Assembly: GCA_963736005.1 (NCBI GenBank)
Contig: CAVTNB010000001.1
Span: forward strand, 1,536,001 to 1,600,000
Reading direction: 5' to 3'
DNA from: an uncultured Pseudomonadota bacterium
Lineage (GTDB): Bacteria > Vulcanimicrobiota > Vulcanimicrobiia > Eremiobacterales > Eremiobacteraceae
DNA length: 64,000 nt
Shown: one piece after another, positions 1 through 64,000 of the stretch
How positions within the stretch are numbered: the first letter of the stretch is position 1
Layout of the letters: the number at the start of each line of letters is the position of its first letter
Notes under the pieces: model-generated
Database searches by the model: none
What the model was told of the DNA's origin: nothing
Seen by the model: the letters and a program-made list of their open reading frames with translations, nothing else
Program-made: the position numbers and the translations under genes

Positions 1-2
1 CC

Positions 3-116
3 GCCGGAAGCGGCTCCCCGACGCTTGAGGCAGCGATGGACCGAGCGCGCGACGAGACTGAAGTGATCGAGCACCTCAGCGATCGCATCGTCGCCGATCT
101 CACGGGGAACGCGTAA
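3..116 (+). CDS. 3' end of a CDS entering from the left edge (product unknown)
   Basis: Open frame AGSGSPTLEAAMDRARDETEVIEHLSDRIVADLTGNA* ending TAA at 114-116, followed by a REP. Confidence 0.5.
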   Translation, partial: AGSGSPTLEAAMDRARDETEVIEHLSDRIVADLTGNA

Positions 117-125
117 GACGCGTGC

Positions 126-150
126 GTCGCGAATAAATTCGCGACACTAC
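126..150 (-). repeat. GTAG-type REP palindrome, family A (GTAG-NN-CGCGAATTYATTCGCG)
   Basis: gtcgcgaataaattcgcgacactac; related copies at 2896, 2931, 4693, 18046, 21385, 34381-34460, 35230. Confidence 0.85.
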
Positions 151-184
151 ATTATAGGAGAGGCTGCATGATTCTTGAAGCGTC

Positions 185-814
185 ATGATGGCGATGATTG
201 TATCGTGTCATCGGCGACGACGTTCGTTTCGCACAACGTTTTATGCACGTGCGCTTGTTCTTCTGTGGATTGTGCTGGTTCCGACCGCTAGCCCGGTAGT
301 CGCCGACCAGCAAAGCCCACCACCAGTTTCACCCAACCCCGTTACCATCAACATGACGCATCGTGCTTTCCATCCGAATGCCGTGCACGTGCTCGCGGGA
401 TCCAAGGTCATCTGGGAAAATGACGATACGCAAGATCTTATCATGTTGCCGCGCAGCGATGCCGGCTCTGTCATCGTTCGGGTCGTTGTCGACGCGCAAG
501 GTCAGGTGCAGGATGCGCGTCTCGCGCAGTCTTCAGGCAGTCACGCCATCGACGACGCTGTGCTAAAGTCCGCAAAGGAGAAGACCTTTCCGCCGGCAGA
601 TCCTGGAAAGCCAGGCATCCGCGCCTACTTGATCGCGTTTAGCTACGGTTCGCCCGACGCCGCCGCATCTGCATCGCCGCCGCCTTTCGGTGAGGTGACC
701 ATCAAGCCGGGCGGAACGTTTTCCTATACGTTTACGGCACCCGGCGAGTATTATTTCTATTCGGCATCCGATGCGGATGTTGGTGTCACAGTTTTCGTGA
801 CTGCAGGAGAGTAG
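185..814 (+). CDS. Secreted cupredoxin-like protein with an inserted TonB C-terminal-like domain
   Basis: Signal peptide; cupredoxin-like F-x-P..V..G..V.W.N and PGGTFSYTFTAPGEYYF flank a TonB_C-like segment (GSVIVRVVVDAQGQV..SSGSHAIDDAVL..FPP). Confidence 0.65.
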   Translation: MMAMIVSCHRRRRSFRTTFYARALVLLWIVLVPTASPVVADQQSPPPVSPNPVTINMTHRAFHPNAVHVLAGSKVIWENDDTQDLIMLPRSDAGSVIVRVVVDAQGQVQDARLAQSSGSHAIDDAVLKSAKEKTFPPADPGKPGIRAYLIAFSYGSPDAAASASPPPFGEVTIKPGGTFSYTFTAPGEYYFYSASDADVGVTVFVTAGE

Positions 815-1383
815 CCCCCGGATCTTTGGTTGGTAAGCTTTTTCCAGACCTCATCCGGCATGAGCCGCGGCACACGGCGTGGATAGTTGCCCTCAGGGTG
901 CTCAGCAGCCCAAGCTTTCGATCGCGCTGCTAAGAATTCGAAATTTTCGTACATGGCGCTCTGCCCACTCGCAGCTCTGCGGATTGCAACTACCTCTTGT
1001 AGTTGGTCCCACATCGAATCGATATACCAGCCGCCGAGATCGAGGTATTGTTGCTCCGCGATCATGCCATACTTGATATACGACCCCATTTGCTCACACC
1101 AGTCAGCTACTCGAAGTTCCGGATGCTCCCTGCGATCGGGGTTGTGATGCCACAAACCCTCTCGATAGTCGGGATCGTGTAGCTTCGCTTTGAGTTGGCT
1201 CTCAACGAACCCGCTTGCCGATTGGACAGCATCGCTCTCCCAGCGCGCGATGTAGTGGAGTAGTCCAGTGAGCTGGTTGGCGGAGCGGATGTGACGCAGT
1301 TGGACGAGCGCCGCGATCGCCGTGATCCCGATGACCAGAAATGTCGCGACCGATGAGATCGCGCCGATTGTCTCAGCCGTCAT
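757..1383 (-). CDS. Hypothetical N-terminally membrane-anchored protein (DUF4760-like); paralog of 43963-44514
   Basis: MTAETIGAISSVATFLVIGITAIAALVQLRH..ENFEFL..HP.G.YP shared with the second copy; start placed at ATG 1383. Confidence 0.7.
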   Translation of the reverse strand: MTAETIGAISSVATFLVIGITAIAALVQLRHIRSANQLTGLLHYIARWESDAVQSASGFVESQLKAKLHDPDYREGLWHHNPDRREHPELRVADWCEQMGSYIKYGMIAEQQYLDLGGWYIDSMWDQLQEVVAIRRAASGQSAMYENFEFLAARSKAWAAEHPEGNYPRRVPRLMPDEVWKKLTNQRSGGYSPAVTKTVTPTSASDAE

Positions 1384-1394
1384 TTCGTCACCGG

Positions 1395-2879
1395 CTACAC
1401 GCCGAAGAGGTTGATCGATTTCGTGCCCGTGTACATCACGACGCCTTTCGTCTCCGTGTAGAGGTCGAGCGTCTGCATCGCCAGTTCGCGACCAAAACCC
1501 GATTGCTTGTAGCCGCCGAAGGGCACGCCAGGGAAGATAGAGATCGGCGTGTTGATGCCGACGCCGCCGGAACGAAGGGAAGCGGCAACCCGCTGCGCTC
1601 GCGACCCATCTTTGGTCCACACTGACGCCGCCAGCCCATAGATCGAATCGTTGGCGATGGCCACAGCCTCTTTTTCATCCTTGAACGTCGTGACGACGGC
1701 GACCGGTCCAAAGATTTCTTCTTGCGCGACGCGCATTGAGTTGTTGACTCGGTCGAGCACGGCCGGCGTGAGGAAGTTGCCCTTTGCGAGCGGGCCGTCG
1801 GGCCGAGTGCCCCCGCAGGAGAGTTGCGCGCCTTCTTGCTGGCCGATCCCGATGTAACCTTCGATCTTCTCGAGCTGGCGTTTGGAGATGATTGCGCCGA
1901 CATGCTGCGCTGGATCTAGTGGATCTCCGACTTTCAGCGCCTTGGTTTTGTTCACAAACTTCGAGACGAATTCGTCGCGCACCGATTCGTGGACAAGGAT
2001 GCGGGAGCGTGCGTCGCACGACTGCCCTGCGTTGTAGAAGATCGCATGCACCGCACCCGCCGCGGCTGCTTCGAGGTCCGCGTCTTCGAAGACGATGTTC
2101 GGCGATTTTCCGCCCAGCTCCAACGTGACGCGCTTGATGGTGGATGCTGCAATTTCCATAATCGTGCGGCCAGTCGCGGTTTCGCCAGTGAAGGCGATTT
2201 TGTCAATGCCCGGATGACCGGCGAGATGTGCGCCGATGACCGCACCTGGTCCAGGCAGCACGTTGAGAACGCCAGCCGGGCATCCCGCTTCCACTGCGAT
2301 CTGCCCGAGGGCAAGCGCCGTAAGCGGCGTCGGCGAAGCCGGCTTGAGGATGACCGTGCATCCAGCCGCAAGCGCCGGCGCCACCTTCCAGGCTGCCATC
2401 AGCAGCGGGTAGTTCCAAGGAATAATTTGCGCGCAAACACCTACCGGCTCTTTGAGGGTGTAGTTAAAAAAATTCGGCGGCGCCGGAATCGTGTTGCCCA
2501 TGATTTTTGTGACTGCGCCGGCGTAGAATTCGAAGTCCTCGACGACTTGGTTGATTTCGGCTTTCGACCCGGATATCGTTTTGCCGCTGTTGCGCGTCTC
2601 GAGTTCGGCCAGCGAATCGATCCGCTCGGCGATGAGCGAGGCCATCTTCTGCAATATGCGCGCGCGGCGTGCCGGGGTGAGCGTCGCCCACTTACCCTGC
2701 AGCGCTTGGCGCGCAGCGTTAACGGCGAGGTCTGCGTCGTGAATGCCCGCTGCGGCAACGGATGCAATGACCTCGTTCGTTGCTGGGTTGAGCACGTCCA
2801 TATATTCGCCGGATGCCGGCTTGGTTGGCTCGCCGTTGATGAAGAGCTCGTAGGTCTGTTTTACGGTTGTGGTGGTCAT
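1395..2879 (-). CDS. Aldehyde dehydrogenase
   Basis: IIPWNYP, FTGETATG, LELGGKSP, catalytic Cys in AGQSC, EEIFGP motifs. Confidence 0.95.
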   Translation of the reverse strand: MTTTTVKQTYELFINGEPTKPASGEYMDVLNPATNEVIASVAAAGIHDADLAVNAARQALQGKWATLTPARRARILQKMASLIAERIDSLAELETRNSGKTISGSKAEINQVVEDFEFYAGAVTKIMGNTIPAPPNFFNYTLKEPVGVCAQIIPWNYPLLMAAWKVAPALAAGCTVILKPASPTPLTALALGQIAVEAGCPAGVLNVLPGPGAVIGAHLAGHPGIDKIAFTGETATGRTIMEIAASTIKRVTLELGGKSPNIVFEDADLEAAAAGAVHAIFYNAGQSCDARSRILVHESVRDEFVSKFVNKTKALKVGDPLDPAQHVGAIISKRQLEKIEGYIGIGQQEGAQLSCGGTRPDGPLAKGNFLTPAVLDRVNNSMRVAQEEIFGPVAVVTTFKDEKEAVAIANDSIYGLAASVWTKDGSRAQRVAASLRSGGVGINTPISIFPGVPFGGYKQSGFGRELAMQTLDLYTETKGVVMYTGTKSINLFGV

Positions 2880-2890
2880 GAGGCTCCTCT

Positions 2891-2959
2891 GATAACGCGC
2901 GAATTGAATTCGCGCGACTACATTTGATAACGCGCGAATGAATTCGCGCGACTACATTT
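2891..2959 (-). repeat. Tandem direct duplication of a family A REP unit
   Basis: gataacgcgcgaat(t)gaattcgcgcgactacattt twice between the thiolase and ALDH genes. Confidence 0.9.
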
Positions 2960-4163
2960 ACAAACGTTCGACGATGGTGGAGATTCCTTGGCCCACGCCG
3001 ATGCACATGGTCGCCAGCCCGCGCTTCGCTCCCCGCGACTCCATGGCGTGCAGCAGCGTCACCATGATCCGCGCGCCGCTGCACCCCAAAGGGTGACCAA
3101 GCGCAATCGCGCCGCCGTTAATGTTCGTGCGCTCCATGGAAATCTCGAGCTCTCGGATGCAGGCCAGCGATTGTGCGGCGAAAGCCTCGTTGAGTTCGAT
3201 GACGTCGATGTCATCGATGCTCAGGTTGGCACGATCGAGTGCCTTCAGCGTCGCTGGGATTGGGCCGAGTCCCATAAAGTTGGGATCGACGCCGGCAACC
3301 GCAGACGTGAGGATGCGCGCCATAATTCTCAGGCCTCGGCGTTTGGCTTCCTCAGCTGACATCATCACGATTCCGGCCGCTCCATCGTTGATGCCGCTGG
3401 AATTGCCTGCGGTCACCGTACCGCCTTCGCGGAAGGCGGGTTTGAGTTTTGCAAGTTGCTCCATGGTGACGTCGGGCCGTGGAGGCTCGTCTTTGATGAA
3501 GACCTGCGATGCAGTCGCCTTGCCATTGCCCGGCACGGTCACGCCGATGAGCTCGCGATCGAAAGCGCCGGATTGTTGCGCGGACCCTGTCTTGTGCTGA
3601 CTGGCGTAGGCAAATTCGTCTTGTTCTTTGCGCGTGATGCGGTAGCGTTCGGCCACGTTTTCTGCGGTTTCGCCCATACTCAGTGGCGGATAGCCTCGCG
3701 CCGTGAGTTTGGGATTGTACATTCGCGCGCCGAGCGTCGTATCGAAAATCTGAGGCGCGCGGGCGAATTCTGTTTCCGGCTTGGGGATCACGTAGGGAGA
3801 CCGTGTCATGCTTTCAACGCCACCCGCAATGAAGATGTCACCGCAGTCGCTGGCGATGGCGTGGGATGCGCTATTGATTGCTTGCAATCCTGAACCGCAC
3901 AAACGATTGAGCGTCGCGCCGGCAACTGATTCTGGAAAATCTGCAGCAAGCAACGCCATGCGAGCCACATTGCGGTTGTCCTCACCCGCTTGATTGGTGC
4001 ATCCCCACATGACGTCTTCGACATCGGCGGGGTCGAGCTTCGCGCGCTCGACCAAAGCTTTGAGGACGACTGCCGACAGGTCGTCCGGCCGCACGGAGCG
4101 CAAGGCACCAGCATACTTGCCGATGGGCGTTCGCGCCGCGGCGACGATGACTACTTCTCTCAT
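2958..4163 (-). CDS. Acetyl-CoA C-acyltransferase (thiolase, PcaF/PaaJ-like)
   Basis: NRLCGSG, NEAFA, GGAIALGHPLG, CIGVGQG motifs; NQAGEDNRNVARM is typical of the PcaF/PaaJ group. Confidence 0.93.
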   Translation of the reverse strand: MREVVIVAAARTPIGKYAGALRSVRPDDLSAVVLKALVERAKLDPADVEDVMWGCTNQAGEDNRNVARMALLAADFPESVAGATLNRLCGSGLQAINSASHAIASDCGDIFIAGGVESMTRSPYVIPKPETEFARAPQIFDTTLGARMYNPKLTARGYPPLSMGETAENVAERYRITRKEQDEFAYASQHKTGSAQQSGAFDRELIGVTVPGNGKATASQVFIKDEPPRPDVTMEQLAKLKPAFREGGTVTAGNSSGINDGAAGIVMMSAEEAKRRGLRIMARILTSAVAGVDPNFMGLGPIPATLKALDRANLSIDDIDVIELNEAFAAQSLACIRELEISMERTNINGGAIALGHPLGCSGARIMVTLLHAMESRGAKRGLATMCIGVGQGISTIVERL

Positions 4164-4180
4164 GATGTGAGGACAATTTC

Positions 4181-4702
4181 GTGGTTACAGTTCTGAGCAC
4201 CCGCCGCGTCTACGAAGGCCACGTTCTCAATCTGCGCGTCGATGACGTGCGCTACGACAATGGTCACCGCTCGCAGGTCGAAGTTGTAGAACATCGAGGT
4301 GGAGTCGCAATCATTGCGCAGCCTTCGGTGGACACGATTGTCCTGGTTCGCCAATACCGGCCGGCAATCAGCCGCGAAATGTGGGAGGTTCCCGCGGGAA
4401 AAATCGAAGCCGGTGAGGATCCTATGGACTGCGCCACGCGAGAGTTAATCGAGGAAACTGGCTATCGCGCGTCGCGACTGCGCAAACTGTGGACCTTTTT
4501 TACCGCACCGGGCTTTTGCACCGAGCTGATGCATTTGTTTGTCGCCGAGGGACTCACCCCGGGCGCCCAGAGCTTGCAGGAAGACGAGTCGATCGAAGTA
4601 CGAACTTTTGAGGTCGCCGAGGCGTGGCGGCTAGTTGCGGCAGACGAGCTGCCGGATGCAAAGACGCAAATTGCGTTAGCGTGGGCAAGAATGCGCGAAT
4701 GA
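4181..4702 (+). CDS. NUDIX hydrolase (ADP-ribose pyrophosphatase-like)
   Basis: Nudix box GKIEAGEDPMDCATRELIEETGY; DAKT motif. Confidence 0.9.
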   Translation: MVTVLSTRRVYEGHVLNLRVDDVRYDNGHRSQVEVVEHRGGVAIIAQPSVDTIVLVRQYRPAISREMWEVPAGKIEAGEDPMDCATRELIEETGYRASRLRKLWTFFTAPGFCTELMHLFVAEGLTPGAQSLQEDESIEVRTFEVAEAWRLVAADELPDAKTQIALAWARMRE

Positions 4703-4716
4703 ATTCGCGCGACTGC
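4693..4716 (-). repeat. Family A REP overlapping the NUDIX stop codon
   Basis: gcgcgaatgaattcgcgcgactgc. Confidence 0.8.
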
Positions 4717-4718
4717 CT

Positions 4719-5249
4719 TTAGCGGTTGGCGCGGACTCGCTTATCGCACGTCTCACAAAAATATGTGAGCTTGGCGTCCGTATCGTAGATCGAATGACTG
4801 TAATACATCGCGCAGCGAGAATTATAGCAGTGTTTCAATCCAAAGGCGTGGCCGAGCGCATGGACGCATTCTTTGAGCGTTCGATTGAAGAGCGTGCCGT
4901 CGTTGGCGGCTTCGCCATAGAACTCTGGTTTGAGCCGGAACGTCGATACCACGGCCACTCGATCGGTCTCGCTCGCATCGCTGAAGATAAAATTGTGGGA
5001 GGTCTTGTAGAGGTCGCTGCCCATCATGCCAAGCAACAGACCATCACGCGCAGGATATGCTGCAAGCAGCCGGTTGAAGACGGTATTGAGAAAGAACTGC
5101 CGGCGGATGGAGTTTGCTTGGGTGGGTGAGAGGGTGAGCGGCTTTTCGACTGCGAATTTATGGAAGAATCGCTCTTCCAAGCAAGGAGCAAGTCGTTCGC
5201 AAAGATCTGGTCCGACGCCGTTGATGGGGACGAGAGTTATTTTTTCCAT
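4719..5249 (-). CDS. Archaemetzincin (peptidase M54)-like protein, HEXXH Glu replaced
   Basis: KECVHALGHAFGLKHC..C.M..S....D.K...FC..C zinc/Cys pattern. Confidence 0.8.
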   Translation of the reverse strand: MEKITLVPINGVGPDLCERLAPCLEERFFHKFAVEKPLTLSPTQANSIRRQFFLNTVFNRLLAAYPARDGLLLGMMGSDLYKTSHNFIFSDASETDRVAVVSTFRLKPEFYGEAANDGTLFNRTLKECVHALGHAFGLKHCYNSRCAMYYSHSIYDTDAKLTYFCETCDKRVRANR

Positions 5250-5324
5250 GCTCCGATACATCACCCTTCAACTTGCTCGATGCAAGTCCTCCGATGGTGA
5301 CGCACGTCCGAGAGGAGATGAACG

Positions 5325-5738
5325 ATGATCATTGGTCTCGGCACTGACGTCGCAGAAGTGGATCGCTTTCGATTCACGCCGTCGCAGTTCGAAAAGTTTT
5401 CCACCAAAGTTTTTACGCCTGAAGAAGTGACACACGCACGCAAGCACCGCTATCCTCACGAGCGGCTGGCGGGGGCATTCGCCGCGAAAGAAGCGACCAG
5501 GAAGGCCTTTGGTCACGCCATTCCGTGGCGCCTCATCGGGGTGCGTCACGAGCGCAGCGGTAAGCCATACGTGGAATTGAGCGGACGGGCGGCTGGCTTA
5601 ATTGCGGCGCGTGGCGTGCGGCGGATGCACGTCACCATTTCCCACAGCCGGCAAAATGCCGTTGCGACGGTCATCTTAGAAGCGGACGATGCGGCAGCTG
5701 GTTTGTCCGTGGACTTTGAGGAAGCTGCAGCTCGATGA
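5325..5738 (+). CDS. acpS: Holo-[acyl-carrier-protein] synthase
   Basis: IIGLGTDVAEV, FAAKEA, GKP, VTISHS motifs. Confidence 0.92.
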   Translation: MIIGLGTDVAEVDRFRFTPSQFEKFSTKVFTPEEVTHARKHRYPHERLAGAFAAKEATRKAFGHAIPWRLIGVRHERSGKPYVELSGRAAGLIAARGVRRMHVTISHSRQNAVATVILEADDAAAGLSVDFEEAAAR

Positions 5739-7306
5739 ACGCTCTGACCGCCGCCGAAATGCGCACGGCCGACATGCGCACGATCGAAGACGTGGGTATC
5801 CCACCCATCGTGCTCATGGAAACCGCCGGCCGAGCGGTGGCCGATCTGGCGCGCGATTTTCTGACCGATCTCGAAGGAGATCCTATTCGCGTCGCCATCG
5901 TCGCGGGTTCTGGGAACAACGGAGCGGATGCGCTCGTTGCCGCCCGCTATCTCATGCAGCTCGGTTACGAGCCGGACATTTACATGGCTGCCAAAGGCGC
6001 CGACTGCAACGAATTGTGCCGCGCGCAATTGGAGATGATGCAGGGGTTGGGAGCGTCGGTAAGCTTCTTGCGCGAGCAGTCACCCGAATTCTTTCGGTCG
6101 GGCCTTCGCGCGGCAAGCCTCATCGTCGACGGCTTGCTCGGCACCGGATCTTCCGGCGTCCTGAACGAGCCCTACCGCACCTGGGTGAACGAGATCAATA
6201 TTGCGAGTCGTGAAGTCATTGCGGTCGATATTCCAACGGGCATCGACCCGAGCTCGGGCATGGTACCGGGACCTGCGGTAACGGCGACGGCGACGGTCAC
6301 CATGGCGGCCCCTAAAGTTGGGATGCTTTTGTATCCAGCCGCGTCTTACGTTGGGGAGCTATGGGTTGCCCAAATCGGTATCCCTCCCGCAATTTTGGCA
6401 GATGTCGGCGGCCGCTACCACGTCATGACCAAGCAACAGTTCTTCTTTTGGTTACCAAGACGCAGCCGCCAAGCCGACAAGCGAAGCGCCGGAGAGGTTG
6501 TCGTGATTGGCGGCAGCCGCCAATACATCGGCGCTCCACTGCTGTGCGCGCTTGGTGCTTTGCATGCGGGCGCCGGATACGTGACCATTGCCTGTCCGCC
6601 GTCGGCGGCACAGGCAATCTCGAATCACGCTCTCGAGCAGATTGTTGCTCCGTGGCCAGAGTCAGATGACGTTGGCACAATCGTCAACGCGCTCTTGGAT
6701 TCCACGCGTCACGCGGGAGCGGTGGCGATTGGACCTGGCTTGGGCAGAGATGCGCAGACGCAAGAGATCGTACGCCGTTTTCTGAGCCAGAGCACGCGTC
6801 CGCTGGTCGTTGACGCAGACGCGCTCTTCGCGCTGTCGGACCATACCTCGCTGATCACCGGCAAGAAAGCCGTGCTGACCCCGCACGACGGCGAGTTCGC
6901 GCGGTTGCTCGGCGAAAACGCCGACGCCGCGATCGTGAATCGCATGAAGGCGGCAGATGATTTTGCCTCGGCGCTTGACATCACGCTCTTGCTCAAGGGG
7001 CCGCGTTCGATTGTCGCGACAAAGGAAGCGTCATACGTGAATATCACCGGCAACGAGCTGCTTGCCACCGCCGGATCTGGTGACGTTCTCTCTGGCATCA
7101 TCGGCGCAGTGCTGGCTGCCGGGTGCAGCCCGCGTCAGTCCGCGGCGATCGGCGCGTATTGGCATGGGGTCACTGCGGAGTATCTTGCCAGCCAACATAA
7201 GCAAAGCATCGTCGCCGGAGACGTCGCGAAAAATTTGCAAGACGCGTTGCATTGGCTGGACGAGCGCGAAGAGGAAGACGACGGGTACCTCACCCGCATC
7301 GTGTAG
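5735..7306 (+). CDS. nnr: Bifunctional NAD(P)H-hydrate epimerase/dehydratase (YjeF)
   Basis: LMETAG, GSGNNG, DIPTG, GPGLG, VDADAL, LTPHDGE, TAGSGDVL. Confidence 0.92.
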   Translation: MNALTAAEMRTADMRTIEDVGIPPIVLMETAGRAVADLARDFLTDLEGDPIRVAIVAGSGNNGADALVAARYLMQLGYEPDIYMAAKGADCNELCRAQLEMMQGLGASVSFLREQSPEFFRSGLRAASLIVDGLLGTGSSGVLNEPYRTWVNEINIASREVIAVDIPTGIDPSSGMVPGPAVTATATVTMAAPKVGMLLYPAASYVGELWVAQIGIPPAILADVGGRYHVMTKQQFFFWLPRRSRQADKRSAGEVVVIGGSRQYIGAPLLCALGALHAGAGYVTIACPPSAAQAISNHALEQIVAPWPESDDVGTIVNALLDSTRHAGAVAIGPGLGRDAQTQEIVRRFLSQSTRPLVVDADALFALSDHTSLITGKKAVLTPHDGEFARLLGENADAAIVNRMKAADDFASALDITLLLKGPRSIVATKEASYVNITGNELLATAGSGDVLSGIIGAVLAAGCSPRQSAAIGAYWHGVTAEYLASQHKQSIVAGDVAKNLQDALHWLDEREEEDDGYLTRIV

Positions 7307-7314
7307 CGCGCGCT

Positions 7315-7560
7315 CTACCGTTTGTTATCCTTGCGGGTGTGGACATATTGCCAAAGCACGTGCTGGATGAGATTTCCGCGAGTGCGGTGCTCGGCTTGCG
7401 CTGCGCGATCGAGCGCCTCCAACAAGGGTGCCGAGGCGCGGAAGGCGACGGGCTGAGTCAGCGCCTTTCTTACGATCGTGGCGCGGCCGATCTCGTTTGA
7501 CCTGTCGCGCTCCAATTCGTTGATCATTTGCCGTCTGGTCTTCCGTGCGACTGCAGACAT
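7315..7560 (-). CDS. Small ribbon-helix-helix (CopG-like) DNA-binding protein
   Basis: PVAFRASAPLLEALDRAAQAEHRTRGNLIQHVLWQYV fits the RHH pattern; AT-rich upstream region. Confidence 0.65.
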   Translation of the reverse strand: MSAVARKTRRQMINELERDRSNEIGRATIVRKALTQPVAFRASAPLLEALDRAAQAEHRTRGNLIQHVLWQYVHTRKDNKR

Positions 7561-7688
7561 GCAATCCTAGCCTTTCCTGAATGTAGAGCGGTTCGCGGAT
7601 CTGCACACACGTTACATACTACTACAATATGTATAGTTTGTAAACATACAATAACAAAGATGTGAACCGGCCATTTCCGACCAGCAAC

Positions 7689-9783
<2,095 letters not shown>

Positions 9784-9800
9784 AAATACCAAAGGACGTC

Positions 9801-10157
9801 TTAGGCGGGGTGGGCGTCTTCGCGTTCCCACTTGCGAACGAGATACGCGATCAGATCGGACGTGATCTCGCTGATGCGCACGAAAGAGATGCCGATACCG
9901 CGTGCGTCATTGCGGACAACCGTGCCGTAGACAGAAATTGGCTTGGCTTCGCCGACGAGATCCAATTCAATGGTCAGTAAGTCGTTTGTGTCCACGTCAG
10001 CGTTGGTTCGAAGGAGCACGCCGCCGCCGCCAATATTGACGATTTCGGCTGGATAGCGGTCGTCTGTACGCTCTCGCCGGATATGCACGGGCAGGATTTT
10101 TTGAATGCGCGCATGCTTGCGTCGCTCAATCGTTTGGCCGTCATTTCCGTTGTGCAT
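9801..10157 (-). CDS. PilZ-domain protein (putative c-di-GMP binding)
   Basis: ERRKHAR (RxxxR) and NIGGGG (D/NxSxxG-like) motifs; GTVVR..GIGISF. Confidence 0.8.
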   Translation of the reverse strand: MHNGNDGQTIERRKHARIQKILPVHIRRERTDDRYPAEIVNIGGGGVLLRTNADVDTNDLLTIELDLVGEAKPISVYGTVVRNDARGIGISFVRISEITSDLIAYLVRKWEREDAHPA

Positions 10158-10184
10158 GACATGCCCTTCGTTCTGCGAACGCGC

Positions 10185-10898
10185 CTAGTTGTCCGGGCTG
10201 TTACCCCAAAGCTTGACATCGCCAATGTGGTTCGCCCAATACCACATGCGACTCACGCCCCACGCTATATGATTCCACAAATAGAGCTCGGCGGCCCGGC
10301 CTTGCGGAAAGATCGCGACCACGATGAGGATGACCACCAAATAGAACGAGACGCCAAGCGAATTCCAAAACTTTGTTGAGTTGGATGCCCTCGATGTTCC
10401 TCGCAGCGGCGCCGGCTCAAAATACTGACGGCGTTCGGTCTGCTCTTTGACGGCTTGATAGTCGACTGGCGGCAAATACGAGGCAGAGTTCGCCGCGCGA
10501 AATGATGGCTGCGGGGCAAACGTTTGGACTGGTGGCGGCGCCGCAGAGGCAGTATCTTCAGTGTGGCGCCCCAAAAGGCGATCGATCTTCTGCTTTGCGT
10601 CGTCGCTGAGCTCCAGGAAATCGGCGACCACTTCGTACCCTGCCCCCTCGCCGAGGCTTTGCTGGGTCCGCACTTTGATGAGGCCCCGTGCTGTGGCCTT
10701 GATGCTACGCATGTCGAGCGTCGTGAAGAGAATTGTGTTCTCCCTCACTTCGCTCGGGAACGTGGCGATGAGGCCGTGTGAGTCCAGGCGAGCCGCTTTG
10801 CCGGTCAAGTTCACGCCGAGTTCGGCGTTTCGGACCGTGATATCGATGGGAAGAGGCAACGCAGCGGGGAGTTCGCCGGTACCTATCGCGTCGGGCAT
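10185..10898 (-). CDS. Hypothetical protein: PilZ-like N-terminus, C-terminal transmembrane helix
   Basis: Beta-rich N-terminal domain ending ADFLELSDDAKQKIDRLL; hydrophobic FYLVVILIVVAIF. Confidence 0.55.
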   Translation of the reverse strand: MPDAIGTGELPAALPLPIDITVRNAELGVNLTGKAARLDSHGLIATFPSEVRENTILFTTLDMRSIKATARGLIKVRTQQSLGEGAGYEVVADFLELSDDAKQKIDRLLGRHTEDTASAAPPPVQTFAPQPSFRAANSASYLPPVDYQAVKEQTERRQYFEPAPLRGTSRASNSTKFWNSLGVSFYLVVILIVVAIFPQGRAAELYLWNHIAWGVSRMWYWANHIGDVKLWGNSPDN

Positions 10899-10987
10899 AG
10901 ATCCTCTTAATATATGACTACGGTCGCCGGACAGTCCCGATAGAGGCTGCCAAGCATACTAGTCATCGGCTATCTTCAGCCTGGACT

Positions 10988-13900
10988 TCAGGACCGCGCC
11001 ACGGGTTCTGCTGGCGGCTGCGGCCGGGAGCCCGTGTTTTCAAGGGTCTTGAGGAGTTCTCTGTTGGCACGCTCGTACTCCTCAATTGCCCCGTGCTCGC
11101 TCGTGATGGCGATGTGGGCGCGCGGGTCGGTCAGCACCCGGCGCAGATATCGGCCCGTATACGAATGCGGCATTCTGGCGATTGCCTCGGGTGGACCCAT
11201 CGCAACAACCCGGCCACCCTTATCGCCGCCCTCGGGCCCAAGGTCAATGATGTAGTCCGCGGTCTTGATGACATCGAGATTGTGCTCGATGACCAACACG
11301 GTATTTCCGCTCTCGACAAGTCGACGCAACACCAAAAGCAATTGCGCGATGTCGGCAAAGTGCAGCCCGGTTGTCGGTTCGTCGAGAATGTAAAACGTTC
11401 GACCGGTGCTGCGCCGCGAGAGTTCGGTGGCAAGTTTCACGCGTTGTGCCTCGCCACCGGAAAGCGTCGTCGCCGGCTGACCCATTTGAATGTAGCCCAG
11501 GCCCACGTCGCAGATCGTCTGCAGTTTGTTATGAACGCGCGGGATGTTCGCAAAAAACTCCGCTGCCTCATCCACGCGCATCTCCAAGACGTCAGCGATC
11601 GACTTGCCTTTGTACTTTACCTCAAGCGTCTGCTGGTTGTAGCGCTTGCCTTTGCACACTTCGCACGGCACGTACACATCCGGCAAGAAGTGCATCTCGA
11701 TTTTGATGATGCCGTCGCCCGCGCACGCCTCGCACCGGCCGCCTTTGACGTTGAAGGAAAAGCGTCCGGGACCGTAGCCGCGCACGCGCGCGTCGGGTGT
11801 CAGCGAAAAGAGCTCGCGAATCGGATCGAAGGCGCCGGTATACGTCGCCGGATTGCTGCGTGGGGTGCGCCCAATGGGCGACTGGTCAATGACGATGGCT
11901 TTGTCGAGCTGTTCCAGACCGCGCACCTTGCCGTAGGTCTCTTCGGGTGGTTGTCCGTGCAGATGGTGAGCCAGCGCGCGATAGAGCACCATATCGACGA
12001 GGGTGGATTTGCCCGAGCCTGACACGCCGGTGATCGCGCAGAAAACCCCGAGCGGAAAATCGACGTCGATGTTCTTGAGGTTGTTCGCGCGCGCGCCTTT
12101 AATGCTGAGCGTGCCTTTGGGTTGGCGACGCTTGGGCGGAATGGGAATGACCGTTTCTCCGGAGAGAAAGCGGCCGGTGGCCGACGCCGGGGCGGCGCAA
12201 ATGTCGTCAATCGTTCCGGCCGCAACCACGTGGCCGCCGCTTTTGCCTGCACCGGGTCCGATGTCCACGATGTAATCCGCTTCACGCATCGTCTCTTCAT
12301 CGTGCTCCACCACGATGAGGGTGTTGCCCAAATCGCGCAGCGTTTTGAGGGTCGCGAGCAGACGAGCGTTGTCGCGCTGGTGTAAGCCAATGGAGGGCTC
12401 GTCCAAAATATACAGGACCCCGACGAGCGAGGATCCGATTTGCGTGGCGAGCCGAATGCGCTGCGCCTCGCCGCCGGAGAGGGTCGTCGCGCTGCGATCG
12501 AGCGTGAGATACTCAAGGCCGACATTGATGAGAAAGCCCAGTCTCGCACGCAATTCCTTGACGATCTGGCGCGCGATTTGCTCTTCCCGGCTGGTCAGTT
12601 TCAGCGCTTCGAAAAATTCCAGCGCGCGGTCGACGGGCAGCGACGTGAGCTTTGCAATGTTGAGGTTCGCGATTGTGACCGCGAGCGATTCGGGCTTGAG
12701 GCGCGCGCCTTTGCACGCTGGGCAGCGCACCGACGTCATCAGTTTTTCGATTTCTTCCTTGACGTAGTCCGAGGACGACTCTTCGTAGCGCCGCTGCAAG
12801 TTGGGAAGGATACCCTTATATTGTGATTCGTAATCCCAATGCTTGCCCGACCTGGTGCGGAAGCGAAATTCGCGCTTTTCGTCCGCGCCGTATAAGATCA
12901 CGTCGAGCAGTTCTTTGGGGAGCTTTTTGATCGGCGTGTCGAGACTGAAACCCTCATCTTTGAGCAGCGTCTCCACTTGCTGTACGTAAAATGGATTCAT
13001 GCCCGCCGAGAGGTTCTTGGTCCACGGCACGATCGCGCCTTCGCGGAAAGACTTGTTGCGATCCGGAATGACAAGACGCGGATCGATTTCGATGCGAGCC
13101 CCTAAGCCGGTGCACTCGGGGCACGCCCCATAGGGCGAGTTGAACGAGAACATGCGCGGCGCCAGCTCCTCGAAGGAGAGGCCGCACTCGATGCAGGCAA
13201 ACTTTTCAGAAAAGCTTTGTTCTTCTTCTTTCCCCCCCGGCTTTTGCACGAGCACGCTCAAGCTGCCTTGCGTGAGCTTCAGCGCCGTTTCAACCGAATC
13301 GGTCAGACGCTTGCGGACATCGGGCTTGATGACGAGACGGTCGACGACGATTTCAACCGTGTGCTTGCGCTTCTTGTCGATCGAGATTTTCTCACGCAGG
13401 TCGCGAATGTGGCCATCGACTCGCGCGCGGGCGTAGCCATCCTTGATTGCCTGCTCGAAGAGCTTCTGATACTCACCTTTGCGTCCGCGCACCATCGGGC
13501 CGAGCAACTGAATCTTCGTGCCTTCTGGCAATTCGAGAATTTGGTCGACGATTTGCTCTGCGGTTTGCGGGGTGATGGGACGGCCGCAGTTTGGGCAATG
13601 CGGATGGCCGATACGCGCATACAGCAAACGGAGGTAGTCGTAAATTTCCGTCACCGTGCCGACGGTCGAGCGCGGGTTACGGCTGGTTGATTTCTGATCG
13701 ATTGAAATCGCGGGAGACAAACCCTCGATGTAATCGACGTCTGGTTTTTCCATTTGACCGAGAAACTGCCGTGCATACGAGGAGAGCGATTCGACGTAGC
13801 GCCGTTGACCCTCAGCGTAGATCGTGTCGAAGGCAAGCGAGCTCTTGCCGGAGCCTGACAGGCCCGTGATGACGATGAGCTGGTTGCGCGGCAACGTTAG

Positions 13901-14029
13901 ATCGATGTTCTTGAGATTGTGCTCGCGCGCGCCCTTGACCAAAATGTGCTCGAGCCCGTGCCGCGGCGCAATCGCCAGCACGGGAGCTGCGTAGGGATCC
14001 TCCCTCGGGCCATTTTGGGATTTTTGCAT
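10988..14029 (-). CDS. uvrA: Excinuclease ABC subunit A
   Basis: GAREHNLKN, two Walker A motifs ([16 protein letters not shown]), LSGGEAQR twice, Zn fingers. Confidence 0.98.
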
Positions 14030-14046
14030 AGAAAAGACTATTTCGA

Positions 14047-14098
14047 GGGCGATTTTCCAATCGCCCCCTGGATGGGCGACTTTACAGTCGCCCGCTAC
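14047..14098 (-). repeat. Composite REP, families C plus D
   Basis: gggcgattttccaatcgccccc..gggcgactttacagtcgcccgctac; near-identical to 29549-29601. Confidence 0.85.
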
Positions 14099-14805
14099 AT
14101 TTTGGCGAGGGCGGTGGGGAGGTCGGCGATTGAAGGAATCTCCGCTTCGGGCGGGCGCGCACCTGCAGGAAGCTTTTCGTTTCGGCTATTTACCCATATC
14201 GCACGCATGCCGGCGGCGTGGGCACCGGAAATGTCGCGGTCGAAGCGGTCCCCGACCATGACGCTCTCATCCGCCGTAACCGCAAGCTCGCTCATCGCGT
14301 GCGCAAAAATAGCTGGATCGGGTTTGGCAAGCTCCATCTCGCCGGCGAGCACGACCGCATCGAAGAAGCGGGCCAGTTCGAGACGGGCAATCTTGGCTTC
14401 GTGGGTCTCCGCAAAGCCATTGGTAATGATGGCCATCTTATAGCGGCCATGCAGTTGGCGCAAGACAGGGAGCGTTTCGGGAAATAATTCGACGCGCTCG
14501 ATGCGAATTGCGTCGTAGCGAGCGGCGAGCCGGCGGGCGAGATCGGCGTCATCGATGCCGTGGGCGCGCAGGGCAGTCAGCCACAATCGGGGACGAATTG
14601 CGCCACTTGGCGGCTTGGGCGCTTTGGGCTCCAGGGTCTCCCAAAAACTCATTGCAGCGTTCATATAGGCGACCGCAAGGAGTTGCGCCGAGATGCCGCG
14701 ATCGGCGGCCAGTTCGGATGCCGCGAGGGCCGCGCTGCGCTCGCTCGAGATCGTGTCGTCGAGCAATGTGTCGTCGAGATCGAAAAAGATTGCCTTAACT
14801 TGCAT
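14095..14805 (-). CDS. HAD-superfamily hydrolase
   Basis: [24 protein letters not shown] motifs. Confidence 0.92.
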
Positions 14806-14813
14806 TGCGGCGA

Positions 14814-14838
14814 AGCGGACCTAAAGGTCCGCTGCTAC
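14814..14838 (-). repeat. Family B REP
   Basis: agcggacctaaaggtccgctgctac. Confidence 0.85.
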
Positions 14839-14851
14839 ATCACGCATAGGG

Positions 14852-16948
14852 TTAAATATAGAACAGGCGCGGCAGCCTCTGGAAGCTGGCCACGAGCTGA
14901 GTCAGCGCTGCGTCACCTTGTCTTGGATCGAGCGTTGTTTCAAGCGACGGTAAGGTAGAGATCACATCGTCGTAGTTGTACATAATGCTTCCCTGCCACA
15001 ATTGGCCTGGGACACCCTCGGACGCATAAAACGCGCTGCGAATCTCGAATGCGAGCGTGCGCAGTTTCTCCAATTCTGCGAGATTCGCCGTCGCCACTGA
15101 CTGGTCGACCGAGCTATCAATGCTTGCCGCAAGTTGAGTGAACTTTACGATCTGTGGCTCCAAAGTCCGCACGACCATTGCACGCCTGGCCTCATCGCCT
15201 GTGCCGTTGGCAAAGATGTTCAAGCGGCGTTGCACTGCGAGCGCCAAGTCGCTCAAACGAATGTCTGGGTACGGAGCATCGGCAAGTCTCAGCATCTCAA
15301 TGGTGTAAAAGCGAGCGGCTGCATCAGCATAGCGCATGCCAGGATCGAGCACTCGCAAGCTAGCCGGATCGTCGTAGGCGGAATGGTACGTACCAAAGAC
15401 GCCGGCGTAAGCGATGCCATTTGATGGTATTCCCAGGTGGTACGTGAACGGCTCGTGATCGCTGCCTTCACCTGGTGGACCCACCGCCAACGTCGCGTCT
15501 TGCTTTTTCCAATACGCTGTCACCGAGCTTCCGTCAGGTGCGATGGCCGCATCGGAAACCGACCGAGTGATACCGATGAGGTCATCGGTCGCGCCGGCGT
15601 AAAACGTCGGCCCCATGGCAACTTCGTCCGTGTTCATGTACGCCCAACAGGACCGGCGTAGTTGGTCAGCGTTCTGATCCACCCAGGCAGCGCTCCCGAA
15701 ATCGTTGAGCTCCTCTCCATCCCACGAACCGATGACGAGAGTTCGAAAAGGGCGCCAGCCAGTTTTACGCAGCTCGCGCACTGCGTCTCCAAGCTGCAGC
15801 ATGGCAACGGTACCGCTGATGGGATCGACGGCTCCATATGTCCACGCATCGCGATGGCCGCCGATGATCACGCTTTCGTTCGGCGCGGCCATGCCTTTCA
15901 TCGTTGCGATAACATCCCAAATCGGACCGATGAAGCGGCGGCTCTTGAGCACGTAATGGACGCGCTCGACGCCCCCGATGCGGACATTGGCCGAGGTTTT
16001 TGTCGCCCAGGCGCGCGGCGCGAGCGGTCCGCCGAGGTTCGCCTCCAACTGTTGCGCGACGAGCGCAGTAATGGCGCTCACCGGAATTGGGGGAACTCGC
16101 AGGGTTGAAAACGACGTGTGCTTTGCACCAGGTACGGGAATGCCGATGGCAGTGGGATCACCGGCGTTGTATTCAATGAGCATCGTGTTGCGAAGTGCTG
16201 CTCCGAGCGGGCGCCCAGGCCCATTTGGATATGGCTTCGTCCCTGGCTTAGGTGGAAAAAATGGATCGTAGCCGGGCTCAGGATAGATGAGAAGCGCTTT
16301 GCCGCCATAACTGACGGCCCGACGCCCCTTGGAGTCTGCGCTTCCGTGACCCATTTTTACAATGATGATTGCGCCCGCCAAATTCACGTGCTTGCTCTTG
16401 AGCAGTGCAAAATCTTCGGCGCGTCCGTAGTTTGCGTAGATCAGCGTCCCATCGGCATCTCCGTCATTGCTAAATCCTGAGTACGGCTTGCCGATCTCTT
16501 CATGATTTTTCGAGTATGGGTCGCCTGCAACGGCGGGCTCGTACAGATCGACGGACCGCTGGAAAGGCGCACTGATTTCCAAATGTTGCTCGATTGGCCA
16601 AACGTTAGCGACGGCATACGTGACGATGGATGCATCAAAGCCATCCGCGGCAAGTCGGTTGCGCACGTAGACGGCCGTTTGGTAGTCGGCTGGCTGACCC
16701 ATGCGGTGCACGTGGCCAGCCAGCACGAGTTCATCTTGCGTCGCGGTGTGCGCATTTGGCGACGCATTCGCGATGCGTTCGGCATCAAGTTCGCGAGCCG
16801 CCATAGCGCTTGGAAATCCTACCATCGCCGGGGGCGATGTTGTGTCGGCGTCAGACGGCAGCAGCGCCGAGGACAGTGCCACGAGCAATGTTAAACTTGC
16901 GGGCAACCAAAAATTGCTCCTCGCTTTGGGGATCGCTGGTGTGCGCAT
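14852..16948 (-). CDS. M28 family peptidase with PA domain (glutamate carboxypeptidase II-like), secreted
   Basis: YANYG, GGHRDAW..GAVDP, SWDGEE, SDH, YHS.YD; signal peptide after MRTPA (start 16948). Confidence 0.88.
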   Translation of the reverse strand: MRTPAIPKARSNFWLPASLTLLVALSSALLPSDADTTSPPAMVGFPSAMAARELDAERIANASPNAHTATQDELVLAGHVHRMGQPADYQTAVYVRNRLAADGFDASIVTYAVANVWPIEQHLEISAPFQRSVDLYEPAVAGDPYSKNHEEIGKPYSGFSNDGDADGTLIYANYGRAEDFALLKSKHVNLAGAIIIVKMGHGSADSKGRRAVSYGGKALLIYPEPGYDPFFPPKPGTKPYPNGPGRPLGAALRNTMLIEYNAGDPTAIGIPVPGAKHTSFSTLRVPPIPVSAITALVAQQLEANLGGPLAPRAWATKTSANVRIGGVERVHYVLKSRRFIGPIWDVIATMKGMAAPNESVIIGGHRDAWTYGAVDPISGTVAMLQLGDAVRELRKTGWRPFRTLVIGSWDGEELNDFGSAAWVDQNADQLRRSCWAYMNTDEVAMGPTFYAGATDDLIGITRSVSDAAIAPDGSSVTAYWKKQDATLAVGPPGEGSDHEPFTYHLGIPSNGIAYAGVFGTYHSAYDDPASLRVLDPGMRYADAAARFYTIEMLRLADAPYPDIRLSDLALAVQRRLNIFANGTGDEARRAMVVRTLEPQIVKFTQLAASIDSSVDQSVATANLAELEKLRTLAFEIRSAFYASEGVPGQLWQGSIMYNYDDVISTLPSLETTLDPRQGDAALTQLVASFQRLPRLFYI

Positions 16949-16958
16949 GCTGCTAGAG

Positions 16959-18878
16959 TTATTCCGGCGAGCGCGCTGACCTTCCGCCGAGATCGTAAAC
17001 AGTGACCCCGTTGGCTCGAAAATCCGCGCGCAGCGCCGTGCGCTCATCCGCGGCAAGCACCGTCCAATCGATTCCAGTCGGCGTTCGGTGGGTATAGGCA
17101 TCGTTTGCATTGACCACGAGATAGCGAATCCCAAGCGCGCGCAACACATCGTAGCGAGCCCGAGGAGACGCCTGCCAATCCACAACCAGCGCCTGCTGAT
17201 AGTAAGGGTTGCCCCAACGAGTGCCCACGGGGAAATAATAGTCGCGCACGTCATCGAGCGCTAATATTTGTTCGCCGGCGATGCCATGCTGCGCGAGCCA
17301 CTGCGCCGCCGCAAACGTTTCGAGCCGCGCGTCCAGGTACTGCGCCGCGCTCTCTTTCCCTACAATGTAGCGCATTGATGGAACGATGCTTTGCGCTGCT
17401 TCAAGGCGGGTAGATGGCAGCCAGTTCACGAGAACCGAGTAAGCGCAGAGCACGGTGACAGCAACAACGCTCACCGAACGCAGGCGCGCGCCGACCGCAG
17501 ACGTGCCGACCGCCACAAGTGCCGCATATAGCGAAAGCGGCGCCAGCGCGAATCGCCACTGTTGACTTAGAAAAAACCACGCCACGGTGAGCGCAAGGGT
17601 CACGAGCCCAACAACCAGCGTCGAGCGTGTGGCAATGAGACCCACCGCCGCAAAGACAATGCCGGCGCGCAACGCGAGACCCGGATCGCCGCAGAACGTT
17701 CGTGGTGCAACGATCAGGCGGTCCGGCAGCAGCACAAGATCTGTTAGTGACGTGCCGCCGCCACACCAGTGCCGCGTCATGTCCACGTAGCGCGCACCGA
17801 AGTCGCGCACTGCGGCATATTGCGTGAGCACAGAGAGGAACGGATAGACTGGGTCTCCAGTTACTGCAAAGGTGCGCACATACCAGCCAGCTGCGATCAG
17901 CACGACGCCGAGCAGAAATCCACCTATAGCTTCCCATCGTGGCGCCGTGCGCACCGCAACAAATATAAAGACAATAGCGCAGACACCGAGGCCAGAGTAC
18001 TTCACCGCCGCGGCTGCGCCACAAAGCAAGCCCACCAGAACGAAAGTCGCGAATAAATTCGCGACACTACCTTTGTTTGGCGTCGCACGGTGTTGTGAGG
18101 CAAGAATCGTTAGAATGCTTGCTACCGCGAACATTGCGAACGGTACGTCTACATAGAATGTGGGAGCGAGCCATAGCCAAAGCTCGCAGGATGTTACCAG
18201 CATCGCCGCAACAATGCCGCTGCCTGGAGCGATCCGCGAGGAGACGGCGTAGGTGAGAAGGGCGAGGCAAAGTCCTGCGCCCAAGGTTGCCATCGCAGCG
18301 CCGGCGGAACCTGCGATCGCGTAAGCGGGCAGCGCAGCCGCTTCCCCGAGCTGCGGGAAGCCCGTTTGAACCATCTGTGGCGAAAAAATAAACGTCCCAT
18401 GAGCGAGCGCAGAGGCGACGAGCGGCAGGTGGTATGCAATCGGGTCCCACCACACGGCGGGCAACGCCGCCGCGACGATGCCGGTCACGATCGCAGCGAC
18501 GATCACGCAGCACGCAGCTCGATCCGCGACCTTCAAATCGCGCCAACGCGCAAGAACGCTTTGAAAAAATCGGGGTAGCTCGCGAAAACGCCTGCGGTGA
18601 ACTGGCAGCCGCACAACAATTGCTACCAAGAGCAGCAGCCACAGCGCAAGCGGACGGATTCCACCAAAAAGACCGAGTACCGCGACGGCGCTTCCCAAAA
18701 GCGCATAGCCCGTCGCCGCACCAACTCCAAGGCGCTCCGCGCTGCGGGCGAAATCAGCCCAGCGAGAGACCAGCGCCACGCCGTAATCGGCAGCGACGAT
18801 CCACGTGAGCGCAGCGGCGGCAATGCCCGCCAAAAGCCGAGGCCAAAACGCAGCCAGGTCCAACACATGCGGCGCCAT
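16959..18878 (-). CDS. Polytopic membrane protein, GT-C (PMT/ArnT-like) glycosyltransferase-like
   Basis: Many TM helices; WDPIAYHLP, YVD, KYSG, WYVRTFAVTGDPVYPF motifs. Confidence 0.7.
   Translation of the reverse strand: MAPHVLDLAAFWPRLLAGIAAAALTWIVAADYGVALVSRWADFARSAERLGVGAATGYALLGSAVAVLGLFGGIRPLALWLLLLVAIVVRLPVHRRRFRELPRFFQSVLARWRDLKVADRAACCVIVAAIVTGIVAAALPAVWWDPIAYHLPLVASALAHGTFIFSPQMVQTGFPQLGEAAALPAYAIAGSAGAAMATLGAGLCLALLTYAVSSRIAPGSGIVAAMLVTSCELWLWLAPTFYVDVPFAMFAVASILTILASQHRATPNKGSVANLFATFVLVGLLCGAAAAVKYSGLGVCAIVFIFVAVRTAPRWEAIGGFLLGVVLIAAGWYVRTFAVTGDPVYPFLSVLTQYAAVRDFGARYVDMTRHWCGGGTSLTDLVLLPDRLIVAPRTFCGDPGLALRAGIVFAAVGLIATRSTLVVGLVTLALTVAWFFLSQQWRFALAPLSLYAALVAVGTSAVGARLRSVSVVAVTVLCAYSVLVNWLPSTRLEAAQSIVPSMRYIVGKESAAQYLDARLETFAAAQWLAQHGIAGEQILALDDVRDYYFPVGTRWGNPYYQQALVVDWQASPRARYDVLRALGIRYLVVNANDAYTHRTPTGIDWTVLAADERTALRADFRANGVTVYDLGGRSARSPE
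18046..18070 (-). repeat. Family A REP inside a coding sequence
   Basis: Identical 25-mer to 126-150, read in frame as GSVANLFAT. Confidence 0.8.
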
Positions 18879-18899
18879 CTACCTTACCTATCGGAAATT

Positions 18900-20351
18900 T
18901 CAGCGCTCGAAGCGGAGCACGACGACGTCTTCAGCCGGCAAATAACGATTGAATTGGTGGACGCTCGTGAGGTGGTACTCCTTGCCAAGCACACCCAGGA
19001 GGACGAGATTGGGATCGATGCCGCGCGGCTCGTAAACGATGACCCACACTCGTCGGTATTGCTTTGCCGCGTTGAGCGCCTTTGGAATCTGATTCGCGTA
19101 GAAAATGAACAAGTGCGGATGCGAGAGGATGTCTTTATCGCCGGGAAGAGTCCAAAACGGCATTCCCTGTTCTGCGAGGACGAGATCGCCCTGCTGCTCC
19201 TCGCGGGAAAGCACTTGGGCAACCCCGGACCAGTCCGCTGTATAAAAGGAGGGATCCAGTGCATACGCAGCGCCGAGCACGATGATGCCTGCAATGAATG
19301 AAGCAGTGACAAGCACCACCGCTCGCAACCGTCTTTCCATCGCGAGAGCGAAGAGGCATCCTGTCCACGCCGCGAGCGCATACGCGAGAAAGATGTAGTA
19401 GCGATCCAGATAGAGGAGCTTGTGCGTTGCCACCCCATAAAGAAATGTGAGCAGCGCGGGCATCCCAAGCCAAGGCAACAGCGATCGACCTGCGTAGACG
19501 ATTGTCGCCCACAGCGCTGCGCCGAGCCACAACCATGCCAACGCTGCGGCAACATTGGCGAACGTGCCCTCGAGCTGAGGAACGACCGTCGCCTGAGCCG
19601 CGAGCGAGAGCAATCCAGCGACTTCGTGCCCTCGATAACCCGCAAAGGTTTGTCCTCCCATGCCGAGTTGATGGAGCAAGGCGGGCACCTGCGGAGTCCA
19701 AAGAAGGATTGCGCCGGTAAACGAGACGCTCGCCTCCAGCAATCGATCGCGGCGTAAACAAAGCACGTAAAGAATTTGGGCGAGTACCGCAAACCAAGCC
19801 AAGTACAACGTGTAGCCCGCGAGGACCGCAGCGGCGGACCACAGAGCCCACAGCAACCAACGGCGACGGGAAGTCAAATCGGTGCGGGTAAGGATGATGG
19901 AAAGCAGGAGGAACTCAACCAGCGTGAGCGCGTCGCTCAGCGCGTACATCCTTATCCACGTATCGTAAAAGATAAGAATCGGCATAAACGCAGCACACAG
20001 GGCGGCTATCGACGCTGCTGGGTCACCTACCCACGTGCGCACGATAAAATACAGCAGCACCACGGACGCGGTACCGAACGCTACCATCAGCATGCGAGGC
20101 ATCCAGAGCGGAGCGTGCGCTAGACCGGAAACGTGTAGCAACAGAAAAAAGAACGGTGGATGAACATCGACGGTACGCAAGATTTGGAGCATGTCCTTGA
20201 CTGGAAATGTGCCCCACTGGAGTGAGATGCGTTCGTCCGTATGGAAGGGCCGGCGCAAAGCGTCGATCGTTCGAATTGCGAATGCCAGGCCGGTGAGAGC
20301 CGCAAGCACCCAGGGCTGAGGCAGCCCCAGCGCCCTGTGACGCGTCGCCAT
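18900..20351 (-). CDS. Glycosyltransferase family 39 (PMT-like) membrane protein
   Basis: DE motif (HTDE), DVHPPFFF, RMY, multiple TM helices; start uncertain (20351 or 20378). Confidence 0.75.
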   Translation of the reverse strand: MATRHRALGLPQPWVLAALTGLAFAIRTIDALRRPFHTDERISLQWGTFPVKDMLQILRTVDVHPPFFFLLLHVSGLAHAPLWMPRMLMVAFGTASVVLLYFIVRTWVGDPAASIAALCAAFMPILIFYDTWIRMYALSDALTLVEFLLLSIILTRTDLTSRRRWLLWALWSAAAVLAGYTLYLAWFAVLAQILYVLCLRRDRLLEASVSFTGAILLWTPQVPALLHQLGMGGQTFAGYRGHEVAGLLSLAAQATVVPQLEGTFANVAAALAWLWLGAALWATIVYAGRSLLPWLGMPALLTFLYGVATHKLLYLDRYYIFLAYALAAWTGCLFALAMERRLRAVVLVTASFIAGIIVLGAAYALDPSFYTADWSGVAQVLSREEQQGDLVLAEQGMPFWTLPGDKDILSHPHLFIFYANQIPKALNAAKQYRRVWVIVYEPRGIDPNLVLLGVLGKEYHLTSVHQFNRYLPAEDVVVLRFER

Positions 20352-20418
20352 ATTCGATGTATCGGACCTTTTAGGCATCTGAAACCGTCCCACTTCATGA
20401 TTCGCGCGCCCGAAGCCG

Positions 20419-21369
20419 ATGAATAGTAGCACAAGGATGCACTCGCAAAAAATGCCGGATTCCACTGCCATTGGCGTCATGGCTTATAATGAAGAGCGAA
20501 ATGTCGGGCGACTGCTCGACAGCGTGCTGGGCCAAACTGCTTCGGCCCGCATCTCGAAGATCGTCGTTGTTGCCAGCGGTTGTACCGACCGCACCTGCGA
20601 AATCGTCGAGCGCTACCGCCTTCAGGATCCACGCATCACGCTGATCGCGGAGCCGAATCGCGGCGGCAAGGTGGCGGCGATCAACCAGTTTCTCTTCACG
20701 GCACAAGAAGAGATTCTGTTCATCTCCGGCGCCGATCTTGTCTTCGAACCCGATACCTTGGAGCGAATGCTCGCACCCTTCGACGATCCTGAGGTGGGCA
20801 TGGTTGGCGCGCACCCGATCCCGGTCGACTCGACGGAGACTTTTTTCGGGTACGCTGTCAATCTCATGTGGACGTTGCATCATGACATTTCGCTGCGCGA
20901 CCCCAAGATGGGGGAGCTCATCGCCTTTCGCAACGTGTTCCGGCGTCTCGATCCAAATGTGATCAACGACGAGTTGTCGGTGCACCAGCTCGTCCGCTCT
21001 GCCGGCTACCGGCTTGAGTATGCACCCGATGCGCGCATTCGCAATAAGGGACCCGAGAATCTCAGCGATTTTATCTCACAACGCACGCGATGCATCATCG
21101 GAAATCTACAGATCATACGCGATCACAATGTACCGGTATCAACCATGCGAACGCTTCCAGTCATTCGCGCTGCCTTTCCGCATGCGCTGCGCAATTGGCG
21201 CCGGTTGCATTGGACGGTGGCTGCCGCCGCGCTCGAATTTTATTGCCGTCTGAAGAGCCGCTCTATTTATCGCTCCAAAGAAAAACGCCAGAACTACAAA
21301 GTTTGGGAGCAAGTCTCGACCACAAAGGCGCTCGACCGCGCGGAACAACGGACCAAGGCTGCGCATTAA
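20419..21369 (+). CDS. Glycosyltransferase family 2
   Basis: AYNEE, SGCTDRT, GKVAAIN, ADL, QRTR motifs. Confidence 0.88.
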   Translation: MNSSTRMHSQKMPDSTAIGVMAYNEERNVGRLLDSVLGQTASARISKIVVVASGCTDRTCEIVERYRLQDPRITLIAEPNRGGKVAAINQFLFTAQEEILFISGADLVFEPDTLERMLAPFDDPEVGMVGAHPIPVDSTETFFGYAVNLMWTLHHDISLRDPKMGELIAFRNVFRRLDPNVINDELSVHQLVRSAGYRLEYAPDARIRNKGPENLSDFISQRTRCIIGNLQIIRDHNVPVSTMRTLPVIRAAFPHALRNWRRLHWTVAAAALEFYCRLKSRSIYRSKEKRQNYKVWEQVSTTKALDRAEQRTKAAH

Positions 21370-21384
21370 GCGTGCAATCTCTGG

Positions 21385-21423
21385 CGCGCGAATGAATTCG
21401 CGCGACTACATTTCGCCCGCTAC
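21385..21423 (-). repeat. Family A REP plus partial family D arm between convergent GT2 genes
   Basis: cgcgcgaatgaattcgcgcgactac..cgcccgctac. Confidence 0.8.
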
Positions 21424-22481
21424 ACCCCGGTCGGGGTGATATATTTTGCGTAGGCGGAGCCATCTTGACCGATGCTCGCGCGCAACAAACGCTGCGCTTC
21501 GCGTGCTCGCCGCGCGACGCGCGCTGACTCAACAGATGCGAGGGCGCTGCGAACTCCAGGAATCGTGCGGCACGTAGCAATCGCTCCTTTGATAACCGAT
21601 GCGGTGATCGGCCGAGAATACTTGTCGCGTAAAGCGGCCACTGCAATCTCGGCGTTCTTATCGTTACCCGCCACGATGGATTTTACCGCGATCTCATAGA
21701 GCTTGCGGCGAGTTTGCCTTGCCATCATGCGTGGAATGTCCGCGCGTAGCGCGGGGTCGATGCGGGTATCGGAACGCAGTTTCTCGGCGATGCGCTCGTA
21801 ACCGGAAATGACGCTTGCATCTTCAGCTGCTGACAACCGGGTTCCATGGTGGATGTAGGCCGCGCTCGGCTCGAAGAATACTTCGTACGGGAAGCGCGAT
21901 GCGACCCGCAGTTCGTAGTCGAGATCCGCTGGTCCGGCAACCTCCGCATCGACGAGCCCCACTTTCTCGATCACGTCTCGGCGGAAAAGAATTGCAGTAA
22001 GCGTGGGGTGCCTGTTGCCGAGCATTGCGAGGAAGCCTTCCGGCGGGTCATACCGACCCTCCCTACTCCACAGCGCCAGCGGCGCATACCGGACCGTTCC
22101 CGCGTCATCGAACTCTATCGCAGAACCCGCCGCAAAGAGCGCTTCCTGATCCTTGATAAGTCGCGTAATCGCTGACGTGTAAAAGGTGGGGAACAAGACG
22201 TCATCATCTGATAGAAAGGAAAAGTATGGCGTGTCAACGCGTTCCATGCCGAATTGGAAATTGCGCGCGACCGGTACCGCCTGCGGGTGACAAAAATATC
22301 GCACGCGCGAATCTTGCGAAGCGATCTGGGCGACGACGGCCTGAGTTTCGTCGCCGGACGCGTTGTCGTAGACGCAGACCTGCACATCCCGATAGGTTTG
22401 GTTGAGCGTACTTGCAATAGCTCGGCGCAGCAATTGCGGCCGACGAAAGGTTGGTATGATGGTCGTGACCAGCTCGCTCAA
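21420..22481 (-). CDS. Glycosyltransferase family 2
   Basis: IIPTFRR, DNASGD, FLSDDD, DLDYELR. Confidence 0.88.
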   Translation of the reverse strand: MSELVTTIIPTFRRPQLLRRAIASTLNQTYRDVQVCVYDNASGDETQAVVAQIASQDSRVRYFCHPQAVPVARNFQFGMERVDTPYFSFLSDDDVLFPTFYTSAITRLIKDQEALFAAGSAIEFDDAGTVRYAPLALWSREGRYDPPEGFLAMLGNRHPTLTAILFRRDVIEKVGLVDAEVAGPADLDYELRVASRFPYEVFFEPSAAYIHHGTRLSAAEDASVISGYERIAEKLRSDTRIDPALRADIPRMMARQTRRKLYEIAVKSIVAGNDKNAEIAVAALRDKYSRPITASVIKGAIATCRTIPGVRSALASVESARVARRAREAQRLLRASIGQDGSAYAKYITPTGV

Positions 22482-22548
22482 TCCTGTTGGCCTCGAAACA
22501 AAGGGGTGGAACGGTTCTTCAAACGAACCGTGGTGCGTGAAGCTTTCG

Positions 22549-23214
22549 ATGTCGCAAGACGATCTCTTGGTCTATGCGACGCGGCTCATTGACGCGCACG
22601 CGCCTGACGGTAGGAAGATCGAGCTGGGCCGCGTCATGCCCATCGCACTCGAACGCCTCGAGCATTGCTTCTTGCGTATCGCGCTTGCCGGTTTTTGCGA
22701 TGAACGCGGGGAGGCGACTTTCGATCATCTCCACGGCGATCAAGTCGCTATGTTCCTCTACTTTGCTGCAAACACCGCCTGGAAGGAATTCAACGACGTC
22801 GATCTTGCCAAGAAGCTAACGCTGCTCAATCGCGATCGGCATGGTTTGCTCGTTATGTATGATACGGAGTTGCCTAAAATTTTCGTCATTCCGCATACGG
22901 TGGGCACTGTGATCGGGAAAGGCTCGTACGGAAACTATGCCGTGTTTTGTCAGAACGTCACCACGACGAACGACTACGCGCGCTTGACTGTGGGCAATGG
23001 GGTGATCTTCTTCCCGGGAGCGTTTGTGATCGGCAATTGTACGATCGGCGATGGGGCGGTGGTCACCGCGAACACCACGGTCACCTATGACGATATTCCG
23101 CCCAATACCATGGCACGCGGGTGCAGCCCCAAATTGGAACTGTGGCGGCGCGAGCGTGATTTTCTCGCGCGCTTTTTTATCCCACCGTATCCTGGACGCG
23201 AGTCAGCGCGGTGA
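22549..23214 (+). CDS. Hexapeptide-repeat acetyltransferase (serine acetyltransferase-like)
   Basis: PHTVGTVIG, QNVT, VGNGV..IG..TIGDGAVV repeats; start placed at ATG 22549. Confidence 0.75.
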   Translation: MSQDDLLVYATRLIDAHAPDGRKIELGRVMPIALERLEHCFLRIALAGFCDERGEATFDHLHGDQVAMFLYFAANTAWKEFNDVDLAKKLTLLNRDRHGLLVMYDTELPKIFVIPHTVGTVIGKGSYGNYAVFCQNVTTTNDYARLTVGNGVIFFPGAFVIGNCTIGDGAVVTANTTVTYDDIPPNTMARGCSPKLELWRRERDFLARFFIPPYPGRESAR

Positions 23215-23948
23215 GACCGCGCGATCCGCATGATCCGTTCGATCGCGAAGGCATCGAGGCAATGCGGCGCGACCCTGCCATGATGGCTGCAACGCAAACG
23301 TTCCTGAATAAGACCTTCGAGCACCGATATTATCGAAATTTTACATGGCTCGGACGACCCATCATCCAGTACCCGCAGGACATCGTCGCGCTGCAAGAAT
23401 TGATTTGGGATTATCGGCCGACGCTTGTGATCGAGACCGGCGTCGCACACGGTGGGTCGCTCGTACTCTATGCGTCCATCTTAGAGTTGGTGGGCGGGCG
23501 TGGAGAAGTGCTCGGCGTCGAAGTGGAGTTTCGACCGCATAACAAGCGGGCAGTGAGTGAACATCCGCTCGCGCGGCGCATCACCGTAATTGAAGGCTCG
23601 TCCATAGACCCACAGATTCTTGCGCAAGTGCGCGGCCGCGCGGCCGACCACGAACGGATTATGGTCGTCTTGGATTCCTACCACACGCACGAGCATGTGC
23701 TAACGGAATTACGAGTCTATTCACCCCTGGTTCGCAAGGGCGCACCGCTGGTCGTCTTTGGCACTTCCGTGGCCTCACTCGATCCGACGATCGATCTGGG
23801 GCGCGAATGGAATCAGAAGCGCAATCCGATGAGCGCTCTCGAGGAGTTCATGCGCGAAAACGATCGTTTTGAGGTCGATCGCGAGATCAACGACAAACTG
23901 CTGATCACCGATGCGCCAAACGGATACCTGCGCTGCGTCAGGGATTGA
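23211..23948 (+). CDS. CmcI/cephalosporin-hydroxylase-family methyltransferase
   Basis: WLGRPIIQYPQD, IETGVAHGGS, LDSYHTHEHV, PNGYL. Confidence 0.88.
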   Translation: MRPRDPHDPFDREGIEAMRRDPAMMAATQTFLNKTFEHRYYRNFTWLGRPIIQYPQDIVALQELIWDYRPTLVIETGVAHGGSLVLYASILELVGGRGEVLGVEVEFRPHNKRAVSEHPLARRITVIEGSSIDPQILAQVRGRAADHERIMVVLDSYHTHEHVLTELRVYSPLVRKGAPLVVFGTSVASLDPTIDLGREWNQKRNPMSALEEFMRENDRFEVDREINDKLLITDAPNGYLRCVRD

Positions 23949-23975
23949 CATGATCCAAAGGAACGCTTCGGAGTC

Positions 23976-24803
23976 GTGAAGCTGACTATCGTTGGAGCGC
24001 GGGGATTCATCGGTTCGGCAATTGCCGCGCTCGCTCGTGCGCGAGGCCTCGACGTAGTGGCCGCCTCACACGACAAGATTCCAACCGGCTCGCTCGGAAC
24101 GGTCGTTTATTGTTCCGGCTTGACGTGGGGATCGGATGAGCGTCCGCTTGAGGCATATCGACTGCATGTGTGCGCCCCACTGGAGCTCTTGATGTCTGCC
24201 AACTACGACCGGCTCCTCTATGTGTCTTCGACCCGCGTTTACGATGGGCTATCGTCGACGAACGAGGATGCGCAACTGGCCGCGTTTCCCGCCGATCGCA
24301 ACGCAACCTATGCAACAAGCAAAATAGCGGGTGAGGCAGCAGTCCTCGCGGCTTCGGAGCGTAACATCGTTGTTCGGCTCTCGAATGTGTATGGGCCCAA
24401 CTTTAGGGCACGCGTCTTTTTGAGCGACATCCTCCGCCAAGCGATCGAAACTGGTCGTATCGAACTTCGCACCGCGCTAGCGTCAAGCAAGGACTACATT
24501 AGCGTCGAGGAGGTCGCCGATGTCGTTCTCCGCGTTATGGGCGAGGGAAAGCATCAAATCTACAACGTTGCCACCGGGAGAAACACGACCAATGCGGAGT
24601 TGACCCGCGCCATCGCCGCAACGCTGCCCGTTGAAGTGCGTGTGGCATCGAATGCACCGACGTCCATTGTTCTCGAAATCAACATCCAAAGAATCCGTGA
24701 TGAATTCGGCTTTTCACCACGCGACGTTCTCGATGAGGTGCCCGTGCTCGTGCGAGCGTTTAGCGCAGCAATTCGCGGGAGTAAAAAGGGGGAGCGGACC
24801 TAA
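23976..24803 (+). CDS. NAD-dependent epimerase/dehydratase (reductase)
   Basis: GARGFIG, YxxSK, RLSNVYG, KDYI. Confidence 0.85.
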   Translation: MKLTIVGARGFIGSAIAALARARGLDVVAASHDKIPTGSLGTVVYCSGLTWGSDERPLEAYRLHVCAPLELLMSANYDRLLYVSSTRVYDGLSSTNEDAQLAAFPADRNATYATSKIAGEAAVLAASERNIVVRLSNVYGPNFRARVFLSDILRQAIETGRIELRTALASSKDYISVEEVADVVLRVMGEGKHQIYNVATGRNTTNAELTRAIAATLPVEVRVASNAPTSIVLEINIQRIRDEFGFSPRDVLDEVPVLVRAFSAAIRGSKKGERT

Positions 24804-24817
24804 AGGTCCGCTGCTAC
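24793..24817 (-). repeat. Family B REP supplying the stop codons of both convergent genes
   Basis: agcggacctaaaggtccgctgctac contains TAA (24801-24803, +) and TAG (24816-24814, -). Confidence 0.85.
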
Positions 24818-26043
24818 AATACCTTTGTGGTGGGGATGGGCACCACAAACTTGCCGCCCCATTGTGCGATGCCAGCTAGCTCGATGGCGATCTCACCTTT
24901 GATATTCCAAGGAAAGATCACAACGTAGTCCGGCCTGGTTTCAAAAATTCGCTCGGGCGCGAAGATCGGGACTCGGACACCGGGGATGAGTTTGCCCTGT
25001 TTGTGCGGATTTTTGTCCACCGTGTATGCGAGCAGGTCCGTTCCCACGCCGCAGTAGTTGAGCAGCGTCGTCGCTTTGGCTGGAGCGCCGTAGCCCGCTA
25101 CGCTTTTGCCGTTTGCGGCACAATCCGAAAGAAACCCAACGAAGGTTTCCTTGGCGCTTTTGACACGTTGCTCGAACTCGGCAAAGCCCTCGTGTGCATC
25201 TAAACGGGCGTCGCGTTCGGTGTGAAGGACACGAAGGCAGGCGGCACTCGGCGCATGCTGGGCTTCTGACCGCGTCGCAAAGACGCGCAGCGAGCCGCCA
25301 TGCGTCACCAGCTCCTCGACATCGAAGACGGTGAGGCCGTGAGCGCGTAAGATTTCACTCGCGCACTCGAGTGAGAAGTACGAGAAATGTTCGTGATAGA
25401 TCGTATCAAATTCGGTTCGCTCGATCAAACGAAGCAGATGCGGAAACTCAAAGGTCACCACTCCACCAGGCTTGAGCAGTTCTCGAATGCCTGCAACGAA
25501 GTCATTGATATCCGGCACGTGGGCAAGCACGTTGTTGGCCACGATGAGGTCGGCGCTCTTGCCAGCAGCGACAAGCTCGAGTGCCGCTTCCCTTCCGAAG
25601 AATTTCGTGAGCGTTGGCACGCCAGATGCGTTGGCGATGTCCGCCACGTTGCCCGCAGGCTCGATGCCCAGCACCGGCACAGAAAGGTTTTGGAAGTTCT
25701 TCAGCAACGAACCATCGTTGCTCGCAATCTCCACCACCAGACTTTGCGGCCCAAGTTCGAAACGGCGACATGCCATGTGCGCAAACGAGCTTATATGCTC
25801 GAGCCAAGATGTTGAATACGACGACAAGTATGGGTAGTCGGAAAATATTTCAGCGGGAGCTTGGTACTGCGGCAGCTGCACCAGATGGCAGCGGTCGCAA
25901 AAATAAACGCGGAGTGGGAAAGACAGCTCGGAGCGAGCGTCAGCCCGGGAGGTTATCAAACGGTTGGATGGCGGAGACATCCCTAAATCGACCACGACAT
26001 GCGTCAAGGGCGCCCGACAGAACCGACATTGCAACTCGCTCAC
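24814..26043 (-). CDS. NDP-hexose C-methyltransferase
   Basis: N-terminal CRFC..C..C Zn motif, EIASNDG, NNVLAHVPD, YHEH, HGGSLR, GYGAPAK. Confidence 0.9.
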   Translation of the reverse strand: MSELQCRFCRAPLTHVVVDLGMSPPSNRLITSRADARSELSFPLRVYFCDRCHLVQLPQYQAPAEIFSDYPYLSSYSTSWLEHISSFAHMACRRFELGPQSLVVEIASNDGSLLKNFQNLSVPVLGIEPAGNVADIANASGVPTLTKFFGREAALELVAAGKSADLIVANNVLAHVPDINDFVAGIRELLKPGGVVTFEFPHLLRLIERTEFDTIYHEHFSYFSLECASEILRAHGLTVFDVEELVTHGGSLRVFATRSEAQHAPSAACLRVLHTERDARLDAHEGFAEFEQRVKSAKETFVGFLSDCAANGKSVAGYGAPAKATTLLNYCGVGTDLLAYTVDKNPHKQGKLIPGVRVPIFAPERIFETRPDYVVIFPWNIKGEIAIELAGIAQWGGKFVVPIPTTKVL

Positions 26044-27131
26044 GAACCAACCGCATCGGACGTGAAATCTTCGATGTCAGAAAGCACGAGCGTTCGCGCA
26101 TCTGCACCGGCGGCGAAACGCTTGTGCCAGGCGATCGTTCGCGCAAGACCTTCGGGCAGGGCCACCCGAGCTTGCCAGCCCAACTCTGACTGAGCTTTTG
26201 AGCTGTCGAGCCGCAGCGCGGGTGCTTCGTGCGGATGTTGGGACGGGTCAACCTTCCACTCCGCTGGCGGTCCGTAAAGCCTTGCTGCTTCATCTGCGAT
26301 CGCGCCAACCGTCCATTCGTTATCTGCAGGCGGTCCGAAGTTCCAAGCACGCGCGAAACGCGCACCATCCGTTTGATGCAAGTGCTCGGCTAAGACACAA
26401 TAGCCACGCAGCGGATCCAAAACGTGCTGCCATGGACGCACCGCGTCCGGATTTCTTACGAGGGCTGGGACGCCCGCTCCAAACGCCGCGAGAAGGTCCG
26501 GCAGCAAACGGTCTTTTGACCAATCGCCGCCACCAACGACGTTCCCAGAGCGCGCGGTTGCAACGGCTGGCGCAACGCCGTCACCAACGTTCCAAAATGA
26601 GGCGCGATATCCGGCGACGACGTGTTCTGCTGCGGCCTTGCTCGCTGAGTACGGATCTTGGCCGCCGAGCGGATCGGCTTCTCGGTGGCGCTCGTTGCCG
26701 GCGTACAAATCGTAACACTTATCGCTCGTGACGATGACCGCTGCGCGAACCGATGGGGTAGCGCGGATTGCGTCGAGCAGCGCGGCGGTCCCAAAAACAT
26801 TTGTGCGGAACGTCTCGATCGGCGCCTCGTAAGAACGTCGCACGAGCGCCTGCGCCGCGAGGTGCACGACGATTTCAGACCGGTGGTCGTGCATAAGCGC
26901 AGACATCTTGGCGACGTCGGCGATGTCGCCACGCTCATCCTGGAGCACGTCGGCAACGCGCGCGACCGAAAAAAGATTAGGCTGACTTTGGGGATCGAGG
27001 GCGTAGCCCACCACGTTTGCGCCGAGCGCATGCAACCACAGCGACAGCCAGCTTCCTTTGAAGCCTGTGTGGCCGGTAACGAAGACGTGCTTGCCTCGCC
27101 AAAAACCCCCGGTCAGTCCCAAACTTTCCAC
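26040..27131 (-). CDS. rfbG: CDP-glucose 4,6-dehydratase
   Basis: FW.GK.VFVTGHTGFKGSWL, TSDKCY, DPYSASK, RPWQHVL; start placed at GTG 27131. Confidence 0.92.
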   Translation of the reverse strand: MESLGLTGGFWRGKHVFVTGHTGFKGSWLSLWLHALGANVVGYALDPQSQPNLFSVARVADVLQDERGDIADVAKMSALMHDHRSEIVVHLAAQALVRRSYEAPIETFRTNVFGTAALLDAIRATPSVRAAVIVTSDKCYDLYAGNERHREADPLGGQDPYSASKAAAEHVVAGYRASFWNVGDGVAPAVATARSGNVVGGGDWSKDRLLPDLLAAFGAGVPALVRNPDAVRPWQHVLDPLRGYCVLAEHLHQTDGARFARAWNFGPPADNEWTVGAIADEAARLYGPPAEWKVDPSQHPHEAPALRLDSSKAQSELGWQARVALPEGLARTIAWHKRFAAGADARTLVLSDIEDFTSDAVGS

Positions 27132-27883
27132 GGGGCTTTCCCTTGCTCCCAAAGATCGTTTAGCAAGATCTTGTCGCGCAGCGTGTCCAGCGGCTGCCAA
27201 AAACCTTGATGCGGAAAAGCGCCCAGCTTTCCTTCGCGCGCCAAGCGTTCCATAGGCTCGCGCTCCCAAGACGTCCCATCGTCATCGATATAGTCGAGCA
27301 CTGACGGCGAGAGGACGAAGTACCCGCCGTTGATCCAGCCTCCTTCTTCAGTGGGTTTTTCTTTGAAGTCAGTCACCCGGTCGCGTGCCATGGTCAAAAC
27401 ACCGAACCGCCCCGGCGGTTTGGTCACGGTCACCGTTGCCGGCAGGCCGAGCCGCTGATGGTGTTCGATCAGCTCGGTGACGTTGACATTGCTGACGCCA
27501 TCACCGTACGTGAAGCAAAAATGTTCGCCGTCGAGAAACTTCTTGATGCGCTTGAGCCGGCCGCCGGTGCCGGTCTCGAGTCCCGTGTCCACGACCGTGA
27601 CCGTCCACGGTTCCGCCAAGTTGCTATGCGTTTGGACCGTGCCTTTGCGCACATCGAAGGTGACGTCTGACATGTGGAGCGCGTAGTTTGCGAAATACTC
27701 TTTGATCATGTAGCCGCGGTAACCGCAGCAGATAATAAAATCGTTCAGACCGTAGGCAGAGTAGGTCTTCATGATGTGCCAGAGCACGGGTTTGCCGCCG
27801 ATCTCCACCATCGGTTTCGGGCGCAGGAGAGTCTCCTCGCTGATCCTTGTCCCCATGCCGCCGGCCAAGATGACTACTTTCAT
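27113..27883 (-). CDS. rfbF: Glucose-1-phosphate cytidylyltransferase
   Basis: LAGGMGTRISEET..PKPMVEIG, TGGRLK, YGDG, GFWQPLDTLRD. Confidence 0.95.
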   Translation of the reverse strand: MKVVILAGGMGTRISEETLLRPKPMVEIGGKPVLWHIMKTYSAYGLNDFIICCGYRGYMIKEYFANYALHMSDVTFDVRKGTVQTHSNLAEPWTVTVVDTGLETGTGGRLKRIKKFLDGEHFCFTYGDGVSNVNVTELIEHHQRLGLPATVTVTKPPGRFGVLTMARDRVTDFKEKPTEEGGWINGGYFVLSPSVLDYIDDDGTSWEREPMERLAREGKLGAFPHQGFWQPLDTLRDKILLNDLWEQGKAPWKVWD

Positions 27884-27914
27884 CCTGACTCAATTATCGG
27901 CTAATTGCCGGCGT

Positions 27915-29492
27915 TTACTGGAGCGTTACGACCGTCATGCTCCAAACCGGGAGCGTTACAGAGAACGTTTTACCGACCGTTCCGAGGTTTGCGGAAAGCG
28001 GGGCAGTCCACACGCCATTTTTTGAGTCGTCGTATTGCTTCTTGCCGTAGACCACGCTGCTCGCCGAAAAACTCGAGCGGCTGGCCCCCGCGATGTTGAC
28101 GGTAACCGTTGCGGCGTTATTTTGATCAAGATTGAAGAGCAGGACCGCGTAGCCCGCACCTTTCGTGGCCCCATACGCTCTCAGCGACGAGAGCGAGGCA
28201 ACCACGGTCGCGGGCAGCATGCGGTTCCCTGCCACTGCAAATTGAGCCATGACCGAATAGGCTCGGGCGGGAGGAAACGGCGTTTCGAACGTGGTTGCTT
28301 GAGCACTCGAGCAGCCGTACTCAGGTGTGCCATCAGACGACGCCATGTAACCGCCGAAATTTTGCCAGCCATACAGCGACGAGGATTGGTTGCCGACACC
28401 GCAGCCGCCAAAGGCCAGCCACCAGGTCGCCATAGGCACTCCCTGGTTGAGCAGTTGCGCGACCGCCTGGCCAGCGAAGAGCCCGTTGACGATGGACATC
28501 GTCTGCTTGCCTGGATTTGTGTACACGGAGTTCATCTCGCCAAGGTAAATGGGAACGCTTGGCGACACCCCGTTCGCGTTCATGATGGAGCGTTCCGCGG
28601 TGACTGCGTTCGCCAGATCAATCGGCGCTTGTTTCAGCAGATACGTGTCGCTTTCGCTTCCCGGCGCTTGCGCATACCAATGCAGTTCGACGAAGTCATA
28701 TTTTGCTTGCGTGAGCACCGTGTTATCCCACTGCGTTGAATACGATCCAGCAACAACCACACCGACTTTGATCGTTGGGTCTTTTGCTTTCATCTGCGGA
28801 TAGTAACCGGTCGCGACGGCGTTTGCATAGGTTGGGGCGTCGTGAGCTGGTGAATGCAAATCGTACTCCCAACCGCCGTACACTTCGTTGCCGATCGTCC
28901 AGTACTTCACACCGTAATGCTTGGTATTGTCCGCGTAATCAACCCAAGCGGCAGCTTCTGCTGGATCGCCGCCCGCGTTGCACGCAGCGTTCGACCCATA
29001 GTTGATCGTGATGGCGAGATCCAAGCCCGCGGGCTTGACGACGTCGTTCATGAAATTGTCGAAAGTTGCATTTGGATTTGCGTATCCACCACAGAGGGTG
29101 TTGGTCTGCCAGTGGTAGGCGTCAGAATCAGATCCTCCCGGCCAGCGGGTCATGTGGTAGCCTGCGTTGTCCAGAGCAGTCGCGACCCCGGGTTGCGTCG
29201 GATCGAACCATACCGCCATATTCGCGCCGAGCGTGTCGGCGCTAATGGACGCTCCGGGCGCCGCCGCATTGATCACGATCTGCGGAGAGCTGACGGCTGT
29301 GGGACTCGGAGTGGGAGTGGGATGCGAAGATGAACTCCCAGTTGGAGTCGGGCTTGCTCCTTGTTGGCCAACGGGCCCAGTCAAGCTAGCGGAGGACGAG
29401 CCTCCGCCGCAACCGACAACCTGCACCGCGACGAAAATGCCGAGAGCAATGTAGCAGCGGACCTTTAGGTCCGCTTTTGTCCCCAAACCCAC
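27915..29492 (-). CDS. Lipoprotein glycoside hydrolase (clan GH-A, arabinofuranosidase-like)
   Basis: Lipobox VVGC, Ser/Pro/Thr linker, RWPGGS.SD.YHW, W.IGNE acid/base, GEMN nucleophile. Confidence 0.75.
   Translation of the reverse strand: MGLGTKADLKVRCYIALGIFVAVQVVGCGGGSSSASLTGPVGQQGASPTPTGSSSSHPTPTPSPTAVSSPQIVINAAAPGASISADTLGANMAVWFDPTQPGVATALDNAGYHMTRWPGGSDSDAYHWQTNTLCGGYANPNATFDNFMNDVVKPAGLDLAITINYGSNAACNAGGDPAEAAAWVDYADNTKHYGVKYWTIGNEVYGGWEYDLHSPAHDAPTYANAVATGYYPQMKAKDPTIKVGVVVAGSYSTQWDNTVLTQAKYDFVELHWYAQAPGSESDTYLLKQAPIDLANAVTAERSIMNANGVSPSVPIYLGEMNSVYTNPGKQTMSIVNGLFAGQAVAQLLNQGVPMATWWLAFGGCGVGNQSSSLYGWQNFGGYMASSDGTPEYGCSSAQATTFETPFPPARAYSVMAQFAVAGNRMLPATVVASLSSLRAYGATKGAGYAVLLFNLDQNNAATVTVNIAGASRSSFSASSVVYGKKQYDDSKNGVWTAPLSANLGTVGKTFSVTLPVWSMTVVTLQ
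29451..29475 (+). repeat. Family B REP within the predicted signal-peptide coding region
   Basis: gtagcagcggacctttaggtccgct. Confidence 0.85.
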
Positions 29493-29548
29493 GCGGAAAT
29501 GATATCACCTCAAAGCGGGGTGGTCGTATGCCGTGCGTCACCGAGGGT

Positions 29549-29601
29549 GGGGCGATTTTCCAATCGCCCCCTACATGGGCGACTTGACAGTCGCCCGCTA
29601 C
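29549..29601 (-). repeat. Composite REP, families C plus D, downstream of uvrB
   Basis: ggggcgattttccaatcgccccctacatgggcgacttgacagtcgcccgctac. Confidence 0.85.
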
Positions 29602-29620
29602 ATAATTGAACGGGCGAGAC

Positions 29621-31663
29621 TTAGAAGAGGGCGGCTTCGCGCAAGGCTTGGCCGAAAACTTTGGGGGCTTTGCGGGAAAGCGACGGGTCACCGGCGTCGG
29701 GTAACTGTCTGCGCAACTCCCACAGTTCGTCGCGTAACGCGGCCGCTTTTTCGAACTCCAGCCGCGAGGCGGCTTCCTTCATCTCTTTTTCGAGTTCGCG
29801 AATCGTCGCCACGAGAACCTCGCGTGGCACTTCCTTGAGGGCTTTTTTGCTCTTCTGCTCTGCCGCCGCAGTTGCATCGGCGAGAATGTCTCTCACCGAC
29901 TTACGAATGCTTTGCGGATCGATATTATGTTCGACATTGTACGCAAGCTGCATGGTGCGGCGCCGCTCGGTCTCGTTGATCGCACGCTCCATCGACTGGG
30001 TCACATTGTCGGCGTACATCAAGACCATACCGCTCACATGGCGAGCGGCTCGTCCAATGGTTTGGATGAGCGATGTTTCCGAGCGCAGATAGCCTTCTTT
30101 GTCAGCATCCAAAATGGCGACGAGCGAGACTTCGGGTAAGTCCAACCCTTCGCGCAAGAGATTGATGCCCACTAGACAGTCGAATTTGCCAAGCCGTAAG
30201 TCGCGCAGAATCGCAATCCGCTCGAGCGTCTCAATCTCGGAATGCAGATATTTCGCGCGCACGTCCATCTCGATGAGATAGTCGGTGAGATCCTCAGCCA
30301 TCTTCTTCGTCAGGGTGGTCACCAGCACGCGCTCGTGCACGGCTGCCCGCCGCCGGATCTGCTCCATGAGATCGTCAACTTGGCCTTTGGTTGGCCGCAC
30401 GACAACTTGCGGATCGACTAAGCCAGTGGGTCGGATGATCTGCTCGACAATTTGCGCCGAGTGGTTGCGCTCGTACGAGCCTGGCGTCGCCGATACATAC
30501 GCGATCTGTTTGACGTGTTTATCGAACTCGGCGAAGGTAAGGGGTCGATTGTCGATGGCCGACGGCAGCCGGAACCCGAATTCCACGAGAACTTCCTTGC
30601 GCGAGCGGTCGCCTTGATACATCCCGTGGACTTGTGGCAGCGTGACGTGGGACTCATCGACGAACACAAACCAATCCTCGGGGAAAAAGTCAAGCAAGCA
30701 GAATGGCGTCTGACCGGGCGCGCGACCCGTCAGATGGCGTGAATAATTCTCAATGCCGTTGCAATAGCCAAACTCGCGCAACATCTCCAGGTCATTCCGC
30801 GTGCGCATTTCCAGGCGCTGTGCTTCGAGCAGTTTCCCATTTGCGCGGAAATAGGCAAGGCGTTCTTCCAGTTCAGCCTCGATGCTCGCAATTGCGCGGC
30901 GCAGCTTTTCTTCTGGCGTGATGAAGTGCTTGGCTGGGAAAATCATCACCTCATCCATGTCTTCAATCAACTCGCCGGTGATCTGATTGACTCGCGTGAT
31001 ATTTTCGATCTGATCGCCAAAAAAATCAAGACGCGTGATGATCTCGTCGTCCACGGCAACGTACTCGAGCACATCGCCACGAACGCGGAACGTGCCGCGA
31101 ATGAGCGCAATGTCGTTGCGCGTATATTGCATGTCGACGAGCTTGCGCAAGAGTTTGTCGCGGTCGTACTCCTGACCGCGGCGCAACGAGAGCGACATTT
31201 CCATGTAATCAGAAGGCGAGCCTAAGCCGAAAATGCACGAGACCGATGCAACGATGAGCGTGTCGCGGCGGGTGAGCAGCGACTGGGTGGCCGAGTGCCG
31301 TAGGCGTTCGATTTCTTCGTTGATCGAAGAGTCTTTTTCAATGTACGTGTCGCTGGATGGAATATACGCTTCGGGTTGATAGTAGTCAAAGTACGAAACG
31401 AAATACTCGACCGCGTTCTTTGGGAAAAACTCCTTAAACTCGCTGCACAGCTGGGCCGCGAGGGTCTTGTTATGACACAAAACGAGCGTTGGTTTTTGCA
31501 CCTGCTCGATGGTCCAGGCCATCGTCGCGGTTTTGCCGCTGCCCGTAACGCCAAGCAGCGTCTGCGCGCGATCGCCCCGCAGAATGCCTTCGGAAAGGCG
31601 TGCGATGGCTTCGGGCTGGCTCCCAGCAGGCTTAAATGGCGATATGACTTCGAATTTTGGCAT
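29621..31663 (-). CDS. uvrB: Excinuclease ABC subunit B
   Basis: [39 protein letters not shown]-terminal UVR; start ATG 31663. Confidence 0.98.
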
Positions 31664-31764
31664 AGTAAAGCAGCGGCGCAAAAGGGCTGTCCGTAACAGT
31701 TCGGAGAACTCCGACAGAGGCCTGCGAATAAGCAGGCCTGAGAAAGCAACGGGAGGCCGCTGTT

Positions 31765-32838
31765 ATGGCTACGGCAAAACCGGTCCTCTTCGCGGGCAAC
31801 TCCAATCCAGCGCTTGCCGAAGAGATCGCACAAAAGATGGGGACGCACGTCGGCAAGGCGCTCGTCACCACGTTTGCAAACGAAGAGTGCCGCGTCGAAA
31901 TCCGCGAAAACGTTCGCGGTGCCGATGCATTCGTCGTCCAATCTCTGTGCAAGTCCGATCCGCATCATTCCGTCAACGACTCGTTGATGGAGATGCTGCT
32001 GATGATCGACGCGTTGCGACGCGCCTCTGCATATCGCATTACGGCCGTCATTCCCTATTTCGGCTATGCCAAGCAAGACAAGAAAACCAAAGGCCGCGAG
32101 CCCATCTCCGCCAAGCTCGTCGCCAATTTGCTGTCAACTGCGGGCGTGCAGCGTGTCCTCACCGTGGATCTTCACGCCGCACAGATTCAAGGTTTCTTCG
32201 ACGAGCCAGTTGACAATTTAAGCGCGGGTTACATCCTAGCGAATTACCTGATCAACAATCGCAAACTGCAAGGGTCCTCGTGCGTCGTCGTGTCTCCCGA
32301 CGCTGGCGGCGTTGCGCGGGCTGAAGCCTTTGCCAAGAAGCTTCAGACCTCGGTGGCGATTGTCTTCAAGCGGCGTCCGCGACCAGACGTCAATGAAGTG
32401 AGTGAAGTCGTCGGTGAGCTGGAAGGCAAGACGGCCATCATTATCGATGACATGATCTCCACCGGCGGCACGCTCGTGAAGGCTGCCGAAGCGCTGATGG
32501 AGCGCGGCGCGAAATCCATCGTTACCTGCGCCACGCATGGTATTTTTGCAGCCGACGCAGCCCAGAAACTGCTCGACTCCTGCATCAACGAAGTGATCGT
32601 GACGGACACCATTCCCGTGCCGCCAGAAATTTGCGGCAGCAAGATCAAAGTGCTGAAAGTGGGCAAGCTCCTGGCCGATGCCATTAAGCGAATTTCGATG
32701 AATCGTTCTGTGTCCGAAATCTACGAACAACAAGAAGAGGAGCTCGCGCGGTCGCAATCAGGTGACGGTGGTCCGCTCTTCAACATGAACGGGGTTGAAG
32801 ATTCGGATGATGATTCAAATGAGAAAAAGAGCGCCTAA
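31765..32838 (+). CDS. prs: Ribose-phosphate pyrophosphokinase
   Basis: PYFGYAKQD, DLHA.QIQGFF, VSPDAGG, IIDDMISTGGT. Confidence 0.97.
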   Translation: MATAKPVLFAGNSNPALAEEIAQKMGTHVGKALVTTFANEECRVEIRENVRGADAFVVQSLCKSDPHHSVNDSLMEMLLMIDALRRASAYRITAVIPYFGYAKQDKKTKGREPISAKLVANLLSTAGVQRVLTVDLHAAQIQGFFDEPVDNLSAGYILANYLINNRKLQGSSCVVVSPDAGGVARAEAFAKKLQTSVAIVFKRRPRPDVNEVSEVVGELEGKTAIIIDDMISTGGTLVKAAEALMERGAKSIVTCATHGIFAADAAQKLLDSCINEVIVTDTIPVPPEICGSKIKVLKVGKLLADAIKRISMNRSVSEIYEQQEEELARSQSGDGGPLFNMNGVEDSDDDSNEKKSA

Positions 32839-32857
32839 GCTAACGTAAAGGAAACCA

Positions 32858-33517
32858 ATGCAACAGACTACAGTCAAAGCGACGCTGCGCGAGGCCGCAG
32901 GCCGGCGAGCCGTCAAGAAAGTTCGCGCCACCGGCGGCATTCCGGGGGTTGTCTATGGAAAAGGCTTCGGCCCGCCGCTCCCCATCTTGGTCGACGCCAA
33001 AGATTTGCGTGCCGCGTTGACCGGGCACGGCGGCAGCGCCGTTTTGAATCTAGAAATCGAGGGCCGCGGCCAGACAACGGCAATCGTGCAAGAGCGCCAG
33101 CTCGACGTCATTACAAAGAGGTTGATTCACGTCGATCTGCACGCCATCAGCCTCGATGAAGTGGTCGAAGCGCATGTGCCGCTCGTCTTGGTCGGCACGC
33201 CGCCAGGTGTCAAAGAGGGCGGCATCTTGGACTTCGTCGTCCGCGAAGTCACCATCGAATCGTTGCCCACCGACATCCCCGATCAAATTCAAGTCGACGT
33301 CAGCGCGCTCAACATGTTCGATACGATTCACGCACGCGATCTCGTCGCGCCGGCAGGCGTGAAGATCACAGAGAATCCAGACGAGATCGTCGTGACGATC
33401 CTGCCGCCGTCGAAGGTCGAGGAAGCGCCGGTCGCCGCGGTAGCGGAGATCCCGGTGGAGCCCGAACTCATCGGCGAGAAGAAAGCTGCACCAGAAGAAG
33501 CCGAGGAAACGGAGTAG
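32858..33517 (+). CDS. rplY: 50S ribosomal protein L25/Ctc
   Basis: GIPGVVYG, HVDL, GVKEGG, IP..I.VDVS; conserved prs-rplY-pth order. Confidence 0.95.
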   Translation: MQQTTVKATLREAAGRRAVKKVRATGGIPGVVYGKGFGPPLPILVDAKDLRAALTGHGGSAVLNLEIEGRGQTTAIVQERQLDVITKRLIHVDLHAISLDEVVEAHVPLVLVGTPPGVKEGGILDFVVREVTIESLPTDIPDQIQVDVSALNMFDTIHARDLVAPAGVKITENPDEIVVTILPPSKVEEAPVAAVAEIPVEPELIGEKKAAPEEAEETE

Positions 33518-33523
33518 CCGAAC

Positions 33524-34147
33524 CTGGCCAACGACGCGCCCCTTTCCAAGACGCTCGTCGTGGGTCTCGGGAACCCTGGCTCGCGATATTCGCGAACGCG
33601 GCACAATCTCGGTTTCCGAGTGGTCGAGTTGGTTGCGCAGCGCCACGGGGCCACCTCGTGGCGCTCGAAGTTTTCGGGTCGACTGGCCGAAGCACCGTCG
33701 CTCGGTGTCGTGCTCTTGCTCCCGCAAACATATATGAATGATTCGGGCGAGAGTGTCGCCCCGTGTGCTGCGTTCTTTCACATCCCGCCACCGCGCATTT
33801 TGATTGTCTGCGATGATCTGAACTTGCCGTTTGCCCGGCTGCGCATGCGGCGCAACGGGAGCGACGGCGGCCACAACGGATTGAAGTCGATCATCACCGC
33901 GCTCTCCAGTCAGGATTTTCCGCGTCTGCGCATTGGGATTGGACGAGCGCAGGGCGACCCGATCGACCATGTCATTGGCAAGTTCAGCAAGACCGAGGAA
34001 GCCGCACTGCCCGGAATTGTGGAACGAGCGGCTGCGGGCGTCGAACGCTTCTTGACCGATGGTGTCGACGCGGCAATCGCGACGATCAATGCGTTCGGCG
34101 GGGGATTACCGGAGGCAGCGGATGACGCCGAGTTGCAAACCGATTGA
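33524..34147 (+). CDS. pth: Peptidyl-tRNA hydrolase
   Basis: VVGLGNPG..Y..TRHNLGF, PQTYMNDSG, DDL, GGHNGLKS, RLRIGIG; start probably CTG 33524 (ORF track uses GTG 33560). Confidence 0.95.
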   Translation: MANDAPLSKTLVVGLGNPGSRYSRTRHNLGFRVVELVAQRHGATSWRSKFSGRLAEAPSLGVVLLLPQTYMNDSGESVAPCAAFFHIPPPRILIVCDDLNLPFARLRMRRNGSDGGHNGLKSIITALSSQDFPRLRIGIGRAQGDPIDHVIGKFSKTEEAALPGIVERAAAGVERFLTDGVDAAIATINAFGGGLPEAADDAELQTD

Positions 34148-34377
34148 ACGCGCCGACTACTCCGGAGCCGTTCGGGCGGCTGCTGATCGCGGTCGGAGCG
34201 GTATTCATTGTGCTCGGTCTGCTACTAAGTTATATGCGAACGCTTCGCTTGGGTTCTCTGCCCGGCGATCTGCACTGGTCGGGTCGCGGCTGGCAAGTCT
34301 CGTTCCCGCTGGGAACGTCTATTTTGCTGTCCCTATTGCTGACGCTAGCGCTGAATCTGTTCTTGCGCCGTCGATAA
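34144..34377 (+). CDS. DUF2905-like small membrane protein
   Basis: G.LPGD..FPLGTSILLSLLLT pattern. Confidence 0.8.
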   Translation: MNAPTTPEPFGRLLIAVGAVFIVLGLLLSYMRTLRLGSLPGDLHWSGRGWQVSFPLGTSILLSLLLTLALNLFLRRR

Positions 34378-34380
34378 CTA

Positions 34381-34460
34381 ATGTAGTGTTGCGAATTCCA
34401 ACTTGAATGTAGAGTCGCGAATTTAAGGGTTGAATGTAGAGTCGCGAATTTATTTGCGAC
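34381..34460 (+). repeat. Three tandem family A REP-derived units (two are half-palindromes)
   Basis: atgtag.gt.gcgaatt at 34381, 34407 and 34434, ~27-nt period. Confidence 0.8.
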
Positions 34461-34490
34461 AAAAAGACCGGGGTAAACGTTAACAAAGAG

Positions 34491-35216
34491 ATGGACGGAT
34501 TCAAAGAGGCAACCCCAGAGAACGAACTGGCCGCGAAGGAATTCATGGGCCGCACCCTGGTTGTACGGCTCGACGAGATCACGGCGCAGGCCTCCACGCT
34601 CGTCTCTGACCTGGTGTTCATGCGACAGCTCGGCGTCCGACCGGTTGTCGTGCTCGATGCCATGCAGCATTCGGCGAGTTCTCGTTTGGTTGCGCTCATC
34701 AATCGCATTGGTGGGGATGCCGTTGCGCTCGACGGTACGTCGGCGAGCACGCTTGTCGTTGCCCGCGACACCCACGGCAGAAGCGCCGTACGTAGCGTGA
34801 ACGCTAGTTTATTGTTGCTGCTGCTCGAGCAAGGGTACATTCCTGTGTTCAGCGCTCAAGGGGCAACGGTTTCCGGCGCATCGGAGCCGCTTGATGCCGC
34901 GGACGCAGCACGCGAGCTGGCAGCCGCCATGCACGCAAAGCGGCTCCTCTACCCGAGCGGATCCGGCGGCATCCGCAGCGAGGATCACAGCGTCATCGAA
35001 GAATTGACGTCGTCCGAAGCGCTGGCGCTGGCGGAAACGGGCACGCTCGCGCCCGATCAATCGAAACAATTAGCCGCGGCGGCTTTGAGCGTTCGTTCGG
35101 GCGTCGATGCGGCGCAGTTGCTCGACCTCACCATTGCCCACGCGACGCTTGTAGAATTGCTCACCGCCCAGCACCTGGGCACGCAGGTCACCTCGCACGT
35201 CGTTTTGACGAATTAA
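34491..35216 (+). CDS. Acetylglutamate kinase (ArgB)-like protein lacking catalytic motifs
   Basis: Aligns by eye to ArgB (LGVRPVVV, LINRIGG.AV, GYIPV, A.RL, LVELLT...GT), but KxGG, HGGG, NAD and GGMxPK are absent. Confidence 0.75.
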   Translation: MDGFKEATPENELAAKEFMGRTLVVRLDEITAQASTLVSDLVFMRQLGVRPVVVLDAMQHSASSRLVALINRIGGDAVALDGTSASTLVVARDTHGRSAVRSVNASLLLLLLEQGYIPVFSAQGATVSGASEPLDAADAARELAAAMHAKRLLYPSGSGGIRSEDHSVIEELTSSEALALAETGTLAPDQSKQLAAAALSVRSGVDAAQLLDLTIAHATLVELLTAQHLGTQVTSHVVLTN

Positions 35217-35229
35217 GGCGATATCACAA

Positions 35230-35254
35230 CGCGCGAATAAATTCGCGCGACTAC
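35230..35254 (-). repeat. Family A REP (last GTAG REP seen in the window)
   Basis: cgcgcgaataaattcgcgcgactac. Confidence 0.85.
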
Positions 35255-35260
35255 GTACCC

Positions 35261-35905
35261 TTAAATTCGGAAGAGCTGAACAAAGCGGTCGAGTAATGCG
35301 CGTTGACCGCGAATACGCACCGTACCGTTTTTCAAAGCTTCCTTTGGAGTCACTTCCCCCGCCCAGAGCAGCCGAATAGCGGGACCCGCTTCGATGACGA
35401 GATCAGGCGATGGTAGCGTTCCCTTGCCGACGGTGACCGTACGGTTGCGGACCTGGGCGTTGACGACGATTTCGCCGACATGTAATTCAAAACCGATATC
35501 ATCCTGCGCAGCGGCGTCGGGGCGAAAGATCGCTCGCAGCGCTATCGCTATGGCATCGGCGGTCAAGATTTCATCAGGCCGCGGATCGCCAAGATGCTTC
35601 GCACCCCATCGTCCGAGTGCCATGACACCCTCTTCAAGACCACGTCCGTCCTCGGTGAGCTCGTAGACGACACCACCGCCCGACGGGCGGCCCTGAGCAC
35701 GCCGGCGCACGAGGCCAGATTCTTCGAGTTCCTTCAACCGTGTGGTAAGGATATTGCTCGGGATTTTTGGGAGGCCGCGCTGCAAGTCGCTGAAGCGCTT
35801 CGGCTCCACAAGCAGGTCGCGAACGATGAGCAGCGCCCACCGCTCACCCGCAATTTCAAGGGCACGCGCAAAGCCGCAGTATTGTCCGTAAACCCGGGTC
35901 GCCAC
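35261..35905 (-). CDS. HxlR-family winged-helix regulator with C-terminal SCP2-like domain
   Basis: YGQYC..ARALE..GERWALLIVRDL..RF..L..RLKELE; C-terminal EALKNGTVRIRG. Confidence 0.88.
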   Translation of the reverse strand: MATRVYGQYCGFARALEIAGERWALLIVRDLLVEPKRFSDLQRGLPKIPSNILTTRLKELEESGLVRRRAQGRPSGGGVVYELTEDGRGLEEGVMALGRWGAKHLGDPRPDEILTADAIAIALRAIFRPDAAAQDDIGFELHVGEIVVNAQVRNRTVTVGKGTLPSPDLVIEAGPAIRLLWAGEVTPKEALKNGTVRIRGQRALLDRFVQLFRI

Positions 35906-35923
35906 GGTCCAATTCTAACACTA

Positions 35924-35959
35924 ACTTGCTATTTTGTGTAGTACTTGCTTTTTACAAGT
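35924..35959. promoter_or_regulatory. Putative HxlR autoregulatory operator
   Basis: ACTTG-N7-CAAGT inverted repeat (35943-35959) plus a degenerate adjacent copy. Confidence 0.5.
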
Positions 35960-36033
35960 CTATGCAACACCATCTCGAGATCGGACTTCGAGATCAATGT
36001 GCAGGTGGCTGGATGCCAAGGGTTGAGAGGGCC

Positions 36034-36062
36034 TTGACTTTCAGGCCTACTATGAGTATCCT
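36034..36062 (+). promoter_or_regulatory. Sigma70-like promoter of the mazEF-like operon
   Basis: TTGACT-N17-TATCCT. Confidence 0.55.
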
Positions 36063-36101
36063 CATTGTATATACGTAATCCTGGTCTGTGGTGAGGCAGA
36101 A

Positions 36102-36353
36102 TTGATTCTCAAAGGTACAGCCCGGAAGTGGGGCAACAGTTTGGCCGTTCGGATACCGAAGACAGTGTCCGAAGATCTCGGCATCGAAGAGAATGCAGCC
36201 ATTAGCATGCTAATCGACGATGGCTCGTTAGTCATAACACCTGTGAGCGGTCGCAAAAAGCGCCTGCAAAAGGCGTTAGATCGCATTACGCACGAGAATC
36301 TACCCGACGAGAAGGAACCCTTTGGTCAATCAGTTGGCCGCGAGCGGTGGTGA
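36102..36353 (+). CDS. mazE: AbrB/MazE antitoxin
   Basis: RKWGNSLAVRIPK; C-terminal G.E.W. Confidence 0.9.
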   Translation: MILKGTARKWGNSLAVRIPKTVSEDLGIEENAAISMLIDDGSLVITPVSGRKKRLQKALDRITHENLPDEKEPFGQSVGRERW

Positions 36354-36694
36354 GATCGCCTTCGGGGTACATACCAGATCGCGGCGATGTGATTAACGTC
36401 GACCTTTCTCCTCAATCGGGACGTGAACAGGCGGGTCGACGACCCGCCCTTGTTTTGTCACCCGCCGAGTACAACGGAAAAGTCGGATTGTGCATATGCT
36501 GCTCTGTCACTTCCAAGACGAAGGGTTATCCGTTTGAAGTCGATCTCGCAAAATCATCCGCACTCAGTGGAACCGTACTTGCGGATCATGTAGCAAGCAT
36601 CGATTGGCACGCGAGGAAAGCTTCGCGAATTGCCCGCGTCTCCAATTTGATACTCGAAAGAGTTGTAGCCAAGTTGAACGACCTCATTAGTTAA
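36347..36694 (+). CDS. mazF: MazF/PemK endoribonuclease toxin
   Basis: YIPDRGD..P..GREQAGRRPALVLSP..YN..KGYPFEV..DW.AR. Confidence 0.92.
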   Translation: MVRSPSGYIPDRGDVINVDLSPQSGREQAGRRPALVLSPAEYNGKVGLCICCSVTSKTKGYPFEVDLAKSSALSGTVLADHVASIDWHARKASRIARVSNLILERVVAKLNDLIS

Positions 36695-36775
36695 CGGGAT
36701 GCTTTGACACCAATGTAATGCAGACACCTGGCAGGTACTTGCAGTTAAACAAACCTTCGTGGTAAGATAAAGGCC

Positions 36776-37126
36776 ATGCCAGCTGTCGCCACCCGCCAAA
36801 GGGGCGCCGAGCGCCTCTTGGATCAAATCCGCTCCACCTTCGGGCTCACCGAGAGCGAACTTGCAGACCTGCTTGGCGTTCGACGTCAATCGGTTGCTGA
36901 ATGGCGCGAGTACGGCGTGCCGGCGCAGCGCATAGCGACGCTCGAGCATATCAGCGGTTTAGCCAAGGTGTTGCGCACGGAGCTGATCCCTTCTCACATC
37001 CCGGAGATCGTGCGACGCAAGGACGCCTGGCTTGACAATAAATCAATTCTTCAAACCATTGCGCATGATGGTGTCGACCGAGTCTACGCCTATCTTCACC
37101 GGCTGTTCAGCTATCGCGGGAGTTAG
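36776..37126 (+). CDS. Xre/MbcA-like HTH antitoxin
   Basis: HTH (ELADLLGVRRQSVAEW); abuts the RES gene. Confidence 0.75.
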   Translation: MPAVATRQRGAERLLDQIRSTFGLTESELADLLGVRRQSVAEWREYGVPAQRIATLEHISGLAKVLRTELIPSHIPEIVRRKDAWLDNKSILQTIAHDGVDRVYAYLHRLFSYRGS

Positions 37127-37671
37127 TGGGCCTGCGCCACACTCGCAGGCACGGTACCTATTATCGCGTGTGCAAGCCCGACTGGGCTGATTGCTCGGAC
37201 ACCTCGTATGCCAAACGTTTCGGCGGCCGCTGGACGCCGCCGGAAGAATTCGGGGCGCTCTACTTGTGCGCCACGATTGAAGTAGCGGCCGCCGTGGCGC
37301 GGACGCATCACGTCGGACGAGCAATTCCCCTCTTCTCTTTGCGGCCGGCTCTCCGACCGCAGCTTCAATCTTTCGCGGTTACCGGAGCGCAGTATGTGGA
37401 CGTCGTGACAAACGAGGGCATCGCCGCCGCAAGCCTCCCGGCGACCTATCCCGAGGGGGTGAGCCATCAGCAATGCTGGCCCGTTGCTCGTCAGGCGCAC
37501 TCCGCCCGCGAGCGGGGGATCGCATGCAGATCCGCCGCCGAGGCTGGAGCTGATTTTTGGCTGGGTGAAGAGCTGGCCATCTTCGACAACGGGCCGATGC
37601 CAAAGACGGCCGGTCGACGACGCTCCTTCTCTGAATGGTATCCTGACGTGGTGCCGCCGCTGGGCCGCTGA
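37126..37671 (+). CDS. RES-domain toxin
   Basis: YYRV..GGRW.P..FGALYL..GI..RSA..ELAIF. Confidence 0.75.
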   Translation: MGLRHTRRHGTYYRVCKPDWADCSDTSYAKRFGGRWTPPEEFGALYLCATIEVAAAVARTHHVGRAIPLFSLRPALRPQLQSFAVTGAQYVDVVTNEGIAAASLPATYPEGVSHQQCWPVARQAHSARERGIACRSAAEAGADFWLGEELAIFDNGPMPKTAGRRRSFSEWYPDVVPPLGR

Positions 37672-37686
37672 CCTATCGGGGATTCC

Positions 37687-38415
37687 TCACGCGCAACCGC
37701 TAGGCCGCCGCGACGCGGACGCTCTAACGGAAACCTTTTTGAGCCGAGAGGGTGCGCTATCCATATCTGCAGACACGACAACTCGGGCATCGCCGACATC
37801 GTCGAACCGTCGTTGAGCGCGTTCAGGGAAAACTTTGACGTGTATGGCCAGCAGCCCACAGTTCCCAATGATGCTCAGCCTATGGGACCCGCGCTTGTGC
37901 GCATGCATGTTTCGGGTTCTCGCGGCGATTCTCGAATGGCTACCTTGAGCCACTACGAGGGCAAGCGCGACGTTGTCGCAAGTGCTACCATGCTCCACGG
38001 TGGCGTGTCCATCGGTGTCGATGTCGCTGAGCGGAAAAGTCTTCCCGTCAACGATTTCTTCTTGCTCAGTCATTATGGGCGTGGGGGCTGGTACCGGTAG
38101 CGCCATTGGGGTGGTTGGGGACGGATTGGTCGTTGAAGTAGGTGAGGGATACAGTCCCTGGGTTGGTGCGAAAGCGGTGGTGGGGTTAGGTGTGCTGTTA
38201 AGGTCAACAGCGGTGTTCGTGTCAATGACGGTAGCAGACTCGTTGTCTGTTTGACTGCCGGCCACGATTGATCCGCCTGCAGTGTTCGCAGAACTGCTAC
38301 CTGGCAGAGGTATGATATTGCTGGCGTAACCCGAGCCACTGCCGCATCCCGCGAGCGGGACGCAGAGTAAGAAAACAAGACCAATGGCTGCAATAGTTAA
38401 TTTGTTGATGGTGAT
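37687..38415 (-). CDS. Putative lipoprotein with Pro/Thr-rich linker; ATC start or decaying gene
   Basis: Frame extends upstream of GTG 38265 to ITINKLTIAAIGLVFLLCVPLAGC (lipobox), preceded by AAGGA and TG-TATGAT; C-terminal half possibly frameshifted. Confidence 0.5.
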   Translation of the reverse strand: MTINKLTIAAIGLVFLLCVPLAGCGSGSGYASNIIPLPGSSSANTAGGSIVAGSQTDNESATVIDTNTAVDLNSTPNPTTAFAPTQGLYPSPTSTTNPSPTTPMALPVPAPTPIMTEQEEIVDGKTFPLSDIDTDGHATVEHGSTCDNVALALVVAQGSHSRIAARTRNMHAHKRGSHRLSIIGNCGLLAIHVKVFPERAQRRFDDVGDARVVVSADMDSAPSRLKKVSVRASASRRPSGCA

Positions 38416-38498
38416 GGGCTTCCTTGTCCGGGCTCATCATACCATGTCGCGCTGAAAAGGGGGTTAAATTTAGGTGATCATCCATTCGTAAATCGATT

Positions 38499-40355
38499 TT
38501 GTTCCTTGCCATCGTAGTCGTTGCGCTTGAGCATCTCTCGCAGCGCGCGCTTCCCTCGTTTGCTTCATCCATTCCGCTGACCATCGTCTATCCCGGTGAA
38601 GGTGACAAGCTCCCGTACGTGAGGGAGTCGTTCATCTTCGGCTCAACGGCGCCCGGCGCCACCGTGAGTGTGAATGGTGCGTCGGCTTTGGTTGCGCCAT
38701 CCGGTGGTTGGATCGCGTACGTGCCCTTTGCGCCCGGGGATTTTCATCTGCATGTCGTGGCACGCGATGCTAGCGCAACCGCGTCGCTGGATCGAGTCGT
38801 GAACGTGTCCTCGCCACTTTCCACGCTCCCCGCATCGCCAGCCCGGGTTGATGCAGTCGTTCATCCCATACCTGACGAGAACTTGACGCTGCATCCAGGG
38901 GACACGGTGGAGCTGTTCGTTAAAGCGAGCACGGACGCGCACGTGACAGCCTCCTTCGATGGCGGGAGAACAAACGCGCCCATGGTCGAGACTCATGCGC
39001 CTAGCTTGAACCCCACAGAAAAGGAAAGAATCCTCGGCGACGCGGTCGCTAGTGGCGAACCGGTTGGGGGTCTGTACGAAGGTGAGTTTCGCGTACCGAA
39101 TGCACCCGGCACGCTGTCGGTGGACTACACGGTGACGGCACCGGACGGATCCGTGGCCAGAGCAAGTGCGAAGGGCATCATCACCGTCTCACCATTGGGT
39201 TCGTTTCGGGTTGGCCATATCGTGCTCGCTGACCGTACGAAGGACATTGACGCGCGGCCTTACGGAGTCGTCGAATCGGAACCGGATGGCGGCTGGCTCT
39301 TTTTTCCGCCAGCGCAGACGCCATTTGAAGTCACCGGCAGCGCGGGCGATTATTATCGAGTCGCGCTCGGCGCGAACCAACAAGGTTGGATTGAAAAGAA
39401 ATCAATGGCGCTCGAGACACCCGGCACGCCGCGACCGCGCGCATCGGTGCAAGGTGTTGTCGTCCAAGACGGTGCGAGAGCGGGCACCGTGATGGTACAT
39501 TTAAGTGGGCGTGTGCCGTATTGGGTGAGCGAATCCGTCGACACGCCTGGCCTGCGCATCCGACTATTTGGGGCTGCCGCGGGCGGCGATTTTGTTCGCT
39601 ATGGAGCGGACCGTGGCAACATTGCTGAGGTGCGTTGGGATCAACTTGGAGGGGAAGTCGCTACCCTCGAGATCAAACTTCGCCAGCGCACCATGTGGGG
39701 CTACCACGCGCAGTGGAACGGCAACGATCTCGAACTGGTCGTCAAGAAGTCGCCACATTTCAAACCGGCGCCCGCTTCTGCGCTCAGCGGTCTTCTTGTG
39801 GTAATCGATCCTGGACACTCACCCGATAGCGGCTCGATAGGTCCATTAGGCACGCAAGAGCGAGACGTAAATCTTGGGATCGCCAAACGGCTTGCGGTGC
39901 ACCTAGAAAAAGTCGGGGCTCGTGCGGTTCTTACGCGCACTGCGAACGTTCCCGTCGGTCTCTACGCTCGCACGGATCTTGCAGCGCGCGTAGGAGCCGA
40001 CATTCTCATCAGCATCCACAATAACGCTCTACCCGATGGAGTCGACCCTTTCACCCATCACGGCTTTTCGGTCTATTACTATCAACCACAGAGCCTCAGT
40101 CTTGCTCGCGCGATTCACGACGCGTATCGCCGCGATACGCAACTTCCAGATTACGGCCTGTTCTACGACAATCTGGCGCTCGCTCGGCCGACCGAGGAAC
40201 CGGCCGTCCTCACGGAATCGGCCTTTATCATGTGGCCGCCAGAGGAAATGGATCTCATCAACCCTACTTTCCAAGACAAGCTCGCGGCCACGATAACCGA
40301 TGGCGTGAATCGCTGGGCCAGTGCAATGCGGACGCTCGAACTCAGAGGTTATTAG
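38499..40355 (+). CDS. N-acetylmuramoyl-L-alanine amidase (Amidase_3)
   Basis: VIDPGH, E..NL.IA, ISIHNNA, PAVLTE. Confidence 0.9.
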   Translation: MFLAIVVVALEHLSQRALPSFASSIPLTIVYPGEGDKLPYVRESFIFGSTAPGATVSVNGASALVAPSGGWIAYVPFAPGDFHLHVVARDASATASLDRVVNVSSPLSTLPASPARVDAVVHPIPDENLTLHPGDTVELFVKASTDAHVTASFDGGRTNAPMVETHAPSLNPTEKERILGDAVASGEPVGGLYEGEFRVPNAPGTLSVDYTVTAPDGSVARASAKGIITVSPLGSFRVGHIVLADRTKDIDARPYGVVESEPDGGWLFFPPAQTPFEVTGSAGDYYRVALGANQQGWIEKKSMALETPGTPRPRASVQGVVVQDGARAGTVMVHLSGRVPYWVSESVDTPGLRIRLFGAAAGGDFVRYGADRGNIAEVRWDQLGGEVATLEIKLRQRTMWGYHAQWNGNDLELVVKKSPHFKPAPASALSGLLVVIDPGHSPDSGSIGPLGTQERDVNLGIAKRLAVHLEKVGARAVLTRTANVPVGLYARTDLAARVGADILISIHNNALPDGVDPFTHHGFSVYYYQPQSLSLARAIHDAYRRDTQLPDYGLFYDNLALARPTEEPAVLTESAFIMWPPEEMDLINPTFQDKLAATITDGVNRWASAMRTLELRGY

Positions 40356-40360
40356 GTCAC

Positions 40361-41503
40361 ATGACTAGGCAAGCCATGCTCGACCTTTCGGGATTGCGGG
40401 AGCGCACGAGCCAGAAATGGAGACAATATCCCAAGGATGTCTTGCCGGTCTTTGTCGCCGAGATGGATTACGCCCTGGCACCACCGATCGCACAAGCTCT
40501 TCACGATGCGATCGATCGCTCCGATACCGGATACGCGTGGCCGCACGAGCTGCGAGAGACGTTTTCCCGTTATGCGAGAAAAAGTTTCGATTGGACGGTG
40601 TCGCCAGAGCGCGTGGTAATCGTGAATGACGTCATGGGAGGCGTGAGCGAATCGCTGCGAACGTTAACGCATGCAGATGACGGCGTGGTGATTATGCCGC
40701 CGGTCTACCCTCCATTCTTTGAAATCGTGGCGTTGGCGCAACGGCGTATTGTTGAAGTGCCCTTGCTCCACGACGATCGTTACGCGATCGACTGGAATGC
40801 ACTTGAAATGGCATTCTCGCGAGCCGTTCGCTGCTTGCTGCTCTGCCATCCGCACAATCCGGTAGGTCGTGTCTTCACGCGTACCGAGCTAGAGCGACTC
40901 GCACAGCTTGCGCAGCACTACAGCGTTCTCGTCATCTCCGATGAGATCCACGCACCGCTCGTCTATTCCGGTACAACCCATGTGCCGTTCGCCGCAGTGG
41001 CCAAGCCGCTCGGCATCGATACCGTCACGCTGATGTCAGCGTCCAAGGGTTGGAACATTGCCGGTCTCAAATGCGCGCAGATGATTGCCGGCAGCGAACG
41101 AGTGCACGCGCAATTCAAGCAGCTTCCAGCCGACGTGACCGATCGCATTGGTCATCTCGGTGTCATCGCCACCGCAGCCGCGTACGAACACGGGCAATCT
41201 TGGTTGCGCGAAACACTCACGCTGCTCGATAGAAATCGACGGTTGGTCGCGACCTTGTTGGCCAAGCATCTACCGCAAATCGGTTATCGCGAGCCCGAAG
41301 CAACCTACCTTGCGTGGCTTGATTGCCGCGCACTGCAGCTCGGAGACGATCCTGCGCAAGCGTTTATCGAACGCGCCCATGTGGCACTTTCGCACGGCTC
41401 GGAATTCGGCGAAGCTGGACGGGGGTTCGCTCGACTCAACTTCGCGACCTCAAATGAAATTTTAGCAGAGGCAATCGAACGCATGGCCCGCACAGTCGCA
41501 TAG
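40361..41503 (+). CDS. PLP-dependent cystathionine beta-lyase (MalY/PatB family)
   Basis: S.KW, VAEMD, CHPHNPVG, SDEIH, SASKGWN, RLNFAT; start ATG 40361. Confidence 0.9.
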   Translation: MTRQAMLDLSGLRERTSQKWRQYPKDVLPVFVAEMDYALAPPIAQALHDAIDRSDTGYAWPHELRETFSRYARKSFDWTVSPERVVIVNDVMGGVSESLRTLTHADDGVVIMPPVYPPFFEIVALAQRRIVEVPLLHDDRYAIDWNALEMAFSRAVRCLLLCHPHNPVGRVFTRTELERLAQLAQHYSVLVISDEIHAPLVYSGTTHVPFAAVAKPLGIDTVTLMSASKGWNIAGLKCAQMIAGSERVHAQFKQLPADVTDRIGHLGVIATAAAYEHGQSWLRETLTLLDRNRRLVATLLAKHLPQIGYREPEATYLAWLDCRALQLGDDPAQAFIERAHVALSHGSEFGEAGRGFARLNFATSNEILAEAIERMARTVA

Positions 41504-41514
41504 ATATAGTATCT

Positions 41515-42381
41515 TCACGAATTTGCACCAGTGTAGTTGTCCAAGACTTCGTCGGCGCTGAGCACTCGTGGATAGATTGCCACTTCACCCAAGCCCCCGC
41601 TAAGAAAACTGACTCGGTCGCGCGTGCCGAGCCGAACTGGCGCGGTGCCGTGGATCGCATGGATATCGTACGAAGCATAGCGGGCGCCGCGCGATTTTCG
41701 CGGACTCGCGCGCAGCACGCCATTCTTATATAGAGAGACGCCGGCACTTGGATCAGTCGCATCACCCGGATCGTAGCACGCAACAACGTGTATCCAGGCA
41801 CCGGGCGCTAAGTCATCTTGAAAATATGCTCCTGCTCCTTCATTAGAAGTATGGGGCTGCCCGGTTGCATTCCAGATGTACGCGGAGATGCGATTCGGCC
41901 GAGTCGGCGAGTCTTTACTATAGAAGCGGAATCCCCACTCGAAGGCGCCGGGCTCTCCTTTCCCCAGCCAATGGATGTAGTGCTCATCAGTCTGGCCTGC
42001 AAAGGTCAGCACATCAGGACGCATCCACGCCTCGACGGTCAACCCTTGGCCACTCGTCGGTTGGCTGAAAACTGCACTGTCTGGAATCTCAACAAAAGCA
42101 TCGACGCCGTTGAGGTCGATGGCCGCGTCGACCTCACTCTGTAAAGCACCGCGCTGTCCGAACGTGATACCACCCTTAAATGCTCCATCGTGGTGCCCGT
42201 TGGTCGAATCGTGCGCAACCATGCCCACTTTCTCTTCGAAACGCCAATAACCAACAGGTCCCTTGGCCAGCACGCGAGCGTGGTACGGTGTCGATGCTCC
42301 AAGAGCCGTTTTCCCAAGGAGCGAGGCAACCCCCGCGGCCCCCATCATACGTAGCAAATCCCGACGCGTCTGTAGATACAT
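41515..42381 (-). CDS. Tat-exported LamG/concanavalin A-like domain protein
   Basis: TRRDLL twin-Arg signal; PVGYWRF, TVEAW, WIHVV..YD..LYKNG, EVAIY..LS. Confidence 0.8.
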   Translation of the reverse strand: MYLQTRRDLLRMMGAAGVASLLGKTALGASTPYHARVLAKGPVGYWRFEEKVGMVAHDSTNGHHDGAFKGGITFGQRGALQSEVDAAIDLNGVDAFVEIPDSAVFSQPTSGQGLTVEAWMRPDVLTFAGQTDEHYIHWLGKGEPGAFEWGFRFYSKDSPTRPNRISAYIWNATGQPHTSNEGAGAYFQDDLAPGAWIHVVACYDPGDATDPSAGVSLYKNGVLRASPRKSRGARYASYDIHAIHGTAPVRLGTRDRVSFLSGGLGEVAIYPRVLSADEVLDNYTGANS

Positions 42382-42385
42382 AAGA

Positions 42386-42835
42386 TTACTTGGAAAAGAC
42401 CAGCTTGAGAGTGCCGTCGGTATCCTCGCTCACCGTGAGGTGAACGAGCCCGTGATCCATGACCATCTGCGTTGTTTGCGAGTGACCACACCCGACGCCG
42501 AAAGCAGTGGGCCGAGGAGCGTCGTGATTCATGACTCGAGTATATTCGTAAATCGTCGCGGTCCCATTCACCCTTACAAAATCAATCTGGTAAGGCTGGC
42601 AGTAGGCTGCTCCTTCTGAATAAATGGAGAGCACGTCGCCGTTGGCATACTTGATGGTTGCGCACAGATCCGTGTCACCACAATGATCGAATGAAGTTGC
42701 GACCGCCCCATCACTGAAAGTCATGCTTGAGGCTGCGCTCTCGTCGGCAAGCACAGCGGACGAGCTGAAAATGAAAAGAGCCACAAGCGTGGTAAGGAAT
42801 AATCGATTCGGATTCACGTGTTGAAACCTCCTCAA
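42386..42835 (-). CDS. Secreted hypothetical protein (Cys-containing)
   Basis: Signal peptide ending AVLA; co-oriented with the LamG gene; start uncertain. Confidence 0.6.
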   Translation of the reverse strand: MRRFQHVNPNRLFLTTLVALFIFSSSAVLADESAASSMTFSDGAVATSFDHCGDTDLCATIKYANGDVLSIYSEGAAYCQPYQIDFVRVNGTATIYEYTRVMNHDAPRPTAFGVGCGHSQTTQMVMDHGLVHLTVSEDTDGTLKLVFSK

Positions 42836-42883
42836 ATTAACGAAGCCCAGACAAATGTATCCAGCCTCATAGTAACCGTTCGG

Positions 42884-43276
42884 CTAGGGCACTGGAAATG
42901 CTTGCGCGAGCGTGATCCTGAGATTTTCGAGATCGTCACCGGTAATAGTGCTCCAGATTATCTCGGGGTCGACCCGCCCATACTCATGTCGGAGAATATT
43001 GCCGATCCCTCGTATTTCCGACCAGGGGACCGCTGGGAAGCGTGTCGCCAGACGATGCTTGGGCGCAACGTTTTGTGCACTTTCAAGCTCAGCGATCTTG
43101 ATGCAGGCTTCTGAAATCGTTAGCAATTCTCGTTCGACCGCGCTCTGCGTCTTTTGATCGGTGATAAATTGTTCTTGATTTAGCCCGGCGACATATTCAT
43201 GAACGCGTGCAATTGCGGCGCGGATATCGGCCGCGCGCGTTGCGATGCTCTTTCCCGACCATTTGTTAGAAGGCAC
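42884..43276 (-). CDS. HEPN (DUF86/HepT-like) RNase toxin
   Basis: AVERELLTISEA, PWSEIRGIGNILRHEY..VD..IIW; GTG start with GGAGG. Confidence 0.85.
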   Translation of the reverse strand: MPSNKWSGKSIATRAADIRAAIARVHEYVAGLNQEQFITDQKTQSAVERELLTISEACIKIAELESAQNVAPKHRLATRFPAVPWSEIRGIGNILRHEYGRVDPEIIWSTITGDDLENLRITLAQAFPVP

Positions 43277-43808
43277 TGACTGCCTCCAACTCGGCCGCCT
43301 CTGCAAAACGTAAGTGCCGAACGGTACGATCCGTAACGACATCTACCTGGCGATCAAGGGCATCCGTGAGAATTCGCCGCGTTGCTTCGAGATCGAAAAG
43401 AGTGAACCGCGCGCTTTGCGCCGGCTCGATGATGACATCGATGTCGCTTTTGGGTCCCGCGTCGCCACGAGCAACTGAACCGAAAACCCGAACGTGCGCC
43501 ACGCCTCGTTCGGTTAATGCCTGTCGACACTGCCGAATCTGTTTAATCACCAAAGCAAGATCGGGCGCTGATCCCATTCGTCGAGTTGCGTGCGCGTGGC
43601 CGCTGATAAAGTTGGGGGCAACCCCGAGGGCATCAGCAATACGCATGGCAGTGGTAAATCGAGGCTCTTTGGAATCTCCCGACTCGAGCTTTCTGATAGC
43701 GTTCTCGGTAACACCCGTTTTGCGCGCAAGCTCGGCCGCTGTGAGGCCCTTGGCCCGTCGGGTGGTCTTAATCCGCCGACCCATCGCGGTTCGTGTAGTA
43801 TGCTCCAT
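43266..43808 (-). CDS. Xre-HTH fused to MNT nucleotidyltransferase antitoxin
   Basis: N-terminal HTH; FGSVARGD..SDID; VDVVT. Confidence 0.88.
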   Translation of the reverse strand: MEHTTRTAMGRRIKTTRRAKGLTAAELARKTGVTENAIRKLESGDSKEPRFTTAMRIADALGVAPNFISGHAHATRRMGSAPDLALVIKQIRQCRQALTERGVAHVRVFGSVARGDAGPKSDIDVIIEPAQSARFTLFDLEATRRILTDALDRQVDVVTDRTVRHLRFAEAAELEAVSAF

Positions 43809-43962
43809 GTAGCATAGTATACCTTAGCTTGGAATCTTGGACAAGGAGAAATTAGCCAAGCCCCTATCAGTCAAAGGCTTAGACCATTTGAGCCTGCCTA
43901 TCGGGCAGGCGTCGAATGCCAGTCGCCCCAAACCTGAGCCCCAAGCAATGGGAGGTAACTTC

Positions 43963-44514
43963 ATGACTCAAGAGACCTTAAGCACCGCTGCCGCCATCGG
44001 CACCTTCATCGTCATCGCCGCGACTGCCCTCGCAGCCGTCGTGCAACTGCGCCACTTGCGGGCACAGAATCAGCTTACTGGCTTGCTCACGGTATTGGCG
44101 CGAGTGGAGGATCCGCAATTCAACGAGTGGGTGGATGCGGCGAGAGAAGTGATAAAAACACGCATGCCCGACCCCGCCTACCGGCGCGCGATCAGTGATG
44201 GGACTTTCGACCGCAAAGAAAACCCTTGGTTAAACCTTGCGAACTCGTACGACTGGGTTGGCAGCCTCGTCAAGCACAAGCTCATACCCGAGGAGTCGTT
44301 GCTAGATGTTTACTCCTTTAGGGTCACTCAAGCGTGGGATATCATCGAGGGTATAGTACCCTTGGTGCGCGGGCGTGCGGGTGCTGCCGTCTGGGAGAAT
44401 TTTGAATACCTCGTCGTTCGAGCGCGCCAGTGGAACGCGCAACATCCGCTGGGTACCTACCCCAAAGGCGTGCCAAGATGCAAGATTGATATCACGTGGC
44501 CCGAAGTCGCATAG
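43963..44514 (+). CDS. Hypothetical protein (DUF4760-like), paralog of 757-1383
   Basis: GGAGG RBS; TF.VI..TA.AA.VQLRH.R..NQLTGLL..ENFEYL..HP.G.YP. Confidence 0.75.
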   Translation: MTQETLSTAAAIGTFIVIAATALAAVVQLRHLRAQNQLTGLLTVLARVEDPQFNEWVDAAREVIKTRMPDPAYRRAISDGTFDRKENPWLNLANSYDWVGSLVKHKLIPEESLLDVYSFRVTQAWDIIEGIVPLVRGRAGAAVWENFEYLVVRARQWNAQHPLGTYPKGVPRCKIDITWPEVA

Positions 44515-44550
44515 ACACACATTCACTGGATCCTCTGACGAGGCGTCATC

Positions 44551-47349
44551 TCAACTAGTGAGCGACTCGGCCTGTGCACCCAAAGGTCGACCAGCAGCGA
44601 GGGTAGCGGCGATCTCCACGCGCGAACGCAGTCCGCACTTGCCCAAAATATTTCCAACGTGGTATTCCACCGTGCGGCTGCTGATATGCAAGATCTCGCC
44701 AATCTCCGCGTTGGTCTTACCGCTTGCGATCAAGAATGCAACCGAGGCCTCGCGCGATGAAAGCGCACCATGGGCCTCACGCTTGCGCCCCGGCCGAAGT
44801 CCATGGGCGCGCGCAAGTGCACGCGCTCGATCCGCGGCAAACTCAGCCCCCATGGCATCAAAGGTTTCGATGGCGTCTAAGAACAGCTGGCGCTCGCCCG
44901 TTGCCTGCGCCACGATCAACTCCAGATGCGCGCGCCAAAATGGATATTCGCAATCGCGAGCAGCTTGCAAAAGCTGGTCTGCACCGCGAGAATCTCCGCG
45001 CGAGAGTGCCAAACACCCCTCTGCTTCGAGCAACGAGCGTTGCGCTATCGGCCAACCGCGAGTCGCGACAGTACGAAGATGTTCAAGGGCTGATTCGGAT
45101 GCCTCGAATTCGCCGAGTTGCGCGGCGAGTCGAACGATGCCGGCCAGCGCGCGGACGTGGTAGACTTCGCAAAAATCAGAAGGTGCAAGACCCGAGATCA
45201 CCTCGGTATATCGAGTCAGCGCTTCCCCATAGTGCCCGTGAAGCTCGGCCGAGAAACCAGCGCTAAAGGCGACCGCCTGTCGCGCAGTTGTGGAGAGGTC
45301 AAGCAGTCGCCCGTCATCGAGCACGCGCCTGGCGGACTCGAAATCACCGAGCATTGCATACAATTGGATCTGGAGACAGAGTAAACGAGAACGCAAAGTC
45401 AGCTTGTTCGCGGCGATCGAGGATTCCGCCGTGAGTGCTAATCCCAGTGCTTCTCGCAGATCGCCGCGATCGATTGCCACACTTGCGAGGTTTGAACGCA
45501 AGGCCGCCTCGATCGCCTTTGACTTGGGACCGCTCGCGTCCAGGCCGACTCGACACCAATGTTCGTATCGTTCCTTGTCGCCGGCCATATGGCTAACATA
45601 GCAGAGGATTGAGCAACAGCGCGCGAGCTCGTCAGAGAGATGCCATGCGGTCGCCCGGCGCGCGGCGGCCTCAAGGCTCTCCAGGCTCTCATGGACTTTG
45701 CCAGTGCGAGCGACGACAACACCGAGCCAACCTATCAGACGTATGAGAGATCGACGGTCCTGAGGCTCGTGGCAAAGAGCAACGCCTTGCTCCAAGATTT
45801 GCTTCGCGGTATCGAGATTGCCGCGTCGCTCTTCGATTGAACCCAGCAGGTAGTGGAGTCTTGGAAGAAGATCGGGTGCGACCGCGCGAGCCTCGCCTAT
45901 GGCTTCTTGAGCGAGCGGCAAGGCCACAGCATCATCGTCGGTCGCGTCCCAGATCGTTTCAGCATACAGCGTTCGAACTCTCGCTCGCACGCTTGGGGAT
46001 AAACGAAGAGCAAGCGTTTCAAATGGGGTGATTGTCGCCTTTGACTCGGAGGAGCGCCCCAGCGCGAGCAGCGCGGTAGCTTTTCCGGCGCTCGCTTCGA
46101 CTTCGATCTGGCTGCCCAATTCGCTGCGCTCGAAGGCGCTCTCAAAGGCCTGTAGTGCCTCGAGGGGCGCATGTCGTTCGAGGCTCTCCCAACCTATCTT
46201 GTTAAAGAGACTGGCCGCGTCGAAAAATCGGCATGCGCCGTCGAGATGCGCTGCGCGCTTCCAATCATTTTTGCAGCGGTCGGCAAGAACAGCATGCATC
46301 TCAATGCGTTCTTGCTCGTTGAGCATGGAGTAACACGCTTCGCGCAACAGATCATGACGGAACTGATAGCGTCCATCGATCTCCTCAAGGATTGCCTCAT
46401 TCACTAGTTCTGCTGTTGCGTGGGTGATTCGTCCAGGCGAACGCCGAGCGAGAATACTCAGATCCGTATTCGAGAGCGCATCGATATTGACCGAAAGCCA
46501 ACTCGCGACGGCGAATGCCTCGCGAGAAAGAGCAGTGATCCGCTGTCGGAGCACTTGACCCAGATCGCTCGAAGCTGAACCGTTTCCCAACATGGGCGCA
46601 ACGACAAGGAGCTCGGCATAGAGCGGGTTGCCGCCGGTGCGTCTGCACAATTCAGCAATTTCTAGATCGCCAAAATCAGCCTCAGGTCGCAGTCGGGTCA
46701 CGAGCAGCCTGAGGTCGTCCGATGAAAGACCTCCGAGATTGATGACGCGGCCAAGTTCAGCGCGCTCCAAGGCAGACGCAAGGTCGATGACGGACGGATT
46801 GCTGCGTCGTGCCGCGAGCTGCCAGTGAATGGGGAGATCGCACAAACGTGTCGCGCAGTAACGGATCGCCTCAAGAGTCTTTTCGTCTGCTAGGTGAACG
46901 TCGTCGATTTGGATGGTCAGTGGGGCCTCTGCCGCCGCAACTCCCAACGCGTCGCGAAAATACAAAAGCCAGTCGGACTCTGATGATCCAAGCAGCGCCT
47001 CAAGCTGTGTCCTAGGCACACGGGCCGCGCGGTGCAGCAAGTGCAAGAGTGCGATAAGCGGATCGAAGGAGATGGGTGTACTGGTGGGCACGCAGGCGAT
47101 GTTATAAGTATCAGCGAGCCCGCGACGGCGACCTTCAGCGAGCAGCCGGGTCTTGCCGATCCCGGGTTCCCCAAAGATGACGGTACAACTGCGCTCGGTC
47201 TCTGCGAGCGCCGCGAGCACGGCGTCCCGCCCGACCAAAGCGGCGGACGATATCCACGCGCCGCGCTTAGGACTGGGGATTCCACTAGTGAGTACGCGGG
47301 CATCCTCGCTTACCCTAGGATTTAGGCCGGTCTTAACCCCGTCTCTCAT
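44551..47349 (-). CDS. AAA-ATPase/TPR/LuxR-HTH transcriptional regulator (MalT/LAL-like)
   Basis: LVGRD, GEPGIGKT, IDDVH, GGNPL, FRHDL, C-terminal LSSRE..G.TN.EI..RTVEYH. Confidence 0.88.
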   Translation of the reverse strand: MRDGVKTGLNPRVSEDARVLTSGIPSPKRGAWISSAALVGRDAVLAALAETERSCTVIFGEPGIGKTRLLAEGRRRGLADTYNIACVPTSTPISFDPLIALLHLLHRAARVPRTQLEALLGSSESDWLLYFRDALGVAAAEAPLTIQIDDVHLADEKTLEAIRYCATRLCDLPIHWQLAARRSNPSVIDLASALERAELGRVINLGGLSSDDLRLLVTRLRPEADFGDLEIAELCRRTGGNPLYAELLVVAPMLGNGSASSDLGQVLRQRITALSREAFAVASWLSVNIDALSNTDLSILARRSPGRITHATAELVNEAILEEIDGRYQFRHDLLREACYSMLNEQERIEMHAVLADRCKNDWKRAAHLDGACRFFDAASLFNKIGWESLERHAPLEALQAFESAFERSELGSQIEVEASAGKATALLALGRSSESKATITPFETLALRLSPSVRARVRTLYAETIWDATDDDAVALPLAQEAIGEARAVAPDLLPRLHYLLGSIEERRGNLDTAKQILEQGVALCHEPQDRRSLIRLIGWLGVVVARTGKVHESLESLEAAARRATAWHLSDELARCCSILCYVSHMAGDKERYEHWCRVGLDASGPKSKAIEAALRSNLASVAIDRGDLREALGLALTAESSIAANKLTLRSRLLCLQIQLYAMLGDFESARRVLDDGRLLDLSTTARQAVAFSAGFSAELHGHYGEALTRYTEVISGLAPSDFCEVYHVRALAGIVRLAAQLGEFEASESALEHLRTVATRGWPIAQRSLLEAEGCLALSRGDSRGADQLLQAARDCEYPFWRAHLELIVAQATGERQLFLDAIETFDAMGAEFAADRARALARAHGLRPGRKREAHGALSSREASVAFLIASGKTNAEIGEILHISSRTVEYHVGNILGKCGLRSRVEIAATLAAGRPLGAQAESLTS

Positions 47350-47367
47350 AAGAAGTGAGGTCTAAGG

Positions 47368-47526
47368 ATGCTTAACGCACGTCGCTTGCTCATGCCCATC
47401 ATCGCCATTGCCCTGCTCTCGCTGACGGCTTGTAGCGCGGGTGGCTCAATGTTTGCCCAGCCGCAAAGTCATTCCCAAGGCGTTTCACGCACCGCTCAGG
47501 ACGATACGCCGCAAAACCCAAAGTAG
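47368..47526 (+). CDS. 52-aa small lipoprotein / peptide precursor (not in ORF track)
   Basis: MLNARRLLMPIIAIALLSLTACSAGGSMFAQPQSHSQGVSRTAQDDTPQNPK*; GAGG RBS; LTAC lipobox. Confidence 0.7.
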   Translation: MLNARRLLMPIIAIALLSLTACSAGGSMFAQPQSHSQGVSRTAQDDTPQNPK

Positions 47527-47626
47527 CAGTAACCACGACCTTTTTGCGAGACGCGTACTTGGACCTGTAGGCGCGTGAGTTTGACATGCCTAGCCCGCGC
47601 CATCCGCTATGGAGGGAGCCTTCCGC

Positions 47627-47944
47627 ATGAAGCTGATGCCTGAAAATCTCCACACGAATCTCGACGCGATAAGCCAAAATCTTTATGGAGTTCCGCTCGC
47701 CGTTATGCAAACAGCTGAGGTTTTGGGCGTCGGTCTGTTTGACGCGTGGAAGATTGTGCTCGAAGGCAAGGGGACGATATGGCATCCCAGCCCCATCAAC
47801 GACCCAGGCATGTCGGATTTCGCAGCTGGGTGCGCGATCTTTGCCGCTGCGACGCAGATCCGTGCCGGTGAGCTGCATAGTCTAGCCCTGAATCTTAGCG
47901 ATGCCCTCGTTGGTCGCGCAGTCTTAGCCGGTATTGAAAGGTAG
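47627..47944 (+). CDS. Hypothetical protein
   Basis: GGAGG/GGAG RBS before ATG 47627; TTGACA at 47581. Confidence 0.5.
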   Translation: MKLMPENLHTNLDAISQNLYGVPLAVMQTAEVLGVGLFDAWKIVLEGKGTIWHPSPINDPGMSDFAAGCAIFAAATQIRAGELHSLALNLSDALVGRAVLAGIER

Positions 47945-47968
47945 AATCGTCCAAGACCCGCTCAATTG

Positions 47969-48352
47969 TTAGTAGCCTGAAACAAGATCGAGGCCAGCAG
48001 CTTCAACGAAAGCTCGGAAGTCGCGATCTCGCGTGAGAAGAGGAACACCTCCATCAAGACAGCTCTGGGCGATCAGTGCATCGCCCAGGCGAGCCTTCCG
48101 TCGAGTAGCCAGTACTTTTGCCCGCAATTCCCCCGCTCGTCGCCAATACCCAGACTCGACGTCGATCATCGGCACGTCAGACAGCGTTTCGACGACCGCG
48201 GTGGGTAGTTCGGCATCGCTCAAAAGCTCTGTGAGCACGACAGGCACCATGAGTACTTGACGATCCGCCAGTGCCCGGTCGAGCATCTCCACATCCTCGC
48301 CTCGGCCGCCTCGAAGGAAAGCAACCCACGTGCTTGTGTCGGCCGCGATCAA
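47969..48352 (-). CDS. vapC: PIN-domain (VapC) toxin
   Basis: ADTSTW, VLTELL, DALIAQ, LLTRDRDF. Confidence 0.9.
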   Translation of the reverse strand: MIAADTSTWVAFLRGGRGEDVEMLDRALADRQVLMVPVVLTELLSDAELPTAVVETLSDVPMIDVESGYWRRAGELRAKVLATRRKARLGDALIAQSCLDGGVPLLTRDRDFRAFVEAAGLDLVSGY

Positions 48353-48552
48353 CGGTCAGCCTTTAGCTGTGTCAAGGTACGCTTGAAGCGAACCTTGCCT
48401 CGCAACTGCCGTAGGCGAGCGTAGGTTCGCGATGCAGCCACGAGCTGCAACCCCGTGCAGACTGTCCTCGTGATGCCGACACCGCTGGCCTGTTGGGCCT
48501 TTTCAAGAAGCTGTTGTGGAACGTATACGGTGATCTTTTGTTGCTCGTCCAT
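48349..48552 (-). CDS. VapB-like antitoxin
   Basis: Small RHH-like ORF overlapping the PIN start (ATGA-type overlap); AGGAG RBS. Confidence 0.8.
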   Translation of the reverse strand: MDEQQKITVYVPQQLLEKAQQASGVGITRTVCTGLQLVAASRTYARLRQLRGKVRFKRTLTQLKADR

Positions 48553-48762
48553 TGGATCTCCTAGTATACCATACTTAATGCCAGCATGGAATATGGTACG
48601 TTAAAAACAAGTCACGTGCAAAGCCGACAAAAGAACCCACCACGCGCAATTAGCCCTGTTCGGATGGCTCTGTCCATGCCCGCTGCCTCATTTGGAAAGC
48701 GATATCTTAAGACTCGTAATCCTACGGGGTAATATTTTGCGCTTCCGCACTATACTGAGGTT

Positions 48763-48889
48763 GGCGGAGCAGCCGCAGATGCCGGAAATCACGTTTTCGT
48801 CACGCGGAGGTTCCGTCTGCCGGTGGGCCGCGGCTCGAGGGCAGGCATTTGAGTTCCTACATCGTGCGCCTGCGTCGCTGGCAGGCGCA
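48763..48889 (+). ncRNA. Candidate structured ncRNA, copy 1
   Basis: Follows TATACT; long hairpin with AUCACG apex and a GCGCCUGC hairpin; diverged copy at 53586-53723 keeps the pairing. Confidence 0.45.
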
Positions 48890-48949
48890 GATTAGGTTTC
48901 GATTGTTTTTAACACGGTCCGAAGATACACTCTAAAGCTTAGACCGGTC

Positions 48950-48973
48950 GAGCACTCAAGTGCTCCGTTTTTT
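48950..48973 (+). terminator. Intrinsic terminator
   Basis: GAGCAC-TCAA-GTGCTC followed by CGTTTTTT. Confidence 0.55.
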
Positions 48974-49045
48974 CTGTACAACGTATAACGCAATCAATGA
49001 CACTTGCGAACAAAATAGAGCACGTTGTCGCTAGCCGCCCCCAGT

Positions 49046-49348
49046 TTAACTGGCGATAGCGCGAATTTGCCTTGTCCTATTCGCTATTTTATCGCGCGTA
49101 ACGCGGACATCGTAACTCGCCTGCAGCCCAAGCCAGAACGCGGGCGTCGTCCCCGCAAAAAACGCCGATAACCGAAGTGCCGTATCCGCTGTAATTCCAC
49201 GTCGACCTCGGATGATGTCGTTGATGCGTGGCGCATCGGTATGTAGTGCAATGGCCAACTTGCGAGCGTTCAAACCATTTGGGACCATGTACTCTTCGTA
49301 CAGAATTTCACCGGGATGGATGGCCGCCAATTTTCGCTTTTTGCTCAT
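49046..49348 (-). CDS. higA: HigA antitoxin
   Basis: HPGEIL.EE..RIN.II.G.RGITADTALRL..FWLGLQ..YD. Confidence 0.92.
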   Translation of the reverse strand: MSKKRKLAAIHPGEILYEEYMVPNGLNARKLAIALHTDAPRINDIIRGRRGITADTALRLSAFFAGTTPAFWLGLQASYDVRVTRDKIANRTRQIRAIAS

Positions 49349-49363
49349 GCCTCTTTGATTTCC

Positions 49364-49639
49364 TTAGTGGTAGTCGGTAATTTCAACTTGATATGCGTCA
49401 GGTGCATCCCACAGGAAGCAAATGCGCCATTGGGCATTGATGCGAATGCTGAACTGTCCTGCGCGATCTCCCTTGAGCTTTTCGACTCTGCTGCCTGAGG
49501 TGTTAAATTCCTGAAGCGTTGTCGCCTGATTGAGCATTTCAAGCTTTCGGCGTGCCGAGCGTTCGATAGACTGGAATTTGCGAACGGGTTCTTGATTCCA
49601 GAGCGCCTCGGTCTCTGAGTCACGAAACCTTCGGATCAC
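49364..49639 (-). CDS. higB: HigB (RelE-like) toxin
   Basis: IRRFRD.ET, E.LKGDRAGQFSIRIN.QWRICF.W..VEITDYH. Confidence 0.92.
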   Translation of the reverse strand: MIRRFRDSETEALWNQEPVRKFQSIERSARRKLEMLNQATTLQEFNTSGSRVEKLKGDRAGQFSIRINAQWRICFLWDAPDAYQVEITDYH

Positions 49640-49751
49640 GCCCTATCGTAGCATATATAACATATAATGTAAAGCGTTATATAGATTGGGATTTAAAGCA
49701 TCGCGTAAAGTACCTAAATGCGTGGCAGTCAACCGTCGAAAGCCAAGTAAA

Positions 49752-50096
49752 TCATCCAGACTCTTTGAACTTCGACGGAAGCCCGAATGTTCCGTCGACG
49801 ACTTCAGCGAAGGTCCGTTCCTCACGAAAGATGAGCCGCTTGTTCTGAGCCATGGTGAAATTATCGCGGGCCTCCGGATCAGCCTTCAGTCGCTGCCGGT
49901 AGCGTTCGTAGGACGCGAGACTATCAAAGGCAATCAACCCCCAAGCTATGTCGTTCGTTCCCTCGTGAGGAAGAAAATAGCCGACCAGATGGCCGCCGCA
50001 GCGAGGAATAATGCGGCCCCAGTTTTCGGCGTACTTCTTGAACTCGTCGCGCTGAAACGGATCGATCTGATAGCGGATGAAGCACGTAATCGTCAC
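49752..50096 (-). CDS. NIPSNAP-family protein
   Basis: [32 protein letters not shown] start with AGGAG. Confidence 0.85.
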
Positions 50097-50200
50097 AAGC
50101 GTGTTCTCCTTGCGGGCGAGAGCCTTTGATTGCCCATCCATGGATTCAAGACGTGTCTGGCCAGGTCCGGTCGCGGGTCCGACCGAACTCGTAGGCTACA

Positions 50201-52975
50201 ATGTCGCCCGGAACTGGGGCCACCCCTCGAGGTGAGAGCCCCGTTACTTTGCCTTCGGGTACTATCACGTTTTTGTTCTCGGATATCGAGGGCTCGACGC
50301 AACGTTGGGAGAGTCACCCCGGGGCGATGAAGCCAGCCGTTGCGCGCCACGAGCAGCTCGTGGCGGCGGTGATGGCGCAGCACGGCGGATATATTTTCAA
50401 GACGATGGGAGATGCGCTCTGCGTCGCCTTCCCGACTGCGCCTGACGCGGTGCGAGCTTCGATTGATGCGCAGCGCGCACTCGCGAACGAAGACTTCTCC
50501 GCCGTAAGCGGCCTACGAGTGCGCATGGGGTTGCATACTGGCTACGCGGAGGAACGTAACGGCGACTATTTCGGCCCCGCGGTCAACCGAGTCGCACGTC
50601 TCATGTCCATCGGCCATGGCGGCCAAGTGTTATTGTCGGCCGTGACGAGGGCGCTCGCGCACAACGATCTACCGCAGGGCTCTTCCCTCACGGACCTCGG
50701 GTCCCAGCGGCTGCGCGATCTGACCGAACCAGAGCAGGTCTGGCAATTGACCATTACCGGACTTGCGAACGAGTTCCCACCGCTGAGATCTCTCGACACG
50801 TTGCCCAACAATTTGCCCATGCAGGTCACGAGCTTTCGTGGCCGCGATCAGGATCTCGAAGACTTGAAAAATCTGATCGGTAAGCATCCGCTCGTAACGC
50901 TGCTGGGGTCGGGAGGTGTCGGCAAGACTCGCCTCGCCCTGCAGACGGGAGCGGAGCTGCTCGACCGCTTCCCCGATGGGGTTTGGCTTGCCGATCTTGC
51001 AACCATAACGGATCCGGAACTGGTCTCGAGCGTCGTCGCCAAAGTTCTGGGGATGAGCCAGCAGGAAGGCCAGCGAGTGGATGAGTCGCTGCCTCACTGG
51101 CTGCGACGGAAGAAGCTGCTCATCATCTTGGACAACTGCGAGCACGTCGTGGAGGCTACAGCCAAGCTGGCCGAAGCGATCATCCGCTCTTGCGCGGATG
51201 TGCGACTTCTCAGTACATCCCGTCAAGCGCTGGGCATTCGCGGTGAGGAAGTCCTCAGGGTTTCTTCGCTTGATGTGCCGCATCGAGTAGCCGATTGCAC
51301 GCCGGAGACGGCGATCACATTTGGCGCCGTTGCGCTTTTCGTCGATCGGGCCCGTTCGGTAGACAAATCGTTCGAGCTGACGGACGATAACGCACCAATC
51401 GTTGCAGACATTTGCCGGCGGCTCGATGGCATACCGCTCGCCATAGAGCTTGCCGCGGCTCGGGTGAAGGTGCTTTCCATCCCCAACTTGGCACAACGGC
51501 TCAACGAGCGTTTCAAGCTTCTCACCGGTGGCAGCCGCGATGCAGTTCCTCGACAGAGGACCTTGAGCGCCCTGATCGACTGGAGCTACGATCTTCTCAG
51601 CGCGCAAGAGCAGAAGCTGTTCTTGCGTGCGGGAGTCTTCGCCGGCGGTTTCAGGCTGGACGCTGCTACGGCCGTCTGCGGCGAGGGCATGGATGAGATC
51701 GATATCTTGGATCTGCTCTCTTCGTTGAGCGACAAGTCTCTGGTCGTTGCGGACACCGGCGGCGAGCAAGAGCGATACCACCTTTTGGAATCAACGCGCG
51801 CCTACGCTTTGGAGAAGCTGACCGCGTCGGGTGAACGCGAACGCCTGAGTCGCCGCCATGCGGAGTATTTCCGCGATCAAGCCCAGGCGGCGGATGAGCG
51901 CTATGGGATAGGTTCGACCTATGTCTGGCTTGCCAACGCGGAACTCGAGCTCGACAACTATCGTGCGGCGCTCGAATGGTCCATCACAGAGAACCACGAC
52001 ATGATCGTGGGCGGCGCGATCGCGGGGGCATTGGAGCAGGTCTGGTATCGCGGTGGGCTCACCACCGAAGGCCGCTACTGGATCTCCGCAGCGCTCGAAC
52101 GGGGCAACTATGCCGGACAGCCTTTGATCGCGGCGCGCTTGTGGCGCGCTCTTGGGTTCATCCGGTCGGGCAAGCCAGCATACGAAGCGGCGGAGCGAGC
52201 ACGCGTACTCTACGAGGAAGCTGGCGATAAGTGGGGAGCCGCTCGTGCTAAGGGGGACGCGGCGTTTGCATTGAGACAGATGGGTCGGCTTGACGAAGCA
52301 GTTGAGCTCCTTACGCAAGCGATAGACACATCGCGCTCCTTGGGAGACAAATTTGGAGTTCTCATGGGCCTGAGCACGAGAGGCGGATGCGCGTACAACC
52401 TCGGTGACTTCAAGTTGGGTCGAGAATATTATTCGCAGGCCCTCGCGCTGTCCAAAGAGCTAGCGAACGACATGCAGACCTCGTTTGTCCTGTCGAACCT
52501 TGCCGAACTTGAATTTGCAGATGGCCATGCCGATGAAGCGTTGCGGTCGGCAAAAGAGCTTGCAGAACAGCGCACACGCTCGCAAAACTTGACCAACCTC
52601 GCGACCAGCAAGACCAATGTTGCTGCCTATTGTATCTGGCTTGGTCAACTCGATGAAGCTTGCCAGTCGGCCAGGGAGGCGCTTTATATCTCGCGATCGA
52701 TAACAGCGCTCTACTCCACTTCGATCGCCTGCCAGCACCTCGGGCTTATCGCCAGCCTCCGCGGCCGGCCTCAGGTGGCAGCTTCGCTTCTTGGGTTTGT
52801 CAACGAGCAGTACCGCAAAATCGAGACCGAACGCGAACCAACCGAAAAATTGTGCTACGACAAGTTCATGGCATCGCTGCGGGAACAGCTCAGTGAAACG
52901 GAGATCGAAAAGCTTCTGGCCGAGGGCGCTCGATGGACAGAGGATAAGGCGATCGAGGTTGCGCTCGAGCTCTAA
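50201..52975 (+). CDS. Adenylate/guanylate cyclase domain + NB-ARC-like ATPase + TPR protein
   Basis: FSDIEGST, RVRMGLHTG, VNRVARL; GSGGVGKT, LDNCEH, LDGIPLAIELAA; C-terminal helical repeats. Confidence 0.9.
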   Translation: MSPGTGATPRGESPVTLPSGTITFLFSDIEGSTQRWESHPGAMKPAVARHEQLVAAVMAQHGGYIFKTMGDALCVAFPTAPDAVRASIDAQRALANEDFSAVSGLRVRMGLHTGYAEERNGDYFGPAVNRVARLMSIGHGGQVLLSAVTRALAHNDLPQGSSLTDLGSQRLRDLTEPEQVWQLTITGLANEFPPLRSLDTLPNNLPMQVTSFRGRDQDLEDLKNLIGKHPLVTLLGSGGVGKTRLALQTGAELLDRFPDGVWLADLATITDPELVSSVVAKVLGMSQQEGQRVDESLPHWLRRKKLLIILDNCEHVVEATAKLAEAIIRSCADVRLLSTSRQALGIRGEEVLRVSSLDVPHRVADCTPETAITFGAVALFVDRARSVDKSFELTDDNAPIVADICRRLDGIPLAIELAAARVKVLSIPNLAQRLNERFKLLTGGSRDAVPRQRTLSALIDWSYDLLSAQEQKLFLRAGVFAGGFRLDAATAVCGEGMDEIDILDLLSSLSDKSLVVADTGGEQERYHLLESTRAYALEKLTASGERERLSRRHAEYFRDQAQAADERYGIGSTYVWLANAELELDNYRAALEWSITENHDMIVGGAIAGALEQVWYRGGLTTEGRYWISAALERGNYAGQPLIAARLWRALGFIRSGKPAYEAAERARVLYEEAGDKWGAARAKGDAAFALRQMGRLDEAVELLTQAIDTSRSLGDKFGVLMGLSTRGGCAYNLGDFKLGREYYSQALALSKELANDMQTSFVLSNLAELEFADGHADEALRSAKELAEQRTRSQNLTNLATSKTNVAAYCIWLGQLDEACQSAREALYISRSITALYSTSIACQHLGLIASLRGRPQVAASLLGFVNEQYRKIETEREPTEKLCYDKFMASLREQLSETEIEKLLAEGARWTEDKAIEVALEL

Positions 52976-53002
52976 CCGCCAAAGAAGCTAGCCGAGTCGT
53001 AA

Positions 53003-53503
53003 ATGAGTGGTTTTGATAAGCGCGAGACAGCCCTTAGACGGGTGAAAGATGAAGACTTCGCTTGGATGTTGGGGGGCGAGCCCGTTTGTCGCGCCGGCCT
53101 TAGGTTGCCTCCCGGAGGCGTCGATGATCCGGGTACGCTTAGTCACGTTCGTGACATTACAAAGCGCGTTCACGCTCAGGGCTGCAGTAGCGCCTGGATG
53201 ATTGTTTCAGGCGATGAGGTAGTTGGCTTGTGCGGCTATCACCACGCGCCAAAAAATGGCATGGTAGAAATCGGTTACAGCGTCGCAGGTAGCCGTCGAC
53301 GTTGCGGTCACGCTTCGCGCGCGGTTGAAGCAATGATTGTTGAGGCGATGGCCGAGGGCGTCCGGGTGCTAAAGGCCGAGACTTCCACCACAAATTACGC
53401 CTCCAACCGGGTCCTCGAGAAGAATGGTTTCGTACCATCCGAAACACGCCTCGATGCGGAAGACGGCGAGGTAATTACCTGGCGAAGGACCCTTAGGTCG
53501 TAG
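53003..53503 (+). CDS. GNAT (RimJ-like) acetyltransferase
   Basis: VEIGY.V..RRCGHA; N.ASNRVLEKNGF. Confidence 0.85.
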   Translation: MSGFDKRETALRRVKDEDFAWMLGGEPVCRAGLRLPPGGVDDPGTLSHVRDITKRVHAQGCSSAWMIVSGDEVVGLCGYHHAPKNGMVEIGYSVAGSRRRCGHASRAVEAMIVEAMAEGVRVLKAETSTTNYASNRVLEKNGFVPSETRLDAEDGEVITWRRTLRS

Positions 53504-53585
53504 CCCGGCATTCGGCCGCGAGCGCTTACTTAAGACTGGTAAAACCCCTGGGTTACAGCTCGCGCTTTCGTACTATACTTGAGAT

Positions 53586-53723
53586 GGCGGAGCAGCTGTT
53601 CGTGCCGAAAAATCACGTTTTCGTTCACAGCAGTCGTTTCCGTCTTGGCGGGCGGGATCAGCCTAAGGGCAAACGTAGATGCCTTTCATCGCGTCTGGTC
53701 GCGCCTGCGTCGGTGGCAGGCGC
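53586..53723 (+). ncRNA. Candidate structured ncRNA, copy 2
   Basis: Homologous to 48763-48889 together with its upstream promoter region. Confidence 0.45.
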
Positions 53724-53796
53724 AGACTATCTAGAAGGCGGGCGCAAGTATCGGGCCGGAGATCTCGGAAATCCCTAAAGCATATTGGGACTAGTA

Positions 53797-54075
53797 CTAA
53801 GAGATGGCTTTGACCTCATCCAGCTTGACACCGCGGCCAGCCCGAAGACTCTTCCGCGCCTTTTCGACACGCATCAAAAACCGTGGATCATTTTCAAGCC
53901 GGTAGTCAAACCACTCGTCATCCGATTCGAAACCGATCAAAACACCCGCAGGCCTTCCATGGCGCGTGATTACGATTTCTTCCTTTGCTGCCTCGCGAAG
54001 AAATCGTGACAAATCATCCTTCATCTCAGACAGCGGAACCTTCCTTATTCTGGTTCGGCGAATTGTGCTAGCCAT
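53797..54075 (-). CDS. Phd/YefM antitoxin
   Basis: LSEMKDDLSRFL..EEIVITRHGRPAGVLI; true start may be ~54048 (ATA). Confidence 0.85.
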   Translation of the reverse strand: MASTIRRTRIRKVPLSEMKDDLSRFLREAAKEEIVITRHGRPAGVLIGFESDDEWFDYRLENDPRFLMRVEKARKSLRAGRGVKLDEVKAIS

Positions 54076-54307
54076 TCTGTTGCCTCCGACTTTATTATGA
54101 TCGCCAGAATCTCAACCTTGGGTCTTTGACATCGTAGAACACTCGCGCCTCATCAGCGCGTAGCCTATACTCTGGTCGTCGAATACCCCGAAGCCTTTTG
54201 ATCCGGCTACGACTTTGTTTTCGCGGCTCGTGCTTTAGATGGGTTTCGATCGATGCAAGGACTTTAGCTCGAACATTCGCTTTGAGCCTTCTCAGATCTT
54301 CGACTGC
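54045..54307 (-). pseudogene. RelE/ParE toxin pseudogene (5'-truncated, frameshifted)
   Basis: AVEDLRRLKANVR..SRSRIKRLRG..EYRLRADEARVFYDV, then a frameshift to KVEILAIIIKSEATEWL..*; no start codon found. Confidence 0.75.
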
Positions 54308-54395
54308 GGAAAGGGATTACTTCGTGTCGCGACGGCAGGTTCCCGAACTCGGCTCCGTTCGTGCTTGAGCGCAGTCGCCAAGCGAACATTGATTT

Positions 54396-54869
54396 CTAGT
54401 ACGTTCTCCGCGTACAGGACGCACCGTGCATGCTGCAGACTTGGAGATAGAGGCGGTCGACGAGGTCCCATTCTCTTGCGACCGTTGGGGTGTGCGGCAG
54501 CGACTCGATGATCTGCAGCGTCCCGCCGATATCGCCTGCCCCTTCAGACCAGGGTAAGAATCCGTAATGCATGCCGACTGCAGTCGCGTCCGCAAAGGAC
54601 ACCGAATAGAGCAGTCGAGGCGCACTGTCATCGCACGACTTGAACTCTTGTGCACCCTCCAGCGCGTAGTGGTTTATCGTGTTCCACGAAACCTTCGCCG
54701 AGTAGTCGTTGCTCGAACCCTCGTAACTTTGGACGTCCTTCGCCTTTGCGCTGATCGCGTTGGCGTCAGCAGCCAAATTTTTGCAGCCAGCATTGGCCGG
54801 CTGAGCAAAGAGTACCGTGCCGGCACATATCAAGAGCACAATGATGAAAGTAGAGCTTTGCAGCCTCAT
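54396..54869 (-). CDS. Secreted hypothetical protein, probably leaderless
   Basis: Signal peptide (..PANA); TATAAT lies 6 nt upstream of ATG 54869. Confidence 0.65.
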   Translation of the reverse strand: MRLQSSTFIIVLLICAGTVLFAQPANAGCKNLAADANAISAKAKDVQSYEGSSNDYSAKVSWNTINHYALEGAQEFKSCDDSAPRLLYSVSFADATAVGMHYGFLPWSEGAGDIGGTLQIIESLPHTPTVAREWDLVDRLYLQVCSMHGASCTRRTY

Positions 54870-55122
54870 GCTTGAATTATAGGCCCATCCAATCACAACG
54901 GAGATTGACCGCAGTCACCGTTTTCGGCCATTGGGGTACGATGGCACAAAAGCCTATCGGTAGCCATCTCCTTCAGAAGACCTTGGCCCAGAAGGTCGCG
55001 CCTGCCTAAAAGGCAGGCGACGACTTAGTATCACTTTGGTAAGGCCTAGTGTGACCCGGAATGATTCCAACGGCGACCTGTCACCAATAATTCTATTGCG
55101 TCGATGCTTACCGGGCGAGCTC

Positions 55123-55152
55123 AAAAAAGAAAACCACCCGCATAACGGGTGG
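55123..55152 (-). terminator. Intrinsic terminator
   Basis: CCACCCG-TTATG-CGGGTGG followed by TTTTCTTTTTT. Confidence 0.85.
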
Positions 55153-55171
55153 GTGCTAGTAGCAGTCTCTC
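55123..55171 (-). ncRNA. ~49-nt sRNA antisense to the adjacent tRNA-like RNA
   Basis: Own promoter, 17-nt 5' seed GAGAGACUGCUACUAGC, then an intrinsic terminator. Confidence 0.7.
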
Positions 55172-55178
55172 GCGGGTC

Positions 55179-55207
55179 ATTATAGCACATACACAAGCGT
55201 CGGGCAA
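55179..55207 (-). promoter_or_regulatory. Strong sigma70-type promoter
   Basis: TTGCCC-N17-TATAAT with extended -10 TG. Confidence 0.8.
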
Positions 55208-55256
55208 GATGGATTCACGCAGTCCTCACCGTCGTGAACCCTCCGCTGCGCGGAGC

Positions 55257-55322
55257 TGGAGGCAGCGGGGATCGAACCCGCAGCAGACGGTTTGAGAGAC
55301 TACTACTAGCCAGCTTGCCCCC
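55257..55322 (-). ncRNA. 66-nt non-canonical tRNA-like RNA (Ala-type acceptor, CUC loop, reduced D arm)
   Basis: GGGGGCA/UGCCUCC-A acceptor with G3-U70; T arm GCGGG-UUCGAUC-CCCGC; CU-CUC-AA loop at canonical distance from the T arm; no encoded CCA. Confidence 0.7.
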
Positions 55323-55398
55323 AGCACCATCCTTATCGCGCACGGTTAAGCGAACGTCAAGCCTGAAAACTAACGAGCAGCTGGGCGTCGGCGTGGGA

Positions 55399-56133
55399 CT
55401 ACCGATTGTTCATGCGGTCGAAGATCCGGCGGCGATCTTCGTACGACGCATGCATGGCTTCTTCGGAAAAACCATACGACACCTCGATGCTTCCGGCGCG
55501 GAGTTGCGTAAACGCGGCGTCCGCAAATTCGTCGAGGGGCGTGGCCCATGTGTGGAGGCCTGGACCGCCAAGATCCGTGTTGACTGCGGGCGGTGCGATC
55601 TCGATGACCTCGACGGGCGTTGCGGCGAGCTGTCGGCGCAAGGAAAGCGTAAACGAAGCGATCGCAGCCTTGGTTGCGCAGTACACCGGTGTTGCGGCGA
55701 GCGGCACATACGCAAGCCCTGACGAGATGTTGATGATCGCAGGTTCCTGTTGTTTGCGAAGGTGCGGCAGCAAGAGCATGCTTAGGTGAATTGGTGCTTC
55801 TAAGTTGATCGCGATCTCATTGTGGCATGACGACCAATCGATGTCATCATTCAATGACAGCCACTGTTGAATGCCGGCGTTATTGACGAGAATGTCGAGT
55901 TTTGGGAAGGCTTTGATCGTCCAGGCCGCGAGTTGTTTGCGCTGGTCGGGATCTGCGACATCGCACACACGGGTGTGCAGTGAAGGATGAGCCTCGTGCG
56001 CCTCACGGAGCTTATCCTCGCGCCTGCCGCAGATAATGACCTCGTTGCCTTCGGTGAGGAAACGCTTGGCAAAGGCAAAGCCAATGCCGCTCGCGCCGCC
56101 CGTCAGGAGCATGGTGTGTCCGGTCAGTTTCAT
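55399..56133 (-). CDS. Short-chain dehydrogenase (DltE-like)
   Basis: TGGASGIG, NNAGIQ, YCATK, PPAVNT. Confidence 0.9.
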   Translation of the reverse strand: MKLTGHTMLLTGGASGIGFAFAKRFLTEGNEVIICGRREDKLREAHEAHPSLHTRVCDVADPDQRKQLAAWTIKAFPKLDILVNNAGIQQWLSLNDDIDWSSCHNEIAINLEAPIHLSMLLLPHLRKQQEPAIINISSGLAYVPLAATPVYCATKAAIASFTLSLRRQLAATPVEVIEIAPPAVNTDLGGPGLHTWATPLDEFADAAFTQLRAGSIEVSYGFSEEAMHASYEDRRRIFDRMNNR

Positions 56134-56288
56134 GGGAAGAACTACGCCGCTCGGGGCAGGTTTCCGCTACTACGTTCGCCGGCGGGCAGGACGACCCGCG
56201 CATGCCGTACGCCTGGACGTAGCAAGGCGGGCGCCGTTCTCGCTCAAGAGATCCTCGCCGCAGCGATCCGAAGGCGAAGCCTTGAGAC

Positions 56289-56702
56289 CTAAATAGCGAT
56301 CGACGTGTGGCGTTTTGGACGCCCACCCTTTTTCCCGTTGGCTCTGGCGGCTGCTGATTTAGCTTTGCTTCTTGTACTGCCAGCCTTGGCGTACGGATCG
56401 TCACCAGTTACTGCGCGGCGCACCAGTCCTGCAACCGATATGTTGAGATCGTGCTCGGGCAGCTCAATGGCATCGCCGACGCGCGATAGCCTCAGTTTCT
56501 TGAGATCGGGCTTTGTAACATCGGCCAAGCTAGTAATCGACCTCACGGGTATCTTTAGCTCGGTGCGATTTCGCAGCCTAAGGTAGATATGACTGCTGTT
56601 TGGAAGAAAGCTCATGATGACCGCATCATTAGCTTGATTAAGCCTCCCGCGCTCGCGAGCTTTCGCGATCCCTTTTGCATCAAAACCTTTTATTCTAACC
56701 AT
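56289..56702 (-). CDS. DUF2442-like antitoxin
   Basis: C-terminal G..RS.AK..AARANGKKGGRP; lies downstream of a DUF4160-like gene. Confidence 0.75.
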   Translation of the reverse strand: MVRIKGFDAKGIAKARERGRLNQANDAVIMSFLPNSSHIYLRLRNRTELKIPVRSITSLADVTKPDLKKLRLSRVGDAIELPEHDLNISVAGLVRRAVTGDDPYAKAGSTRSKAKSAAARANGKKGGRPKRHTSIAI

Positions 56703-56824
56703 AATAATTTCTCCATGCAGCCCAGGATATCGGCGCCGTCTTTACGGACATGCACGTGCGGTGGCGGGTGATCGTCGGTGTACACTAATACGTGATAGCC
56801 TTTGTGCTGTGCGACGGTGGGCAT
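56690..56824 (-). pseudogene. DUF4160 (HicA-like) toxin pseudogene with internal deletion
   Basis: MPTV..GY.V.VYTDDHPPPHVHV; the expected C-terminal AAWRNYYG* is out of frame immediately after. Confidence 0.7.
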
Positions 56825-56837
56825 GCGTGTACAGATC

Positions 56838-56867
56838 AGTATAACCTATCACGCTAGGTTTTTGCAA
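56838..56867 (-). promoter_or_regulatory. Promoter with operator palindrome
   Basis: TTGCAA-N18-TATACT enclosing AACCTA-N6-TAGGTT. Confidence 0.6.
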
Positions 56868-56903
56868 GATCTTTTGGATTTCCATTTTGACGCGCCTGCT
56901 TAA

Positions 56904-57047
56904 AAGGCGGGCGCAATTATCGCGCTGGAGATCTCAGAAATCTCAAAAGCATGTCGGCTCTAACACTAAGAAGTGGCTTTGACCGCGGCCAGTCCGAAGA
57001 CTCCCACCCGCCTTTTCGACGCGTACCAAGAACCTTGGGTCATTTTT
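56904..57047 (-). pseudogene. Decayed copy of the phd 3' end and its downstream flank (53735-53895)
   Basis: Shared aaggcgggcgcaa..ggagatctc.gaaatc..tggctttgac..cgcggccag.ccgaagactc..ccttttcgac. Confidence 0.7.
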
Positions 57048-57060
57048 GGAAATCGCGGGA

Positions 57061-57471
57061 TTAGCAAACGATGCAGCGGATATATTTGGTCGCCTTCGCG
57101 TATTCGTGAATCGGACTGTCTCTGGTTAAAAGCCGCGCGCCGTACGCAGCGGCCGTGGCGATCAAAATGCAGTCCGCAGGATCACCCTGAAATTTTCCTG
57201 GTAGCTCGGTTGCTGCCAAAGCAATAGCGGGCGTCAACGTGGCAGTCAGCACGCCCGGCTGGGCAAACAGTGCGCGAATGTAATCTTGTGCAGGGGTCGC
57301 GAGAATGAGCCGCCCCTTGCGCACGAGCATGCCTATTTCCCACGCGCTAATTGGCGAAAGCAGAAGCTCACCGCGCTTGGCGGCATCATCCACAGCTCCG
57401 GCGATAGCTGGTGCTATTTTACCCTCGACCGCCCAAACTGCAGCATGCGTGTCAAGCAAAATTGGGTTCAT
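57061..57471 (-). CDS. vapC: PIN-domain (VapC) toxin
   Basis: LLDTHA, SPISAWEI, DPAD.ILIATA, LLTRD. Confidence 0.9.
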   Translation of the reverse strand: MNPILLDTHAAVWAVEGKIAPAIAGAVDDAAKRGELLLSPISAWEIGMLVRKGRLILATPAQDYIRALFAQPGVLTATLTPAIALAATELPGKFQGDPADCILIATAAAYGARLLTRDSPIHEYAKATKYIRCIVC

Positions 57472-57757
57472 CAGCTTTCCAGTGGGCGCTGACCGGACTC
57501 ACGAGGTCCTTTTCCTTGATTGTCAGGCCGGTAAGAGAGCCGCAGAAACCGCTAGATCCTGCTCGCACTGGCACGAGTCGAGCGACCGGCTTACGGTGCT
57601 TTGTAATCACGATTTCTATTCCTGATCGGCCAACTTCGTCCATAAGTTGGAGGCAGCGCGCTTTGAACTCCCCCGCCCCGACCTGCCTTGATCTCAACAT
57701 AAGGAATGAAATGGCTGACTTCTGGGGTTTGCGGTCCTTGTGTGAGTTTCTGGTCAT
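57452..57757 (-). CDS. Phd/YefM antitoxin
   Basis: AGEFKARCLQLMDEV..IVITKH.KPVARLVP; start may be at MLRS. Confidence 0.88.
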   Translation of the reverse strand: MTRNSHKDRKPQKSAISFLMLRSRQVGAGEFKARCLQLMDEVGRSGIEIVITKHRKPVARLVPVRAGSSGFCGSLTGLTIKEKDLVSPVSAHWKADEPNFA

Positions 57758-57776
57758 AATTTATGACCATATTGTA
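57751..57776 (-). promoter_or_regulatory. Phd operator palindrome and extended -10
   Basis: TGGTCATAA-T-TTATGACCA next to TG-C-TACAAT. Confidence 0.65.
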
Positions 57777-57983
57777 GCACACGTCAGCTGAGCGCTACAA
57801 GGCCCTTCAAGGCGCTCGCAGAGCGTCGCCAGGCTTTCCGAGCGCCTGCCCTACCGGGCATGCGCTACGACGGCTCTTCCTCGCCAACCAGGGAGTAGGC
57901 AGCGAACGTTGGAACGCTGGGGATTCCACCGTGGAGCAGCCGTGGTGGAGAACGACGGCAAGGGATTCGAAGTGGGAAAAATC

Positions 57984-58265
57984 GTGTGCAGAAACATCAA
58001 AACTCTCTTTAATTTTAAACCGGCAGCAACGCGCGACGAAATCCACGCGGCTTCGGAACAATTTGTTCGCAAGATCAGCGGCTTTTCAAAACCCTCAAAA
58101 GCAAATGAAGCTGCGTTCGCGACCGCAGTCGATGAGATCACCGCCGCCTCCGCTCGCTTCCTCGTAAAGCTGCAGACTAGCGCCACGCCGCGAAATCGAC
58201 GAGTGGAAGCGTTGAAAGCCAAGAAGCGTGCGGCTCAGCGATTCGGGACCAACCGAGCAGCTTGA
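57984..58265 (+). CDS. DUF2277-family protein
   Basis: MCRNIKTLFNF.P.AT.DEI.AA..QFVRKISG. Confidence 0.85.
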   Translation: MCRNIKTLFNFKPAATRDEIHAASEQFVRKISGFSKPSKANEAAFATAVDEITAASARFLVKLQTSATPRNRRVEALKAKKRAAQRFGTNRAA

Positions 58266-58266
58266 G

Positions 58267-59235
58267 ATGAAACAAACGACTGCCTCAATGATGAACGCTC
58301 TTGTGGTCGATAGCTATGGCGATCCACGGAATGCCCGCATGGCCGAGGTCGAAACGCCGAAGGCGAAAGATGGTCAATTGCTCGTGCGGATACACGCTGC
58401 GGGCGTCAATCCATTTGACTATAAGTTAATCACCGGAATGGCCAAGGATTGGATGCCTCTCACCTTTCCGTATATTCCTGGCATGGACGGAGCCGGCATC
58501 GTTGCTGACGTGGGCGCCGGTGTGCAAGGTTGGCGCAGCGGCGATGCGCTGCTCGCGCAATTTCCCCGTGGGACGTTTGCACAATATGCAGTGATCTCTG
58601 CTAAGGATAAGAAGCTAGCGAGGAAGCCCGACGCATTAGACTTCGAGCATGCTGCCGCCATTCCCGAGGCGGGGCTAACGGCAAAGACGATGGTGCAAGC
58701 CGCCGGAATACATAAAGGGCAAAAAGTTTTGATTGTGGGTGCGAGCGGCGGTCTTGGACTCTTTGCGACACAATTGGCAAAGGCGGAGGGCGCTTGGGTG
58801 ATCGCGACAGGCACCGCTGCCGATGCTGATTACCTGCGACATCTCGGCGCGGATGTTATTATCGACTACAAATCTGGCGATACTATCGCCCAAACACTTT
58901 CGCGATATCCCGATGGCATCGACGTCGTGCTTGATGTGATTAGTACCGGCGACGCTGTTGTTCGCGACGCCGACGTCCTGCGCGCAGGCGGAACTATCGT
59001 GTCGTCGCTCGGTGGTCCAAGCCAAGACGCTTTCCCCGCGGGCGTGACAGTTCGCTACATTCAGCTAACGGCACAGGATGGCGATCTGGAGGAACTTGCA
59101 AGGCGCGCCGCAGACGGCACACTCCGCATAGAGATTGGGCAGATCTACGCCCTTTCGCAAGCGGCGCAGGCTTTGGCGGACCTGACCGATCCCGCAAAAC
59201 ACACGCGCGGCAAACTCGTCGTTCGCGTTCCGTAA
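58267..59235 (+). CDS. NADP-dependent oxidoreductase (MDR/quinone reductase-like)
   Basis: AAGVNPFD, PGMDGAG, GASGGLG, GKLVV. Confidence 0.9.
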   Translation: MKQTTASMMNALVVDSYGDPRNARMAEVETPKAKDGQLLVRIHAAGVNPFDYKLITGMAKDWMPLTFPYIPGMDGAGIVADVGAGVQGWRSGDALLAQFPRGTFAQYAVISAKDKKLARKPDALDFEHAAAIPEAGLTAKTMVQAAGIHKGQKVLIVGASGGLGLFATQLAKAEGAWVIATGTAADADYLRHLGADVIIDYKSGDTIAQTLSRYPDGIDVVLDVISTGDAVVRDADVLRAGGTIVSSLGGPSQDAFPAGVTVRYIQLTAQDGDLEELARRAADGTLRIEIGQIYALSQAAQALADLTDPAKHTRGKLVVRVP

Positions 59236-59254
59236 GGGTAGCACGAACGCAGCG

Positions 59255-60517
59255 CTAGCCGGTAAGCACGGACTTGAGGGCGCGCACCGTTTCGTCGACT
59301 TCCTCGATCGTGTTGTACTGCGCCAAGCCGATCCGCACGACGCCATCGTCTTCGTCGAGCCCAAGACTGCGCGCCACCTCCAGCGCAAAGTTGTGGCCCG
59401 ACCACACAAAGATGCCGCGTTTGGCAAGTTCGCGCGCAATGTCGGCAGACCGGCGCGAGGAGTGCGTCACCGAAACGGTTGGAACGCGATCCTCCATGTG
59501 GTCTGAGTCGGTGATACCTTGCACGGTGATGCCCGACAAAGCCGTGACACCGTCGATGAGCCGGCTTGTCAGCTCCCGTTCCCAAGTCGTAATCTGCTCG
59601 AACGCATTGACGATGCGTGCTCGCCTGTCTTGTGCAGGCGCGACAAGATTTCCAAGCCACTCAAAGTGCTCAACCGTTGCAATCGCCGCCGCCATCAATT
59701 CCAGTTGAGGAGTGCCAACCTCGAAGCGATCGGGAAGTTTGTCGGGAACCGGCCGGACCTTGTAGGCATACATATCGCGCAGCAAGTCTTCGCGACCCCA
59801 CAGCACCCCCAGGTGCGGACCGTAAAACTTGTAGGCAGAGCATGCCAGAAAATCGCAACCAAGAGCTGACGCGTCAATCAATCGGTGCGGTGCCAATTGG
59901 ACCGCATCGACGTACACCAGCGCTCCAGCCGCCCTGGCTTTGGCCGCCAGTGCCCGAACGTCATTGATCGACCCGGTGAGATTGCTTGCGTAGTTGAGCG
60001 CGACAACGCGGGTGCGCTCCGAGAGAATCGCGTCGAGTGCCTCCGGCTCTATTCGCCACGTGCTGTGATCAAACGGCAACCAGCGCACCACCATGCCGCG
60101 CTCCTCGGCCATCGCGAGCCACGGACCGATGTTGCCCTCGTGATCCATTCGGGTCAAGATCACTTCATCGCCGGGCCGAAATGTACGACCGAGACTGCGC
60201 GAAAACGTGTAGGTCAGACTCGTCATGCTCGGGCCGACGACGATTTCACGTTCGCTCCCAGCGCCGAGGAAGTCAGCGAGCGCACGGTACGCACCGTAAA
60301 ACATTTCGTCGGCTGCCAGGCTCGACGCAAAAAAGCCACCCAGATTTGCGTTGTTGACGCGAAAGAAGTGGTCGATCGCCTCTATCACCCGGCGCGGCAC
60401 TTGCGTGCCAGCCGGATTATCGAGATAGATCCGTGCCTGGCCATTATCGCCAACAGCAAGCGAAGGAAACTCCGCGCGGATCGACTCGATCGGAAACGTA
60501 CTCGTAAAAGACCTCAC
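59255..60517 (-). CDS. Cysteine desulfurase-like protein (class V aminotransferase)
   Basis: YLDNPAGTQVP, DHEGN..PW, DAVQ, SAYKFYGPH, GTP, RIGLAQYN. Confidence 0.88.
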   Translation of the reverse strand: MRSFTSTFPIESIRAEFPSLAVGDNGQARIYLDNPAGTQVPRRVIEAIDHFFRVNNANLGGFFASSLAADEMFYGAYRALADFLGAGSEREIVVGPSMTSLTYTFSRSLGRTFRPGDEVILTRMDHEGNIGPWLAMAEERGMVVRWLPFDHSTWRIEPEALDAILSERTRVVALNYASNLTGSINDVRALAAKARAAGALVYVDAVQLAPHRLIDASALGCDFLACSAYKFYGPHLGVLWGREDLLRDMYAYKVRPVPDKLPDRFEVGTPQLELMAAAIATVEHFEWLGNLVAPAQDRRARIVNAFEQITTWERELTSRLIDGVTALSGITVQGITDSDHMEDRVPTVSVTHSSRRSADIARELAKRGIFVWSGHNFALEVARSLGLDEDDGVVRIGLAQYNTIEEVDETVRALKSVLTG

Positions 60518-60549
60518 TGGACTAACCTCCGGGGTGCAGCCAATTTGCG

Positions 60550-62274
60550 GTGACGGGCGAGGTCGCCTCTAGATCGTTCGTGAATCCTCTTGCTAGCATG
60601 TCAAGGCGCAATGTGCCCACATCATCACGCGCTTCTCGGCAACTGGGTTATCTTGGTGCCGTTGCTGCCCTTGTTGCGGTGCTCGCAGGGTGCACCAAGG
60701 TTCAAACCAGCGTGGGCGGTCACACAGGCAATTCCTGGACAGTGCACGGGGTCTTGCGCGTGGGTTCCTATGAGGACCTTGACACCCTCAACCCGATTCT
60801 TTCCATTCAGCAGTTTGTGAGCGACGTTTCGCAGATGGTGTATTCGGGTTTGATCGATTACGATGACCACGGCAACGCGGTCCCTGACGTTGCACTTGTT
60901 GTGCCGACGGAGGCGAACGGGGGTATCAGCCCCGATGGACGGATAGTCACGTATCACTTGCGCCGCGGCGTAAAGTTCTCCGATGGCGTGCCGTTGACGA
61001 GTGCGGATGTTAAGTATACGTGGCAGCAGATCATGAATCCCAACAACAACGTTGGATACCGCTATCCTTACGACGATGTGGCCTCTATCGACACACCGGA
61101 TGACGCCACCGTCGTCGTGCACCTCAAAGCGCCCCTGGCGGCATTTGTCACGGCGTTCATGTGCAACGGCACTCTCGGCTCCATCGTGCCCAAGCATCTG
61201 CTCGCGCAGTATGCCGACCTCAACCACGTGGCGTTCAACACAAAACCGATTGGGAGCGGCCCATTCGTCGTAGAGCGTTGGGAGCCGGGATCGCTTTTGA
61301 CGCTGCGGGCGAATCCTTTGTATTGGCGCGGGCCGCCCAAGCTCCATAAAATTCTCTACCGGATCATTCCCAATCAAAACACACTGTTGATGAATGTCCT
61401 GGCCCACGATGTTGACCTCTACTACGACGCGCCCGAAGTCCAATTCGCAACTCTCAACAAGCTCAACGGATACCGGGTTACGCACGTGCCCAACATGAAC
61501 TACGAAGAAATCGTCTTCAATTGCGCGCGCTCGCCGTTCACGGACGTTCGAGTGCGCCAAGCAGTTGCATACGCGATTGATTGGCAAGTGCTGGTTCGCG
61601 ACGTTTATTTCGGGCTCGACCCGCCTGGAATGGCAGACACTCCCCCAGCTTCGTGGGCCTACGACCAAAGCGTCCTTCCCTACCCACACGATCTCTCGAA
61701 GGCGCGCGCGCTTCTGCGCGCCGCAGGATGGATTTCTGATTCGAGCGGTGCGGTGGTTCGCAATGGACAGCCGCTACGGGTCGATATGGTCACCGTCGCG
61801 GGCATAACATCACGGGCAAAGGTGGAAGAGCTCGTTCAGCAAGACTTGCGGGCCGTCGGCATCGCGCTCGACATTCACAACTATCCGGCCGATCTAATAT
61901 TTGCCAGCTACGGCTCGGGCGGTATCTTGGCGCGCGGGCAATTCGACCTCGCGCTGTACGGGTGGACATATTCCTATCCGGACCCTGACGACACGGTCAC
62001 CCTTGGACCGGGCGACGTCCCTCCGCATGGAGACAACTATGCGCACTTCGTCGACGCGAAGATTGGGGCATGGCAGCAAGCTGGACAACTCAGCTACGAT
62101 CGGACGAAGCGGCGGCCATACTACGTGCTCATCCAGCACCGCATCCACGACGTCGTGCCGTTTCACACCATCGTCTGGCGTTCCAACTTCGACGCGGTCA
62201 ACACCGACCTGCAGAATTTCAAGCCGGTACCGGTCGTCAGCGACTTTTGGAACTCATGGGAATGGCAGATCTAG
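60550..62274 (+). CDS. Peptide ABC transporter substrate-binding lipoprotein (family 5), no permeases adjacent
   Basis: LAGC lipobox; LRRGVKFSDG.PLTS.DV, PIGSGPF, D.RVRQA; start uncertain (60550 or 60598). Confidence 0.88.
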   Translation: MTGEVASRSFVNPLASMSRRNVPTSSRASRQLGYLGAVAALVAVLAGCTKVQTSVGGHTGNSWTVHGVLRVGSYEDLDTLNPILSIQQFVSDVSQMVYSGLIDYDDHGNAVPDVALVVPTEANGGISPDGRIVTYHLRRGVKFSDGVPLTSADVKYTWQQIMNPNNNVGYRYPYDDVASIDTPDDATVVVHLKAPLAAFVTAFMCNGTLGSIVPKHLLAQYADLNHVAFNTKPIGSGPFVVERWEPGSLLTLRANPLYWRGPPKLHKILYRIIPNQNTLLMNVLAHDVDLYYDAPEVQFATLNKLNGYRVTHVPNMNYEEIVFNCARSPFTDVRVRQAVAYAIDWQVLVRDVYFGLDPPGMADTPPASWAYDQSVLPYPHDLSKARALLRAAGWISDSSGAVVRNGQPLRVDMVTVAGITSRAKVEELVQQDLRAVGIALDIHNYPADLIFASYGSGGILARGQFDLALYGWTYSYPDPDDTVTLGPGDVPPHGDNYAHFVDAKIGAWQQAGQLSYDRTKRRPYYVLIQHRIHDVVPFHTIVWRSNFDAVNTDLQNFKPVPVVSDFWNSWEWQI

Positions 62275-62290
62275 GCAGTTTTCGAATGCT

Positions 62291-62379
62291 AAGATTGGCT
62301 TTGACGTCCGGTTTGACGCCACGGCCAACCCAAAGACTCTTCCGCGGTCGTGGACACCAACGTATGGATATCGGCGCTC
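62291..62379. pseudogene. Fused TA remnants: phd 3' fragment (-) and PIN N-terminal fragment (+)
   Basis: 62291-62347 resembles 53801-53858; 62344 onward reads AVVDTNVWISAL. Confidence 0.55.
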
Positions 62380-62381
62380 CC

Positions 62382-62846
62382 CTACTTGAAGAGGCGCTGA
62401 TCAATCGTCACCGGCTGAGGCCGGCCGACTCTGATCCTGCGAAAAGCGGCGTGCTCGGGATTGAGCAGATAGTTGAGTTCCAAAGGGACGATGGCAGACG
62501 GAACCTTGAGGACGGCCGTCTTCCCTCGTTTGATCCAATCGTCGCCAAATTCGCGCAAGACTTCCACTGGCGGATCGTAACGCTGCCAATGTTTCGGTAG
62601 CCGGGTGAGGGCGACCGTCTCGCTGGTAAGATCGTCAGGAACATCTGCCCAAATGGACATAATCTCCCGCGGCGCATGCAGCAAGCTGGTGTGAACGAGA
62701 TATTCGAGGGTTGCCAGGGCCAGCGTGTCGCTCGTATAGACGACGCGGACGCCGGAACTGTTCCAGCGTCCGCCGGCAAGACGTGCGCCTTCGCCCGTGA
62801 AGGCGTCAGGCAGGCGCCTTCGTCTGACAAGCCGCCAGACCCGCAC
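62382..62846 (-). CDS. RES-domain toxin
   Basis: VWRL..F.GEGA..GGRWN..VY.S..LA.LE..KVPSAIVP.E.NYLLNP.H. Confidence 0.92.
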   Translation of the reverse strand: MRVWRLVRRRRLPDAFTGEGARLAGGRWNSSGVRVVYTSDTLALATLEYLVHTSLLHAPREIMSIWADVPDDLTSETVALTRLPKHWQRYDPPVEVLREFGDDWIKRGKTAVLKVPSAIVPLELNYLLNPEHAAFRRIRVGRPQPVTIDQRLFK

Positions 62847-63259
62847 TAACTGACGCCACCATAGTCGAGGCGAGTGAGCACTTGCTCCACCCGGCGCAAG
62901 CCCGAGTCGGTATCCAAGAATTCGACCGGCGCCTTCCCGCCGAGCGCGACGATGGGATCATGCAACCAGGCGATGACGGCATTGCGCCGGTTCTGAAAGA
63001 CTTCGAGCGCGAGCGTGAGGACGCGCGCGAGGCGCACTGCTCGATCAGATTCAACTGCATTCAACTTGCCTCGGCCACGTTTGCGCGCGAGCGTGCGGCT
63101 CGACACGCCGAGCGCGGCCGCCAGCTGTTGATGGTTCAGCCCGCCAGCTTCCGCCAGGCGCAACGCTGAGGCCGCCGGCAGCCCTTTGCGGGTGACGTCG
63201 ATGAGGTCAGGTTCCTGGCTGACAACTCCGAGAACCCGCGCGATGGATGCATTGGTCAT
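62846..63259 (-). CDS. Xre/MbcA/ParS antitoxin
   Basis: GLP, S.RTL.R, ESDRA.RLARV, WL..P..ALGG..P. Confidence 0.92.
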   Translation of the reverse strand: MTNASIARVLGVVSQEPDLIDVTRKGLPAASALRLAEAGGLNHQQLAAALGVSSRTLARKRGRGKLNAVESDRAVRLARVLTLALEVFQNRRNAVIAWLHDPIVALGGKAPVEFLDTDSGLRRVEQVLTRLDYGGVS

Positions 63260-63265
63260 GTCGCT

Positions 63266-63298
63266 GACAATTGTCCCATGAATTTAGACAATTGTCAA
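63266..63298 (-). promoter_or_regulatory. Promoter with two operator palindromes for the Xre-RES operon
   Basis: GACAATTGTC twice, overlapping TTGACA-N17-GACAAT. Confidence 0.7.
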
Positions 63299-63340
63299 GT
63301 CGACGACGAACATATGACATCCCTTCTTGCGTCAGGGTTT

Positions 63341-63365
63341 CGCGCCTGCCACGAAGGCAGGCGCG
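63341..63365. repeat. GCGCCTGC-N-GCAGGCGC hairpin repeat
   Basis: Related copies at 48866, 53701, 54999, 56892, 57841. Confidence 0.65.
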
Positions 63366-63393
63366 GGTGAGAGCATCTTGACAACCGAACGTT

Positions 63394-63807
63394 TTGAAAT
63401 CTCGATGTGATTTAACGGAGATCATTATGACGGGCAAAGCGAGCGGGTTCGGTGCACTTGTTTTGTTTTCAGCGAACCTCGATCGCGCGGTTGCATTCTA
63501 TCGGGCAATTGGCATACCGCTCGACACAGAGCAGCACGACGACGGACCTCCGCACTATGCGTGCGAGCTGGGCGACACGCATTTCGCTGTTTTCCCCGCG
63601 CCGACGGGCACCGCACCCCCCTACCGCGCTGGTGGTTGTACCTTTCCAGGTTTCGTGGTCGAATCGGTGGTGGAGTCTCTCAATGCTGCGAGGTTGCTTG
63701 AGGCGCCCGTCCGACAAGAGCCCGAGCACTACGCATGGGGACTACGTGCGGTCATCGAGGATCCGGACGGCCGCCCCATTGAGATCTTCGAGCGACCTAC
63801 CCCTTGA
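63394..63807 (+). CDS. VOC/glyoxalase-family protein
   Basis: AFY.A.G, HYA, WG.RAV..DPDGR..E; start may be ATG 63428. Confidence 0.85.
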   Translation: MKSRCDLTEIIMTGKASGFGALVLFSANLDRAVAFYRAIGIPLDTEQHDDGPPHYACELGDTHFAVFPAPTGTAPPYRAGGCTFPGFVVESVVESLNAARLLEAPVRQEPEHYAWGLRAVIEDPDGRPIEIFERPTP

Positions 63808-64000
63808 TGAGCGATTCCATTTGTGATGCGGCCTCCCGCTGAAGAGTGGGGACGGCGCGGGTGTAGACATCAAGCGTCATCTGAGCGCTGGAGTGGCCGA
63901 GGCGCTCAGATACCACCTTCACATTGATGCCGCTCGAAAGAGCGAGTGTAGCGGAAGTGTGCCTGAGGTCGTGAAATCGGACGCGCGTGATACCAGCTTC
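63797..64000 (-). mobile_element. Tyrosine recombinase/integrase, C-terminal part (runs off the window)
   Basis: RFHDLRHTSATL..G.NVKVVSERLGHSS..MTLDVY: HxxR, H and catalytic Y motifs. Confidence 0.9.

What the first reader, a model, noticed from the sequence alone, without database searches (positions are those of the whole stretch)
55257..55322. Chimeric identity: alanine acceptor stem with a Glu (CUC) anticodon-position loop and a shrunken D arm
Seen: a 7-bp acceptor with G3-U70 and discriminator A, and a perfect T arm. Counting back from the T stem gives a 5-nt variable loop and a C32-U33-CUC-A37-A38 loop in canonical register. The anticodon stem is weak (2 WC, 2 G-U, 1 mismatch), only 12 nt occupy the D region, and no CCA is encoded. 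The sRNA has G opposite U21, suggesting an ancestral C that would make a WC pair in that stem. Known: AlaRS charges by G3-U70/A73 regardless of anticodon, and the tmRNA tRNA-like domain has the same acceptor and T-arm features. Inference: it could insert Ala at GAG codons, or act as a TLD-only decoy for AlaRS, EF-Tu, SmpB or anticodon nucleases. An alternative fold pairs AGUAG with CUGCU.
Basis: partly seen in the sequence, partly recalled or inferred. Interest (0 to 1): 0.75.

Follow-up and report, generated by a model that had tools for sequence, protein, structure and literature searches.

The report
tRNA-like RNA with its own antisense partner
The 66-base element is a real gene for a tRNA-shaped RNA that carries the marks for loading alanine, and it sits beside a separately transcribed small RNA built to pair with its anticodon-like arm; this two-RNA unit recurs in related bacteria and matches no described family.

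Summary
On the minus strand, 55322..55257 has a 7-bp acceptor stem with G3:U70, A73, a canonical T arm and no encoded CCA. It is not a scar and not an ordinary tRNA. It is one copy (TL1) of a conserved module: tRNA-like RNA, two hairpins, a sigma-70-type promoter, a ~50-nt sRNA antisense to the TL's D region, long arm and loop, then a terminator.

A covariance model found 29 TL copies in 14 of 32 genomes of the family. A second type occurs in a sister family, and nothing was found in 19 other families of the phylum.

The fold is supported by covariation: 94% of cells paired, 16 of 24 pairs changed on both sides, and G3:U70 kept in 27 of 29 copies. The arm sequence differs between copies, yet 28 of 29 keep a complementary downstream stretch. 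Mismatches are G:U 28 against A:C 2.

Position 33 is C in 11 of 29 copies, so decoding GAG as Ala is unlikely.

Best reading: an alanine-identity, tmRNA-TLD-like RNA gated by a cognate antisense sRNA, possibly an RNA-only toxin-antitoxin-like pair. Its function is untested.

The parts
55332..55360 (-). Probable promoter of the tRNA-like RNA: TTGACG (55360..55355), a 17-nt spacer, GATAAG (55337..55332), about 10 nt before the helix start
   Evidence: Read. A TTGAC/TTTAC ... GTGAT(A) motif pair stands at the same distance upstream of most of 27 TL copies. The consensus scan did not call it (no T at the last position of the second hexamer), so promoter function is inferred.
55254..55326 (-). TL1, the tRNA-like RNA. 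The core G1..A73 is 55322..55257. Leader UGCU and trailer GCU extend the acceptor helix to 10 bp.
   Evidence: Rfam tRNA 30.2 bits against a gathering score of 29. Own model R1 gives 81.1 bits, E 3.5e-15. Covariation across 29 copies supports the fold.
55316..55322 (-). Acceptor 5' strand GGGGGCA. It pairs with 55264..55258 (UGCCUCC). G3 (55320) pairs with U70 (55260). The discriminator A is at 55257.
   Evidence: G:U at this pair in 27 of 29 copies and A at the discriminator in 29 of 29.
55282..55307 (-). Long arm in place of the anticodon stem and variable loop. The outer helix AGUAG (55307..55303) pairs with CUGCU (55286..55282). The inner helix is (A)GU/A(C)C. The 7-nt loop CUCUCAA is at 55298..55292.
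   Evidence: RNAalifold consensus. Helix 2 has 5 of 5 pairs with changes on both sides; helix 3 has 2 of 3.
55265..55281 (-). T arm GCGGG-UUCGAUC-CCCGC
   Evidence: Helix 4 is 97.9% paired, with 3 of 5 pairs changed on both sides.
55294..55310 (-). Stretch of TL1 (D region, 5' strand of the long arm, loop up to the third 'anticodon' base) that is complementary to the sRNA
   Evidence: Inverted repeat I5, 17 nt, 94%. One G:U at 55302/55163. It is the only site in the 2.84-Mb assembly within 3 mismatches of the sRNA's 17-mer target, apart from the sRNA gene's own opposite DNA strand.
55241..55255 (-). Trailer hairpin 1 (CUCCGC-GCA-GCGGAG), directly after the acceptor
   Evidence: A hairpin stands at this place in the f1-type copies, with different sequences.
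55212..55240 (-). Trailer hairpin 2 (8-bp stem, 13-nt loop). In many copies the loop carries a short second copy of the anti-loop sequence; this is weak in TL1.
55179..55207 (-). sRNA promoter: TTGCCC, 17-nt spacer, TATAAT, with TG before the second hexamer
   Evidence: 10 of 12 matches; 1 site found against 0.5 expected. The same geometry (TTGCAA-like, 17 nt, TATAAT-like, then 5-8 nt to the first paired base) is seen by eye in the other copies.
55123..55173 (-). Cognate sRNA, about 50 nt. The 5' antisense stretch is 55171..55155, the terminator stem-loop is 55152..55134, and the U tract is 55133..55123.
   Evidence: Predicted heterodimer gain is -14.4 kcal/mol, against -1.0 +/- 1.7 for 200 shuffled seeds. 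The 5' end is inferred from the promoter.

Best explanation
The element is a functional RNA gene, TL1. It belongs to an undescribed, lineage-restricted family of compact RNAs (66-79 nt) that resemble a tRNA or the tRNA-like domain of tmRNA.

Each TL has a probable promoter of its own, the alanine identity set (G3:U70, A73), a canonical T arm and a mini D hairpin with GG. In place of the anticodon stem and variable loop it has one long bulged hairpin capped by a 7-nt anticodon-like loop.

About 85 nt downstream, a separate sigma-70-type promoter makes a ~45-50-nt sRNA. Its 5' end is antisense to the loop, the 5' strand of the long arm and the D hairpin of its own TL.

How it most likely works:
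1. The sRNA nucleates on the exposed loop.
2. It zips through the arm, competing with the arm's own 3' strand.
3. This unfolds the D/anticodon half of the L-shape while leaving the acceptor/T minihelix intact.
4. The TL is thereby switched off, or the ~20-bp duplex is exposed to degradation.

When free, TL is probably trimmed, given CCA and charged by AlaRS. It would then engage tRNA/tmRNA-binding machinery without decoding. The pair would behave like an RNA-only toxin-antitoxin or addiction pair, with pair-specific recognition.

Shown here: the genes, the fold, conservation of the identity set, and cognate co-varying complementarity at RNA level.

Inferred: the direction of control, processing and alanylation, and any toxicity.

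My odds:
- Real co-evolving RNA pair: ~0.9.
- The sRNA neutralises TL by unfolding it: ~0.6.
- TL is alanylated: ~0.5.
- Toxin-antitoxin-like behaviour: ~0.3.
For: Family and spread:
- Model R1 finds 29 TL copies (41-95 bits) in 14 of 32 family genomes, in 5 of 10 genera, at 1-5 copies per genome. Real tRNAs score 43 bits or less.
- A second type occurs in the sister family: 17 of 116 genomes had a match, and 16 copies from 10 genomes were inspected.
- None was found in 70 genomes of 19 further families of the phylum.

Fold:
- 94.2% of 677 cells are paired. 16 of 24 pairs change on both sides. 0 of 500 shuffles reach any measure. Slid controls give 37-50% paired.

Identity set:
- G3:U70 is GU in 27 of 29 copies, and the two exceptions are the broken copies L183 and L184. 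Pair 4:69 flips GC to CG in 3 copies and pairs 6:67 and 7:66 covary.
- A73 is kept in 29 of 29.

Cognate pairing:
- 28 of 29 copies have a downstream stretch complementary to the TL arm, 11-33 nt long under the equal-penalty rule. Its coordinates are +75..+118 for 27 copies and +44 for L184. Five real tRNAs in the same loci reach only 6-11 nt.
- The cognate sRNA is the best of 29 partners for 23 TLs.
- Mismatches inside the duplexes are G:U 28 against A:C 2 under an equal-penalty rule (binomial p about 9e-7). This points to RNA-RNA pairing and not to a DNA inverted repeat.
- Orthologous sites in sister species carry different arm and sRNA sequences on one scaffold (L165:5257 and L176; L178 and L182).
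- In G000 the sRNA's 17-mer has no other target within 3 mismatches.

Decay pattern:
- 0 of 22 well-scoring TLs (60 bits or more) lacks an sRNA.
- G002 lost TL1 but kept its sRNA (88% identity).
- G002's TL2 orthologue has a deleted T arm and acceptor but a perfect 14-nt sRNA match.
- L183 lost both the acceptor pairing and the sRNA.

Other:
- No conserved protein neighbour among 103 flanking ORFs, so the module stands alone.
- Thermodynamics favour the heterodimer.
Against: - No direct evidence of expression, ends, CCA addition, charging or any phenotype.
- The only RNA datum is one 151-nt metatranscriptome contig at depth 2, covering 55131..55281 at about 95% identity. It bridges the T arm to the sRNA terminator. 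That fits a TL-sRNA co-transcript better than two separate RNAs, and it could be DNA carry-over.
- No terminator lies between TL and the sRNA promoter.
- A73 and the next bases pair with the leader. Maturation to a chargeable end is therefore assumed, not shown.
- There is no second AlaRS or SmpB, and no Ro, that might be a dedicated partner.
- The pair counts rest on an alignment fitted to the model. The copies are kin, so p-values overstate.
- TL1 itself is a weaker copy: A:C in the inner helix, a degenerate D hairpin, and a poor anti-loop match in hairpin 2. In its genus the module looks eroded: TL is lost in G002 and no TL was found in G001 or G003.
- The toxin-antitoxin reading rests on few decay cases.
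Confidence: 0.55

Rival explanations
1. One precursor, not two genes in opposition. TL, the two hairpins and the antisense stretch are transcribed together. The antisense stretch folds back on the TL arm, and the hairpin-2 loop may kiss the TL loop. This guides folding or RNase III/P/Z processing of the TL. The internal promoter only tops up the 3' part.
For: - No terminator lies between TL and the sRNA promoter.
- The whole 241-nt stretch (55340..55100) is predicted to fold with the two complementary stretches paired, -109.1 kcal/mol.
- One metatranscriptome contig (X7) runs from the T arm to the terminator's U tract, 55281..55131.
- The hairpin-2 loop carries a 6-11-nt anti-loop copy in roughly 18 of 29 modules.
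Against: - The internal promoter is conserved in sequence, spacing (17 nt) and distance to the first paired base. That argues for a separate 5' end exactly at the antisense stretch.
- G002 keeps the promoter, sRNA and terminator after losing TL.
- The single RNA contig has depth 2 and may be DNA.
- This reading is compatible with, not exclusive of, the antisense-control reading.
Confidence: 0.17
2. Sponge. The sRNA is a regulator of mRNAs elsewhere, and TL is a stable tRNA-shaped decoy that titrates it.
For: - The sRNA has the build of a seed-plus-terminator regulator.
- tRNA-linked spacers acting as sRNA sponges are known (recalled, no call).
- The orphan sRNA in G002 shows the sRNA can persist alone.
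Against: - The seed differs in nearly every copy and between orthologous sites, so there is no conserved mRNA target.
- In G000 no other site within 3 mismatches of the 17-mer exists. Short seeds of 7-10 nt were not assessed.
- It does not explain the conserved G3:U70/A73 and T arm.
Confidence: 0.12
3. One reading: a decoding tRNA that is charged with Ala and reads GAG (or GAC, AUC and others in other copies). This would be regulated mistranslation, with the sRNA masking the anticodon.
For: - Ala identity set.
- A 7-nt loop with purine 37 in register.
- ARAGORN of 16 copies of the sister-family type tRNA-Ile(GAU) or tRNA-Val(GAC).
- The sRNA's 5' end covers the anticodon position.
- The long arm (8-9 bp) is roughly as long as the D stem plus the anticodon stem (my reading).
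Against: - Position 33 is C in 11 of 29 copies. It is not U in 5 of 16 sister-type copies by my reading's sequences.
- There are no linker bases 8-9 or 26 and no variable loop.
- ARAGORN finds none of the 29 f1-type copies.
- Rfam's tRNA model fails on seven other loci holding about 12 copies; it gave only one tRNA-Sec match at 28.4 bits against a gathering score of 47.
- The genome has its own tRNA-Glu(CUC).
Confidence: 0.05
4. Not RNA function at all: either a decayed tRNA/tmRNA fragment left by island integration (att scar), or a DNA-level inverted repeat flanking an invertible promoter segment.
For: - tRNA 3'-half scars exist elsewhere in G000.
- One locus (L162) has a tyrosine integrase 96 nt from a TL and three TLs within 6 kb.
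- The repeat arms flank a promoter.
Against: - TL is a complete two-stranded structure with compensatory changes in all four helices.
- Its 3' half matches no host tRNA or tmRNA exactly.
- It is conserved across two families.
- The G:U 28 against A:C 2 bias is strand-specific and makes no sense for DNA repeats.
- No recombinase is conserved nearby.
- Four runs laid on the locus show no inverted joint.
Confidence: 0.03

Closest known systems
tRNA-like domain (TLD) of tmRNA (ssrA)
   Same: - G3:U70 and A73 alanine identity.
- Acceptor/T-arm minihelix.
- A long helix leaves the core where a tRNA has its anticodon stem.
- Many f1-type copies have exactly the acceptor stem of their hosts' tmRNA, GGGGGCG/CGCCUCC-A.
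- TL2 and the sister-family type carry a G(G)UnUCGAC stretch like the tmRNA 5' region.
- tmRNA's TLD lacks an anticodon stem-loop and SmpB fills that space (passage read in PMC4131195).
   Different: - 66-79 nt, with no mRNA-like domain, tag frame or pseudoknots.
- The long helix is closed by a 7-nt loop.
- The T loop is the tRNA type UUCGAUY, unlike the hosts' tmRNA T loops.
- Multi-copy.
- Has a cognate antisense sRNA.
- Every genome checked also has one full-length tmRNA: G000, and 5 of 5.
tRNA-Ala and anticodon-variant tRNA-Ala (mistranslating tRNAs)
   Same: Ala identity independent of the anticodon (recalled: AlaRS reads G3:U70; the abstract of PMC10543346 was seen in the listing). A 7-nt loop lies in register. 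The first five acceptor pairs equal those of the host tRNA-Ala.
   Different: - No 5-bp anticodon stem, variable loop or 8-9 linker.
- C33 in 11 of 29 copies.
- Not called by ARAGORN.
- Antisense partner.
Trans-encoded antisense pairs of type I toxin-antitoxin loci, and RNA-RNA ('type VIII') toxin-antitoxin pairs (recalled, no call; nothing like this module in searches)
   Same: - An adjacent, separately promoted small RNA with about 17-25 nt of near-perfect complementarity to its neighbour.
- Several pair-specific copies per genome.
- Patchy distribution and decay in which the antisense partner outlives the target.
   Different: - The target is not an mRNA. No conserved ORF is seen by eye: TL1's 35-codon frame (my reading) is broken by stop codons in L162:11259, the one other copy I checked.
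- The target is a tRNA-shaped RNA.
- Toxicity is untested.
tRNA-Other of Bacillus cereus (pseudo-tRNA with a regulatory role; PMC3399842, abstract seen in the listing)
   Same: A tRNA-shaped RNA that, per that abstract, does not act in translation and lies beside an island.
   Different: No alanine identity or antisense partner is reported in that abstract. It is in an unrelated lineage, and no sequence relation was tested.
Bacterial Y RNA YrlA (tRNA-like module bound with Ro60/Rsr; recalled)
   Same: A non-decoding RNA with a tRNA-like T arm and D loop elbow.
   Different: - In YrlA the ends lie in the Ro-binding stem (recalled); here they form an acceptor stem.
- No TROVE/Ro gene in G000, which is 84% complete.
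- No Rfam match.

Membership tests
tRNA (Rfam RF00005) | Scores at or above the family's gathering score | tested here: inconclusive
   TL1 scores 30.2 bits against 29. Seven other loci holding about 12 copies give no tRNA match at E up to 0.1, only one tRNA-Sec match at 28.4 bits against 47. ARAGORN finds 0 in the window and 0 in eight loci with homologues.
tRNA (Rfam RF00005) | Cloverleaf with a 5-bp anticodon stem, a variable loop, and U33 in a 7-nt anticodon loop | tested here: not met
   The conserved structure is one long bulged hairpin (5 + 3 bp) abutting the T stem, with no variable loop. Position 33 is U in 18 copies and C in 11 of 29.
tRNA-Ala identity (AlaRS substrate) | G3:U70 wobble pair and A73 | tested here: met
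   GU in 27 of 29 copies and A73 in 29 of 29. TL1 has G at 55320, U at 55260 and A at 55257.
tRNA-Ala identity (AlaRS substrate) | Free 3' end N73-CCA and actual alanylation | not testable with these tools
   CCA is not encoded; A73 is followed by GCU and pairs with the leader. 2 of 3 host tRNA-Ala genes also lack an encoded CCA, so CCA addition exists in this organism.
tmRNA (Rfam RF00023) | tRNA-like ends with Ala identity | tested here: met
   The tmRNA model matches TL copies end to end at 20.9-38.5 bits, below the cut-off of 47. 76-nt hits that I take to be tRNA genes (not inspected) score alike, 39-43 bits. The acceptor is identical to the host tmRNA's in many copies.
tmRNA (Rfam RF00023) | Internal mRNA-like domain with resume codon, tag frame and pseudoknots | tested here: not met
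   Only 26 nt lie between the D region and the T arm. ARAGORN finds no tmRNA here, and finds the genuine one at G000 C3:145744-146094 with tag ANSEYALAA.
att-site scar of a tRNA or tmRNA gene | Exact copy of the 3' part of a resident tRNA/tmRNA gene, without a matching 5' strand | tested here: not met
   The T arm and acceptor differ from the tmRNA and all three tRNA-Ala. The 5' strand is present and covaries.
Type I toxin-antitoxin | Small toxic protein ORF in the target RNA | tested here: not met
   TL1 can be read as a 35-codon frame from ATG at 55329 (my reading). In L162:11259, the one other copy I checked by eye, that frame is broken by stop codons. No systematic ORF scan was made.
RNA-RNA (type VIII-like) toxin-antitoxin | Antisense RNA specific for a neighbouring RNA | tested here: met
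   28 of 29 copies have a complementary stretch, and the cognate sRNA ranks first for 23 of 29.
RNA-RNA (type VIII-like) toxin-antitoxin | The target RNA is toxic when the antisense RNA is absent | not testable with these tools
   There is only an indirect decay pattern: no intact TL without an sRNA (0 of 22), and two sRNAs without an intact TL.
Y RNA / YrlA | Ro60 (TROVE) partner gene and an Rfam match | tested here: not met
   No TROVE match in G000, which is 84% complete. No Rfam match.

The most novel reading that the evidence does not exclude
These are the first natural stand-alone, tag-less tmRNA-TLD-like RNAs. They would be alanylated by AlaRS and act on the translation apparatus (stalled ribosomes, SmpB, EF-Tu) or as dedicated Ala donors. 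Each would be held in check by its own co-evolving antisense sRNA, making an RNA-only addiction or immunity pair whose specificity region turns over quickly between species. A bolder variant is that the sRNA gates conditional Ala mis-incorporation at the codon matching the loop triplet.
Probability: 0.3. Interest if true: 0.95.

Novelty: categorically new. Interest (0 to 1): 0.86.

Why it matters
If the reading holds, this is a new class of bacterial RNA system: a tRNA/tmRNA-shaped RNA whose alanine identity is conserved but which does not look like a decoder, paired with a dedicated antisense RNA.

- It would add a third kind of G3:U70 RNA beside tRNA-Ala and tmRNA.
- It offers a natural test bed for what an aminoacylated tRNA-like domain can do without an anticodon or a tag template.
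- It shows how two separate genes keep about 20 nt of complementarity while that sequence diverges between sister species.
- Some copies are called tRNA-Ile or tRNA-Val by a standard tRNA finder. They are therefore probably mis-annotated in public genomes.
- The family is not in Rfam 15. I found nothing like it in five full-text searches.

Tried and rejected
- **Pattern scan of genome contigs.** The CAAACCG...GGGTTCGA..CCC pattern was too loose. Of 121 loci, 106 matches lay in ordinary tRNA genes, mostly Ser and Gly. The 15 others showed no module in the flanks I printed. This spent the only scan of that collection.
- **Viral contigs.** The f1-type 3' pattern gave 5 loci, all looking like tmRNA/tRNA 3' ends of other organisms with no sRNA part. 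The f2-type pattern gave 0. These were exact-pattern scans, so absence is weak.
- **Earlier findings of this scan.** Nothing.
- **Protein atlas look-up of a window protein, made to get a taxon hint.** Uninformative; dropped.
- **Conserved protein partner.**
  - 103 flanking ORFs share no family.
  - SmpB is single-copy in 32 of 32 family genomes.
  - AlaRS is a single gene in all 32, in several frame pieces in G000 and G046.
  - No TROVE/Ro in G000.
- **Reading the sRNA as a tag-like coding piece of a split tmRNA.** The frames in phase with the paired triplet differ completely between TL1 and TL2 and run through the terminator (my reading). Rejected.
- **Anti-termination of a downstream gene by TL.** The TL complement overlaps the 5' half of the terminator stem in many copies. 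However, the gene downstream is often convergent and never conserved. Rejected as the main role.
- **Weak Rfam match to the Pseudomonas rnk leader over the sRNA.** 19.4 bits against 55, E 2.3. Chance.
- **Sequencing runs.** 9 of 10 listed runs hold part of the stretch and only one is RNA. All four laid runs are contigs, so starts, ends, strand and level cannot be read. Uncovered parts are not evidence.
- **Literature searches and passages of PMC4131195.** No description of such a module.
Full report
**1. The observation**

Read on the minus strand, 55322..55257 is a 66-nt element with these features:
- a 7-bp acceptor stem, GGGGGCA pairing with UGCCUCC, with G3:U70;
- an A discriminator;
- a canonical T arm, GCGGG-UUCGAUC-CCCGC;
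- a short D region (AGCUGGCU);
- a 7-nt loop CUCUCAA in anticodon register;
- no encoded CCA.

Rfam's tRNA model just passes its threshold, 30.2 bits against 29. ARAGORN calls nothing in the 64-kb window. The helix runs three pairs beyond 1:72, with leader GCU pairing with trailer AGC.

Downstream on the same strand lie, in order:
- two hairpins (55255..55241 and 55240..55212);
- a sigma-70-type promoter, TTGCCC-17-TATAAT with TG (55207..55179; 10 of 12 matches);
- a 17-nt stretch (55171..55155) complementary to TL positions 13-29, with one G:U at U21;
- an intrinsic terminator (55152..55134 plus a U tract).

That inverted repeat is the only pair at 90% complementarity or more among the 25 longest of 49 in the window.

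**2. Not a scar and not alone**

G000 has 46 tRNA genes, including tRNA-Glu(CUC), tRNA-Glu(UUC) and three tRNA-Ala. It also has one ordinary tmRNA with tag ANSEYALAA. TL1's 3' half matches none of them exactly.

A paralogue, TL2, lies 36 kb away outside the window at C1:1627267-1627375. It has the same order of parts. Its sRNA is complementary to its own, different, arm.

T-arm BLAST hits in five related genomes turned out to be six more modules, none called by ARAGORN.

**3. The family**

I built a covariance model from eight copies (R1: 75 positions, 24 pairs). Searching with it gave the following:
- In the 32 genomes of the family it found 29 TL copies in 14 genomes of 5 genera, at 41-95 bits and 1-5 per genome. 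Ordinary tRNAs scored 43 bits or less. These tallies include three unpublished genomes (G008, G011, G013), which had only tRNA-level hits.
- In a sample of the class, 17 of 116 genomes of the sister family also matched, at 48-57 bits. I inspected 12 loci from 10 of those genomes. They hold 16 copies of a second type of 79 nt, with acceptor GGGGCGC/GCGCUCC, a 4-bp D stem and one trailer hairpin. These copies are often in tandem arrays. 14 of 16 show the 13-22-nt antisense stretch at +39..+75.
- In a phylum sample, 0 of 70 genomes of 19 other families matched. "Not found in those searched" is all that can be said.
- Rfam does not cover the family. Seven further loci gave only one sub-threshold tRNA-Sec match.

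**4. The fold**

On 29 copies, 94.2% of 677 cells form standard pairs, and 16 of 24 pairs change on both sides (103 cells). None of 500 shuffles reaches any measure. Sliding the partners by 1-3 columns drops pairing to 37-50%. The caveats are that the alignment is fitted to the model and that the copies are kin.

The conserved arm is not a 5-bp anticodon stem plus variable loop. An internal loop follows, then a 3-bp inner helix and the 7-nt loop. The arm abuts the T stem directly.

G3:U70 is GU in 27 of 29 copies, and the two exceptions are visibly broken copies. Meanwhile pair 4:69 flips to CG in three copies and pairs 6:67 and 7:66 covary. A73 is invariant. A wobble pair held fixed inside a covarying helix is what selection for AlaRS recognition would give; that link is established knowledge, recalled here.

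The loop is C-Y-G-U-C-A-M in most copies. Position 33 is C in 11 of 29.

**5. The partner**

28 of 29 copies have a downstream stretch complementary to the D hairpin, the 5' strand of the arm and the loop. It is 11-33 nt long under the equal-penalty rule. By the coordinates it starts at +75..+118 in 27 copies. In L184 an internal deletion puts it at +44. L183 has none.

Five true tRNAs in the same loci reach only 6-11 nt.

The cognate sRNA is the best of 29 possible partners for 23 TLs. Of the six others, two are artefacts of my sequence slices (L179, L184), one has no sRNA (L183), and three rank second.

With all mismatches penalised equally, the duplexes hold 28 G:U against 2 A:C mismatches (p about 9e-7; kin are not independent). 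The sister type gives 13 against 4, including two mis-anchored rows. A DNA inverted repeat would show no such strand-specific bias, so the constraint is on RNA-RNA pairing.

A related strain in two DNA runs has C at U21, which gives a Watson-Crick pair. The wobble is therefore tolerated drift and not design.

Orthologous sites in sister species carry the same scaffold but different arm and sRNA sequences. The arm's 3' strand changes as well (L165:5257 and L176; L178 and L182). Three strands thus co-vary, which fits a switch between the intramolecular hairpin and the intermolecular duplex.

In G000 the sRNA's 17-mer has no other site within three mismatches. Cofolding favours the heterodimer by -14.4 kcal/mol, against -1.0 +/- 1.7 for shuffled seeds.

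The sRNA promoter keeps its 17-nt spacer, and the first paired base lies 5-8 nt after the -10 box. The sRNA's 5' end should therefore sit on the TL loop.

**6. Context**

The 103 ORFs flanking the modules share no family. Neighbours range from nusA-infB, groEL and dnaB to cyclase/STAND proteins, and include one tyrosine integrase.

All 32 family genomes have one SmpB and one AlaRS. G000 has no Ro. Five of five carriers checked have a normal tmRNA.

TL copies have an upstream TTGAC/TTTAC ... GTGAT(A) motif pair. It differs from the sRNA's textbook promoter. Its promoter function is inferred.

**7. Decay pattern**

- No well-scoring TL (0 of 22 at 60 bits or more) lacks an sRNA.
- In G002 the TL1 orthologue is gone while the promoter, sRNA and terminator persist at 88% identity.
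- G002's TL2 orthologue has lost part of its T arm and acceptor but keeps a perfect 14-nt sRNA match.
- In L183 the acceptor pairing is ruined and the sRNA is deleted.

These few cases fit a pair in which the tRNA-like RNA cannot be kept without its antisense partner.

**8. Expression**

Only contigs of public runs could be laid on the locus. One soil metatranscriptome contig (151 nt, depth 2, about 95% identical) covers 55131..55281, from the T arm to the terminator's U tract.

This is a weak hint of a read-through TL-sRNA transcript, and no terminator separates the two genes. DNA carry-over cannot be excluded.

**9. Reading**

The evidence shows a conserved, co-evolving two-RNA module.

The most economical mechanism is antisense control. 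The sRNA docks on the anticodon-like loop and opens the arm and the D hairpin, which disables TL or marks it for degradation.

I infer, but have not shown, that free TL is matured, given CCA, alanylated and then engages tRNA/tmRNA-binding machinery. The toxin-antitoxin-like reading rests on pair specificity, copy-number variation, fast turnover of the specificity region and the decay pattern.

Rival readings are a self-pairing precursor, a sponge, a decoding mistranslator, and a DNA repeat or scar. They are weighed in their own sections. The decoder reading is disfavoured by C33, the arm geometry and the failure of tRNA finders.

**10. Novelty**

There is no Rfam family. Nothing comparable turned up in five full-text searches or in the passages read of PMC4131195. 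Subscription journals are not covered by that library.

The nearest known things are the tmRNA TLD, anticodon-variant tRNA-Ala, trans-encoded type I or RNA-RNA toxin-antitoxin pairs, tRNA-Other and YrlA. The module is a member of none of them.

Noticed in passing
G000:C1:1627050-1627420 (locus L179:5068-5176 and flanks), outside the window: This is paralogue TL2. It is 109 nt long, with an extra 5' hairpin, a UUUCGAC stretch like the host tmRNA's 5' region, and U3:U70 instead of G3:U70. Its own sRNA is complementary over 11 nt, plus 3 more after a bulge. It looks like a decaying or divergent copy.
   Followed up: partly
L186/L002 (G002:C5:~790300-791100) compared with window 54396-55400: Between sister species the small secreted-looking ORF (window 54396-54896) and the sRNA have swapped order. 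TL, hairpin 1 and half of hairpin 2 are missing in G002. One breakpoint lies inside hairpin 2.
   Followed up: partly
window 47969-48352, 53797-54075, 57061-57471, 62382-63259: The stretch is rich in toxin-antitoxin genes: two PIN-domain ORFs, a Phd/YefM antitoxin, and a RES toxin with an Xre-like antitoxin. None is conserved next to TL copies elsewhere.
   Followed up: partly
window 44551-47349 (-) and 50201-52975 (+): Two large regulators of about 930 aa. One combines AAA_16, TPR and a LuxR HTH. The other combines an adenylate/guanylate cyclase domain, NB-ARC/AAA and TPR. Cyclase/STAND proteins also flank three TL copies in other genomes (L167, L169, L170).
   Followed up: no
G000:C1:1872698-1874136: The only AlaRS gene of G000 appears in at least five frame pieces with in-frame TGA codons. 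G000 has 6 contigs but is only 84% complete, so the assembly probably carries indel errors. Single-base indels in the window should be read with care.
   Followed up: no
L196 (G051:C3:689400-690950); L172 (G009:C15); L162 (G047:C1:320000-337000): Modules occur in tandem arrays. L196 has four full copies plus a fragment, 310-620 nt apart. L172 has two head to tail. L162 has three within 6 kb, together with a tyrosine integrase 96 nt from one of them.
   Followed up: partly
L190:401-479, L196:108-186, L196:422-500: ARAGORN of 16 sister-family copies tRNA-Ile(GAU) or tRNA-Val(GAC), although they carry G3:U70 and A73. Such genes are probably annotated as ordinary tRNAs in public records.
   Followed up: no
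f1-type modules, trailer hairpin 2 (TL1: window 55212-55240): The loop of the second trailer hairpin repeats 6-11 nt of the sRNA's seed, so it too can pair with the TL loop and 5' strand. This is seen in roughly 18 of 29 copies; the diagonal mean is 7.6 against 6.3 off the diagonal. Its purpose is unknown.
   Followed up: partly
G000:C1:2615, 69009, 76990, 1652826: Extra copies of tRNA 3' halves (Val-, Asp- and Ala(CGC)-like T arm plus acceptor) stand apart from the full genes. These are the usual footprints of island integration.
   Followed up: no
L205, L206 (tmRNA genes of G080 and G051): The sister family's tmRNAs end with an unusual T-arm region (...GGGGGGCAGUACCCC...) instead of a GUUCRA-type loop.
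   Followed up: no
L170:4862-4943 and L175:2609-2682: In two loci a genuine tRNA gene lies within about 220 nt of the TL module: a tRNA with anticodon GGG just upstream in L170, and one with anticodon CGU about 215 nt downstream in L175.
   Followed up: no
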